This document shows, piece after piece, positions 1-45,691 of a stretch of DNA of 45,691 nt. The notes under the pieces are model-generated. The model saw only the letters and a list, made by a program, of their open reading frames with translations, had not been told where the DNA came from and made no database searches. Made by a program: the position numbers and the translations under genes. Positions within the stretch are counted from its first letter, which is position 1. Each line of letters opens with the position of its first letter. Source of the DNA: Acidimicrobiia bacterium (GTDB taxonomy: Bacteria > Actinomycetota > Acidimicrobiia > IMCC26256 > PALSA-555); contig JANOHN010000320.1 in assembly GCA_031406505.1 (NCBI GenBank), positions 1-45,691 of the forward strand, written 5' to 3'.

Positions 1-828
1 GTCCCAGCGGACGGTGACGTCGGTGGGAGGCTCGACCTCGCGGCGGACCATCGCGAGCGCGACGGCTCGGTCCTCGTTGGGCACCGCGGCGGCGCTCGTG
101 ACCGCGCCGACCTCCTTGTCGCCGGCAACGACCGCGGCGCCGCGCGGCGGGACCTGCGAGCCCTCGACGCGCAGACGCCGGAGGTAGCGATTCACGTGCC
201 CTCGACTGTCGATGCGGGCGACGAGCTCCTGGCCCAGGAAGCATCCCTTCGTGAACGACACGGCGTCGCGGTCGAGGAACGCCTCCTGCGGGATCGTCTT
301 CTCGTCGAGGTCGACGCCCATCCTGGGTACGCCCATCTCGATGCGGAACGCCTCGAACCGCTCGGCGTCCCACACGTCTACCGCGTTCGCGCCCGAGAGC
401 AGCTCGAGGAGATCGCGCGCTTCTGAGACCGGCCCTAGGAAATCGGTTCCTGACTGGTTCGCCCATTGCGTGGGGATCGCCAACAGCGTCGTGGTCTCAT
501 CGACGGTCCCGATCACCGAGACGAGCCCCGTCGTCTCGGTGCGGTCGTCGATGTCGACCTTCACCCGGATGCGGTAGCGGGTCAGCGACTCCGCCAACGC
601 GGGTCCGAATTCCGCATCGGTGTCGAGCCACCACTCCTCGCCAACGTGGGTCGCACGGAAGACAAACCCGAGCTTGCCATGCGGCGTGAGGAGCATCGAG
701 CGTGCGCTTGCACCGTCGCCGATCGAATCGAGATCCTGGGATACCAGGCTTTGGAGGAACGATGTGGCGTCGGGGCCGCCGACGACCACGAGGCCGTGCG
801 GCGAACGGTCGACAACGAACGCGGTCAC
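1..828 (-). CDS. YgfZ/GcvT-family folate-binding protein (aminomethyltransferase-like); 3' end lies beyond the window
   Basis: Absent from the ORF track because no stop lies in the window. My reverse-strand translation reads [28 protein letters not shown]...VSFTKGCFLGQELVARIDSRGHVNRYLRRLRVEG...DKEVGAVTSAAAVPNEDRAVALAMVRREV. This contains the KGC(F/Y)xGQE motif and the C-terminal barrel typical of GcvT/YgfZ proteins. The GTG at 828-826 overlaps the trpE TGA (GTGA). Confidence 0.75.
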   Translation of the reverse strand, partial: MTAFVVDRSPHGLVVVGGPDATSFLQSLVSQDLDSIGDGASARSMLLTPHGKLGFVFRATHVGEEWWLDTDAEFGPALAESLTRYRIRVKVDIDDRTETTGLVSVIGTVDETTTLLAIPTQWANQSGTDFLGPVSEARDLLELLSGANAVDVWDAERFEAFRIEMGVPRMGVDLDEKTIPQEAFLDRDAVSFTKGCFLGQELVARIDSRGHVNRYLRRLRVEGSQVPPRGAAVVAGDKEVGAVTSAAAVPNEDRAVALAMVRREVEPPTDVTVRWD

Positions 829-2351
829 GCGGAGCCCAGCGGCGTCAGCCGACGCGCCGCGGCGGCGGCCGTGAGCAGTGCGCGCGCCTTGTTGTGACAC
901 TCAAGCTCCTCATCGGACGCATCTGAGTCAGCAACGATGCCGGCACCGGCCTGGACCGTTGCCTGCTGCCCGCGCCACACCATCGTGCGAATCGTGATCG
1001 CGGTGTCGAGGTTGCCCGAGAAGTCGACGTAACCGACGACCCCACCGTACGGACCTCGCTTCGCGGGCTCCATCGCGTCGATGATCTCCATCGCTCGCAC
1101 CTTGGGCGCGCCGCTCACCGTGCCGGCTGGGAACGTGGCGCGCAGCACGTCGACGGCGCTACGGCCGTCGGCGAGATCGCCCGACACCTGGCTTGTGAGG
1201 TGCATGACGTGGGAGTAGCGCTCGAGTGTCATCAACTCGTCGAGATGCAGCGAGCCGAACTTCACGACGCGTCCGATGTCGTTGCGAGCCAGGTCGACGA
1301 GCATCACGTGCTCAGCTCGCTCCTTCGGATTCTCGGCGAGCTCGCCCGCGAGTCGGCGGTCGTGCTCCTCGTTCTGGCCGCGGAACCGGGTACCGGCGAT
1401 CGGCCGGACGATCACTCGCCCGTCGCGGATCTGCACCATCGGCTCGGGCGACGAGCCCACCAACGTGGCTTCCGGATGTCGCACCACATACATGTACGGC
1501 GACGGGTTCACCTGGCGGAGCACTCGATACACGTCGAACGGATCCACAGGGTCGTCGAGGTCGAAGCGCTGGGCGAGCACGACCTGGAAGATGTCGCCGG
1601 CGAGGATGTGCTCACGCGCGGCCTCGACCGCATCACGGAACTTCTCTCCGCCCATCGTGGAACGCACGGTCGGCAGCTCGTTCAGCTCATCGGCCGGTGG
1701 CGGCGACGGTGTATAGGGCAGCGGACGAGCGAGCTCGTCGACCAGCGCATCGAGTCGCTCCACCGCGCGGTCATACGCCTCGTCAACATCGGGCTCTTGA
1801 TCCAGGAAGACGTTCTCGATCAACGTGAGCCGTTGGCGGAAGTGATCGAACGCGGTCACGTGCCCCGTGAGCGAGAGCACCGCATCCGGCACGCCCAGGC
1901 TGTCGGTGGGGATGTCGGGCAACCGTTCGATCTCGCGCACCACGTCGTAGCCGAGATAGCCGACCACTCCACCGTGGAACGGCGGCAGCTCGGGGATGAC
2001 GGGTGCTCGGTGCGCAGCCAGCAACGCCTCTAGCGCCGCGAGCGCGCCCGCGTCGCGCGGCACCGAGTCGGGCAGCGGACCATCGACCACGACGTGGCGG
2101 CCACGAACGACGAGCGTGCACGCCGGGTCGCGCCCGAGGAACGAGAAGCGCCCCCAGCGTTCAGCGTGCTCGACCGACTCGAGGAGGAACCCGGGCGGGC
2201 CCGTCGCTTCGGCGCCGACGAGCTTCACGAACGCGGAGACCGGGGTCTCGAGGTCGGCGAGCACCTCGCGCCACACCGGCACGACGGTGTGGTTGCGCGC
2301 CAACGAACGGAAGTCGTCGCGCGACGGCCGTACCGATCCGGTGTCGCTCAC
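825..2351 (-). CDS. trpE: Anthranilate synthase component I
   Basis: 508-aa ORF with a chorismate-binding core ([42 protein letters not shown]) and a TrpE-type N-terminus ([10 protein letters not shown]). Its GTG start overlaps the hisI stop (GTGA). Confidence 0.95.
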
Positions 2352-2737
2352 GAGCTGGCGTGCAGGTGTGGATCGCGCTCACCGAACGAACGGAAGAAGC
2401 ACGACCGCTCACCGGTGTGGCACGCGCCGTGCCCTTCCTGCTCGACAACGAACAGGAGCGTGTCGCCGTCGCAGTCGTAATACGCCTCGCGCACCCACTG
2501 ACGGTCGCCGGAGGTGTCGCCCTTCCGCCAGAACTCACCCCGGCTCCGGCTCCAGAACACGGTGCGCCCCTCCTCGAGGGTTCGGCGCAGCGACTCCTCG
2601 TTCATCCACGCGAGCATCAGCACCTTGCCGGTGACCGCCTCCTGGACGATCGCCGGCGCGAGGCCGTTCGCGTCCCACGACACGTCGCCGAGCTGTTCCT
2701 CGGTGACTTCGATGGGTGTCGCGCTCGGGCTCGGCAT
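2348..2737 (-). CDS. hisI: Phosphoribosyl-AMP cyclohydrolase
   Basis: 129 aa with [38 protein letters not shown]...[29 protein letters not shown], the classic HisI signature. Confidence 0.93.
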
Positions 2738-2746
2738 GCGCGTTCG

Positions 2747-2752
2747 AGCGTA
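2747..2752 (-). promoter_or_regulatory. Putative -10 box (TACGCT) 9 nt upstream of the hisI ATG
   Basis: The reverse strand reads gggcTACGCTcgaacgcgcATG. It fits the actinobacterial TANNNT -10 consensus, and no Shine-Dalgarno sequence is present. Confidence 0.3.
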
Positions 2753-2810
2753 GCCCTGACGCCTGGCGATACCGGCTTCAAATGCCTACGCGCGCGAGAC
2801 TCGTCGGCCC

Positions 2811-4913
2811 ATGGCCAGCCCGAACGCCTCGCCGCGCGCGCCGCGACGCCCCACCGTGTTGCGCCACGGTGACCACGAGCGCGTCGACGACTGGTACTGG
2901 CTTCGCGATCGGGACGATCCGGAGGTGCTCGAATATCTGAAGGCCGAGAACGAGTTCGTCGCGACCGAGCTGGCGCGGCTCGAGGCGCTCCGAGATCAGA
3001 TCTTCGGCGAGATCAAAGACCGCATCCAGGAGACCGACGCCTCCGCGCCGTTGCCGTGGGGCGCCTGGGAGTACTTCTCTCGGACGATCGAGGGCCTCGA
3101 ATACGCGATCCACTGTCGGCGACCACGCGACACGCCCGGGCTCCCGGCTCCCGCCGCGGCACCAGGCACCGCGCCGGGAGAGGAGATCGTGCTCGACGAG
3201 AACGCGCTCGCGACCGAAGCGGACTACTTCGCGTTGCGTGGGTTTGCTGTCTCGCCGTCGCAAGGGCTGCTCGCATACAGCGCCGACCTCTCCGGCGGTG
3301 AGGTCGCCACCTTGTGCTTCCGCGACCTCACGAGGGGCACCACGCTCCCCGACGAAGTCGACGGTGTGTACTACGGCCTCGCCTGGGCCAACGACGAGCG
3401 CACGGTGTTCTACGTGCGACCCGACGCGGCGATGCGTCCGTGGCAGGTGTGGAGCCACGTGTTGGGCACTCCCAACGACGACGACGTGCTCACCTTTCAA
3501 GAGGACGACGAGCGGTTCGAGCTGCACGTCGGGCGCACGCTCACGGGTCGGTTCGTGGTCATCACGAGCGCGTCGAAGCTGACCACCGAGGTTCGGGTCC
3601 TCGACGCCGACGACCCGACGGCCGCGCCGCGGGTACTCGCATCTCGTGAGCAGGGTGTCGAATATCACGTCGAGCACCACTACGACGACGACGGCAGCCG
3701 CTTCTACGTGCTCACCAATGCCGATGGCGCGTCCAACTTCAAGCTCATGCTCGCTCCCTCGGACGCAACCAGTCGCGACGAATGGACCGAGGTGATCGCC
3801 CATCGCGACGATGTTCGACTTGTGGACGTCGATGCGTTCGCGTCCCACCTCGTCGTCACCGAACGCGCCGAAGCGCTCGAGCGACTCCACGTCGTCGATC
3901 TCGCGCGCGACCACGACTACCTCGTCGACATGCCGGATGAGGTGTACTCAGCCTGGGTCGGCGGCAACCTCGAGTTCGATGCGCCGGGTTTCCGCTACGT
4001 GTACACGTCGCTGGTCTCGCCTGTCACCGATCTCTCGCACGACTTCGCCACCCGCACGCCGACTGTCATCAAGCAGCAAACGGTGAACGGCTACGAAGCG
4101 AGCGAGTTCGAGGCCCACCGGCTGTGGGCGACGGCGACTGACGGCACACGCGTCCCGATCTCGCTCGTCCACCGGCGCGGCTTCCCCCCGGAAGGCGGTG
4201 GGCCGTTGAACCTCTACGGCTACGGCTCGTATGAGATCTCCATCGACCCCACGTTCAGCGTCGTGCGCCTGAGCCTGCTCGAGCGGGACGTTGCGTACGC
4301 GATCGCGCACGTGCGCGGCGGAGGCGAGCTCGGTCGTCCGTGGTACGACAAGGGCAAGCTCGATCACAAGCGCAACACCTTCGACGACTTCGTGACATGC
4401 GCCGAGCACCTGATCGCCGAGGGCTACACGACCGCCGACCAGCTCGTCATCCGTGGCGGGAGCGCGGGCGGCCTGCTGATGGGCGCCGCGGCGAACCTCC
4501 GGCCCGATCTCTACCGCGCCATCGTTGCGGAAGTCCCGTTCGTGGACTGCCTCACGACGATGCTCGATGCGTCGTTGCCACTGACCATCACCGAATGGGA
4601 GGAGTGGGGCAACCCCGCGGCCGATATCGCCACCTACGACTACCTCTTGTCGTACTCGCCGTACGACAACGTGCGCGCCGAGCCCTACCCGGCCATCCTC
4701 GCCACCGCCGGGCTCAACGACCCGCGAGTGCAGTACTGGGAGCCGGCGAAGTGGGTCGCAAAGCTCCGCACCACCACGACGGGTGACGCGCCGATCTACC
4801 TCAAGACCGAGCTCGGCGCCGGCCATCACGGCCCGTCGGGACGCTACGAAGCGTGGAAGGACGAAGCATTCGTACTGGCGTTCATCCTCGACCAGCTCGG
4901 TCTCACGGATTGA
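2811..4913 (+). CDS. ptrB: Oligopeptidase B / S9A prolyl-oligopeptidase-family serine protease
   Basis: 700 aa with a propeller N-domain and a catalytic C-domain carrying the GGSAGGLLMG nucleophile elbow and a protease-II-like PFVDCLTTMLDASLPLTITEWEEWGNP segment. Confidence 0.9.
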   Translation: MASPNASPRAPRRPTVLRHGDHERVDDWYWLRDRDDPEVLEYLKAENEFVATELARLEALRDQIFGEIKDRIQETDASAPLPWGAWEYFSRTIEGLEYAIHCRRPRDTPGLPAPAAAPGTAPGEEIVLDENALATEADYFALRGFAVSPSQGLLAYSADLSGGEVATLCFRDLTRGTTLPDEVDGVYYGLAWANDERTVFYVRPDAAMRPWQVWSHVLGTPNDDDVLTFQEDDERFELHVGRTLTGRFVVITSASKLTTEVRVLDADDPTAAPRVLASREQGVEYHVEHHYDDDGSRFYVLTNADGASNFKLMLAPSDATSRDEWTEVIAHRDDVRLVDVDAFASHLVVTERAEALERLHVVDLARDHDYLVDMPDEVYSAWVGGNLEFDAPGFRYVYTSLVSPVTDLSHDFATRTPTVIKQQTVNGYEASEFEAHRLWATATDGTRVPISLVHRRGFPPEGGGPLNLYGYGSYEISIDPTFSVVRLSLLERDVAYAIAHVRGGGELGRPWYDKGKLDHKRNTFDDFVTCAEHLIAEGYTTADQLVIRGGSAGGLLMGAAANLRPDLYRAIVAEVPFVDCLTTMLDASLPLTITEWEEWGNPAADIATYDYLLSYSPYDNVRAEPYPAILATAGLNDPRVQYWEPAKWVAKLRTTTTGDAPIYLKTELGAGHHGPSGRYEAWKDEAFVLAFILDQLGLTD

Positions 4914-5721
4914 GGAGAAGCACCGCGGCAAGCTGACGGCTCTGCGCCACGAGCGTGCCATCCTTCGACCACACCTCGCCGCTCTCCTCGATGTAGCCCT
5001 CGTTGGCTGCATCGGTGCGAAACACCGCCAGGAGGAACTCGTCGGCGGTCGCGGTCGGCAAGGGCAACGACACCCGGAAGTGAACCGTGAGGTCGATCGT
5101 CGGCACGATGATCTGCTCGCGCAATCGACTGAACACCGGCGGCACCCACGCGTCGGTGATCGCTGCCACCGCGCACGCATCGAGCACCTGCGGCTCCTCG
5201 AGTCGGATCCACCCACCCGCCACGGCCTCGCGCGCGGGCGGGGCGTCTTGCCACGGCTGTTCCCCGATCGCCCACCGCGTATCCCATCGGTGCGCGATCG
5301 CCGGTGCGTCGGCGTGAAGCGCGGCAGCCTCGATCCGATCGGCCGGCACTACCGCAGGCATCTCGAGGTCGCAGAACTCCGGGCCGGGTCGTGGCGTCGA
5401 GAACGCAGCCATCGCCAACGCCACCAAGCTGTCGCCCTGGTACAACCGCGCCGAGATCGACGTGAGCGAGCGGCCGACGCGCTCGATCGACGTCGTGACC
5501 CGCGCCGATCCGACCTCGGCCGGCGCCACGTAGTGCAACGTGAGCGAGCGGGGCGCGCGTGCCGCGTCGCCGACACGGTCGGTCATCGCGCGGAGCACGA
5601 ACGCCGCGACGTATCCGCCGTTCGGACCACGGTAGACGAGCCATCCCGGGTCGATCGTTGCGTCGTAGACGTCGTCGTCGACCCGGGTGACGGCCGTGTC
5701 GCGTTCGAACTTCGTCACCAT
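4903..5721 (-). CDS. Acyl-CoA thioesterase (TesB-like double hot-dog family)
   Basis: 272 aa. The N-terminus (FERDTAV...YDATIDPGWLVYRGPNGGYVAAFVLRAM) is typical of thioesterase-II-like proteins. The gene converges on ptrB with an 11-nt overlap. Confidence 0.72.
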   Translation of the reverse strand: MVTKFERDTAVTRVDDDVYDATIDPGWLVYRGPNGGYVAAFVLRAMTDRVGDAARAPRSLTLHYVAPAEVGSARVTTSIERVGRSLTSISARLYQGDSLVALAMAAFSTPRPGPEFCDLEMPAVVPADRIEAAALHADAPAIAHRWDTRWAIGEQPWQDAPPAREAVAGGWIRLEEPQVLDACAVAAITDAWVPPVFSRLREQIIVPTIDLTVHFRVSLPLPTATADEFLLAVFRTDAANEGYIEESGEVWSKDGTLVAQSRQLAAVLLLNP

Positions 5722-5729
5722 TGCGGGCG

Positions 5730-5735
5730 ACCGTA
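5730..5735 (-). promoter_or_regulatory. Putative -10 box (TACGGT) 8 nt upstream of the thioesterase ATG
   Basis: The reverse strand reads cgaTACGGTcgcccgcaATG. No SD is present, consistent with a leaderless or near-leaderless mRNA. Confidence 0.3.
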
Positions 5736-5749
5736 TCGTGCGCCGCCTC

Positions 5750-5755
5750 TACGCT
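5750..5755 (+). promoter_or_regulatory. Putative -10 box (TACGCT) 9 nt upstream of the alpha/beta-hydrolase ATG
   Basis: The sequence reads ctcTACGCTgctcactcaATG and lies inside a 43-nt divergent spacer. Confidence 0.3.
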
Positions 5756-5764
5756 GCTCACTCA

Positions 5765-6400
5765 ATGCCCGACATCGAGCCCATCACGCTCCAGTCGGAC
5801 GGCAACACGCTCGAAGCCGAGGTGGTCCGTGCGGTAGGTGCCCCCGACGTCGGCGTGGTGCTGTGCCATCCGCATCCGCAGTACGGCGGCACGATGCGCT
5901 CCATCGTGATCAGCGCGCTCTTCGCCGCACTCCCCGACCGAGGCGCGGCGGTATTGCGCTTCAACTTCCGCGGCGTCGAAGGAAGCACGGGCACCTATGA
6001 CGAAGGCCGCGGCGAGTGCGGCGATGCCGCGGTGGCACTCCACACGCTCGCGAGCATGGTGCCCGCGGGCACGCCGCTCGTACTGGTGGGCTGGTCGTTC
6101 GGCGGCGACGTCGCATTGTCGGTGCTCGATCCCGCAATCTCCGCGTGGGTTGGCATCGCGCCGCCACTGCGCTTCGTGGCCGACCTGAGTGCGTTGGCGG
6201 CGGATCCGCGCCCCAAGCTGCTCGTGCTCGCGGCTCACGACGAGGTCCGCGCACCGGACGAGGTCGCGGCCTCGGCCGCGACCTGGCTGGCCGTCGAGAT
6301 CGAGATCGTGCCCGGCGCGAGCCACTTCTTCGTCGGACGGACCGACCAGCTCACCGCTGTGGTTGGGCGGTTCGTGCGCATGGTGGCCGCCGGGACCTGA
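5765..6400 (+). CDS. Alpha/beta hydrolase (COG2945-like)
   Basis: The track ORF 5687..6400 was trimmed to the ATG at 5765 (MPDIEP) to avoid overlapping the divergent thioesterase start. Motifs are CHPHPQYGGTM and the nucleophile elbow LVGWSFGG. Confidence 0.75.
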   Translation: MPDIEPITLQSDGNTLEAEVVRAVGAPDVGVVLCHPHPQYGGTMRSIVISALFAALPDRGAAVLRFNFRGVEGSTGTYDEGRGECGDAAVALHTLASMVPAGTPLVLVGWSFGGDVALSVLDPAISAWVGIAPPLRFVADLSALAADPRPKLLVLAAHDEVRAPDEVAASAATWLAVEIEIVPGASHFFVGRTDQLTAVVGRFVRMVAAGT

Positions 6401-6420
6401 GCGTCCGACATGATGAAGTG

Positions 6421-8412
6421 ATGACCACGCCAACGCCGGCCTCGGCCGAGCATGGCCACGGATTCGGCTACAAGCCAGCACTCGACGGGCTGCGAGCGGT
6501 CGCAGTCGGCTCGGTCATGGCGTACCACTTCGGCGGATTCAGCGATGGCCCGCTGCCCGGCGGCTTCCTCGGCGTCGACACGTTCTTCGTGCTCTCGGGC
6601 TACCTCATCACGTCGTTGCTGCTCGGCGAGTGGGGTCGGAGCGGCACGCTGAAGCTCTCGGCGTTCTGGGCTCGGCGAGCGCGCCGCTTGTTCCCCGCGC
6701 TGCTGCTCGCGCTGACTGCCGTGGCCATCTGGGCTGCGTTCGCGGTCCCGTCCGACCGTCTCGGCACGATCCGCACCGACTCGTTGTGGACGCTCTTCTA
6801 CGGCGCCAACTGGCACTTCATCGAGTCGGGCCAGTCGTATTTCGGCCTCTTCAGCGAAGCATCGCCATTGCGCCACGCCTGGTCGTTGGCGATCGAGGAG
6901 CAGTTCTACGTGCTCTGGCCACTCATCACGTTCGGCTGCCTGCGGCTCGGACGGGGACGGCCGCGCGTGCTCGCTGGCTTCTGCGTCGCCGGGATCGCCG
7001 GCTCCGCATTCCTGCTCGGACACCTGTACGACGCGTCCGACCCCTCCCGCGCGTACTTCGGCACCGATTCGCGCGCGAGCCAGTTGCTCGTCGGTGCGCT
7101 CCTCGCCATCGTGCTGTCGCGATGGAGCCCGCGTAGCCGCGGCGCGCAGCGCGGCGTGCAGGTCGCTGGCGCGATCGGTGCCGGCGCGTGCATCTGGGCG
7201 TTCGCCACCGCCAACGACACCGAGGCCTGGCTCTACCGCGGCGGGTTCCTCGGCTTCGCGCTTGCAACGGCTGCGGTCATCGTCGCGATCGTGCAACCGA
7301 CGCGCACGCCTCTCACTGCCGTGCTGTCGCTGCGCCCGGTGCGTTGGATCGGTCAGGTGTCGTACGGCCTGTACCTCTGGCACTGGCCGGTGCAGATCGC
7401 GATCTCCGAGGGTCGAACGGGGATGAGCGGATGGACGCTCGCGCTGGTTCGTCTGGCTGTGACGTTCACGGCAACGACGATCTCGTACTACGTGATCGAG
7501 CGGCCCATCCGGTACGGCGCGATGAAGGGATGGACCGCCCGACTCGCGGCGCCTGCGGCAGCAGCGCTCGTCGCGGTGACGATCCTCGTCGCGACCGCAA
7601 GCGCAACCACACCGCCGAATTTCCTGTCGGCCGAACCCGGCGAGGTGGTGAAGGTGGGCCCGACGCCGACCTCGGTGGTCACGACCTCGACGTCCGTGCC
7701 CATCGGATCGACCGCGCCACTGCCCACGAACTTCTTGCTCGTGGGCGACTCTCTCGCGGGCTCGCTCGCCGACGCGCTGCTAGCGGAGGCGAGTGCGCGC
7801 GGGGTCACACTCTCGGCCGCGACGCGCCCCGGGTGCGGGATGACCACCGCCGTCCCGCTCAGTCGGAACACGGGCGAGGGCGTCCCGTGGGCGCCGGACT
7901 GCTCACGGCAGACGGCGGAGTACCAGCAGCAGGTGATCAGTCAGTACAACCCACAGGTCGTGCTCTGGCTGAGCAGCTGGGAGCCCACCGACCACCTGTA
8001 CGACGGGACTCGCCTTGACTTCGAGACGCCTGAAGGGGACGCGGCGCTGCTCGCCGACTTCGAGCAGTCACGTCAACGACTGACTTCGGCCGGCGCGACG
8101 CTCGTGTTCCTCACGCTGCCCGGACCGGCGGAGCGCTCCGATCTCGGCCCCGGCGACATGACGCTCAACCACGACTTCGGGCATTTGAACTCGCTGTTCC
8201 GCCAGTTCACGGCCGAGCACCCTGACACGGTCAAGGTCGTCGACCTGGCCAAGATCGTGTGTGCGGGCGGACCGCCGTGCCCGGAGGTCGTGGATGGCGT
8301 GCGGCTCCGACCGCGTGACGGCGGCCATTTCCATGACGATGGCCCAGCATGGGTTGCACCACGTCTCTTCGACGCGGTGCTCGCGGCGTTTGGTGCTGAA
8401 CCGACGCGCTAG
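6421..8412 (+). CDS. Acyltransferase-3 (OafA/YrhL-like) membrane O-acyltransferase with C-terminal SGNH domain
   Basis: The track ORF 6016..8412 was trimmed to the ATG at 6421. The N-terminus (KPALDGLRAVAVGSVMAYHF...GFLGVDTFFVLSGYLIT) matches the AT3 signature. It is followed by about 10 TM segments and a C-terminal LLVGDSLAGSL SGNH block. Confidence 0.85.
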   Translation: MTTPTPASAEHGHGFGYKPALDGLRAVAVGSVMAYHFGGFSDGPLPGGFLGVDTFFVLSGYLITSLLLGEWGRSGTLKLSAFWARRARRLFPALLLALTAVAIWAAFAVPSDRLGTIRTDSLWTLFYGANWHFIESGQSYFGLFSEASPLRHAWSLAIEEQFYVLWPLITFGCLRLGRGRPRVLAGFCVAGIAGSAFLLGHLYDASDPSRAYFGTDSRASQLLVGALLAIVLSRWSPRSRGAQRGVQVAGAIGAGACIWAFATANDTEAWLYRGGFLGFALATAAVIVAIVQPTRTPLTAVLSLRPVRWIGQVSYGLYLWHWPVQIAISEGRTGMSGWTLALVRLAVTFTATTISYYVIERPIRYGAMKGWTARLAAPAAAALVAVTILVATASATTPPNFLSAEPGEVVKVGPTPTSVVTTSTSVPIGSTAPLPTNFLLVGDSLAGSLADALLAEASARGVTLSAATRPGCGMTTAVPLSRNTGEGVPWAPDCSRQTAEYQQQVISQYNPQVVLWLSSWEPTDHLYDGTRLDFETPEGDAALLADFEQSRQRLTSAGATLVFLTLPGPAERSDLGPGDMTLNHDFGHLNSLFRQFTAEHPDTVKVVDLAKIVCAGGPPCPEVVDGVRLRPRDGGHFHDDGPAWVAPRLFDAVLAAFGAEPTR

Positions 8413-8648
8413 CTGTTGACCAAACGCTCCGTGCCAGGCCCTGCTGCACCGGACATGAAGCCGGTGCGGCCGAGGAAGACGGAACGGCGTTCGATGACGG
8501 CGCGCCATTCGGCGAGGTCTTGCTCGTACCGAACCCGATCACCTTCTTCGTAGGCATGCTCGAGCTCATCGAACGCGGAGTCCTCCGCGTCGAGCAGCTC
8601 GCGGTACCGACGGAAGAATCCCTCGTCGAGGTGGCTCACTTCGCTCAT
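8409..8648 (-). CDS. Hypothetical acidic 79-aa protein
   Basis: An AGGGAG Shine-Dalgarno sits 5 nt upstream of the ATG and third-position GC is high. I recognise no family. Confidence 0.55.
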   Translation of the reverse strand: MSEVSHLDEGFFRRYRELLDAEDSAFDELEHAYEEGDRVRYEQDLAEWRAVIERRSVFLGRTGFMSGAAGPGTERLVNS

Positions 8649-8743
8649 CGCAACTCCCTGGGCCGGGTGCAGGATGCCGCGGACCGTACCCGACCGTTCC
8701 GGAGCACGCGCGCCTCGGCTCAGGAAAGACGCGAGAGGGCTGG

Positions 8744-9490
8744 TCAGGCGATTGCGCGGAGCGCCTCGGCGAGGGTGAACCGGCCCTCGTACAGCGCCCG
8801 CCCCACGATCGCCCCGGCCAGATGCCGACCGGCGGCCTCGAGCTCGGTCAGAGCATGGAGATCGCCGAGGCCACCGATCCCCCCGCTCGCGATCACCGGC
8901 ACCTCCGTCGCTTCGACCACGGTGCGGAGCTGGTCGAGCGACGGACCTTCCATCGTGCCGTCACGCCCGATCTCGGTGACGATGAGGCACGCCACCCCCG
9001 AGTCGGCGAAACGCACCGCGGACTCGACGAGATCGTGGCCCGAACCTTCGATCCACCCTCGCACCGCCACCTCGTTGCCTCGGGCGTCGAGCCCGACCGT
9101 GATCTGACCGGGATGCATGGCGCAGAGATCGTCGACAAGGCCTGGATCCTCGATCGCCGCCGTGCCGACCACGACGCGCGCGGCACCCGCGAGCAACACG
9201 ATCCGGGCTGCCGCTGCGGTTCGGATCCCGCCACCCACTTGCACCGGGCAGGACACCTCGTCGGTGATCTTCTCGATCACCGCGAGGTTGGCTGGTTCAC
9301 CCGTGCGCGCGGCATCGAGATCGACGACGTGGATCCACTCGGCTCCGGCGGTCGCAAACGCACGCGCCACCGCGACGGGGTCGTCGTCGTAGATCGTCTC
9401 GGCCCCGAAGTCGCCTTGATGCAGCCGAACCGCTCGTCCCGCCCGGATGTCGATCGCCGGGTAGACAGTGAAGCCCGGGCGCTCGCTCAG
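8744..9490 (-). CDS. hisA: HisA/PriA-type ProFAR isomerase; start codon unresolved
   Basis: The track ORF starts at the GTG at 9370. However, the in-frame upstream sequence encodes the indispensable HisA N-terminus FTVYPAIDIRAGRAVRLHQGDFG. GGGIRT and VIASGGIGGLGDL lie downstream. There is no ATG, GTG or TTG between that motif and the hisB stop. The only candidate is a CTG at 9490-9488, which overlaps the hisB TGA and has an AAGGG 6 nt upstream. Confidence 0.82.
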   Translation of the reverse strand: MSERPGFTVYPAIDIRAGRAVRLHQGDFGAETIYDDDPVAVARAFATAGAEWIHVVDLDAARTGEPANLAVIEKITDEVSCPVQVGGGIRTAAAARIVLLAGAARVVVGTAAIEDPGLVDDLCAMHPGQITVGLDARGNEVAVRGWIEGSGHDLVESAVRFADSGVACLIVTEIGRDGTMEGPSLDQLRTVVEATEVPVIASGGIGGLGDLHALTELEAAGRHLAGAIVGRALYEGRFTLAEALRAIA

Positions 9491-10077
9491 AGCGAGCCCT
9501 TGGTGCTCGGGATCTCGGCGCCTTCGACCTTCACGGCGTCGCGCAACGAGCGCGCCACACCCTTGAACGACGCCTCGATGATGTGATGACCGTTCTTGCC
9601 CGAGACTTTGCGGATGTGGAGCGTGATCCCGGCCGCAACCACGAACGCGCGCCAGAACTCCTCACAGAGCTGCGGATCGAACGTGCCGATCCACTCGGAG
9701 ACGGGATCCACCTCGTAGACGAGGAACGGACGGCCCGAGAGATCGAGCGCCACCTGCACGAGTGCTTCGTCGAGTGGCACCAGGGATGACGCGAAGCGGC
9801 GCACTCCGGCCTTGTCGCCGAGCGCCTCCTTGAGCGACTCCCCCAACGCGATGCCGACGTCTTCGACCGTGTGGTGCAGGTCGACCTCGAGGTCGCCCTC
9901 GGCGGCGATCGTGAGGTCCAGTCCGCCGTGCTTGCCGAGCTGCTCGAGCATGTGATCGAAGAACGGGATCCCCGTCGACGCCGACGCGTTGCCCTGACCA
10001 TCGACGTCGAGCGTGAGATCGATCCGGGTCTCCTTCGTGGCGCGGTGTCGCTCGGCGCGTCGCGGTGCCGTGCTCAT
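9487..10077 (-). CDS. hisB: Imidazoleglycerol-phosphate dehydratase
   Basis: 196 aa with RATKETRIDLTLDVDG...GIPFFDHMLEQLGKHG...DLHHTVEDVGIALG...GKNGHHIIEASFKG, the canonical IGPD motifs. Confidence 0.95.
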   Translation of the reverse strand: MSTAPRRAERHRATKETRIDLTLDVDGQGNASASTGIPFFDHMLEQLGKHGGLDLTIAAEGDLEVDLHHTVEDVGIALGESLKEALGDKAGVRRFASSLVPLDEALVQVALDLSGRPFLVYEVDPVSEWIGTFDPQLCEEFWRAFVVAAGITLHIRKVSGKNGHHIIEASFKGVARSLRDAVKVEGAEIPSTKGSL

Positions 10078-11159
10078 GCCGCCTCCTCAGTGAGTGCGTC
10101 TCGAAGTGCGGTGAGCAGCGCGTCATCCTCCTCGGGTGTTCCCACGGTGATCCGCAAGCAGTTGTCGAGCCGCGGCCACCGGGAGAAGTCTCGTACCAGG
10201 ATCCCGCGTTCTACCAGGCGTTGCCAGAGCGCGTGGCCGTCACCGTCGACGCGGATCAGCACGAAGTTCGCGCCCGACGGGTACACGTTGAGCCCGGGCA
10301 GCCGAGCGAGCGCACCTGCGAGCCGGTCGCGCTCAGCCACAAGTGCTGCCACCCGCTCGCGCATCTCGCCGTCGAAGCGCAGGGCCTCGCATCCCGCGAC
10401 CTGCGTGGCCGCCGACAGGTGATACGGCAGCACGGTCTTCTCGAGCTCCCCGATCACCTCGACCGGACCGACCGCGAAGCCGAGTCGCAGCGCGGCGAGC
10501 GACCAGACCTTGGAGTACGTGCGGACAACGACGAGCGGAACCTCATCGCCGACGAGCTCAAGCGCGCTGTGCTCGGCGAACTCGCCGTACGCCTCGTCGA
10601 CCACGAGCAAGCCGTTGCCGAGATCCACCACCGCCGCGAGCAGCGCTTCGATCGTCGCGCGCGACTCCACGGTGCCCGTCGGATTGTTCGGGCTGCAGAG
10701 CAAGACGACCGCCGGCCGCTCGGTTGCCATCACCACTCCCGCCTCGGTGGGTGAGACCGTGAAGTCGGCTGCGCGCTCCGCCGTGACCACTTCGGTGGCA
10801 GTGATGCGGGCGATGTGCGCGTGCAGGGCGTACGTGGGCTCGAACACGAGTGCGCTCCGCTCAGGTCCCGCGTACGTCAACAGGAGCGTCTGGAGCACCT
10901 CGTTGGAGCCATTGGCGCCGAACACGCGGCCCTCCGGCTGGTTGAGCGTGGCCGCGATCCCGGCGCGCAGGTCGCGAGCACCCCGGTCCGGATACCGATT
11001 GAGTGGGACCTCCCGCAGTGCCGCGAGCCAGGCGTCGACAAACGCCGGCGGCGGCCCGTACGGACTCTCGTTCGTGTTGAGCCGGACGGAGACGTCGAGC
11101 TGGGGCGAGTGGTAGCCCTCGAGCGCGGCCAGATCGGGGCGCGGCTTCGGCAGGCTCAT
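10074..11159 (-). CDS. hisC: Histidinol-phosphate aminotransferase
   Basis: 361 aa, a class-II aminotransferase with LNTNESPYGPP, NPNNPTG and the YSKVWSLAALRLG PLP-lysine region. It has 4-nt overlaps with hisD and hisB. Confidence 0.93.
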   Translation of the reverse strand: MSLPKPRPDLAALEGYHSPQLDVSVRLNTNESPYGPPPAFVDAWLAALREVPLNRYPDRGARDLRAGIAATLNQPEGRVFGANGSNEVLQTLLLTYAGPERSALVFEPTYALHAHIARITATEVVTAERAADFTVSPTEAGVVMATERPAVVLLCSPNNPTGTVESRATIEALLAAVVDLGNGLLVVDEAYGEFAEHSALELVGDEVPLVVVRTYSKVWSLAALRLGFAVGPVEVIGELEKTVLPYHLSAATQVAGCEALRFDGEMRERVAALVAERDRLAGALARLPGLNVYPSGANFVLIRVDGDGHALWQRLVERGILVRDFSRWPRLDNCLRITVGTPEEDDALLTALRDALTEEAA

Positions 11160-12454
11160 CGTTGCGACCCGCGCATGGTCACGGAACGCCCGTGCTCGGG
11201 GAGCCCTTCCACGTCGGCGAACGCCTGCACGTAGGGCGTCACGCGTCGCAACGCGGCCTCATCCAGGTTGACCACGTGAATGTGCTTGCGAAAGTCGTCG
11301 ACCCGCAGTGCGCTCGCGAAGCGAGCCGAGCCACCGGTTGGCAACACGTGGTTCACGCCCGCCACGTAGTCCCCCACGACCGCCGGCGCCCACGGACCGC
11401 AGAACACCGCACCGGCGTTGCGAACCAGCGGCAGAAGCGCCTCAGGATCCGTGGTGAGCAACTCGAGGTGCTCGGGCGCGATCGCGTTCGCTACCTCAAC
11501 CGCGGTCTCGGGATCGTCGACGAGCACCGAACGACCTCCGCTCACGAGTGTGGCTTCGATGTCGCCGCGACGCGGTGAGCCGGCGAGGAGCTTCTCGATG
11601 GCCGCGTCGACTCCGTTCGCAACCGACTCGCTCCACGTGACCACCACAGCCGCGCCGTCGGGACCGTGCTCGGACTGTGCGAGCAGGTCAGCGGCGATGA
11701 GGTCGACGGGCGATGTCTCGTCGGCGATGACCACGAGCTCGGACGGGCCCGCGTGGTCCGTCTTCACGATGTTGGCGACCTCGCGCTTGGCCAATGCCAC
11801 GTAGATGTTGCCGGGTCCGTGGATCGCGTCGACCGCAGGGATGGACTCGGTGCCGTACGCCATCGCCGCGATCGCCTGCGCGCCCCCTACCCGGTACACC
11901 TCATCGATCTCGACGAGCGCGGCTGCCGCGAGGGTCGCCGCGGGAACCTGTCCATCCGGGCCAGGGGGCACGCACAGGGCGACCTGACCGACCCCAGCCA
12001 CTCGGGCCGGGATCGCCGTCATGAGCACGGTGGACGGATAGTTCGCTCGGCCACCCGGCACGTAGGAGCCGGCGCGGTCGATGGGCACGACGAGCTCGCG
12101 GATCCGCACGCCGTCGCGCTCGACGCCAGCTTCGGTGGCCTGCTGCGCCTCGTGATACGCGCGGATCTCACCGGCGGCGTACTCCAGCGCGGCGCGGAAC
12201 TCGGGTTCGGCTCCGTCGAGGGCAGCCTTCGCCTCACTGGTCGAGACTCTGAGGTCATCAATGTCGCAACCGTCGAGCTGCTTCGTGTACTCGCGAACGG
12301 CCGCGTCGCCACGAGTACGCACGCCTTCGATGATCTCTTGCACGACGCGAGTCTTGGTGCTGTCGTCGTCGGCACGATCGCGTTTGACGGCCGCGACGAG
12401 GTCGCCGGTGAATCCGCGGAGATCGAGTCGCGCCAGCATGGGAAGCCGCTTCAT
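11156..12454 (-). CDS. hisD: Histidinol dehydrogenase
   Basis: The track ORF 11156..12727 was trimmed to the ATG at 12454 (MKRLPMLARLDL), and the ATG at 12439 is also possible. HisD motifs are present (AIPARVAGV, GGAQAIAAMAYGTESIPAVDAIHGPGNIYV, QSEHGPD). The upstream 91 codons have shadow composition and overlap a better plus-strand ORF. Confidence 0.93.
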   Translation of the reverse strand: MKRLPMLARLDLRGFTGDLVAAVKRDRADDDSTKTRVVQEIIEGVRTRGDAAVREYTKQLDGCDIDDLRVSTSEAKAALDGAEPEFRAALEYAAGEIRAYHEAQQATEAGVERDGVRIRELVVPIDRAGSYVPGGRANYPSTVLMTAIPARVAGVGQVALCVPPGPDGQVPAATLAAAALVEIDEVYRVGGAQAIAAMAYGTESIPAVDAIHGPGNIYVALAKREVANIVKTDHAGPSELVVIADETSPVDLIAADLLAQSEHGPDGAAVVVTWSESVANGVDAAIEKLLAGSPRRGDIEATLVSGGRSVLVDDPETAVEVANAIAPEHLELLTTDPEALLPLVRNAGAVFCGPWAPAVVGDYVAGVNHVLPTGGSARFASALRVDDFRKHIHVVNLDEAALRRVTPYVQAFADVEGLPEHGRSVTMRGSQR

Positions 12455-12523
12455 CGTAATCACCGAGATCGGACGAACCCGACGAATTGCCCAGATCTCG
12501 CGCCTGAGGCAAGGCTGGACGCC

Positions 12524-12721
12524 ATGACGCCGTCGGATCTCGCCGAGCTGTCGACCTTGCGCGCACAGGTGGACGACCTCGTGGTGCGCGTGGTCGCGAT
12601 CGCCGAGCGCTTCGACGATGGCCCCGACTCGTCGATCGCCACCGATCTCTTTGCTACCGAACGCGCCCTCATGACCGCCCGACGCTCCTTGGAGCGCGCC
12701 ATCTTGAACCTCGAGCGCTGA
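12524..12721 (+). CDS. Hypothetical 65-aa helical protein
   Basis: The sequence is MTPSDLAELSTLRAQVDDLVVRVVAIAERFDDGPDSSIATDLFATERALMTARRSLERAILNLER. By my count about 88 percent of codons end in G/C. It is the C-terminal part of track ORF 11666..12721 and lies divergent from hisD. Confidence 0.5.
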   Translation: MTPSDLAELSTLRAQVDDLVVRVVAIAERFDDGPDSSIATDLFATERALMTARRSLERAILNLER

Positions 12722-12736
12722 CTCCACACGGCTCGT

Positions 12737-13390
12737 TCAGCCCTTGAACGCCGACGGGCACACGTCGTTCAGGAGGCACACATCGCACTTCGGGCGCCGA
12801 GCGATGCACACCTGACGCCCATGCTGGATCAAGCGCAACGACAGCCCACCGCGCTCGTCCGGCTCCACCAACGCACCGAGGTCGTGCTCCGCCTTCACTG
12901 GGTCGGTCTCGTTCGTGAGCTTCAAGAGTCGAGACAGGCGACCGACGTGCGTGTCGACCGGGAGGCCAGGGAGCCCGAATGCGACTGAGCGGATGACGTT
13001 GCCCGTCTTGCGACCAACGCCCGGGAGTGTGACGAGGTCGTCGAGCTCGGTCGGGACCTCGCCGGCGAACCGTTCTTCGAGCGCGTTCGCCATCCCGATG
13101 AGGCTCTTCGTCTTCTGGCGGAAGAAGCCCGTCGCGTGGATGAGCCCCTCGACGTCGGCGGGGTCGGCCTCAGCCAGATCTGTGGGCGTCGGATAGCGGG
13201 CGAACAGCGCGGGGGTGACCTTGTTCACCATCTCGTCGGTGCATTGTGCGGAGAGGATCGTCGCGGCGAGGAGCTGGAACGGGCTGTCGTGTGCGAGCGC
13301 GCAGAGATCACGCGCGGAGCCCGGGTACTCGCCCTTCAGTCGTGCGAGCACGATGTCGGCGCGTGCGCGCGCTCCTCGTGGACGGGCCAT
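12737..13390 (-). CDS. nth: Endonuclease III
   Basis: 217 aa with a HhH-GPD fold (LVTLPGVGRKTGNVI), the catalytic region VDTHVGRLSRLL, and a C-terminal 4Fe-4S cluster loop CIARRPKCDVCLLNDVC. Confidence 0.93.
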   Translation of the reverse strand: MARPRGARARADIVLARLKGEYPGSARDLCALAHDSPFQLLAATILSAQCTDEMVNKVTPALFARYPTPTDLAEADPADVEGLIHATGFFRQKTKSLIGMANALEERFAGEVPTELDDLVTLPGVGRKTGNVIRSVAFGLPGLPVDTHVGRLSRLLKLTNETDPVKAEHDLGALVEPDERGGLSLRLIQHGRQVCIARRPKCDVCLLNDVCPSAFKG

Positions 13391-13396
13391 CGCCGC

Positions 13397-13402
13397 ACGA
13401 TA
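13397..13402 (-). promoter_or_regulatory. Putative -10 box (TATCGT) 6 nt upstream of the nth ATG (leaderless-type)
   Basis: The reverse strand reads ctcTATCGTgcggcgATG with no SD. It lies in the 37-nt divergent nth/mshD spacer. Confidence 0.4.
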
Positions 13403-13418
13403 GAGCCCAACCGTCGCC

Positions 13419-13424
13419 TAGCCT
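13419..13424 (+). promoter_or_regulatory. Putative -10 box (TAGCCT) upstream of the mshD GTG (leaderless-type)
   Basis: The sequence reads cgccTAGCCTcgggtgGTG. The spacing favours the second GTG (13431) as both transcription start and start codon. Confidence 0.35.
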
Positions 13425-13427
13425 CGG

Positions 13428-14345
13428 GTGGTGATCGACGTGCGCACGCGCCATCCCGTCGCGGACGTCGATGTCGAAGTCGTCCGTGCGCTCGCCGAAG
13501 CCGCAGCCACCGCCGACGGTCATCCTTCCCTGGGTGACAGCGTCTGGCGTGACCTGCACGAACCGGGTGACGACACTGGACTCTTTCTCGCCTTCGACGG
13601 CGACGAGCCGATCGGTGCGCTCCACGCGATGCCGCGTCCCGCGGGGCTCGCCACCGTCGGCGTGGTCGTGCACCCCGATCACCGAGTGGCCGGCGCGGGG
13701 GCCGCGCTCCTCGAAGCCGCGGTCGAGTTCTTGGCTGACCTTGGCGCACGGCACGTCGTGCTCTGGGCCTTCGGTGCCGACGAGCGCTCGGATGCGTTCG
13801 CAGCGGCCGAAGGGTTCGCGCCCGAACGCGAGTTGTGGGAGATGCGCGTGCCGCTCCCCGTCGATGAGCAGCCGGCGTGGCCATCGGGGATCGCGACGCG
13901 CCCGTTCGTACCCGGTCAGGACGATGCCGAATGGTTGGCGGTGAACAACCGTGCGTTTGCCAACGACCCCGATCAGGGCGGTTGGACCGAAGCCGACCTA
14001 CGCCAGCGCGAAGCCGAGGCGTGGTTCGATCCCGCGGGCTTCTTGGTCGCCATTGACGACCGCGGTATGGCCGGCTTCTGCTGGACGAAGACGCACCCGC
14101 CCGCGCCGCCGCTGGAACCGGTCGCGCTCGGCGAGATCTATGTGATCGGTGTCGACCCTGACCGCCAGGGCACCGGGCTTGGACGCGCGCTGGTTGTTGG
14201 TGGGCTCACGTCGCTACAAGCGCGCGGCAACCCGGTCGGCATGCTGTTCGTGGATGGATCGAACACGCCGGCGACGACGCTCTACCGCGCACTCGGCTTC
14301 GACGTGACCCGCGTTGATCGCGCGTACGGACGCGACTTCGCATGA
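13428..14345 (+). CDS. mshD: Mycothiol synthase (tandem GNAT)
   Basis: 305 aa. The C-terminal half (WLAVNNRAFANDPDQGGWTEADLRQREAEAWFDPAGFLVA...GFCWTKTHP...LGEIYVIGVDPDRQGTGLGRAL...LFVDGSNTPATTLYRALGF) closely follows the MshD pattern I know from mycobacteria. The start could be the GTG at 13428 or 13431. Confidence 0.87.
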   Translation: MVIDVRTRHPVADVDVEVVRALAEAAATADGHPSLGDSVWRDLHEPGDDTGLFLAFDGDEPIGALHAMPRPAGLATVGVVVHPDHRVAGAGAALLEAAVEFLADLGARHVVLWAFGADERSDAFAAAEGFAPERELWEMRVPLPVDEQPAWPSGIATRPFVPGQDDAEWLAVNNRAFANDPDQGGWTEADLRQREAEAWFDPAGFLVAIDDRGMAGFCWTKTHPPAPPLEPVALGEIYVIGVDPDRQGTGLGRALVVGGLTSLQARGNPVGMLFVDGSNTPATTLYRALGFDVTRVDRAYGRDFA

Positions 14346-15418
14346 CGAAGCCGCCGAGCACGCGCTACGGCCTGCGGTCCGACGACCTCGAGACACTGGT
14401 CGAGTCGTGGGGCGAACCGAAGTACCGCGCGCAGCAGATCAGTGACGCGCTCTACCGACGCCGGGTCCCACTCGAAGCCGCCACCAACCTCCCAAAGGCA
14501 TTGCGCGCCCAAGCCGCCGAGAAGCTCCCGCTCGCGTTCTCCGTGGCTACCGAAGCAACCGCAGCCGACGGCGAGACGACGCGGTGGCTGTTCGAAGCGG
14601 TACGCGACGGAGCGCAAGTGGAGACAGTGCTCATGCGGTCTGCGCAGCGCGCGTCGGTATGCGTGTCGTCGCAAGCCGGATGCGCGATGGCCTGCACGTT
14701 CTGCGCGACTGGCCAAGCGGGCTTCGAGCGCCACCTCGACGCCGGCGAGATCGTTGAGCAGGTCGTACGCGCCGGGCACGGGAGCCCCCAGCCCGTCACG
14801 CATGTGGTGTACATGGGAATGGGCGAGCCCATGGCGAACTACGACGAGGTGTGGGCGTCGGTTGAGCGACTCCATGGCGATCTCGGCATCTCCGCGCGCC
14901 ACCTCACGATCAGTACGGTCGGAGTGGTGCCCGGGATGCTCCGCCTGGCCAAGGAACTACTCCCGGTCACGCTCGCCGTGTCGCTGCACGCACCGGATGA
15001 CGAGCTGCGCAGCCAGCTCGTGCCGCTGAACGCCCGCTACCCGATTGCCGCGGTGCTCGATGCCGCGGCCGAGGTAGCTGGCGCGCATGGTCGGCGGGTG
15101 TCGTTCGAGTACGCGTGCATCGCCGGTGTGAACGACTCGCTTCAACAAGCCGGGGCCCTCGCTCGGTTGCTGCGTGCGTGGCAAGGCGTGGGGGGCGCGC
15201 ACGTGAACCTCATCCCGCTGAACCCGACGACCGGATTCTCCGGTCGGGCCCCGAGCCGCATGCGCGTGCGCACGTTCCGAGATCGCCTCCGCGAGGCGGG
15301 GATCGGGGCGACCATCCGCCGCACTCGGGGCGTCGACATCGAGGCCGCCTGCGGGCAGCTCCGATCGCGCCACCCGATCACCGTGACCGACCCCGGATCG
15401 ACCACAATGGAGCCGTGA
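14342..15418 (+). CDS. rlmN: 23S rRNA/tRNA (adenine-C2)-methyltransferase, radical SAM
   Basis: 358 aa with KYRAQQI and the radical-SAM cluster CVSSQAGCAMACTFCATGQ. An ATGA overlap links it to mshD. Confidence 0.93.
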   Translation: MTKPPSTRYGLRSDDLETLVESWGEPKYRAQQISDALYRRRVPLEAATNLPKALRAQAAEKLPLAFSVATEATAADGETTRWLFEAVRDGAQVETVLMRSAQRASVCVSSQAGCAMACTFCATGQAGFERHLDAGEIVEQVVRAGHGSPQPVTHVVYMGMGEPMANYDEVWASVERLHGDLGISARHLTISTVGVVPGMLRLAKELLPVTLAVSLHAPDDELRSQLVPLNARYPIAAVLDAAAEVAGAHGRRVSFEYACIAGVNDSLQQAGALARLLRAWQGVGGAHVNLIPLNPTTGFSGRAPSRMRVRTFRDRLREAGIGATIRRTRGVDIEAACGQLRSRHPITVTDPGSTTMEP

Positions 15419-15759
15419 ACGAGCGCCGCTTCGTCAACCAGTACCAACCCCAGACCCTCGTGTCCGCCACGGTGCTCTGCTACATCCAGGCCTTCTTCTT
15501 GGTCTTGAACTTCTCGCTCCTGGCCCTGCTGGTCGCGGCGGCGCTGGGCTACGGCGGGTATGGGATCGCCAACGAGAAGAAGTGGGGCTACGGCCTCGCC
15601 GTCGCCGTCTCAGTGCTCATCGTCGTGCTCGTGCTGCTGATTGCCGGCACCGACGTGCTCGAGTTCCCGTTGATCATCAGCTTCATGTTCGACGTCGCGC
15701 TCGTCGCCCTGCTTCTCCATTCCCAATCCCGCGAGTACCAGCGCATCTGGTTCTCTTAG
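15415..15759 (+). CDS. Small integral membrane protein (about 3 TM), hypothetical
   Basis: The track ORF 15115..15759 was trimmed to the GTG at 15415, which overlaps the rlmN TGA (GTGA). Hydrophobic segments include LVSATVLCYIQAFFLVLNFSLLALLVAAALGY and LAVAVSVLIVVLVLLIAG. Confidence 0.6.
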   Translation: MNERRFVNQYQPQTLVSATVLCYIQAFFLVLNFSLLALLVAAALGYGGYGIANEKKWGYGLAVAVSVLIVVLVLLIAGTDVLEFPLIISFMFDVALVALLLHSQSREYQRIWFS

Positions 15760-15784
15760 GACGGGAGGGCAGGCCGACCCTGTT

Positions 15785-16753
15785 CTAGAACTCGGTCATC
15801 ACCTGCTCGGCGAAAAGGCGCAACGTGGTGTGGTCGGGGTAGTCGGTGCACCAGGGCACGAAGTACGTACAACCGAGATCGTTGTAGGTGCGGATCTTCT
15901 CGGCGACCTGCTCGGGTGTGCCCACGAGGTTGCCTGCTTGCCAGGAGTCGAACGGCTCACGCCAGCCGCGTGATTCGCGCATCGCGGCCACATCGCGAAC
16001 CTCCGCCTCGGTCTCGCGAACGCAGACCTCGGGGCTCCACGTGAGCTCGATCTCGGACGGGTCGCGTCCGACGTCCTTGCAGTGCCCGCGCAGCACGTCG
16101 CGCTTGTGCGCCCACTCGTCGGGTTTGCCGCCGAAGTTCGACTTGTCGGCGAGCCGAGCGACCACCCGCAACGTGATCTGCTCTCCCCCGCCACCGATCC
16201 AGATCGGAGGGTGTGGCTTCTGCACGGGCTTCGGGTCGCACTGCGCGCCGTCGAGCTTGTAGTACCGACCTTCGTACGACGCGTCAGCCTCCGACCACAT
16301 CGCCTTCACCACTTCGATGGCTTCGCGCAGCATGCCGATGCGCACCTTGGCCTCGGGGAACTCGTAGCCGTAGGCGCGGTACTCGTGGTCGTACCAGCCC
16401 GCGCCCACACCCCAGTCGAGGCGACCGCCGCTGATCACATCGATCGTGGCCGTGACCTTCGCCGTGAGCGCCGGCGGCCGGTACGACGTGCAGCTCACCA
16501 TCTGGCCGAGGCGGATGCGCGTGGTCGCGGCGGCGAGCGCAGCCATCACCGTCCAGCATTCGAACACGGTCTCGTGGGCGGGCACCGGAATGTTGTGGAA
16601 GTGGTCATAGACCCAGATCGAGTCGTAGCCCAGGCTCTCCGCCAGCAGCGTGGTCTCGAGGCACTTCGCCCACTTGTCGCCCGGCTCGGCGATGCCGACG
16701 AGCTCCGTCTTCCATCCCTGCGGCGCGAACACGCCGAACTTGATCTCGGGCAT
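15785..16753 (-). CDS. LLM-class F420-dependent oxidoreductase (luciferase-like monooxygenase family)
   Basis: 322 aa with MPEIKFGVFAPQG...LGYDSIWVYDHF...ISGGRLDWGVGAGWYDHEYRAYGYEFP, typical of the actinobacterial F420 LLM clade. An AAGGA SD lies upstream. Confidence 0.87.
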   Translation of the reverse strand: MPEIKFGVFAPQGWKTELVGIAEPGDKWAKCLETTLLAESLGYDSIWVYDHFHNIPVPAHETVFECWTVMAALAAATTRIRLGQMVSCTSYRPPALTAKVTATIDVISGGRLDWGVGAGWYDHEYRAYGYEFPEAKVRIGMLREAIEVVKAMWSEADASYEGRYYKLDGAQCDPKPVQKPHPPIWIGGGGEQITLRVVARLADKSNFGGKPDEWAHKRDVLRGHCKDVGRDPSEIELTWSPEVCVRETEAEVRDVAAMRESRGWREPFDSWQAGNLVGTPEQVAEKIRTYNDLGCTYFVPWCTDYPDHTTLRLFAEQVMTEF

Positions 16754-16799
16754 GTCGTCCGTCCTTGGTTTGAGCGCAGCCTGGGGAGTGCGCGCAACC

Positions 16800-16805
16800 T
16801 ATCGT
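16800..16805 (+). promoter_or_regulatory. Putative -10 box (TATCGT) 6 nt upstream of the methyltransferase GTG (leaderless-type)
   Basis: The sequence reads aaccTATCGTctcggtGTG. The same TANNNT-CTCGGN-GTG arrangement occurs at 25459 and 33842. Confidence 0.4.
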
Positions 16806-16811
16806 CTCGGT

Positions 16812-17678
16812 GTGCCTACCGCGCCTGACCATGACGCTTGGCGTTCGTACGACTCGGTCGTCGACGCGTACTCCCGGGTCCGCGCCGATCGCAATGCTGC
16901 ACTTGCCCGCGACCTCGTCGCCGCGGTGGCCCCGCCCTACTCGGGACGCGTCCTCGACGTTGGCGCCGGCACCGGAGTGGCCGCCGACGTTGCGATCGTC
17001 GCCACCGGATCTGATGGGACTGTGGTGGCCGTCGACCCGTCGGCCGCAATGCTGCGCGCCGAGCGTCATCCGAGCGTGTTGCGGGCTGCTGCGGCTGCGC
17101 CTGGTCTTCCGTTCGAGCCGGCCACGTTCGATCGCGTCGTCGCCAACCTGGTGATCGCGCACGTGTCCGACTACCGAATGGTGCTCGCCGACATGGCACG
17201 GGTGCTCCTTCCGTCAGGGCGCCTCGGCATCTCCGCGTGGGGTGCACTCGACGATGGTCCGCCCGTCGACGACGCGCAGGATTGCGCCGCGCACGAGGCG
17301 TGGACCGCGGCGGCCACCGAGTTCGCGCCAGCCGACGACCTCGACGGCGTTGCCGCCGAAGGCACACCGTGGGACGACTTCTTCGACGATCCGGCGAACC
17401 TGCGCGGCGCGCTCGAGGGCGCTGGACTGCGGCACGTGGAGATCACCGGTCGGGCGTACCGCTACCAGCTCTCACTCGACAACTGGCTCACGGGCCAGGA
17501 CACCACGTACCGCAGCCGCTACCTCCGGCACGTGCTCGGCGAAGACGGATGGCCCGAGTTCCGAGCGCGGGCACGCGTGCTGCTCGCCGACGCCGTACCC
17601 GATCCAGTCGACTGCGTGGACGAAGCCCTCTTCGCGGTGGGCACGAAGCCTGGTGGAACTCGGCGCGACCGTCCGTAG
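16812..17678 (+). CDS. Class I SAM-dependent methyltransferase
   Basis: The track ORF 16650..17678 overlaps the LLM gene, so it was trimmed to the GTG at 16812 on promoter-spacing grounds. The GTG at 16788 is an alternative. The SAM motif is VLDVGAGTGVAA, with FDRVVANLVIAHV and GRLGISAW downstream. Confidence 0.8.
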   Translation: MPTAPDHDAWRSYDSVVDAYSRVRADRNAALARDLVAAVAPPYSGRVLDVGAGTGVAADVAIVATGSDGTVVAVDPSAAMLRAERHPSVLRAAAAAPGLPFEPATFDRVVANLVIAHVSDYRMVLADMARVLLPSGRLGISAWGALDDGPPVDDAQDCAAHEAWTAAATEFAPADDLDGVAAEGTPWDDFFDDPANLRGALEGAGLRHVEITGRAYRYQLSLDNWLTGQDTTYRSRYLRHVLGEDGWPEFRARARVLLADAVPDPVDCVDEALFAVGTKPGGTRRDRP

Positions 17679-17681
17679 ACT
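17676..17681 (+). promoter_or_regulatory. Putative -10 box (TAGACT) 8 nt upstream of the metallopeptidase GTG
   Basis: The sequence reads ccgTAGACTcgctcgccGTG. The TAG doubles as the methyltransferase stop codon. Confidence 0.35.
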
Positions 17682-17689
17682 CGCTCGCC

Positions 17690-19270
17690 GTGACACTCAC
17701 CCCTGCGCAGCTCGTGGCCGACTTCGAAGCCAGGCTGCGGCCGCTCGAGATCGATCTCGCCAACGCCTGGTGGGAGTCGAGCACCAGCTCGTCGGAAGCC
17801 ACACAACAGCGCCAGGTCGACGCCGATCTCGCGCGCCGCGCCCTGCTCGCCGACGCTGAGGCGTTCACGGCAATCCGCGCAGCTCGCACGACCGACGGCG
17901 TCGACCCCGTCGTTCGCCGCCAGCTCGACCAGCTCCACGATCTCTGCGCACCACACCAGATCCCCGAGACGATGCGACGCCGACTCGTGGAGCTGGAGAC
18001 ATCGGTCGACGCCACCTTCACCAACTACCGCGGCGACCTCGACGGCACTCGCGTCGACGACAACGCAATCCTCGAGATCCTGCGCACCAGCGACGACACC
18101 GACCTCCGACGACAAGCGTGGGAAGCGTCGAAGCAGGTGGGAGCCGAGGTGGGCGAGCGCGTGCGCGACCTGGCGCGGGTTCGCAACGAGGCCGCGCAGA
18201 GCCTCGGGTACCGCGATCACTTCGCTCTTGCGCTCGCCACCGGCGAGATGGACGAGACGCGCTTGTTCGCAACGCTCGACGAGGTCGACAGACACACGGT
18301 TGGACCGTTCACCGAGTGGAAGACCAACCTCGACCGCTCGTTGGCCGAGCGCTTCGGATGCACCGTCGACGAGCTGCGGCCCTGGCACGTGGACGATCCG
18401 TTCTTCCAGGACCCACCCACGCGTGGTGCGGTCGACCTCGACCCCGTCTTCGCCGGCCGCGACCTCGAAGCGCTCACGGAACGCACGTTCGCGGGCATGG
18501 GCCTCGACATCAAGCCGGTGCTCGAGCGCAGCGACCTCTACGCCCGTGACGGCAAGAGCCAACATGCGTTCTGCATCGACATCGACCGCGCCGGCGATGT
18601 TCGCGTGCTGTGCAACGTCGAGCCGAACGAGCGGTGGACTGAGACGATGCTGCACGAGTTCGGGCATGGCATCTACGACCTCGAGGTCCGTCCCGACGTG
18701 CCGTGGCTGCTGCGTCAGGCAGCGCACTCGCTCACAACCGAGGGCGTGGCGATGTTGTTCGGTCGGCTCGTCCGCGACCCGAAGTGGCTCGAACGAGTGC
18801 TCGATCTCGACGCCGACATACTCGCCGAGCTCACTCCCCGCCTGGAGATGGCCCGCCGCGCGTCGTTGCTCACGTTCGCGCGGTGGGTGCTCGTGGTGAC
18901 GCACTTCGAACGCCGGCTCTATGCCGACCCCGATGCCGATCTCGGCGACACGTGGTGGGAGCTCGTGGAGCACTACCAGCAGATCAAGCGCCCCGACACG
19001 CTGCACGAATCGGAGTGGGCCGCCAAGATCCACCTCGCGGTCGTACCCGTCTACTACCAGAACTACCTGTACGGGGAGCTCGTGGCTTCACAGCTCGACG
19101 CGGCCATCGCCGAGCGCGCCGGCGACTTCGTCGACTGCGCCGCGGCCGGAGAGTTCCTCACTCGCGAGTTCTTCGCACCCGGCGCAACGATGCGGTGGGA
19201 CGAGCTCGTCGAGCACGCGACTGGTGAGCCACTGAGCGCCACCCACCTCGCCCGCCAGCTCACCGGCTGA
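17690..19270 (+). CDS. Clan-MA gluzincin metallopeptidase, ACE-like (M2) architecture
   Basis: The track ORF 17237..19270 was trimmed to the GTG at 17690. It has the HEFGH zinc motif with a downstream Glu (SLTTEGVAML). N-terminal ANAWWESST and ILRTSDDTDLRRQAWEASKQVG...VRNEAAQSLGY resemble ACE/M2 blocks. Choosing between M2 and M3 needs an HMM search. Confidence 0.8.
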   Translation: MTLTPAQLVADFEARLRPLEIDLANAWWESSTSSSEATQQRQVDADLARRALLADAEAFTAIRAARTTDGVDPVVRRQLDQLHDLCAPHQIPETMRRRLVELETSVDATFTNYRGDLDGTRVDDNAILEILRTSDDTDLRRQAWEASKQVGAEVGERVRDLARVRNEAAQSLGYRDHFALALATGEMDETRLFATLDEVDRHTVGPFTEWKTNLDRSLAERFGCTVDELRPWHVDDPFFQDPPTRGAVDLDPVFAGRDLEALTERTFAGMGLDIKPVLERSDLYARDGKSQHAFCIDIDRAGDVRVLCNVEPNERWTETMLHEFGHGIYDLEVRPDVPWLLRQAAHSLTTEGVAMLFGRLVRDPKWLERVLDLDADILAELTPRLEMARRASLLTFARWVLVVTHFERRLYADPDADLGDTWWELVEHYQQIKRPDTLHESEWAAKIHLAVVPVYYQNYLYGELVASQLDAAIAERAGDFVDCAAAGEFLTREFFAPGATMRWDELVEHATGEPLSATHLARQLTG

Positions 19271-19277
19271 GCCGCGG

Positions 19278-19283
19278 TACGTT
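19278..19283 (+). promoter_or_regulatory. Putative -10 box (TACGTT) 9 nt upstream of the acyl-CoA ligase ATG
   Basis: The sequence reads ggTACGTTcagagaagcATG with no clear SD. Confidence 0.3.
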
Positions 19284-19292
19284 CAGAGAAGC

Positions 19293-20906
19293 ATGAGCGC
19301 CACGTACAACATCGCGGACCTGTGGGAGCTCGTAGCGGACGCCGTACCCGACCGCGAGGCAATGGTCTTCGGCACGCGCCGTTTCACCTTCGCGACGGTG
19401 GATGAGCGCGCGACGCGACTTGCACATGCCCTCGCCGCGCGCGGCGTCGAGGCCGGCGATCACATCGGCCTCTACCTCTACAACAGCACTGAATACCTCG
19501 AGGCGATGCTCGCGGCGTTCAAGCTGCGCGCCGTCCCGGTGAACGTGAACTACCGGTACGTAGAGGGCGAGCTGCGCTACCTGCTCGACAACGCCGAGTC
19601 CAAGGTCGTGATCGCGCATCGGGAGCTCACTCCCCGACTTGCGGCCGTTCAAGCAGATCTGCCCGAGTTGCGCGCAACGGTGTGGGTCGACGACGAGTCG
19701 GGCGCCGAGATCACGCTCACGAACGCAACCGAGTACGAAGCCGCGCTCGCCGAGGCGTCGCCCGAGCGCGACTTCGCACCGCGATCGTCCGACGACCTGT
19801 ACATCCTCTACACGGGCGGCACCACCGGCATGCCGAAGGGCGTGATGTGGCGCCACGAGGATGTGTTCTTCAGTGCGTTCGGCGGTGGTGGGCTCGGGAA
19901 CCCGATCGCCGATCCGAGCGAGATCGTCGATCGTGCATTGGCCGGTGGGATTCGCTGCCTTCCGGCGTGCCCGTTCATGCACGGCACCGCACATTGGCTC
20001 GCGTTCTCGTCGCTCCTCAACGGGGGTCTCGTGGTGATCGACGACCGGCGCCACCTCGATCCGGTGCACGTGTGGGAGCTCGTGGCCGCCGAGCGCGTCA
20101 ACTTCCTCGTGTTCGTCGGCGACGCGATGGGCCGGCCCCTGAGCGAGGCCCTCGACCTGCTCCCGCCCGAGGTCGACCTGTCCAGCCTCTTGATCGTGGT
20201 GTCGGGCGGCGCCATCCTCTCGCCGTCGGTGAAGCGCGAGCTCGCCACGAAGCTCTCGAACACGGCGATCATCGACGGCATCGGCGCGTCCGAGACCGGC
20301 AGCCAGGGCCAGATGGTCGCGACGAAGGACGGAGAGATCCCGTCACAGCCGCGGTTCGCGATGAGCGACGACAACGCCGTGCTCGACGACGACCTCCAGC
20401 CGGTTGGCATTGGCGTGGTCGGCAAGCTCGCCCGCCGCGGCCACATCCCCATCGGCTACTTCAAGGATCCCGAGAAGTCGGCCGCCACGTTCCCCGTCGT
20501 GGACGGCGTCCGGTGGTCGGTGCCTGGCGACCACGCTCGCATCGAGGAAGACGGCACGATCACCGTGCTCGGCCGCGGATCGGTGTCGATCAACACCGGG
20601 GGCGAGAAGGTGTACCCCGAAGAGGTCGAGGGTGTGCTCAAGGGCCACCCCAACGTGTTCGACGTGGTGGTCGTCGGCGTGCCCGACGAACGGTGGGGTG
20701 AGCGTGTGGTAGCGGTCGTGCAACCGCGTGACGGCGCGCACGTCACGCTCGCCGACATCGACACGCACGCGCGCACGCTGCTCGCCGGATACAAGGTGCC
20801 GCGCGACGTGGTCGAAGTCGGCGCGGTCGTGCGCTCGCCGTCGGGCAAGCCCGACTATCGCTGGGCGAAGGAGACCGCCATCGGGTCCCTGGCCCACGTC
20901 CAATGA
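19293..20906 (+). CDS. AMP-dependent acyl-CoA synthetase/ligase (FadD-like)
   Basis: 537 aa with the AMP-binding motif [15 protein letters not shown] plus [10 protein letters not shown] and a C-terminal PSGKPDYRW. Confidence 0.9.
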
Positions 20907-20919
20907 ACCGGCGGCCTGG

Positions 20920-22962
20920 GTGAACCGACTCGCCGCGGAGACGAGCCCGTACCTGCGTCAACACGCCGACAACCCGGTCGACTGGCAACCCTGGGGCGAA
21001 GCGGCCTTCGCCGAAGCGCGCGAGCGCGACCGACCGATCCTCCTCTCGGTGGGCTACTCGTCGTGTCACTGGTGCCACGTGATGGCGCACGAGTCGTTCG
21101 AGGACCCCGACGTCGCCGCGGAGATGAACCGCCTCTTTGTGAACGTGAAGGTCGACCGAGAGGAGCGACCTGACGTCGACGCCATCTACATGCAAGCCGT
21201 GCAGGCGATGACTGGGCGTGGTGGTTGGCCGATGACCGTGTTCCTCGCGCCCGATGGGCGTCCGTTCTACGGCGGCACGTACTACCCCAAGGACGATCGC
21301 CAGGGCATGCCCGGCTTCGTACGCGTGATGCACGCCATCGACGAAGCGTGGACCTCGGAACGCGACGATCTGCTCGATGCAGCCGAGCGCCTGCGCGACG
21401 CGATCGAGCGCACGACCGCAATCGGTGGACAGGACGACGGCGAGCCCACGGCCAGCATCCTCGAGCGCGCCACGGCCAATGTGCAAGCACAGTTCGACCA
21501 CCGTTTCGGCGGCTTCGGACGAGCGCCCAAGTTCCCGCAAGCGATGACGCTCGACTTCCTCGCCCGGCAGCACGTGCGCGATCCCAAGCCCGAGGTGCTC
21601 GAGACCATCACGGTCTCACTCGACGCGATGGCCGCAGGTGGCATGTACGACCAGATCGGCGGCGGGTTCCATCGATACTCGGTCGACGACTTCTGGCTCG
21701 TGCCGCACTTCGAGAAGATGCTGTACGACGAGGCGCTGCTCGCCGGCGCATACCTGCGTGGGTTCCTCGTCACCGGCGAGCCTCGCTACCGACGGGTCGT
21801 CGAGGAGATCGTCGAGTACGTGCTGCGCGATCTCACGACGGCCGACGGCCAAGCGTTCTGCTCCGCGGAGGACGCCGACTCGGAGGGCATCGAAGGCAAG
21901 TTCTACCTGTGGTCACTCGCGGAGATCAAGGAGATCTGCGGCGACGATGCACCCGAGGTGATCCGCTACTTCGGTGTCACCGAGAACGGCAATTTCATCG
22001 ATCCGCACACGCAGTACAGCGGCAACATCCTGCACGCGGTCGACCGCACGGAGGAACGGCCGGCCGCGGTCGAGCGGGCGATCCCGAAGCTGCTCGCCGT
22101 GCGCTCGGGCCGAGTGCGGCCCGGACTCGACGACAAGGTGCTCATCGCGTGGAACGCGCTCTTCATGCGGGCGCTGGCCGAAGCCGCGAGCGCACTCGGC
22201 CGAGACGACTGGATGGACGTTGCGCGCACCAACGCCCGCTTCTTGTTGCGCGAGCTCCGCCGCGAGGACGGTCGACTGCTGCGTTCGTGGCAGGGCGGAC
22301 GCGCCAACCTGCTCGCGTATGCCGAGGACTACGCCGCACTCCTCGAAGCACTTGTCACACTCGCCGAGGTCGACGACGCCGCCTGGCTCGCCGAGGCACG
22401 CACCGTTGCCGACGACCTGATTCGACTGTTCCACGACGAGGAACGGGGCGGCTTCTTCACGACGGGCAGCGATGCCGAAGCCCTGATCGTCCGCCCGAAG
22501 GACGCGCAGGACAACGCCACGCCGTCGGAGAACTCGCTGGCCGCGAACGGCCTGCTCCGCCTCGCTGCGCTCACCGGTGAGTCACGCTACGAAGAGCTGG
22601 CCGGCGCGTGGGTCCGAGGCATGGCATCGCTCCTCGGCGAGCACCCCACCGCATTCGCGTACCTGCTCGGGGCGCTCGAGCGCTCGATCACCCCGCCCGT
22701 CGAAGTCGCAGTGATCGGCGCACCCGTTGACGAGGGGACCGCTGCGCTCTGGCACGAGGTGACGAGCCGGCTGTTGCCGTCAGCCGTCGCGCTGCGTGCC
22801 GCGCCCGGCGAAGGTGCAGACCTGTCACCACTGCTCGCGGATCGCCCGCTCGTCGACGGCAAGGCCACCGCATACGTGTGCGAGCACTACGTCTGCCGTC
22901 AGCCAGTCACCGATCCCGCGAAGCTCAAATCCGAGCTCGACGCGGTGTTAGCGAAGCCCTAA
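20920..22962 (+). CDS. Thioredoxin-domain protein of the DUF255/YyaL (SSP411-like) family
   Basis: The track ORF 20728..22962 was trimmed to the GTG at 20920. The sequence [60 protein letters not shown] is the family hallmark. It is followed by a six-hairpin glycosidase-like domain. Confidence 0.88.
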
Positions 22963-23646
22963 CTACTTGCTCTTTGGCCCGGCCTTCGGACCTGCCAAGC
23001 CGTCGGCAAGCTGCTCGGCCATGGCCCAGCCGTAGGCGATGAGTGCTTCGCCCTTGGCCGGCTCGAGCGTGCCGACGAGATCGGCCGCGGCCTTGCCACC
23101 CAGCTTCACGAAACGGGAGTCGAGGACTGCCTCGCTGACCTTGGCCTTCTTCACCTTGAAGGTGCGGTCGTCGTAGCGGGCGTCGCAGCCGAACCGACGG
23201 GCGAGGCGGCGCCCCCAGGCGCGCTCTTCTCCGTTGGGCGTGTACTTGGGACGCGGGCACACGTCGCTGAGCGCACCGAAGAGCGAGTACGCGGCGGGAT
23301 GGGCGATGCGTCCGGCGACCAGCACGTCCTCGTCGGGGAAGGAGATCGCGGCCCGGCGGTAGAGCTCACCGACGAGCGCTTCGAGCGTCGGGCGGGCGTT
23401 GCGGCCCTTGCGGATGGCGCCGAGGCCCCAGAGGATGCAGGGCGTGCCGCCGATGCGCTCGAGCGACCCGAACAGGAAGCCTTGGAGCTCGGTGTCGTCG
23501 CTCGAGATGGCCACCAGCGGGAACTGCTCCACGTGGTGGTCGAGCTGCTCTTCAGCAAGCGGAAGCCCCACACCGTGCGTGAACTGCCCGATCTCATCGA
23601 GCTCAACGGGCTTCAGAGAGATGGAATCGCGAGATTCGACGGGCAT
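22963..23646 (-). CDS. Hypothetical 227-aa protein (possibly acyltransferase-like fold), Lys-rich tail
   Basis: A clean ORF with good codon bias, last gene of the EEP-PPK2 string. I recognise no motif. Confidence 0.6.
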   Translation of the reverse strand: MPVESRDSISLKPVELDEIGQFTHGVGLPLAEEQLDHHVEQFPLVAISSDDTELQGFLFGSLERIGGTPCILWGLGAIRKGRNARPTLEALVGELYRRAAISFPDEDVLVAGRIAHPAAYSLFGALSDVCPRPKYTPNGEERAWGRRLARRFGCDARYDDRTFKVKKAKVSEAVLDSRFVKLGGKAAADLVGTLEPAKGEALIAYGWAMAEQLADGLAGPKAGPKSK

Positions 23647-23693
23647 GCAGTACCCATTGTTGCCGATCGGGACCTAGGGCGGCCAGTCGACAA

Positions 23694-24521
23694 TTACTCG
23701 ACCACCAGGCCTGCAAACTCGGGGTCGATCGGCGGGAAGTGGGGATCGAGTCGTCGAAAGGTGTCGAGGAGCAGCGTGGCGACCGCGAAGTCGCGCACCC
23801 ATTTGCGGTCGGCCGGGACCACGTGCCACGGAGCGACGTCGGTGGAGGTCTCGGTGATCACTTCCTCGTAGGCCGAGTGGTATTCGTCCCATCGTTTGCG
23901 TACGTCGAGGTCGCCCGGCTTGAACTTCCAGTTCTTCGTGGCGTCGTCGATGCGCGATTGCAGGCGTTCACGCTGCTCGTCCTTCGAGATGTGGAGGAAG
24001 ACCTTCACCACGGTCGTGCCTTCATCGGTCAGCATCTGCTCGAAGTCGCGCAGATGCCGGTACCGCAGGCGACATTGCGCGTGCGTGGCCGCGCCGACGA
24101 AGCGCGCCGCGAGCACGTCCTCGTAGTGCGACCGGTTGAACACCCCGAGGTGCCCACGCGGCGGACACACCGCATGCACGCGCCACAGATAGTCCTGCGC
24201 CTGCTCGGCATCGTTGGGCGCCTTGAAGCTCGCGACCCTGCAGCCTTGTGGGTTGAGGCCGGAGAGAACCCGTCGGATGGTCCCGTCCTTGCCCGAGGCG
24301 TCCATGCCCTGGAGCACGAGCAGCACGCTGTGGGTGGCATCGGCCCACAGACGCCCGTGGAGATCGTCCAGCTCGGCGATGAGCTGGGCCTGGAGTGGCT
24401 GCGCCTGCTCCTTGCTCTCGAGGCCGAGCTTGGCCGACGTATCCCGCTGAGACAGGTGCGGCGCGTCGCCCGGCGTCACCCGCAGCGCCTTGATCAGCGC
24501 GTCTCCCCCGTCCTTGGCCAT
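23694..24521 (-). CDS. ppk2: Polyphosphate kinase 2-family polyphosphate:nucleotide phosphotransferase
   Basis: The track ORF 23694..24734 was trimmed to the ATG at 24521 (MAKDGG). Motifs are LLVLQGMDASGKDGTIRRVLSGLNPQG (Walker A), FKAPNDAEQAQDYLWRVH and GVFNRSHYEDVL. Confidence 0.88.
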   Translation of the reverse strand: MAKDGGDALIKALRVTPGDAPHLSQRDTSAKLGLESKEQAQPLQAQLIAELDDLHGRLWADATHSVLLVLQGMDASGKDGTIRRVLSGLNPQGCRVASFKAPNDAEQAQDYLWRVHAVCPPRGHLGVFNRSHYEDVLAARFVGAATHAQCRLRYRHLRDFEQMLTDEGTTVVKVFLHISKDEQRERLQSRIDDATKNWKFKPGDLDVRKRWDEYHSAYEEVITETSTDVAPWHVVPADRKWVRDFAVATLLLDTFRRLDPHFPPIDPEFAGLVVE

Positions 24522-24525
24522 CGGC

Positions 24526-25365
24526 TCAGTACCGCAGCTCGGCCGCGACGCCGTGGTGGTCGGACGGCTGGATGCCCGCGGCAGGCGTGTCGCCGACCAC
24601 GCGACACGCGACCGGCTCACCGGCCGCCTCGTCGTGCGGGTAGCCCACCAGCACGTAATCAATGCGGCTGTCGCGTGGGTCGGGGTCGAGCGCGGTGAAC
24701 GGGTTGGCGCGCGACCACGTGTACCCGGGACCACCGTCGCCCGCCGCGGACCACGCGTCGAAGAACACGAGCTTCGGAACTGGCGACGCCGCGAGGCCGG
24801 TGAGCATGCGGATCTCGTCGGAGAGTGGCTCGGCGTTCATGTCGCCACACAGGATCGGGGGGTATGTGCGCTGATCCTTCGTCTCGAGCATGAACTCGCA
24901 CACCGCGCGCAGCTGCATCTGGCGCACATGACTCTGATCGAGCCGCCAGTTGAGGTGGGTGCAGAACACCTCGATCGCACCTCGGGGCCCGTCGATGTCG
25001 GCGCGCAGCACGACGCGTAGCTCGTTCAAGTCGGGCGGTGCCGGCAGCGGGCGCGACTCCGTTGCCCGGATCGGCCACCGCGACAGGATCGCGTTCCCGA
25101 GGCTCTCTGGTGCGAGGTCGAGGCCAAGACCCGGGGCGTACGCGTGATGCAGGCCCAGCGCATCGGCGATCGCCGCGGCCTGGCTCTCGCCGTCGCGGGT
25201 CTCGAACACCTCTTGGAGGCACACGATGTCGGGGTCGACCTGGCGTAGCGTCTCGACGATGGCCGGTTGACGCGCCTCCCACGGCCCGAAGCGCCACCAC
25301 AGGTTCCACGTCATGACGCGCATGCGCGTCTGCACGCGCGGCGGCGGCTCCCATCCTGCGGTCAC
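24526..25365 (-). CDS. Endonuclease/exonuclease/phosphatase (EEP) family protein
   Basis: 279 aa with MRVMTWNLWW...DIVCLQEV...DMNAEP...RIDYVL...PSDHHGV, the canonical EEP catalytic blocks. The stop lies 4 nt before the ppk2 ATG. The GTG at 25365 is supported by a TAGCGT box 8 nt upstream. The ATG at 25323 is an alternative start. Confidence 0.82.
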   Translation of the reverse strand: MTAGWEPPPRVQTRMRVMTWNLWWRFGPWEARQPAIVETLRQVDPDIVCLQEVFETRDGESQAAAIADALGLHHAYAPGLGLDLAPESLGNAILSRWPIRATESRPLPAPPDLNELRVVLRADIDGPRGAIEVFCTHLNWRLDQSHVRQMQLRAVCEFMLETKDQRTYPPILCGDMNAEPLSDEIRMLTGLAASPVPKLVFFDAWSAAGDGGPGYTWSRANPFTALDPDPRDSRIDYVLVGYPHDEAAGEPVACRVVGDTPAAGIQPSDHHGVAAELRY

Positions 25366-25373
25366 GGCCAGCG

Positions 25374-25379
25374 ACGCTA
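25374..25379 (-). promoter_or_regulatory. Putative -10 box (TAGCGT) 8 nt upstream of the EEP GTG
   Basis: The reverse strand reads gacTAGCGTcgctggccGTG. Compare TAGACTcgctcgccGTG at 17676. Confidence 0.35.
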
Positions 25380-25458
25380 GTCACCTCTCCGGGTCGACTC
25401 CGCAGGCTTCGTCTCCCGCCGGTGACGACGCGGCAAAGCCGCGCCGTCACCTCATCGC

Positions 25459-25464
25459 TAGCCT
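25459..25464 (+). promoter_or_regulatory. Putative -10 box (TAGCCT) 7 nt upstream of the P450 GTG
   Basis: The sequence reads cgcTAGCCTctcggccGTG. Confidence 0.4.
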
Positions 25465-25471
25465 CTCGGCC

Positions 25472-26674
25472 GTGGCCGCACTCGACGTGAACCTTCTCGA
25501 CGGCCGGTTCTACGCGGGTGACCCGTACCCCACCTACCGGCGCCTGCGCGACGAGGCGCCGGCGTACTGGGATCCGGTGAGTCGCGTGTGGGGCATCAGC
25601 CGATACGACGACGTCGTCGCGGTTGAGAAGGATCCTCGTCGATACACATCGGCACAGGGGTCTCGGCCGCGCATCGCTCCCGACGTCTCGATGATCAACG
25701 CCGACGATCCGCTCCACCAGAACAAGCGACGGCTCGTGGCCCGCCGATTCACGCCCCGATCGGTCAAGGAGCACGAGGGCCGCGTGCGCGGCGTGGTCAC
25801 CGACCTGCTCGACTCGTTCATCGCTGATGGCGGCGGCGACGTGATTCGCACCCTCGCCGCGCCGCTCCCGGCTCGGATGATCTGCGAGATGCTCGGCTTC
25901 CCCCCGTCACTCGCCGACAAATGCCGGGAGTGGTCCGAGGTCACGATGCTCCAAGGGGGTCGCTACAACACCGATGGGAGCGACCCTGAGGCGACTCCTG
26001 AGGTGATGAACGCGGTCCTCGAGTTCGCCGGCGCCGCGCTCGACGTGCTCAAGGCCCGTCGAATCGACCCGCAGCACGACCTGATCTCCGTGTGGGCCCA
26101 CGGCGAAGTCGAGTTCCCCGACGGCGAGACCCGCGCGCTCACGGACGACGAGATCGTGCACGAAGCGCTGTTGCTCCTCGACGGCGGCGCCGAGACCACG
26201 CGCACGGTGATTGGCACGATGTGCCTCGACCTCATTCGGCACCCCGATCAACACGCCGCGCTGGTGGCGGATCCCGGCATCATCGGCGCGACCGGCGTTG
26301 AGGAGTTCATCCGCTGGGTCACGCCGATCCTCAACATGAGCCGCACGGCTACGGACGACCACGAGCTCCACGGCGAGACGATCCACGCCGGCGACGAGCT
26401 CGTGCTCATGTACTCGTCGGCGAACCGCGACGAGCGCGTCTTCGAGAATCCCGACACGCTCGACGTGACCCGTCCGCACAACCACCATGTGGCGTTCGGG
26501 TTCGGCACCCACTTCTGCTTGGGCGCGTCGCTTGCTCGCCTCGAGATACGGGTGCTCTTCGAGGAGCTCGTGCAACGAGTCCCGAAGATGCATCTCGCCA
26601 CCGGTGCCGAACCGAAGAAGGTCCCCAGCGCGTTCGCGTGCGCCTACGACGAGATCCCCGTCGAGATCGGCTGA
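25472..26674 (+). CDS. Cytochrome P450
   Basis: The track ORF 25313..26674 was trimmed to the GTG at 25472, giving 400 aa. Motifs are the heme loop FGFGTHFCLGASLA, the I-helix LLLDGGAETT and an ExxR (EEFIRW). Confidence 0.9.
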   Translation: MAALDVNLLDGRFYAGDPYPTYRRLRDEAPAYWDPVSRVWGISRYDDVVAVEKDPRRYTSAQGSRPRIAPDVSMINADDPLHQNKRRLVARRFTPRSVKEHEGRVRGVVTDLLDSFIADGGGDVIRTLAAPLPARMICEMLGFPPSLADKCREWSEVTMLQGGRYNTDGSDPEATPEVMNAVLEFAGAALDVLKARRIDPQHDLISVWAHGEVEFPDGETRALTDDEIVHEALLLLDGGAETTRTVIGTMCLDLIRHPDQHAALVADPGIIGATGVEEFIRWVTPILNMSRTATDDHELHGETIHAGDELVLMYSSANRDERVFENPDTLDVTRPHNHHVAFGFGTHFCLGASLARLEIRVLFEELVQRVPKMHLATGAEPKKVPSAFACAYDEIPVEIG

Positions 26675-26679
26675 CCTCC

Positions 26680-26702
26680 GGGGCTGCGTAGATTCGAGCC
26701 CC
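26680..26702 (+). terminator. Weak stem-loop after P450 (GGGGCT...AGCCCC)
   Basis: A 6-bp GC stem with an 11-nt loop and no U tract. The loop contains a TAGATT box that could instead be the SDR promoter -10. Confidence 0.2.
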
Positions 26703-26732
26703 TAATCTGCTCCCGTCGACAAGGGGGGCACG

Positions 26733-27500
26733 ATGGGGAAGCTGGACGGCAAGATCGCGATCGTCTCAGGGGCCGCTCGGGGTCAGGGCGAGGCCGAAGT
26801 CCGGACGTTCGTCGACGAAGGCGCGCAGGTTGTCTTCGGTGACGTGCTCGACGAGCGGGGCGAGAAGGTCGCCGCCGACCTCGGTGGCGCTGCCATCTAC
26901 CAGCATCTCGACGTCACGAAGCCCGAAGACTGGGACGCGATCATCGCGACCACGCTTGACCGGTTCGGACGCATCGACGTGCTCGTCAACAACGCGGGCA
27001 TTCTCCGAGTCCGGATGATGGACGGTCACACGCTCGACGACTACATGCAGATCATCAACGTCAACCAAGTGGGCTGCTTCTTGGGGATGCGCGCGGTCAT
27101 CGCACCGATGAAGGAGCAGCGCAGCGGGTCGATCATCAACACGTCGTCAACATCCGGATTTGTCGGTACCCTCGGCCTCGTCGCCTACACGGCCAGCAAG
27201 TTCGCCGTGCGGGGCATGACGAAGGTCGCCGCCATGGAGCTCGGCCACTTCGGCATCCGCGTGAACTCGGTGCACCCCGGCGGGATCGCCACCGAGATGC
27301 TCGACCAGCCCGAGTTCAAGGGCCTCGACCAGGGCACCGCGTACAACGGGCAGCCCATCCCGCGCATCGGCCGACCCGATGAGGTCGCCAAGATGATGGT
27401 GTTCCTCGCGTCGGACGACAGCTCGTTCTCGACCGGCTCAGAGTTCATCATCGACGGCGGGTACATGACCGGACCGACGATCAAGGGTCTGGGCGACTAG
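26733..27500 (+). CDS. Short-chain dehydrogenase/reductase (3-alpha/20-beta-hydroxysteroid dehydrogenase-like)
   Basis: 255 aa with VSGAARGQG (TGxxxGxG variant), NNAGI and YTASKFAVRG (YxxxK). An AAGGGGGG SD lies upstream. Confidence 0.92.
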   Translation: MGKLDGKIAIVSGAARGQGEAEVRTFVDEGAQVVFGDVLDERGEKVAADLGGAAIYQHLDVTKPEDWDAIIATTLDRFGRIDVLVNNAGILRVRMMDGHTLDDYMQIINVNQVGCFLGMRAVIAPMKEQRSGSIINTSSTSGFVGTLGLVAYTASKFAVRGMTKVAAMELGHFGIRVNSVHPGGIATEMLDQPEFKGLDQGTAYNGQPIPRIGRPDEVAKMMVFLASDDSSFSTGSEFIIDGGYMTGPTIKGLGD

Positions 27501-27533
27501 GAGCGGGCTGGAGCGCGTCACTGAACGGTGCAG

Positions 27534-29069
27534 TCAGTCCGGTCGGGCGACGATCTCCCCCACCGCTCGGAATGCCGACGAGATCGCACCTTGGATCCAA
27601 CCGGTGTCGAGCGACGTGTGCTCACCCGCGAAGTGCATCGCCCCCTCGGGCGCGATTGTGTCGTTGTGGATCTGTGACTGTTGCCCGGGGAGCAGCTCAG
27701 CGAACGACGCGTTCGTCCACGGATACGAGTCCCAGAAGATCGAGGCGAAGTCGTCGACCATGCCGGGCTCGGCGATCTCGGGGTGGATCCTCGATACCTG
27801 CTGGACGACCACGCGCACCCGCTCCTCCGGCGCGAGTTGCCCGAGCCGGCGCGCGTCTTGGCCCCACGTGTACGACGCCAGCAGCACGCCCGGCCCATCG
27901 CTGATCGTCGGATCCCGCGGCGCGAACTCGCCGTCCTCGTAGCCGCCGTACATCGTGTTGAACCTCGCGCGAGTCGGCTGCGGCTCGGTGATCGCCGTCG
28001 CATTGTCCGACGGGTAGTACAGCGCACGGAACATCAGGTCGCTCTGTGACGCACCGCCGGCTATCCCATAGTCGCGCTCCCAGAACCGGCGACGGCAGTG
28101 CAAGAGCACCTTGGTGCTCGACTCATACCCAAGGTTGCGGACCGCGAACGACTTGTGCGGCCCGAATGGCGGATCGACGTCGACGTGGTGCAGCACCGAG
28201 AACGGGATGGCGCAGAGCACGACGTCGGCGGTCTCCGTGACGGCCGCGCCGTCGCGCTCCACGACCAGGTCCACCTTTCCGTCGGGACGCTGGTGGATGC
28301 CCCGGACCGGGGATCGCAGCACGATCTCACCCTGCACCAGCTTCGCCAAGGTGCGCGGGAGCAGATCGATGCCGCCCACGATCTCGTCGAACCGGTTCCC
28401 GGTCGCGGTGAGCGCGTCGCGGAGCAGCATCGTCGCCGTGCGGTCGAACATGGTCTCGAGCCCGGTCGCCGCGCCGATGAGCTCGGTTGCATCGTCACCG
28501 CAGCGCAATCGCAGGTACTCGCCGATCGTCGTGCGGTCGATCTCCCGCAGCCGATGACTCGCGAGGTTGCCCGTCCGCAGGCTGGCTCGCTCGGTGTCGG
28601 TGAGTCCCTCCATCGTGTCGCCGACGGCACGCGCCAGCATCTTCGGCGGGATCTCGTCCTCACGCTGCTGTGGTGACAGGTCGAAGAGCGGGTACAGGTT
28701 CGTCCGGGCGTCGCGCATGCGCGTTCGCACGCCACGGATGTCGTAGAAGCACGAGAGGTTCTCGTGCGAAGTCACGAAGCGTCGGAGCTCGAGGCCACAC
28801 CGCTTCAGGTAGTGGTGCGTGTAGTCGTGATGCTCGGGCACGCGCATCGGCCCGAACTCACCGTACGAGCCGTCCGAGAAGTGATGGGTCCATGCGCGGC
28901 CGCGGGTCTCGGCACTTGCTTCGAGGATGCGCACCGAGTGCCCGAGTGCCTCGAGCTCGAGCGCCGCAACGAGCCCGGCCATGCCGGCGCCGATGATCGT
29001 GACCGCCTTGCGCGCTCGACCCCGGTCAACGTCAGCCAGCGCTCGCAGCTCATCGTCTACTCGGCTCAT
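27534..29069 (-). CDS. Flavin-containing amine oxidase (L-amino-acid/monoamine oxidase family)
   Basis: 511 aa with the FAD dinucleotide fold VTIIGAGMAGLVAALEL...VRILEA and the C-terminal FAGEHTS...GWIQGAISS typical of the amino_oxidase family. Confidence 0.88.
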   Translation of the reverse strand: MSRVDDELRALADVDRGRARKAVTIIGAGMAGLVAALELEALGHSVRILEASAETRGRAWTHHFSDGSYGEFGPMRVPEHHDYTHHYLKRCGLELRRFVTSHENLSCFYDIRGVRTRMRDARTNLYPLFDLSPQQREDEIPPKMLARAVGDTMEGLTDTERASLRTGNLASHRLREIDRTTIGEYLRLRCGDDATELIGAATGLETMFDRTATMLLRDALTATGNRFDEIVGGIDLLPRTLAKLVQGEIVLRSPVRGIHQRPDGKVDLVVERDGAAVTETADVVLCAIPFSVLHHVDVDPPFGPHKSFAVRNLGYESSTKVLLHCRRRFWERDYGIAGGASQSDLMFRALYYPSDNATAITEPQPTRARFNTMYGGYEDGEFAPRDPTISDGPGVLLASYTWGQDARRLGQLAPEERVRVVVQQVSRIHPEIAEPGMVDDFASIFWDSYPWTNASFAELLPGQQSQIHNDTIAPEGAMHFAGEHTSLDTGWIQGAISSAFRAVGEIVARPD

Positions 29070-29082
29070 CGGAACCCGTGAG

Positions 29083-29628
29083 CTACTTCGTGCGGAGTGA
29101 CGTGAAGCCCTCCGCTACGTCGTGGAGGTGGTGGACCGGATCGTGGATGAAGTAGCGGGCGAACGACTCCACGGTGAACCGTGCGCCGTCGCTGCGAGTC
29201 CCCGTTCGGTCCCATTGCGCGCCACTCACTGTTTCGAAGCGGTCGGCGAGCCGGGCTGCGGCCGCATCGATCTCGCCCGAGACGACGCTCGGATCCTGCT
29301 CGGCGTACCGCTCGTCGACGGCAGTCACGTCCTGATCCCAGTTCGGGTACTGCGGATCGTCCTGTTCGAGCATGAGACCCAGACGCACGTCGTAGAGGCG
29401 GAACACGTCACGCACATGGCAGCCGTACTCGAGCGCCGACCACTGCTCGTCCGTCGGGCGCTGCGACACCTCGTCGTCACCCGTGAGCACCTCGCGCCAT
29501 GCGTCCGCGTTGTCGCGGAGCATCTGTCCGACCTGCTCACGTTCGAAGGCCGACGTGTCGAACCCACACTCGGGGCACGGTCGCTCGATGACCCAAGTCC
29601 AGTCTTTGGTGTCCGGCACGATCGGCAT
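29083..29628 (-). CDS. DinB-family (DinB_2-like) metal-dependent four-helix protein with N-terminal CxxC
   Basis: 181 aa with CPECGFD near the N-terminus, WSALEYGCHVRDV and a C-terminal FIHDPVHHLHDV His cluster. Only 4 nt separate it from the TMEM175 gene stop, and 13 nt separate it from the oxidase start. Confidence 0.72.
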   Translation of the reverse strand: MPIVPDTKDWTWVIERPCPECGFDTSAFEREQVGQMLRDNADAWREVLTGDDEVSQRPTDEQWSALEYGCHVRDVFRLYDVRLGLMLEQDDPQYPNWDQDVTAVDERYAEQDPSVVSGEIDAAAARLADRFETVSGAQWDRTGTRSDGARFTVESFARYFIHDPVHHLHDVAEGFTSLRTK

Positions 29629-29632
29629 CTCG

Positions 29633-30313
29633 TCAGCCCTCTGCTTCGATCGCCTGCCCGTCGGGCATCGCCATACGCGACGAAGGCCCCTTGGCGAAGT
29701 AGATGGCTACGAGCGCATAGACCACGAAGCAGGCGGCGGCGCTGATGAACGCGAGTCCGATCGTCAGGCCGTACACGATCGGGCCCACGAACGATCGGCG
29801 CACGGCCAACCGCATGCGCTCTCGGGAGATGCCTTCGACGATCAGCTCCGGGTGGCGCTCGAGCCGGATCCACATGCCGAGGAACGCGAGCCCGATCGCC
29901 AGCATCGCGGTGCTGTAGGTCGCCGCCGCGATCTGCGCGTTCGACCCGCCGTCACGGATGTAGGTGGCAAGGAGCGATGTCGGGAACGGCAAGAACGCGA
30001 TCCCGAGAAGTAACACGAGGTTGAGGAACATGAGCGGGCGGTCGACGGCGCGGATCCGCTCGAACATCGAGTGATGACTCACCCACATGATGCCGATCAC
30101 CACGAACGACAGCACGAACGCCGCATACGACGTCCAGTCGTCGAGCAGGGCGTCGAAGAGCTTGCCGTCCTTCACATTCGGCACGTCGAGCGTCAGCACC
30201 AACAGCGTGATGGCGATGGCGATCACACCATCGCTGAACGCCTCGAGTCGCTGGGTCGTCGGGCTCGGGAAGTTCGGGCTCCCCGGGCTGGGTGCTGGCA
30301 CGGACTGCGACAC
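29633..30313 (-). CDS. TMEM175/DUF1211-family putative potassium channel
   Basis: 226 aa. RLEAFSDGVIAIAITLLVL is the RxxxFSD pore-helix signature, and about 6 TM segments follow. Confidence 0.8.
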   Translation of the reverse strand: MSQSVPAPSPGSPNFPSPTTQRLEAFSDGVIAIAITLLVLTLDVPNVKDGKLFDALLDDWTSYAAFVLSFVVIGIMWVSHHSMFERIRAVDRPLMFLNLVLLLGIAFLPFPTSLLATYIRDGGSNAQIAAATYSTAMLAIGLAFLGMWIRLERHPELIVEGISRERMRLAVRRSFVGPIVYGLTIGLAFISAAACFVVYALVAIYFAKGPSSRMAMPDGQAIEAEG

Positions 30314-30319
30314 GCGCCC

Positions 30320-30325
30320 AAGTTA
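30320..30325 (-). promoter_or_regulatory. Putative -10 box (TAACTT) 6 nt upstream of the TMEM175 GTG (leaderless-type)
   Basis: The reverse strand reads gcaTAACTTgggcgcGTG. Confidence 0.35.
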
Positions 30326-30358
30326 TGCACTCGGCGCCGGTCGGGACGACCTCTTTGG

Positions 30359-30619
30359 CTACGAGATGCCCGGGGTGATGGGCTGGTCGGGAACGGGGGT
30401 CGCCTCGCCGTCGATCGGCGCCTCGTCGTCCATGACCGGCGCGTCGGGGTCGAAGGGCGGCGCATCGGGGTCGTACGGCGCGTTGGGGTCGTACGTGCCG
30501 TCTTCGATGCCGGCCGCGCGGTCACGGCGCCGAGCTCGCTTCTCAGCCTGGCGTTCTTGGCGCGCAATCTCTCGCTGCCGCTTCTCGAAGGTGGGTCGTT
30601 GTCGGTTGCGGCTACCCAC
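30359..30619 (-). CDS. Small bipartite protein: basic N-half, acidic (Y/F)DPxAP-repeat C-half
   Basis: The track ORF starts at the GTG at 30625. A GAGGAG SD sits 5 nt before the second GTG at 30619. The sequence is VGSRNRQRPTFEKRQREIARQERQAEKRARRRDRAAG...YDPNAPYDPDAPPFDPDAPVMDDEAP. It lies directly downstream of cspA. Confidence 0.6.
   Translation of the reverse strand: MGSRNRQRPTFEKRQREIARQERQAEKRARRRDRAAGIEDGTYDPNAPYDPDAPPFDPDAPVMDDEAPIDGEATPVPDQPITPGIS
30438..30499 (-). repeat. Three imperfect tandem 18-21-nt coding repeats
   Basis: The units ggcgcgtcggggtcgaagggc, ggcgcatcggggtcgtacggc and gcgttggggtcgtacgtgcc encode the YDPNAP / YDPDAPP / FDPDAP units. Confidence 0.7.
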
Positions 30620-30654
30620 AGTCACTCCTCGGTCGGGAGGTCACGGACGCGCAG

Positions 30655-30682
30655 GCGCCGGGAACCGAACGGCTCCCGGCGC
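30655..30682 (-). terminator. Strong stem-loop 13 nt after the cspA stop (terminator or attenuator)
   Basis: The RNA reads GCGCCGGGAGCC-GUUC-GGUUCCCGGCGC, a 12-bp stem (one G-U pair) with a tetraloop and no U tract. Confidence 0.5.
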
Positions 30683-30694
30683 TCGCGAGTGATG

Positions 30695-30898
30695 TCAGAC
30701 GACGCGGACGTTCTGGGCCTCTTCGCCCTTTCGGCCCGGGGCTACGTCGAACTCGACCGTCTGACCTTCGTCGAGCGAGCGGTAGCCGTCGCCTTGGATC
30801 GATGAGAAGTGGACGAAGACGTCGTCGCCGCCCTCACGCGAGATGAAGCCGTAGCCCTTCTCGGAGTTGAACCACTTCACGGTGCCTTGTGTTGCCAT
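30695..30898 (-). CDS. cspA: Cold-shock protein (CSD)
   Basis: 67 aa with [19 protein letters not shown] (RNP1) and DVFVHFS (RNP2). Confidence 0.96.
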
Positions 30899-31097
30899 TT
30901 CGTCGTGCTCCCATCAGGGTCCCTGCCCCGTTGCATGCCAGCAGGCCGACTCGGGGCTACGTGCGGTGACTCGGTGGCGAAGTGGCACGACGCGGACGGG
31001 ACTCACGGAAAGGCAGAGCGTTCGCCAGAACCGATGGAGAACGGGCGTGTCGCGGCTTAACGACCGATTGCTGACCTTACGACGGTAGCAGACGGCC
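30899..31097 (-). promoter_or_regulatory. About 200-nt untranslated region upstream of cspA (promoter plus long 5' leader)
   Basis: No ORF is present. A GGGAG SD lies about 9 nt before the ATG. Long structured leaders are established for csp genes, but I did not map specific elements. Confidence 0.4.
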
Positions 31098-31775
31098 TCA
31101 CGAACGCCGGACCGTCTCCCGTCCAGCAGCAATCGGGGCTTCGACGCGGCGCTGCTCGACGAAGTGAAGATAGATCAGCACGCTCGCCAAGGCACCCCAG
31201 ACGCACCACAGCGATGTGAGGCCCTCCGACTGGATCCACACCAGCACGAAGACCGCCGCGATATTCGCCACACCGAACCACACGACTCGGCGGTGGCTGG
31301 ACACGAGGAACGCGCCGCAGGTAGCGACCACGTAGAGCACGGTGAAGAAGTCCGCACTCGCGCCCGCGCCCCCATATTGGATCGTGTGCCCAGCGATGCG
31401 CGCGGTCAGGTGGTTCGTCGTCATCGAGATCGCGAGGTGACCGGCGACCACGGCACCCAGCATGGTGAAGGCCCCGAGCAGGCGCCGTCGGTTGCGCAGA
31501 GGCTCAGCGAGCATGACGGCCAGCGGCACGAGCAACGGGAGCAGTACCCACGCGTACGCGAGATACGCGTACATCGCGACCTGCCCGGTGGCCGCAGGCA
31601 CGTGCTTGTTGAGGCCGAGCCAGACAAACCCCTCGGTAGCCTGGTGCAGCGCGAAGCCGAGCGGGAGTGCGGCGAGCGGGAGCTCGCGCCGATCGTGGGG
31701 CTGCGCGAGCGTGGCCACGCCGACCACCCCGATGACCGCCGCCCCCACGAAGTCAGCCTCTGCTGAGAAGCACAC
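31098..31775 (-). CDS. Polytopic membrane protein, hypothetical (about 7 TM)
   Basis: 225 aa and uniformly hydrophobic, with a GGGGGA SD before the GTG. I cannot name a family with confidence. Confidence 0.65.
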   Translation of the reverse strand: MCFSAEADFVGAAVIGVVGVATLAQPHDRRELPLAALPLGFALHQATEGFVWLGLNKHVPAATGQVAMYAYLAYAWVLLPLLVPLAVMLAEPLRNRRRLLGAFTMLGAVVAGHLAISMTTNHLTARIAGHTIQYGGAGASADFFTVLYVVATCGAFLVSSHRRVVWFGVANIAAVFVLVWIQSEGLTSLWCVWGALASVLIYLHFVEQRRVEAPIAAGRETVRRS

Positions 31776-31908
31776 CTCGTCCCCCGTTGCCGGTTTCCCG
31801 CCCTAGAACCAACCGCAACTTGCCCCGCCTGGGACTGTACGCACGTGTTGACGGAATGCAACCCAACAATTTCGGGCACGAAACCACGATTGCGCCCGAG
31901 TCCCGACC

Positions 31909-31914
31909 TAGTCT
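31909..31914 (+). promoter_or_regulatory. Putative -10 box (TAGTCT) 6 nt upstream of the small Lys-rich ORF (leaderless-type)
   Basis: The sequence reads gaccTAGTCTcaggccATG. Confidence 0.35.
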
Positions 31915-31920
31915 CAGGCC

Positions 31921-32037
31921 ATGGCTGACAAGTCACCGAAGAAGAACACCGACAAGAAGCAGGGCAAGTCGCTCAAGGAGAAGCGCATGGCCAAGAACGC
32001 CAAGCGCTCCGAGCGATCCCACGGCTCGACCGGGTAG
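31921..32037 (+). CDS. 38-aa lysine-rich basic protein (below the ORF-track size cutoff)
   Basis: The sequence is MADKSPKKNTDKKQGKSLKEKRMAKNAKRSERSHGSTG. By my count 35 of 38 codons end in G/C, and all Lys codons are AAG. A leaderless-type -10 is present. Confidence 0.55.
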   Translation: MADKSPKKNTDKKQGKSLKEKRMAKNAKRSERSHGSTG

Positions 32038-32046
32038 CAGCCCGGC

Positions 32047-33072
<1,026 letters not shown>

Positions 33073-33348
33073 TCACCCTGCTTGGCGCGCCATGCGGTGT
33101 CGGCGGCTGCTGATCGCCCGCTCGCACGCTCGGCAGTCGACAGCACGCCATGGTTCGCCGGGGATGAGCCCGTGGCGACCGCACAGAGAGCAGAGTTCCC
33201 ACTCGGGAACCGGCCCCCGTGGATACCGGCGCCGCCACCAACGGCGGTCGGTACGACGGCGATACGCGAGATGCACCCGGCCGGTGAGCTCGGGGCTGAG
33301 CGCGACCACGAGTCCTTCGAGGTCGGCCTCATGGCGGCGGGCAACCAC
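33073..33348 (-). CDS. Candidate 91-aa Arg-rich zinc-ribbon protein
   Basis: Two CxxC pairs occur 16 residues apart (CSLCGRHGLIPGEPWRAVDCRAC). The stop lies 16 nt upstream of add on the same strand. The N-terminal half is Arg/Trp-rich and could be frame shadow. Confidence 0.35.
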   Translation of the reverse strand: MVARRHEADLEGLVVALSPELTGRVHLAYRRRTDRRWWRRRYPRGPVPEWELCSLCGRHGLIPGEPWRAVDCRACERAISSRRHRMARQAG

Positions 33349-33410
33349 AGGGCGGGTGTATACGTCGGGTGCACAGCACGCGCAACCACGCGCGGCTCGG
33401 GAGGTACGAG

Positions 33411-33794
33411 ATGAAGCCCTACAAGGTGCTGTTCGTCGTCACCGTCGTCAACATCGCGCTCGTCGCGGCGGCCTGGTTCGGCATCGTCGGCGCGCAGCCC
33501 GGAGGCGCCCAGGCTCGCCCAGGCGTCGTCGAGGCATCCGGCTTCGACCTCGTGAACGACGACGGAATCGTGGTGGCGCAGCTCTACGTCGGCGAGGGCG
33601 GCACCGGGCAGATCCGCCTCCGCGACGAGTCGGGCGAGGTACGCGTGAAGATCGGCGCGTCGTCGGACGGCGCGGGCTTGATCCTGTTCAACGCCCAGGG
33701 TGAGCCAGTGCCCGGCGTGGCCGCAGCCACCGACGAGCAAGGGGCGAAGATCACGCTCGTGAACGGCGACAAGAAGAAGGTGATCAAGCCGTGA
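33411..33794 (+). CDS. Membrane-anchored or secreted 127-aa protein with about four beta-hairpin-like repeats
   Basis: The track ORF 33369..33794 was trimmed to the ATG at 33411, which has a GGGAGG SD. The TM/signal segment is MKPYKVLFVVTVVNIALVAAAWFGIVGA. It is followed by FDLVNDDG / IRLRDESG / LILFNAQG / ITLVNGDK repeat units. Confidence 0.62.
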   Translation: MKPYKVLFVVTVVNIALVAAAWFGIVGAQPGGAQARPGVVEASGFDLVNDDGIVVAQLYVGEGGTGQIRLRDESGEVRVKIGASSDGAGLILFNAQGEPVPGVAAATDEQGAKITLVNGDKKKVIKP

Positions 33795-33841
33795 CGCTCG
33801 CGGACTTGTCAGCCTCCGAGAGGCGCTCCGCGCGTCCGGCG

Positions 33842-33847
33842 TAGATT
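33842..33847 (+). promoter_or_regulatory. Putative -10 box (TAGATT) 6 nt upstream of the copper amine oxidase GTG (leaderless-type)
   Basis: The sequence reads ggcgTAGATTctcggcGTG. Confidence 0.4.
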
Positions 33848-33853
33848 CTCGGC

Positions 33854-35779
33854 GTGACCACCACCGCCACGCCGACGCTCGCCACCCATCCGCTCGACAT
33901 GCTGACGGTCGACGAGGTCGCGCGCGCGGTCGCGATCCTGCGCGCGAGCGGGCGCGTGCCCGAAGGCGCGCGTTTCATCCACGTCGTGCTCCACGAACCG
34001 ACCAAAGACACCGTGGCCGCACATCGGCCCGGCGATCCCGTCGACCGCGAGGTCGAGCTCCAACTCGTGGCGGGACCGACACTCGAGGTGATCGAGGCAG
34101 TGGTGTCGATCACTGCGACCGAAGTGCGCGATGTGCAAGTGATCGACGGCGTATGCCCCGCGCTCATGTTTGGCGAGTCCTACGACGCGATCTGCAAGGT
34201 GAAGGAGCATCCCGAGTGGCAAGCGGCGATGCGCCGGCGCGGGATCACCGACTTCGACCTCGTGCAGGTGGACCCATGGCCTGCGGGCACGTTCGGCAGT
34301 CCGCATGAAGAAGGACGGCGCATCAGCCGCTGCATCTCGTTCCTGCGCGAGTCGAAGACCGACAACGGCTACGCGCGCCCCATCGAAGGCGTGATCGCCT
34401 TCTTCGACCAAGGCGGGGGCGAAGTGCTGGAGGTGGTGGACCTCGGCGTCGTACCGCTCCCGCCGAACCGCGGGTCGTACCTTCCCGAAGACGTCGGCCC
34501 GATGCGTACCGACCTCAAGCCGCTCGAGATCACCCAACCCGACGGGCCGAGCTTCACGGTCGAGGGCAACTTTGTGCGCTGGCAACGCTGGTCGTTCCGG
34601 GTCGGCTTCGACCCGTACGAAGGGCTTGTGCTCCACACGCTGGCCTACGACGACGCCGGGCGCATACGTCCGGTGATGCACCGCGCGTCGATCAGCGAGA
34701 TGGTCGTGCCCTACGGCGACCCGGGTCCGATGCACGGGTGGAAGAACGCGTTCGACGTAGGCGAGTGGGGTCTCGGGCGGATGGCGAACTCGCTCAAGCT
34801 CGGATGCGACTGCCTCGGCGTCATCCACTACTTCGACGGCGTGCTGGCAACCGAGGCTGGCGACCCGTACCTCGTGGAGCACGCCATCTGCATGCATGAA
34901 GAGGACTACGGCATCCTCTGGAAGCACCAAGACCTGCAAGGGGGCACGACTGAGGTGCGGCGTTCACGCCGGCTGGTCGTGAGCTCGATCTCGACCGTCG
35001 GCAACTACGAGTACGGCTTCTACTGGTACCTGTACCTCGACGGCAACGTGCAGCTCGAGGTGAAGCTCACCGGGATCATCTCGTCGATGGCGGTCGCACT
35101 GGGCGAGGTGCCTGCGTTTGCCAACCTCGTGGCACCGGGCCTCGCCGGTCCGAACCACCAGCACTTGTTCTGCGCGCGCCTCGACCTCGACATCGACGGC
35201 ACCGCGAACTCTGTGTACGAGGTGGAAGCCGAGCGCGTGCCGACCGGTCCCGACAACCCGTGGGCCAACGCGTTCCGCCAGCGCTCGACGCTGCTCGAGA
35301 CGGAACATGGCGCGCAACGCGAGACGAATTCGGCCGCGTCGCGCGGTTGGAAGATCGTCAATCCGTCGAGCACGAACTGTCTCGACCAATGCGTGAGCTA
35401 CAAGCTTGTCCCGACGATGTCGACTCCCACCTTGTTGGCGCATCCCGACTCGAGCATCGGGCGTCGTGCCGCGTTCGCCACGCACAACGTATGGGTCACG
35501 CCCTATGAGCGCGACGAGCGGCGTGCGGCCGGCAACTACCCGAACCAGTCAGCCGGTGGCGACGGCCTGCCCGCGTGGACCGCAGCCGATCGCTCGATCA
35601 CCGACACCGATGTGGTGCTCTGGTACACATTCGGCGTCACCCACTTCGTGCGACCCGAAGACTGGCCCGTCATGCCGGTCGAGTACACGGGCTTCTTGCT
35701 CCAACCGATCGGCTTCTTCGATCGGAACCCCGCTCTCGACGTGCCGCCGCAGAGCTCCAACGGCAGCTGTCACACCTGA
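33854..35779 (+). CDS. Copper-containing (topaquinone) primary-amine oxidase
   Basis: 641 aa. The TPQ precursor motif is STVGNYEYGFYWYLY, and the copper His ligands lie in HQHLFCARLDLDIDG and WYTFGVTHFVRPEDWPVMP. No signal peptide is present. Confidence 0.93.
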   Translation: MTTTATPTLATHPLDMLTVDEVARAVAILRASGRVPEGARFIHVVLHEPTKDTVAAHRPGDPVDREVELQLVAGPTLEVIEAVVSITATEVRDVQVIDGVCPALMFGESYDAICKVKEHPEWQAAMRRRGITDFDLVQVDPWPAGTFGSPHEEGRRISRCISFLRESKTDNGYARPIEGVIAFFDQGGGEVLEVVDLGVVPLPPNRGSYLPEDVGPMRTDLKPLEITQPDGPSFTVEGNFVRWQRWSFRVGFDPYEGLVLHTLAYDDAGRIRPVMHRASISEMVVPYGDPGPMHGWKNAFDVGEWGLGRMANSLKLGCDCLGVIHYFDGVLATEAGDPYLVEHAICMHEEDYGILWKHQDLQGGTTEVRRSRRLVVSSISTVGNYEYGFYWYLYLDGNVQLEVKLTGIISSMAVALGEVPAFANLVAPGLAGPNHQHLFCARLDLDIDGTANSVYEVEAERVPTGPDNPWANAFRQRSTLLETEHGAQRETNSAASRGWKIVNPSSTNCLDQCVSYKLVPTMSTPTLLAHPDSSIGRRAAFATHNVWVTPYERDERRAAGNYPNQSAGGDGLPAWTAADRSITDTDVVLWYTFGVTHFVRPEDWPVMPVEYTGFLLQPIGFFDRNPALDVPPQSSNGSCHT

Positions 35780-35794
35780 CTCAAGGGGATTCCC

Positions 35795-36151
35795 ATGGCC
35801 ATTCGCGACAAGATGAGGGACAACGCGGCGTCGCACCTGCACCCCGGCGAGACGATTCAAGCGATCTTCGGAGCTCAGTCGGTCAGCCCCTATTGGTCGT
35901 TCGCTTCCATCTGGATCGTCATCTACAAGAACGCCTACCGAGTGATCGTGGTGACGGACACGCGCACCCTCGTGTGCCAGTCCGGGAGGTTCAGCATCAC
36001 CCAGTGCAACGAAGTGCTCCGTGAGCTCCCACGATCGACGAAGCTCGGTCCCGCGAGCGGGCTCTGGTACAAGAGCGACGTGTTCGGCGAGCAGCTCTGG
36101 GTGCACAAGCGATTCCACAAGGACATCGCCGCGGCCGACGGCGCCGCTTGA
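35795..36151 (+). CDS. Hypothetical 118-aa protein
   Basis: An AAGGGGA SD and good codon bias support it. It starts 15 nt after the amine oxidase stop. I recognise no motif. Confidence 0.6.
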   Translation: MAIRDKMRDNAASHLHPGETIQAIFGAQSVSPYWSFASIWIVIYKNAYRVIVVTDTRTLVCQSGRFSITQCNEVLRELPRSTKLGPASGLWYKSDVFGEQLWVHKRFHKDIAAADGAA

Positions 36152-36160
36152 TCGACCAGC

Positions 36161-36194
36161 CCCCCGGCCCATCTTCGTCAGGCGGGCCGCGGGG
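36161..36194 (+). terminator. GC-rich stem-loop after the 118-aa gene
   Basis: CCCCCGGCCC pairs with GGGCC(G)CGGGG, giving 10 bp with a 1-nt bulge and a 13-nt loop. No U tract is present, as is common in high-GC actinobacteria. Confidence 0.4.
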
Positions 36195-36265
36195 CCATCA
36201 CTGCCCCTAATACATCCAGGTTGCACTGCCGATGAACAGGGCATCGACGGCATGGGAGGCCCGAG

Positions 36266-36400
36266 ATGCGTGGACACGAGCGGTGCGACGAGATCCTGCG
36301 GCTGATCGACGAGACCTTGGTGGAGTACGAACGCCAACAGCCCCCTCGACCGACCGATTCAATGCCCTCCATGGGCAGCGTCGTGTTCGTCGTGCGGTGA
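36266..36400 (+). CDS. Candidate 44-aa protein (below the ORF-track cutoff)
   Basis: The sequence is MRGHERCDEILRLIDETLVEYERQQPPRPTDSMPSMGSVVFVVR. A GGGAGG SD lies 6 nt upstream, and by my count about 82 percent of codons end in G/C. Confidence 0.4.
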   Translation: MRGHERCDEILRLIDETLVEYERQQPPRPTDSMPSMGSVVFVVR

Positions 36401-36469
36401 CGTGTAGACAGCCAGGCCGAGCGCTTGGCGGCGGTGTTGAGCTGCGCTCTCGCTCATCGTGCACGCATG

Positions 36470-37408
36470 TCAGTCGGTATCGATGTGCGCCGGTGCGTCG
36501 CACGCATGGCACTCCAGCTCGAGCGTCGCGTGCTCGACGCCGAATCGTGCGGACAGCATCGTCTTGAGCGCCTCACCTTGTTGCTGGGCATCGTGCAGCG
36601 CGTACGCATCACACAACACAACGTGCGCCGACAGCGCGGTCAGACCGGCGCCCACCTCCCAGACGTGCAGGTGGTGCACTGCTTCCACATGGGGGTCTGC
36701 ACTCAACGCAGCTTCGAGATCATCCAAGTCGAGGTGACGCGGCACCCCTTCCAATACGACGTTCACCGTGTCGCGCAAGAGCCCCCATGCCGAATACACG
36801 ACGAGCATCCCGATCAGGATCGACACCACGGGGTCGAGCCAGTCGGCGTCGAACAGCAACACGCCCGCGCCAGCCGCCATGGCCCCTACCGACCCCGCCG
36901 CGTCGACTGCCATGTGCACGAACGCGCCCCGCATGTTGAGATCACGCCCCTGCGCGCGGCCCAGAATCACCGCGCTGACCACGTTGACCACAAGGCCAAC
37001 GAACGCCACGCCCAGCAAGCCACCACCCGCGACGTCGGCCGGCTCACCGATCCGCTTCGCCGCCTCGACGAAGATCCACACTGCAGCAGCCAGGATCAGC
37101 GCGCCGTTGACCAATCCACCGAGCGCTTCGGCCCGGCGCAGCCCGAATGTCCGGCGCGCCGACGCCGGACGCAGCATCAACGACTGGGCGACGAGCGCGA
37201 TCACCAACCCGGCGACGTCGGTCGACATATGTGCCGCATCCGCGAGCAACGCCAACGAATCGAACAGCAATCCGCCGACCACTTCGACGACCAAGAACCC
37301 AGCGTTCGCGATCAAGGCGATCCACAGGGCTCGCCGCGCTCGGCTCGTCCCCGCGGCGGCCGTGTGGTCGCGACCGACATGAGTCACGTCGCCCAGCTCG
37401 TGGGGCAC
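36470..37408 (-). CDS. Cation diffusion facilitator (CzcD/ZitB-like) divalent-metal efflux protein
   Basis: 312 aa with FLVVEVVGGLLFDSLALLADAAHMSTD (TM2 HxxxD site), HMAVDAAGSVG (TM5) and a C-terminal VHHLHVWE cytoplasmic domain. Confidence 0.9.
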   Translation of the reverse strand: MPHELGDVTHVGRDHTAAAGTSRARRALWIALIANAGFLVVEVVGGLLFDSLALLADAAHMSTDVAGLVIALVAQSLMLRPASARRTFGLRRAEALGGLVNGALILAAAVWIFVEAAKRIGEPADVAGGGLLGVAFVGLVVNVVSAVILGRAQGRDLNMRGAFVHMAVDAAGSVGAMAAGAGVLLFDADWLDPVVSILIGMLVVYSAWGLLRDTVNVVLEGVPRHLDLDDLEAALSADPHVEAVHHLHVWEVGAGLTALSAHVVLCDAYALHDAQQQGEALKTMLSARFGVEHATLELECHACDAPAHIDTD

Positions 37409-37430
37409 CCTTCGACCTTCGGGGGTGGCA

Positions 37431-37943
37431 TCACCTACATCTCACCGTGCCGGTCATCGTCGCGGGAGTGCCTGTCTCGAACGCGACGATTGGATACGCG
37501 TTGAACTTGATGATCTTCTTCTTCACGCTGAGCGCGACCGCCGAGTTGATCGAGTCGAGACCTTTCGAGTCGTCTTCACCATAGGAAACGCCGTCGATGT
37601 CAGCGGTGAACGCCGTGTACGAGCGCCGCTGGGTCGGGTCGGTCGCGGGCCCCGGGCCACCACTCGAGAGTTCACCCTCGATCCCAAGACTCGGATAGTC
37701 CTTCGCATCGAAGGCGATGTTGTAGCCATCGCTGGTGATCAAGCACTGACCTTTGGTTCCTTTGAGCGTCACGCTGGGCTCAACCGCGATCGTCAGGTTC
37801 ACCTGCTTGATTGACCGTTTCGCGCCAACAGCCGCCGAAGCCGTGTTCGTGCCGACCGCTCCGAGTGCCGTCGCCACCAGCAAGGCCGCGCACGCTCCAC
37901 GGGAACTCCAAGACTTCAACAAGTGTCCCTCGTCGTCCGCCAA
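37431..37943 (-). CDS. Secreted hypothetical protein (signal peptide, 2 Cys); visibly lower GC
   Basis: 170 aa from a TTG start; downstream TTG codons behind an ACGAGGGA SD are alternative starts. The signal-like segment is ACAALLVATALGAVGTNTASAAVGA. The stop lies 22 nt before the CDF start. Confidence 0.6.
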   Translation of the reverse strand: MADDEGHLLKSWSSRGACAALLVATALGAVGTNTASAAVGAKRSIKQVNLTIAVEPSVTLKGTKGQCLITSDGYNIAFDAKDYPSLGIEGELSSGGPGPATDPTQRRSYTAFTADIDGVSYGEDDSKGLDSINSAVALSVKKKIIKFNAYPIVAFETGTPATMTGTVRCR

Positions 37944-38023
37944 TGACCGTTACAGCAGGTCAGAGAATTCTACCGGTCACCAACGGCGACGCGTCGCGCG
38001 CTTTCCTGGAATCGTGAACGTGA

Positions 38024-39109
38024 TCACTCTTCGGCGATCTTGGATTCATGGCTGTGGCGATGATGGACGTCGCTCACGTGAGCGTGCGCGTGAGCGAAGG
38101 GCTCGTGTTCGTGGAGATGCGAATGGGCTTGACCGGACGGCGTATCGGCGGGATGGACGTGCTGGTGGTGCTCGTCATGGGTGTGGAGGTGCTCATGTCC
38201 CAGCCGCTCGTGGACGTGCCGGTGTGCGTGGCGTTCGGTGGCCACAAGGACGATGCCAAGCGCCATCGCCAGTCCGGCACCGACCTCCAATACGCCGAGG
38301 TGCTCGGCAAGGATCACCACGGAGAGGATCGCACCGATGAAAGGCGCCGTGGCGAAGACAATCGATTCGCGCGCCGCGCCCAACAGGCGGAGCGCATACG
38401 CGTCGAGCACGATGCTGGCACCGTACGAGACGGCGCCAAGCGTCAGAGCTAGGAGCAGAACTCCCGAGATAGGAATGGTGTCGCCCAACGCGATTGCGAT
38501 GATGAGGTTGATGCTGGCAGCTGCTCCGGTCTTGACGGCGACGAGTCGGAACGGGTCACGGACGCTGAGCGATTGCGTGAGGTTGTTGTCGATTCCCCAA
38601 CCCACACACGCGAGTGCCACCAACACCACCCCCAGAACGTCGACTCCGCCACGACCCGAACCGACAGCGAGCAGAGCCGCGCCACTGAAGACCGTCACCG
38701 CGCCGAGTGCCGCGCGTCGCGAGAGGTGCTCACGGAATAGGGCAACCCCGATCACAAGGGTCGCGACCCCCTCGAGGTTGAGGAGTAGGGAGGCGGTCGT
38801 CCCTTGAATCCGCTCGAGGCCGAGCAAGAGCAACACTGGCGCGACGACCCCACCGCTCGCGATCAGGCAAACGAGACGCCCCGCGTCCTGACGCTGCAAT
38901 CGCGTCTCTCTTGTTCCGCGGCGCCCAACGACCGCCGTCCCGACCGCAGTGAACGCACCGAGGTAGAGCAGCCCCGCCAGCGCCTGAGGGCTGATGTCGG
39001 CAAGCAGCTCCTTCGAGAACGGTGTCGCAGCCCCGAACAACACCGCCGCCCCAAGCCCAGCCGCAATTCCAAGCCGTGCACTCGATCGACCCGATCGGTT
39101 CATGAGCAC
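38024..39109 (-). CDS. DMT-superfamily (EamA) transporter with His-rich C-terminal tail
   Basis: 361 aa. About 10 TM helices form two EamA halves (AAVLFGAATPFSK..., GAVSYGASIVLDAYALRLLGA). A 70-residue tail follows. An AAGGA SD lies 7 nt upstream. Confidence 0.85.
   Translation of the reverse strand: MLMNRSGRSSARLGIAAGLGAAVLFGAATPFSKELLADISPQALAGLLYLGAFTAVGTAVVGRRGTRETRLQRQDAGRLVCLIASGGVVAPVLLLLGLERIQGTTASLLLNLEGVATLVIGVALFREHLSRRAALGAVTVFSGAALLAVGSGRGGVDVLGVVLVALACVGWGIDNNLTQSLSVRDPFRLVAVKTGAAASINLIIAIALGDTIPISGVLLLALTLGAVSYGASIVLDAYALRLLGAARESIVFATAPFIGAILSVVILAEHLGVLEVGAGLAMALGIVLVATERHAHRHVHERLGHEHLHTHDEHHQHVHPADTPSGQAHSHLHEHEPFAHAHAHVSDVHHRHSHESKIAEE
38027..38236 (-). other. His-rich tail of the EamA transporter (23 His in 70 residues)
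   Basis: The sequence is ERHAHRHVHERLGHEHLHTHDEHHQHVHPADTPSGQAHSHLHEHEPFAHAHAHVSDVHHRHSHESKIAEE. It is in frame with the transporter and uninterrupted. Confidence 0.85.
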
Positions 39110-39220
39110 GTCCTTACGCGACCCGCACTCGGGCAGTCACCACAACCGCGAGGGTACCGACACGGAGCACCGTCGGGATCGCACCCGTGGACTAACGCGA
39201 GACCCCGCGCCGGTCTTGGG

Positions 39221-40501
39221 TCAGCGAGTCCAGAAGTCGGATTCTTCTCGTTCAGCGGCTTCCGGAGGCACGGGGTTGGCTTCGGCATCGCGAACGCGGC
39301 GGGCGCGCCGATGCAACCGAGCTCCTCGCACCCGCCCGGTGGGTTGAGACACGAACTCCGCTGCTAGCCACGTGGTGAGTGGTACGGCAGCGACCAGGCC
39401 GATGCTGCCCACGAGCGTGCGGATGATCTCGGTGCCCACGATCTCACTGTTGGCGACCGTGCCCAACGATTGTTGCGCGAGGACGAACAGGAGGAGGAGC
39501 GGTAACGCGGCTCCGGCGTAGGCCAGCGCGAGCGTGTTGACCGTCGACGCAACATGATCGCGGCCGATGCGCAACCCGGCCCGGTAGAGCTCCCAGCGTG
39601 ACATCGAGGGGTTTGCGAGGCGCAGCTCCCAGACTGCGGATGCTTGCGTGACCGTGACATCGTCAAGCGCGCCGAGCGCGCCGAGGACCATGCCGGCGAG
39701 CACGATGCCGCCGAGATCGAGGTTCTGTGTGCCGACAAGGACGAGGATCGCCTCTTCGCTCGTGAATCCAGTCAGTTCGGCGAGCTCCGTGAACAGTGTG
39801 GCCAGGCCGACGGTGAGCGCGAGCGCGGCGAGCGTGCCGAGGAGCGCGACGGTGGTCATCAAGCGCAACCCGTGTGCGAGGTACAGCGCCAGATACGCGA
39901 TGGCGGCCGAACCCACCACCGCTACGAGGACAGGGCTTCTCCCCTCGACCAGCGCTGGGAGCACGTAAACCAGGAGGACCACGAGGCTCGCACCGAGTCC
40001 GATCAGCGCGCTTGCGCCGCGCCATCGTCCGAGCGCGACGACAACCACAACGAAGAGGATCGTGAGCCAGAGCAACAATGGGCGCCGTTGCCGGTCGCTG
40101 TACTGATATTGAAACCCCGAGTCGGCCCTGGGGTCGTAGGAAAGCACGACCCCGTCACCCGCTTCGAGATCAGGAGACGTCGGTGAATCCGGCAGCTCGA
40201 TTCGCACGATCGCGCCTTGATCGGGGCCGGCGCTCAGGCGGAACCGGATTCGCGCGCATGGGACGTCGTCGGCGGCGGTCGTACCTTCACATGGGCGATC
40301 GATGCTCGACATGACGTCGGCTCCGTACACCTCGGTGATGAGTCCGAGCGCTTCATCGCTGCGCCGCACGTCTCCCTGCGGCCATGACACGACGAGGCCT
40401 ACCCCGGTAGCAAACGCGAGCAGCAGGATGACAGCGACGAGCACACGCCGACGCGACGGCGAGGCGCGGAGATCCTCGCCTGAGCCATGGTCGTGCGACA
40501 T
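39221..40501 (-). CDS. YibE/F-family membrane protein
   Basis: The track ORF 39221..40870 was trimmed to the ATG at 40501 (MSHDHGSGEDL). It has one N-terminal TM, an extracytoplasmic domain, and then a polytopic YibE/F-like core (LWLTILFVVVVVALGRWRG..., LVLVGTQNLDLGGIVLAGMVLGALGALDDVTVTQAS). Confidence 0.78.
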   Translation of the reverse strand: MSHDHGSGEDLRASPSRRRVLVAVILLLAFATGVGLVVSWPQGDVRRSDEALGLITEVYGADVMSSIDRPCEGTTAADDVPCARIRFRLSAGPDQGAIVRIELPDSPTSPDLEAGDGVVLSYDPRADSGFQYQYSDRQRRPLLLWLTILFVVVVVALGRWRGASALIGLGASLVVLLVYVLPALVEGRSPVLVAVVGSAAIAYLALYLAHGLRLMTTVALLGTLAALALTVGLATLFTELAELTGFTSEEAILVLVGTQNLDLGGIVLAGMVLGALGALDDVTVTQASAVWELRLANPSMSRWELYRAGLRIGRDHVASTVNTLALAYAGAALPLLLLFVLAQQSLGTVANSEIVGTEIIRTLVGSIGLVAAVPLTTWLAAEFVSQPTGRVRGARLHRRARRVRDAEANPVPPEAAEREESDFWTR

Positions 40502-40546
40502 CCACTGGAGTGTGGTCCCGAGGACACGTCCGACCGCGGCAATCCA

Positions 40547-40564
40547 TTGGCAGTGCGTTGGCAG
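40547..40564 (+). repeat. Direct repeat TTGGCAG-TGCG-TTGGCAG (11-nt phasing) in the divergent control region
   Basis: Read directly from the sequence. A third TGGCAGC copy lies at 40631-40637. The repeat is 46-63 nt upstream of the YibE/F ATG. Confidence 0.3.
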
Positions 40565-40751
40565 ATGACGACTCGGATCAACTACCAGTCGTAGTGGGTT
40601 AGGGTGTTCTTGCTCCGCTGCTCTGGTCCCTGGCAGCACCTCCAACTCCTGGAAGGCGCGCATGGGACATGACCGGGGCCGCGCGACCACTTCGTTCGAC
40701 GCTGATCGCCAGGTGCGCGTCTCAGCAGGCTGCGCTCGCCCCTCGTCGAAC

Positions 40752-40765
40752 GACGTGATCACGTC
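40752..40765. promoter_or_regulatory. Perfect 14-bp palindrome GACGTGATCACGTC (candidate operator)
   Basis: The sequence is self-complementary by inspection. It lies 117 nt upstream of the SHOCT ATG, inside the 380-bp gene-free spacer. Confidence 0.25.
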
Positions 40766-40881
40766 ATCGCGGGTGATGGCAGCGACGTGCTCCAACCCCT
40801 TTCGAACCGCGGATCGCTCGTGGTTGGCATGGGGTAGGTCGTCGGCTCGAGTGAGCAGACAGCGATGCAAGGGAGATCGAC

Positions 40882-41106
40882 ATGTGGGACTGGACCGGGA
40901 ACATGGGGGGCTGGTGGTGGCTCATGGCCCCGTTGATGGTGGCGTTCTGGGTATTGGTGATCTGGGGCGCCGTCGCATTCGCGCGCCGCGACCGGACCAC
41001 CGAAAGCGGCTCGCCGGATGCCGAGACGCTTCTCGCCGAGCGGCTCGGACGCGGCGAGATCGACGAGGCGGAATACCGCCGGCAGCGCGCGCTCATTCGG
41101 TCATGA
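40882..41106 (+). CDS. SHOCT-domain small membrane protein
   Basis: 74 aa with a Trp-rich TM (GGWWWLMAPLMVAFWVLVIWGAVAF) followed by LLAERLGRGEIDEAEYRRQRALI, the SHOCT signature. An AAGGGAG SD is present. Confidence 0.8.
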   Translation: MWDWTGNMGGWWWLMAPLMVAFWVLVIWGAVAFARRDRTTESGSPDAETLLAERLGRGEIDEAEYRRQRALIRS

Positions 41107-41747
41107 ACGATGTGGCAGCTCCTACGAAGGTCCGGGTCGTTGAAGTATTCGCCGACGTGTCGTGCCCCTTCACCCACGTCGGCCTTCAGCGTTTGGTCAC
41201 ACAGCGCAACCGGCTCGGCCGCGACGACGTCGTCCTGTGGGTCCGGGCCTGGCCGCTTGAGCTCGTCAACGGCGCACCTCTCGCCGGTGACTTCGTCGCC
41301 GAAGAGATCGGCGTCCTTCGGGACGGTGTGGCGCCGGACCTCTTCAAGGAATTCGATGCGGCGCACTTCCCGGACACAACGGTCCCAGCCCTCGCGTTGA
41401 CAGCCTTGGCCTATCGGCGAGGGGACCTCACCGGCGAAGCGGTCAGCCTCGCTCTGCGCATCGCCCTCTTTGAGGAAGGGCGCGACATTGCGGATTCTGT
41501 CGAGCTCGCCGCAATCGCCCACTCGTATGGCTTGGACCCAGTCAGCACCGATGCCGAACGTTCAGTCCACAACGATTGGCACGAGGGTGAACGGCGCGGC
41601 GTAGTCGGCTCTCCGTACTTCTTCGTCGACGACCATGGGTTCTTCTGCCCGACCTTGAACGTCACGCACGTCGAAGGCGAACTCCATGTCGACGCTGACC
41701 TCCACGCCTTCAACGAGTTCGTCGCCACCGTCTTTGGCCGCGGCTGA
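41103..41747 (+). CDS. DsbA-family thioredoxin-fold protein with monothiol CPFT site
   Basis: The track ORF 40662..41747 was trimmed to the ATG at 41103, which overlaps the SHOCT stop (ATGA). The sequence VRVVEVFADVSCPFTHVG occupies the position of the usual CPxC, and GVVGSPYFFV lies near the C-terminus. Confidence 0.78.
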   Translation: MNDVAAPTKVRVVEVFADVSCPFTHVGLQRLVTQRNRLGRDDVVLWVRAWPLELVNGAPLAGDFVAEEIGVLRDGVAPDLFKEFDAAHFPDTTVPALALTALAYRRGDLTGEAVSLALRIALFEEGRDIADSVELAAIAHSYGLDPVSTDAERSVHNDWHEGERRGVVGSPYFFVDDHGFFCPTLNVTHVEGELHVDADLHAFNEFVATVFGRG

Positions 41748-41820
41748 GCCCAACGTTCGACCATCTGGAAAGTCGAACCGTCTGGTTCGGGTTCAAAGTG
41801 CCAACAAGAAGAGGAGACCG

Positions 41821-42204
41821 ATGAAACGGGGATGGGGAGCAGCGGTGTGTGTGATCGTCCTGGCCGGAGCAGGGTTCGGCCTGGCAACTGCAGTCGGCAA
41901 CGACGACGGCCACGGGTCGAATGACGATCACGGGCTGCGCGACGACCGCATGGCGGTGTTGATGGCCGACGGATCGATGCCGACTCAGATGCGCGGGTTC
42001 ACCGAGATGATGAACGAGCTACGCGATCAGATGACGCCGGAGATGCGAACGCTCATGGATGACGATGCGATGTGGCAGCTCATGGAGAGCGGCGACCTCG
42101 AAGAGATGATGGATGAGCACGGGCAGCGCATGAGCGACATGCCCGGCATGGGCGGAGGCGGCGGCCACGGCGGCGCCGATCACGGGAGCGGTCCGAATGG
42201 CTGA
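41821..42204 (+). CDS. Secreted or anchored Met/His/Asp-rich protein (17 Met in 127 aa)
   Basis: The track ORF 41686..42204 was trimmed to the ATG at 41821, which has a GAGGAG SD. The signal/TM segment is MKRGWGAAVCVIVLAGAGFGLATAVG. It is followed by repeated M-x(2-4)-M clusters and a GMGGGGGHGGADHGSG tail. Confidence 0.65.
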   Translation: MKRGWGAAVCVIVLAGAGFGLATAVGNDDGHGSNDDHGLRDDRMAVLMADGSMPTQMRGFTEMMNELRDQMTPEMRTLMDDDAMWQLMESGDLEEMMDEHGQRMSDMPGMGGGGGHGGADHGSGPNG

Positions 42205-42249
42205 CCCGGCTACTGCCGATCAGAGCAATCTCGACCGAGGAGTATGACC

Positions 42250-42453
42250 ATGTCTTTGCGACAAGCACTCACGTACCACCTACTCGTCCCCGGCGCGATC
42301 TTCGCGGTCCTGCTTGTCGTTGGAGTACCGCTCGGCACTGCGTTCTTCGTCGGCATGATGGCCGGCTGCATGAGCATGATGGTCATGATGATGGGCGGCG
42401 GCCAAGGGAACCGCAGCGACCGCGACAACGAGCCAACGTCGGGGACACGGTGA
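42250..42453 (+). CDS. Tiny membrane protein with a Met/Cys cluster (DUF2933-like)
   Basis: The track ORF starts at 42244, but the GAGGAG SD is correctly spaced (7 nt) for the ATG at 42250. It has one or two TM segments followed by GMMAGCMSMMVMMMGGG. Confidence 0.55.
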   Translation: MSLRQALTYHLLVPGAIFAVLLVVGVPLGTAFFVGMMAGCMSMMVMMMGGGQGNRSDRDNEPTSGTR

Positions 42454-42473
42454 CGAACCGATCGTCGACCTGA

Positions 42474-43577
42474 GTGGTGCATCGGCGCGTCCCACTCGCA
42501 CGGCGGAACCTGCTCGCTGATCATCGTCGCCTGACTGCTGGCATCGCCGGCGTTGGGATAGCCCTGATGCTCGTGCTTGTTCTCGACGGGCTCTGGGAAG
42601 GCGTGCGCACGCGCGCGAGCATCTATCCCGACGAAGTCGGTGCCGACCTGTTCGTCGCCCAACGCGGCGTGGCCAACTTTCTCGGCGAGACGAGCTCGCT
42701 CTCGCGCAGCGTCGTCAGTGAAGTGCGCGCGACACCTGGGGTGCGCTTTGCCGACCCGGTCCGGGGCCAGTTCGTCGTGTTCGAGTTGCACGGCAAGAAG
42801 ATCGCGTCGTACGTCGTTGGCTACGTCCCGGGTCGTCACGGCGGACCGTGGACGCTCGACGCGGGCCGCCGACCGCGCGCGGATGACGAGGTCGTCATCG
42901 ACCGGGCGTTGGCACGCCGACACGGCCTCGAGCCCGGCGAAGTCGTGGAGATCGTCGGGACTCGGTTTCGGGTCGTGGGGCTGGCCGATGCCTCCGCGGT
43001 CATGACCGGCTTCGTCTTCGTCACCCACTCCGCCGCTGACACGCTCTTCCGCACACCGGGCACCACGAGCTACGTGCTCGTCGGAGCCTCGAACGCGCCG
43101 GCCGTCCAGGACCGGCTCGAGAACCACGGGTTGACGGTCTTCTCCCGGGATCAGCTCGCGGCGAATGACCGCAAGCTCTATACCGGGATCTTCGGTTCGG
43201 CGTTGAAGCTCATGGTTGGTGTGGCATTCATCGCGGGGTCCTTGGTGGTGGCATTGACGGTGTATGCGTCCGTGGCCGACCGCCGACGCGAGTTCGGGAT
43301 CGTCAAGGCGATGGGCGCAACCGGGCGAACCATTGCCGCCATCGTGGTCCGCCAGGCGCTGGCCCTCACCGCGTTGGGCCTCATAGTCGGCATGGCCCTC
43401 TACCTCGCGGTCCGCGCGTTGCTCGCGCAGATCCGCCCCGAATTCACCGTGGTACTGACGAACGCTGGGTTGTTGCGCGCGATCGGTGCGGCGATCGTCA
43501 TGGCCCTCGTGGCGGCCGTTGTACCGGCTCGGCGAGTCGCGGCGGCGGAGCCCGCAGCCGTCTACCGGGAGGTGTGA
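42474..43577 (+). CDS. FtsX/MacB-type ABC transporter permease 1
   Basis: 367 aa with an N-terminal PLARRNLLADHRR and TM1, an extracytoplasmic domain of about 200 aa, and a C-terminal three-TM FtsX module (REFGIVKAMGATGRTI). Confidence 0.88.
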   Translation: MVHRRVPLARRNLLADHRRLTAGIAGVGIALMLVLVLDGLWEGVRTRASIYPDEVGADLFVAQRGVANFLGETSSLSRSVVSEVRATPGVRFADPVRGQFVVFELHGKKIASYVVGYVPGRHGGPWTLDAGRRPRADDEVVIDRALARRHGLEPGEVVEIVGTRFRVVGLADASAVMTGFVFVTHSAADTLFRTPGTTSYVLVGASNAPAVQDRLENHGLTVFSRDQLAANDRKLYTGIFGSALKLMVGVAFIAGSLVVALTVYASVADRRREFGIVKAMGATGRTIAAIVVRQALALTALGLIVGMALYLAVRALLAQIRPEFTVVLTNAGLLRAIGAAIVMALVAAVVPARRVAAAEPAAVYREV

Positions 43578-43578
43578 G

Positions 43579-44688
43579 GTGACGCGTTCGGTGCCGCTGG
43601 CGCGTCGCAACCTGTTCCAGGATCCCCGGCGCGCGGCACTCGCGGTTGCCGGTGTTGCGGTGTCACTCGTGCTCGTGCTGGTGCTGGATGGCGTGTTCGC
43701 CGGCGCGGTGCGTCAGGTGACCGCGTATCTGCGCAACGTCCCAGCCGATCTCATTGTCTCGCAGCAAGGCGTGCGCACGATGCACATGTCGGCCTCCGCG
43801 CTGCCCGACGGCTCGATCGAACGAGTCCGTGGGATATCGGGGGTCGCGTGGGTCGAAGGGATCCGTTTCACGACGGCGACGGTGCGCGCCGGCGCCGGCC
43901 GCCAACTCAGCTACGTGATCGGCTACGACACCGACACAGGGCGAGGTGGGCCCTCGTCCGTGGCTAACGGAGCGTCGCCCGGACCGGGTCAAGCAGTCAT
44001 CGACGAGGTCGCAGCCGATGAGCTCGGCATCGGCGTCGGCGACAAGATCAGAGTGCTCGGTAGACCCTTCACGGTGAGCGGGCTGTCGGAGGGCGGCACG
44101 AGCATCACCAACACGACGACCTTCATCCGCAACGCGGACTTTGCCGAGGTTCGAGGTCCGTCGTTGAGCTATCTGCTTCTTGGTACCGAACCGGGCGTAA
44201 AGGTGACCGGCGTCGCTCGCCGGCTGGAGCGGGAGATCTCGGATGTCACGGTGCAATCCAAGGAGGAGTTCGTGGAGCAAGAGGGCCTCATCATGAAGGA
44301 CATGAGCGCGGACATCATGCAGATCATGTCGATCATCGCCTTCGCGATCGCGCTCGCCGTCGTCGCGCTCACGCTGTTCACCGCGACGCTCTCCAAGCTG
44401 CGGGAGTACGCAGTGGTCAAGGCACTCGGTGCACCGTCATCGCGACTCGCCCGGACCCTGCTCGTGCAAGCGACATGGTCGGTGATGCTCGCGCTGATCT
44501 TGGCTGTCGCGCTGAGCTTCGCTGCCGCGGCGCTCGTCGCCGCGATCACTCCAAACGTGCTGCTGCGCATCGAGACCGTGGCCATAGCGCGCGTCGCGGT
44601 CGCGGCACTCGTGGTCGGTACGCTCGGGGCACTCGTTCCTTTGCGGCGCATCGTTCGCCTCGATCCGGCGTCTGCGTTCCAAACATGA
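43579..44688 (+). CDS. FtsX/MacB-type ABC transporter permease 2 (paralog of permease 1)
   Basis: The track ORF 43486..44688 was trimmed to the GTG at 43579, 1 nt after the permease-1 stop. It has the same architecture (PLARRNLFQDPRR ... REYAVVKALGAPSSRL). Confidence 0.88.
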   Translation: MTRSVPLARRNLFQDPRRAALAVAGVAVSLVLVLVLDGVFAGAVRQVTAYLRNVPADLIVSQQGVRTMHMSASALPDGSIERVRGISGVAWVEGIRFTTATVRAGAGRQLSYVIGYDTDTGRGGPSSVANGASPGPGQAVIDEVAADELGIGVGDKIRVLGRPFTVSGLSEGGTSITNTTTFIRNADFAEVRGPSLSYLLLGTEPGVKVTGVARRLEREISDVTVQSKEEFVEQEGLIMKDMSADIMQIMSIIAFAIALAVVALTLFTATLSKLREYAVVKALGAPSSRLARTLLVQATWSVMLALILAVALSFAAAALVAAITPNVLLRIETVAIARVAVAALVVGTLGALVPLRRIVRLDPASAFQT

Positions 44689-45533
44689 CACCCACACCTC
44701 CCGCCCTCATTGCGCGAAATCTGACCAAGATCTACGGCGAAGGCGACCTCCTCGTGACCGCGGTGCACGACGTCGATCTCGAAGTCGCCCGCGGCGAGGT
44801 CGTGCTGATCATGGGGCCGTCCGGGAGCGGCAAGACGACTCTGCTGTCGATGCTTGGTGGCATGTTGCGCCCGACCAGCGGCACCGTCGTCGTCGACGAC
44901 GTCGACCTGACAACCACCCGCGAACGCGACCTCCCTCGACTGCGCGTTCACAAGCTCGGATTCGTGTTCCAGGACTTCAACCTTCTCTCCGCACTCTCCG
45001 CGCTCGAGAACGTCGAGCTCGCCCTCAATCTCGCCAACGTCACCGGTGCAGACGCGACACGACGGGCCCGAGATCTCCTGGAGCGTTTCGGCCTCGGCGA
45101 ACGCCTCGACTTCGTGCCCGGCAATCTCTCAGGGGGCGAGAAGCAACGCGTCGCGATCGCCCGCTCCCTCGCCAACGACCCCGCGGTGGTACTCGCTGAC
45201 GAGCCAACCGCCAACCTCGACTCGAAGATCGGCCACGAGATCGCGCAGCTCCTTCGTCAGCTCGCGATCGAAGAGCAGCGCAGCATCGTGCTCGTCAGTC
45301 ACGACCCGCGCCTCAAGGAGGTGGCGGACCGCGTCCTGTGGCTCGAAGACGGCACCTTCAAAGACCTTGCGCGTATGACTACCGACCCGGTGTGCGGCAT
45401 GGCCGTTGCCCAACAGGACGGCCCACATTTCCAGTTCGACGGAACAACCTGGTGGTTCTGTGCGTCGTCGTGTCGTGACGAGTTCGCCGATGATGCCCAG
45501 CGGTTCGCCGAACGAGCTCGAGCCACTGCCTGA
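44685..45533 (+). CDS. ABC transporter ATP-binding protein (MacB/LolD-like) fused to a C-terminal YHS domain
   Basis: The track ORF 44475..45533 was trimmed to the ATG at 44685, which overlaps the permease-2 stop (ATGA). Motifs are Walker A GPSGSGKTT, Q-loop FVFQDFNLL, signature LSGGEKQRVAIAR, Walker B VVLADEPT and H-loop VSHD. The YHS sequence then continues in the same frame. Confidence 0.9.
   Translation: MTPTPPALIARNLTKIYGEGDLLVTAVHDVDLEVARGEVVLIMGPSGSGKTTLLSMLGGMLRPTSGTVVVDDVDLTTTRERDLPRLRVHKLGFVFQDFNLLSALSALENVELALNLANVTGADATRRARDLLERFGLGERLDFVPGNLSGGEKQRVAIARSLANDPAVVLADEPTANLDSKIGHEIAQLLRQLAIEEQRSIVLVSHDPRLKEVADRVLWLEDGTFKDLARMTTDPVCGMAVAQQDGPHFQFDGTTWWFCASSCRDEFADDAQRFAERARATA
45375..45530 (+). 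other. YHS/TRASH-type metal-binding domain (in frame with the ABC ATPase; begins at an internal ATG)
   Basis: MTTDPVCGMAVAQQDGPHFQFDGTTWWFCASSCRDEFADDAQRFAERARATA matches the DPVCGM...(Y/W)(Y/F)FCSxxCxxxF pattern of YHS domains. Confidence 0.8.
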
Positions 45534-45691
45534 TGCGAGCCAGCCACTCCGCGACCGCGGTGCTCGAGGTGAAGGGCCTGCACTGGGCATCTGAGAAGGC
45601 GGTTGTCGAGAGCACCCTCGGACGCCTCGTCGGCGTCAGGAGCGTCGAGGCGAACCCCGTAGCGCAGACGGCCACGGTCTCATACGACCCG
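45533..45691 (+). CDS. N-terminus of a heavy-metal P-type (P1B) ATPase: HMA-like domain lacking CxxC; runs off the window
   Basis: The ATG overlaps the ATPase TGA (TGATG). The sequence is MRASHSATAVLEVKGLHWASEKAVVESTLGRLVGVRSVEANPVAQTATVSYDP. It follows the ferredoxin-like HMA pattern (V.GM.C..C...VE..L....GV..V.VN......V.YD), but GLHWAS replaces GMxCxxC. Confidence 0.7.
   Translation, partial: MRASHSATAVLEVKGLHWASEKAVVESTLGRLVGVRSVEANPVAQTATVSYDP

Follow-up and report, generated by a model that had tools for sequence, protein, structure and literature searches.

We identified a YHS-tailed, MacB/HrtB-like ABC transporter on an Acidimicrobiia contig of 45,691 nucleotides (the window), and it represents a real, widely conserved and unstudied family, whose genes are found in the copper-resistance clusters of both Actinomycetota and Chloroflexota. 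We established its architecture and fold class, showed that the fusion and its ligand set are conserved, and placed it in a copper gene neighbourhood; there is about an even chance that the cassette works as a copper-gated type VII (MacB/HrtB/LolCDE-like) ABC extruder, a member of a conserved uncharacterised clade. An earlier note on this DNA knew of no characterised ABC-YHS fusion, and our literature search likewise found no paper on a YHS-tailed ABC ATPase.

The cassette is encoded on the forward strand, and all sequence statements of the earlier note (permease pair, ATPase, YHS tail and P1B start) hold. Permease 1 (42474..43577, 367 aa) starts with GTG at 42474 and stops with TGA at 43575-43577; after a gap of 1 nt (base 43578), permease 2 (43579..44688, 369 aa) starts with GTG at 43579, with GGGAGG 7 nt upstream, and stops at 44686-44688. 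The ATG of the ATPase with its C-terminal YHS domain (44685..45533, 282 aa) overlaps this stop as ATGA at 44685, and the frame is open through ...VLWLEDGTFKDLARMTTDPVCGMAV...WWFCASSCRDEF up to TGA at 45531-45533, which in turn shares a TGATG overlap with the ATG of the P1B ATPase at 45533. Gene starts were chosen to fit the homolog lengths (366-368 aa and 282 aa), not as the longest ORFs. The permease-permease-ATPase order is conserved across the relatives whose loci were compared.

The first 226 residues of the ATPase (44685..45362, +) form a nucleotide-binding domain with complete catalytic motifs, in which ABC_tran matches residues 28-176 (Pfam, E 2e-34) and Walker A, Q96, LSGGE, D172/E173 and H206 are invariant in the homolog alignment. 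The predicted model of the ATPase is confident overall (pLDDT 92, pTM 0.78). Its nearest solved relatives are MJ0796, MacB, YbbA and LolD, which match the domain at a target-normalised TM of ~0.9 and all stop at about residue 225; the nucleotide-binding domain of MacB is the closest fold (TMt 0.92, 40% identity), and the YHS tail is absent from all solved structures searched in these comparisons. None of the curated families reaches its cut-off for the cassette ATPase system, including the LolD family model, which scores 218.6 bits and lies far under its cut-off.

Residues 227-282 (45363..45533, +) comprise a short linker and a C-terminal YHS/TRASH domain followed by the stop codon. The YHS match, predicted earlier at about residues 230-280, was found at residues 233-277 (PF04945, E 1.6e-7; 31.6 bits, with the cut-off at 30.3). 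All homologs among the matches listed (n = 120, 65-93% identity) are ~280 aa long, and PF04945 is recorded together with PF00005 in 116 of the 120. A total of 309 relatives were confirmed in species-representative genomes, and the best 80 of them were compared with one locus per species (57 from Chloroflexota, 22 from Actinomycetota and one from Gemmatimonadota). The fusion is present in all three phyla, the tail being kept in 79 of these 80 loci, and it is also carried by a finished Rhodococcus plasmid. Of the 79 loci in which the motif is complete, 78 have a spacer of exactly 10 residues from WLEDG to DPVCGM; in the alignment, the junction between ATPase and tail is gap-free, and D234, C237, C259 and C263 of the tail are invariant. 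The tail is predicted with a pLDDT of 77-95, and its codons differ from those of the closest relative, locus L081, by 18 synonymous and four non-synonymous changes. Homolog lengths, fixed spacer, invariant ligands and codon pattern together show that the ABC-YHS fusion is genuine and under selection. The suggestion that a free YHS protein might still be made from the internal ATG at 45375 found no support, as neither a Shine-Dalgarno-like sequence nor a nearby stop precedes this ATG; the methionine that it encodes is leucine or another residue in some relatives.

Both permeases match MacB_PCD and FtsX above the Pfam gathering scores (43.9 and 52 bits, respectively, in permease 1), and they are paralogous, as had been read from the letters, with 31% identity over the full length (E 1e-29). 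The predicted topology is four TM segments plus an outer domain; in permease 1 (hydrophobic segments at residues 22-40, 235-253, 287-305 and 332-350), this large extracytoplasmic MacB-type domain lies between TM1 and TM2 and contains the conserved residues H106, W126 and H150. The outer domain of permease 2 holds a near-invariant MHM motif, with H69 in 98% and M70 in 97% of 58 species, and both residues are invariant in alignment A2. This conservation makes H69/M70 in permease 2 and H106/H150 in permease 1 candidate ligands of the outer domains. The AF2 model of permease 2 (pLDDT 84, pTM 0.75) finds its best fold match in HrtB (TM 0.71-0.75), followed by LolE/LolC and MacB. An HlyD/MacA-type adaptor beside the cassette is absent in 79 of the 80 loci and present only at L019.

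The gene next to the ATPase (45533..45691, +) encodes the N-terminus of a P1B-type ATPase, of which 53 aa precede the window end (HMA, E 1.9e-9). This fragment has an HMA-like domain without a CxxC motif. At L081, the pump beside the cassette is an HMA/E1-E2 ATPase of 805 aa with the motifs TCPDALGLATP, GYN and MSGSS, and its N-terminus shares 56% identity with the fragment; the P-type assignment is made from the HMA match and this identity, as the pump body lies beyond the window end. P1B copper pumps are strongly enriched near the cassette: two counts over well-flanked loci placed one within 8 kb in 24 of 36 and in 27 of 38; a rough estimate from typical copy numbers and genome sizes gives a chance expectation of about a few percent. 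Most of the neighbouring pumps are Cu-type, with CPC/YN/MxxSS, CPH plus a His-rich N-terminus, or CPD/GYN/MSGSS. Start/stop coupling with the P1B gene does not stand as a general feature: relatives of 85-93% identity have the pump upstream of the cassette, and elsewhere it is found on either side and on either strand. Because its position and strand vary among relatives, the translational coupling is local to this window.

Upstream of the cassette, a SHOCT-like small membrane protein (40882..41106, +; E 7e-5, 22.9 bits, under the 27-bit cut-off) and a DsbA-like thioredoxin-fold protein (41103..41747, +; DSBA, E 3e-10) share an ATGA overlap at 41103-41106. The pair is also found upstream of the cassette in L081/L082, and the two genes are upstream members of its metal-related cluster. 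They are followed by a Met/Asp/His-rich protein of 127 aa (41821..42204, +; ATG at 41821, with GAGGAG before it at 41811-41816), which has 18 Met and one N-terminal hydrophobic segment and no match in Pfam. Its homologs (121-127 aa) form only 22 clusters, and it also accompanies the cassette in L081-L086; it is probably an accessory protein that is anchored in the membrane and binds copper on the extracytoplasmic side. Immediately before permease 1 lies a small 69-aa membrane protein (42244..42453, +) with one hydrophobic segment and the Met-rich end MMAGCMSMMVMMMGGG. It has no match in Pfam or NCBIfam, is 72% identical to a 67-aa counterpart in the same position at L081, and is also present in L084-L086. 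A copper amine oxidase lies 7 kb upstream in the window.

Recurrent neighbours among the relatives include CsoR, cupredoxins, CopZ-like HMA proteins, BlaI/CopY regulators, free YHS proteins and YHS adenylyl cyclases, and cyclase-YHS genes homologous to that of Mycobacterium phlei adjoin the cassette in L084-L086, L003, L043 and L075. One carrier is in culture, with the cassette inside a metal island of the Rhodococcus plasmid pRWAY03. Of the long loci, about one in five has no copper-type neighbour within 8 kb, which counts against copper gating.

In the mechanism that we propose, the membrane part would consist of the two paralogous permeases, each with four helices and a large outer domain, and would be powered by two copies of one ATPase, each bearing a cytoplasmic YHS domain with a putative Asp-Cys-Cys-Cys metal site on a fixed short linker. 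A rise in cytoplasmic copper would load the YHS tails with Cu(I) and alter the closing of the two nucleotide-binding domains, which may switch ATP hydrolysis on. The ATPase cycle would pass mechanically through long stalk helices to the outer domains, like in other type VII systems, and the His/Met-bearing outer domains may drive out copper, either as such or bound to a ligand or small protein, from the outer side of the membrane, where the neighbouring P1B pump would deliver copper. Copper as the ligand, activation over inhibition and the nature of the substrate are what we infer here. The C-terminal regulatory domains of the ABC ATPases MetN, ModC and MalK inhibit rather than activate, so control by the tail may run in either direction. 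The tail probably senses cytoplasmic copper, by analogy with the adenylyl cyclase of M. phlei, which micromolar copper switches on only when the YHS domain is present (PMC4626032).

Other points also count against copper gating: the D/C/C/C site might bind zinc in a structural role, comparable to the structural metal of the TRASH domain in ribosomal protein L24e (PMC4626032), and Lgt, methyltransferase and two-component neighbours could point to an envelope or lipoprotein role. It is rather unlikely that the tail is a structural zinc ribbon for dimerisation or docking and that the transporter handles an envelope component, merely co-regulated with copper genes, for example in a LolCDE-like extraction of lipoproteins, cuproproteins or damaged lipoprotein precursors. 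Two paralogous permeases with one ATPase do match LolCDE, and LolE/LolC are among the top folds; Lgt occurs in 13 of the 80 loci, a methyltransferase and two-component systems also recur, the Rhodococcus island carries lgt twice plus lnt, and a lipoprotein-like 151-aa family recurs in 17 loci. However, the LolCE and LolD models stay far under their cut-offs, and most carriers are Actinomycetota or Chloroflexota, phyla in which most members are generally considered to have no classical outer membrane. The small-molecule extruder HrtB gives the best fold match, and the conserved outer-domain His/Met fit metal contact. Moreover, a related domain arrangement uses the same tail as a copper switch (PMC4626032).

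A tail that acts as a chaperone-like copper donor or acceptor, passing Cu(I) to the P1B pump or receiving it from a cytoplasmic chaperone, which would link ABC system and pump in one physical relay with no regulation of the ATPase, seems unlikely to us. YHS/TRASH domains are known both at the N-terminus of copper ATPases, where they bind metal, and as free-standing proteins (PMC4626032; PMC5552934), the ATPase and pump genes are translationally coupled in the window, ~70% of well-flanked loci have a P1B pump nearby, and the clade's pump type, whose HMA-like domain lacks CxxC, might need an outside donor. However, the fixed spacer of 10 residues that ties the tail to the ATPase is more in keeping with an allosteric module than with a mobile donor, and the tail is kept in loci without a pump within 8 kb; the partner pumps are of three subtypes with differing N-termini, and gene order and strand relative to the pump vary. 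A sensor is preferred to a donor because of the fixed spacer, the tails in pump-less loci and the M. phlei precedent.

Acquisition of copper or another metal, or cofactor supply for the copper amine oxidase or cupredoxins, with the tail shutting the system when metal is sufficient (trans-inhibition), is very unlikely. For such a role speak the FtsX-type FetBCD of Campylobacter jejuni, which lies beside the YHS-bearing FetA and supports growth under iron limitation (PMC10783030), the C-terminal ligand-binding domains of MetN and ModC, which inhibit import, the amine oxidase gene in the window and the frequency of cupredoxin neighbours. However, the neighbours are mostly efflux pumps and de-repressible copper-stress regulators (CsoR, CopY/BlaI), and the cassette encodes no substrate-binding protein. 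To our knowledge, no type VII ABC system has been established as moving its substrate inwards across the membrane. Finally, that the fusion is an accident of recent stop-codon loss, as the earlier note had considered, or of a sequencing or assembly error joining an ABC gene to a separate YHS gene, is practically impossible and was rejected on the homolog set, genome loci, alignment, spacer and codon data: assembly or deletion artefacts do exist in the gene set, as shown by the chimeric database protein P0400, which joins the Met-rich protein to a C-terminal portion of the ATPase, but the same fusion and spacer recur in independent assemblies of 79 species from three phyla and on the finished Rhodococcus plasmid, with a gap-free junction and mainly synonymous tail substitutions.

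Among known systems, the haem extruder HrtBA clears a toxic metal-containing compound from the membrane's outer face. HrtBA of Corynebacterium diphtheriae (PDB 7w78, 7w7a), the best fold match of permease 2, is a type VII system of similar size with a separate ATPase subunit, like the cassette. However, HrtB is a homodimer of one permease and shares only ~20% sequence identity with permease 2, HrtA has no C-terminal domain (matches stop at about residue 225), and the cassette neighbours are copper genes, not haem sensors. LolCDE, like the cassette with its LolD-like ATPase, combines two paralogous four-helix permeases with two copies of one ATPase, but the cassette scores far below the LolCE and LolD cut-offs, no LolA/LolB partners were seen with it, and LolD lacks a YHS tail. 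With MacAB-TolC, the cassette shares MacB_PCD and FtsX domains, the closest ATPase fold and, presumably, mechanotransmission. MacB, however, is a single fused polypeptide working with the MacA adaptor and TolC, whereas the cassette has a separate ATPase gene, a permease heterodimer and an adaptor in only one of 80 loci.

MetN (itself among the structure matches of the cassette ATPase), ModC and MalK carry an extra ligand-binding domain after the nucleotide-binding domain, which acts on the cytoplasmic side to control how the ATPase dimer closes; unlike the cassette, they belong to type I importers, with larger, unrelated regulatory folds and inhibitory control. No type VII system is known to us to carry such a C-terminal regulatory domain, and the solved structures searched contain none. 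Two further FtsX/MacB-type systems of metal homeostasis can be likened to the cassette by description. In FetMP-FetABCDEF of Campylobacter jejuni, FetBCD comprises two permease genes and an ATPase, but the system serves iron acquisition, and its YHS domain, predicted to be periplasmic, is on the adjacent membrane protein FetA and not on the ATPase (PMC10783030). In PA4063-PA4066 of Pseudomonas aeruginosa, PA4064/PA4065 is a split MacB-type exporter under Zur control, which has one permease instead of two and appears to export a metallophore (PMC11481552). The closest functional precedent is the class IIIc YHS adenylyl cyclase of M. phlei, in which a dimerising catalytic domain is joined by a short linker to a C-terminal YHS domain with one Asp and three Cys (PMC4626032). 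The linker of such cyclases is 8-11 residues long (8 in M. phlei), compared with the 10-residue spacer of the cassette (PMC4626032); their output domain is a cyclase, whereas that of the cassette is an ABC ATPase, for which regulation by YHS is proposed here.

The cassette is made up of three forward-strand genes with very tight junctions. Permease 1 extends from GTG 42474 to TGA 43575-43577, and a single base separates its stop codon from GTG 43579, the start of permease 2, which has a GGGAGG sequence 7 nt upstream. Permease 2 ends at TGA 44686-44688; this stop is overlapped by the start of the ATPase-YHS gene (ATG 44685 to the stop codon at 45531-45533), whose own stop is overlapped by the start of a predicted P1B-type ATPase (the pump), a 53-aa fragment of which is encoded on the same strand from ATG 45533 to the window end at 45691. 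Gene starts were chosen to fit the lengths of homologs, which are 366-368 aa in the case of the permeases and 282 aa in that of the ATPase, and the coordinates and junctions in the earlier note are correct. Within one unbroken ATPase frame, the end of the ABC core (...VLWLEDGTFKDLAR) continues into MTTDPVCGMAV...WWFCASSCRDEF, which forms a tail of a short linker and a YHS domain (residues 227-282, 45363-45533). Promoter, terminator and Rfam scans of 40.5-45.7 kb returned nothing above chance.

The YHS profile (PF04945) matches the ATPase at residues 233-277 with 31.6 bits against a gathering cut-off of 30.3 (E 1.6e-7, Pfam), which agrees with the domain having been placed near residues 230-280. 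The 120 listed ATPase homologs (65-93% identity) are all about 280 aa long, and a precomputed YHS match stands beside ABC_tran in 116 of them. By a scan of one genome per species, 309 relatives were confirmed, and the best 80 of these belong, according to their record titles, to the Chloroflexota (57), Actinomycetota (22) and Gemmatimonadota (1). The motif W-x-x-D/E-G ... D-P-x-C-x-M ... C-x3-C is present in 79 of the 80 best species loci, with a spacer from WLEDG to DPVCGM of exactly 10 residues in 78 of the 79 motif-bearing loci. In an alignment of 56 homologs, the core-tail junction is gap-free and D234, P235, V236, C237, M239, V241, G253, F258, C259 and C263 are invariant; the YHS ligand set (D-x2-C ... 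C-x3-C) corresponds to D234, C237, C259 and C263. Compared with the relative at genome locus L081 (93% identical), the tail shows 18 synonymous and four non-synonymous codon differences, with 19 of the 23 base changes at third positions, and the ATPase core follows the same pattern (49 synonymous, 16 non-synonymous).

The ABC-YHS fusion is old and selected, not accidental. Conservation of the tail and spacer across species shows that the fusion claimed in the earlier note is real, and the alternative raised with it, a recent stop-codon loss, is refuted, as is an artefact: three phyla share the fusion, its spacer is fixed and most substitutions are synonymous. The suggestion that the internal ATG at 45375 might still give a free YHS protein found no support, since neither a Shine-Dalgarno-like sequence nor a coupling stop lies upstream; the corresponding Met231 is common, but it is replaced by Leu or another residue in some species.

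No solved structure with the tail was found, and the isolated tail matched L24e alone, weakly (E 0.09). The 87-aa junction gave 232 clusters at E <= 1e-10 in a representative library, many of them gene fragments or multi-YHS proteins, and this count therefore gives no clean family size. Tandem YHS-like stretches, three to six in number, were seen in several database proteins (P0126, P0142, P0173, P0193, P0201 and others), some of about 1000 aa. A tail-less sister clade was sought and none was found, the permease matches listed being close family members only; a match on a Deinococcus plasmid was rejected as such a sister, as it is an unrelated single-permease system.

The ATPase core matches ABC_tran (E 2e-34, Pfam), its catalytic motifs are complete and invariant in the alignment, and its AF2 model has a mean pLDDT of 92 and a pTM of 0.78. 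In sequence and predicted fold it is closest to MJ0796, MacB, YbbA, LolD and Spr0694, and every structural match ends at about residue 225; a ligand-binding domain on the ATPase is absent from the solved type VII examples searched. Consistent with their earlier reading as FtsX/MacB-type proteins, both permeases exceed the gathering scores of the MacB_PCD and FtsX profiles (Pfam cut-offs 27 and 25.5), with 43.9 and 52 bits for permease 1 and 55.8 and 36.8 bits for permease 2, respectively. The two are 31% identical over their full length, and each consists of one N-terminal membrane segment, an outer domain of ~190-200 residues and a C-terminal membrane cluster, which has three segments in permease 1 and four hydrophobicity peaks in permease 2. 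The AF2 model of permease 2 (pLDDT 84, pTM 0.75) resolves these four peaks into helices 228-271, 287-323 and 333-359, and shows a beta-rich domain (58-227) flanked by the long helices 16-47 and 228-271. Its best fold match is HrtB (TM 0.71-0.75), followed by LolE/LolC, MacB, Spr0695 and YbbP. Given the ATPase affinities, the permease topology and the fold matches, the cassette is, on sequence and predicted structure, a type VII ABC machine. Mechanotransmission, in which the work takes place at the outer face and substrate does not pass through the membrane, is a trait of this class and is presumed by analogy for the cassette. In the outer domain of permease 2, an MHM motif is near-invariant across 58 species (H69 98%, M70 97%), and H106 and H150 are conserved in that of permease 1.

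Wherever a locus is long enough to tell, permease 1, permease 2 and ATPase-YHS follow one another in this order, essentially without exception, and at least one copper-type neighbour occurs in 31 of 38 long loci. Among the 36 loci with long flanks, 24 have a P1B ATPase no more than 8 kb away, and the same holds for 27 of the 38 loci that span at least 15 kb; proximity by chance would be on the order of a few percent, a rough, uncomputed estimate from typical P1B copy numbers and genome sizes. The location of the pump varies: 17 loci have it upstream on the strand of the cassette, 17 have it downstream on either strand, and four have it upstream on the opposite strand. The same six genes appear in three orders among positions 41686-45691 of the window, L081 and the related loci L084-L086 (85-93% identity): Met-rich protein, small membrane protein, permeases, ATPase-YHS and pump in the window; Met-rich protein, pump, small membrane protein, permeases and ATPase-YHS in L081; and pump, cyclase-YHS (on the other strand), Met-rich protein, small membrane protein, permeases and ATPase-YHS in L084-L086. 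These orders indicate recent rearrangement inside a conserved gene set, and the start/stop coupling to the pump is therefore particular to the window. The pump link read from the window thus stands as an association, but conserved translational coupling to the P1B gene was rejected, as the pump is upstream in the closest relatives and variable elsewhere.

The window pump is known from its N-terminal fragment, the E1-E2 core lying beyond the window end; this fragment matches HMA (Pfam) and is 56% identical to the N-terminus of the complete 805-aa L081 pump, in which TCPD, GYN, MSGSS and DKTGT are present. Most neighbouring pumps have CPC with YN and MxxSS, five have CPH and a His-rich N-terminus, and those of the window clade carry TCPDALGLATP in TM4 (CPD, not CPC/CPH) together with GYN and MSGSS; all are predicted to be copper types. 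The CPD-type pumps (window 45533-45691, L081:5017-7434, L085:3224-5848, and also in loci L018, L020, L033, L043 and L062) begin with an HMA-like domain without CxxC (GLHWASEKA in the window), followed by C-x3-C...P-x-HL and a Met/His-rich stretch. Prior mention of the CPD variant comes only from a survey of Rhizobiales sequences (PMC5552934).

In the window, the metal-related stretch extends from about 33.8 kb to the window end; outside it the DNA is unremarkable chromosomal sequence that includes genes for histidine and tryptophan biosynthesis. This stretch starts with a copper amine oxidase (33854-35779). Next, on the minus strand, come a CDF cation efflux protein (36470-37408), an EamA transporter whose long C-terminal tail is His-rich (38024-39109) and a YibE/F protein (39221-40870), and then a SHOCT-like small membrane protein with a DsbA-like protein (40882-41747, ATGA overlap at 41103-41106), a pair that recurs with the same overlap in L081 (2266-3128) and L082. 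The pair is followed by a Met/Asp-rich protein of 127 aa (41821-42204) with one N-terminal hydrophobic segment, 18 Met and the motifs GHGSNDDHGL and MMADGSMP. This protein has no Pfam or NCBIfam match and only 22 database clusters, all unnamed or hypothetical, and in close relatives it is a constant companion of the cassette or the CPD-type pump. Directly before permease 1 lies a small membrane protein of 69 aa (42244-42453) with the C-terminal end MMAGCMSMMVMMMGGG, which is 72% identical to the L081 protein at the same position; in other species, different small membrane proteins with Met/His-rich ends occupy this slot (e.g., in loci L011 and L051). Both Met-rich proteins are candidate partners or substrates in the window clade; as only close relatives have them, the wider family must be able to do without them. 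In one database protein (P0400, on a 2-kb contig), the N-terminal 98 residues of the 127-aa protein are joined to the last 77 of an ATPase-YHS, representing either a deletion variant or an assembly chimera.

Across the 80 loci, further neighbours include two groups of cupredoxin-like proteins (21 and 10 loci), CsoR (10), small HMA proteins (6), BlaI/CopY regulators (6), further YHS-containing ORFs (17), SHOCT proteins (14), a SAM-methyltransferase-like protein (22), OmpR-type response regulators (22), histidine kinases (14) and Lgt (13). Genes for a class III cyclase with a C-terminal YHS domain adjoin the cassette and the P1B pump in several species (L084:1314-1970, L085:5942-6598, L086:6298-6954, L003:1358-2101, L043:11879-12502 and L075:4592-5239), an arrangement of domains that matches the copper-activated adenylyl cyclase of Mycobacterium phlei, to which these proteins are homologous, and that hints at cAMP signalling in the same copper response. 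A lipoprotein-like family of ~150 aa with conserved HxVDL and GGHHxEG motifs was seen near the cassette in 17 of the 80 loci (L027:6525-7043, L015:5324-5752, L051:4896-5411 and L071:4588-5037 among them); it has no Pfam match and could represent a metal-binding protein not described so far. Another frequent gene, immediately ahead of permease 1 (12 loci, including L048:5136-5648, L015:4683-5339 and L059:5014-5667), encodes a membrane protein with a conserved CCAHH motif, whose sole Pfam match, Cation_efflux, is below the cut-off.

A relative of the cassette (47% identity) is also carried by a cultured strain, at L087:9694-12855 on plasmid pRWAY03 of Rhodococcus sp. WAY2 (NZ_CP046575.1), where the gene is recorded only as 'ATP-binding cassette domain-containing protein'. 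The plasmid island contains lgt, lnt, TlpA, CcdA, ResB/CcsB and DUF305, as well as BlaI/CopY with an M56 peptidase, ArsR, a CsoR-type regulator and a P-type ATPase. The linker of this copy is longer (14 residues); upstream there is one intact permease ORF, with FFHSIS where MHM is expected, and a roughly 1-kb space for permease 1 without a long ORF.

ABC ATPases work by dimer closure, which in the importers MetN, ModC and MalK is controlled by much larger regulatory domains; by analogy, the tail, held on an invariant 10-residue spacer below each subunit, would be well placed for controlling such closure. In oxidising compartments, Cu(I) is typically bound by His and Met. According to a previous study of the M. 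phlei adenylyl cyclase, its dimeric catalytic domain is joined by an 8-residue linker to a C-terminal YHS domain, in which one Asp and three Cys were proposed as copper ligands, and micromolar copper activates the enzyme only when the YHS domain is present (PMC4626032). The cassette tail has the same one-Asp, three-Cys set. Because of this likeness, the fixed-spacer tail, the His and Met residues of the outer domains and the P1B context, we propose that the cassette may be a copper-gated extruder. The architecture, its conservation, the ligand set, the fold class and the gene neighbourhood are shown by the analysis, whereas copper as the ligand of the tail, control by activation and the substrate are inferred. 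With Cu(I) bound to the tails in the cytoplasm, ATP hydrolysis would be licensed; the outer domains would then remove copper, or a small ligand or protein loaded with it, from the outer surface of the membrane, the site of its release by the P1B pump. A first ligand-gated type VII ABC machine of this kind, with Cu(I) on paired YHS domains licensing hydrolysis and His/Met-bearing outer domains clearing pump-delivered copper, is a possible reading that we advance tentatively.

The tail might instead be a zinc ribbon with a structural role, and the transporter might extract lipoproteins or cuproproteins in the manner of LolCDE. A design with two permeases and the recurrence of lgt/lnt nearby are compatible with such an extractor, but the Lol family scores fail their cut-offs and most carriers belong to phyla generally regarded as being without a classical outer membrane, and we consider this explanation unlikely. 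A chaperone-like donor of metal to the pump would agree with the translational coupling found locally and with the lack of Cys in the HMA domain of the partner pump; however, this role is a poor fit with the rigid spacer, with the variable types and positions of the pumps and with the pump-free loci, and it appears distinctly improbable. Metal supply or import with trans-inhibition, which has a parallel in Campylobacter FetBCD/FetA (PMC10783030), is very doubtful, as the cassette neighbours are efflux and stress-response genes.

Under the proposal of a copper-gated extruder, the copper-binding tail would give a simple, testable case of cytoplasmic switching of a type VII machine and a clean model for the gating of a mechanotransmission machine from the cytoplasm, although added regulatory domains are in themselves a familiar theme. 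Type VII systems (MacB, LolCDE, FtsEX, HrtBA, BceAB, YbbAP) have been studied as machines passing force across the membrane. In bacteria without an outer membrane of the Gram-negative type, copper is exported by P1B pumps and the fate of the metal at the outer face is poorly understood; a copper-clearing role would fill that gap in copper handling. If true, Actinomycetota and Chloroflexota would own a functional counterpart of the Cus system, which clears periplasmic copper in Gram-negative bacteria; this counterpart would use another type of transporter and would be controlled post-translationally by the metal itself. As the family is widespread, with 309 confirmed relatives and a copy on a metal-resistance plasmid of Rhodococcus, knowing its function would help to annotate metal-resistance islands and many genomes from soil, sediment and wastewater.

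The combination of ABC_tran and YHS is already visible in precomputed annotations, and databases currently name the ATPase-YHS family only as a generic ABC protein. No curated family or paper on an ABC-YHS fusion was found, nor a paper on a copper-linked FtsX-type transporter of this kind, and the only ftsX mentioned in the C. glutamicum copper stimulon paper is the cell-division gene. In the NCBIfam search, no family scored the cassette above its cut-off, MacB included. In MacAB-TolC, the ATPase is fused to the permease and an adjacent gene encodes the HlyD-type adaptor MacA, whereas the cassette ATPase is a separate gene, no such adaptor is present in the window cluster, and an adaptor-like ORF lies upstream in one of 80 loci. 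The cassette also differs from LolCDE (lolCE scores of 19.6 and 18.3 bits for the permeases against a cut-off of 362; LolD score of 218.6 for the ATPase against 307.75) and from DevCBA (DevA 227.3 against 295.8; DevC 47.4 and 32.7 against 290), and no DevB-type adaptor gene was seen in the window cluster. HrtBA has a single permease acting as a homodimer and haem-sensing regulators, unlike the cassette with its two paralogous permeases and copper-gene neighbours, and its likeness to permease 2 is one of fold only. Judging from the failed NCBIfam scores, the unfused ATPase, the near-absence of an adaptor and the presence of two different permeases, the cassette belongs to no named type VII subfamily. 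It is best described as a variation within the type VII ABC systems that is tied to copper homeostasis and has a putative metal-binding regulatory tail.
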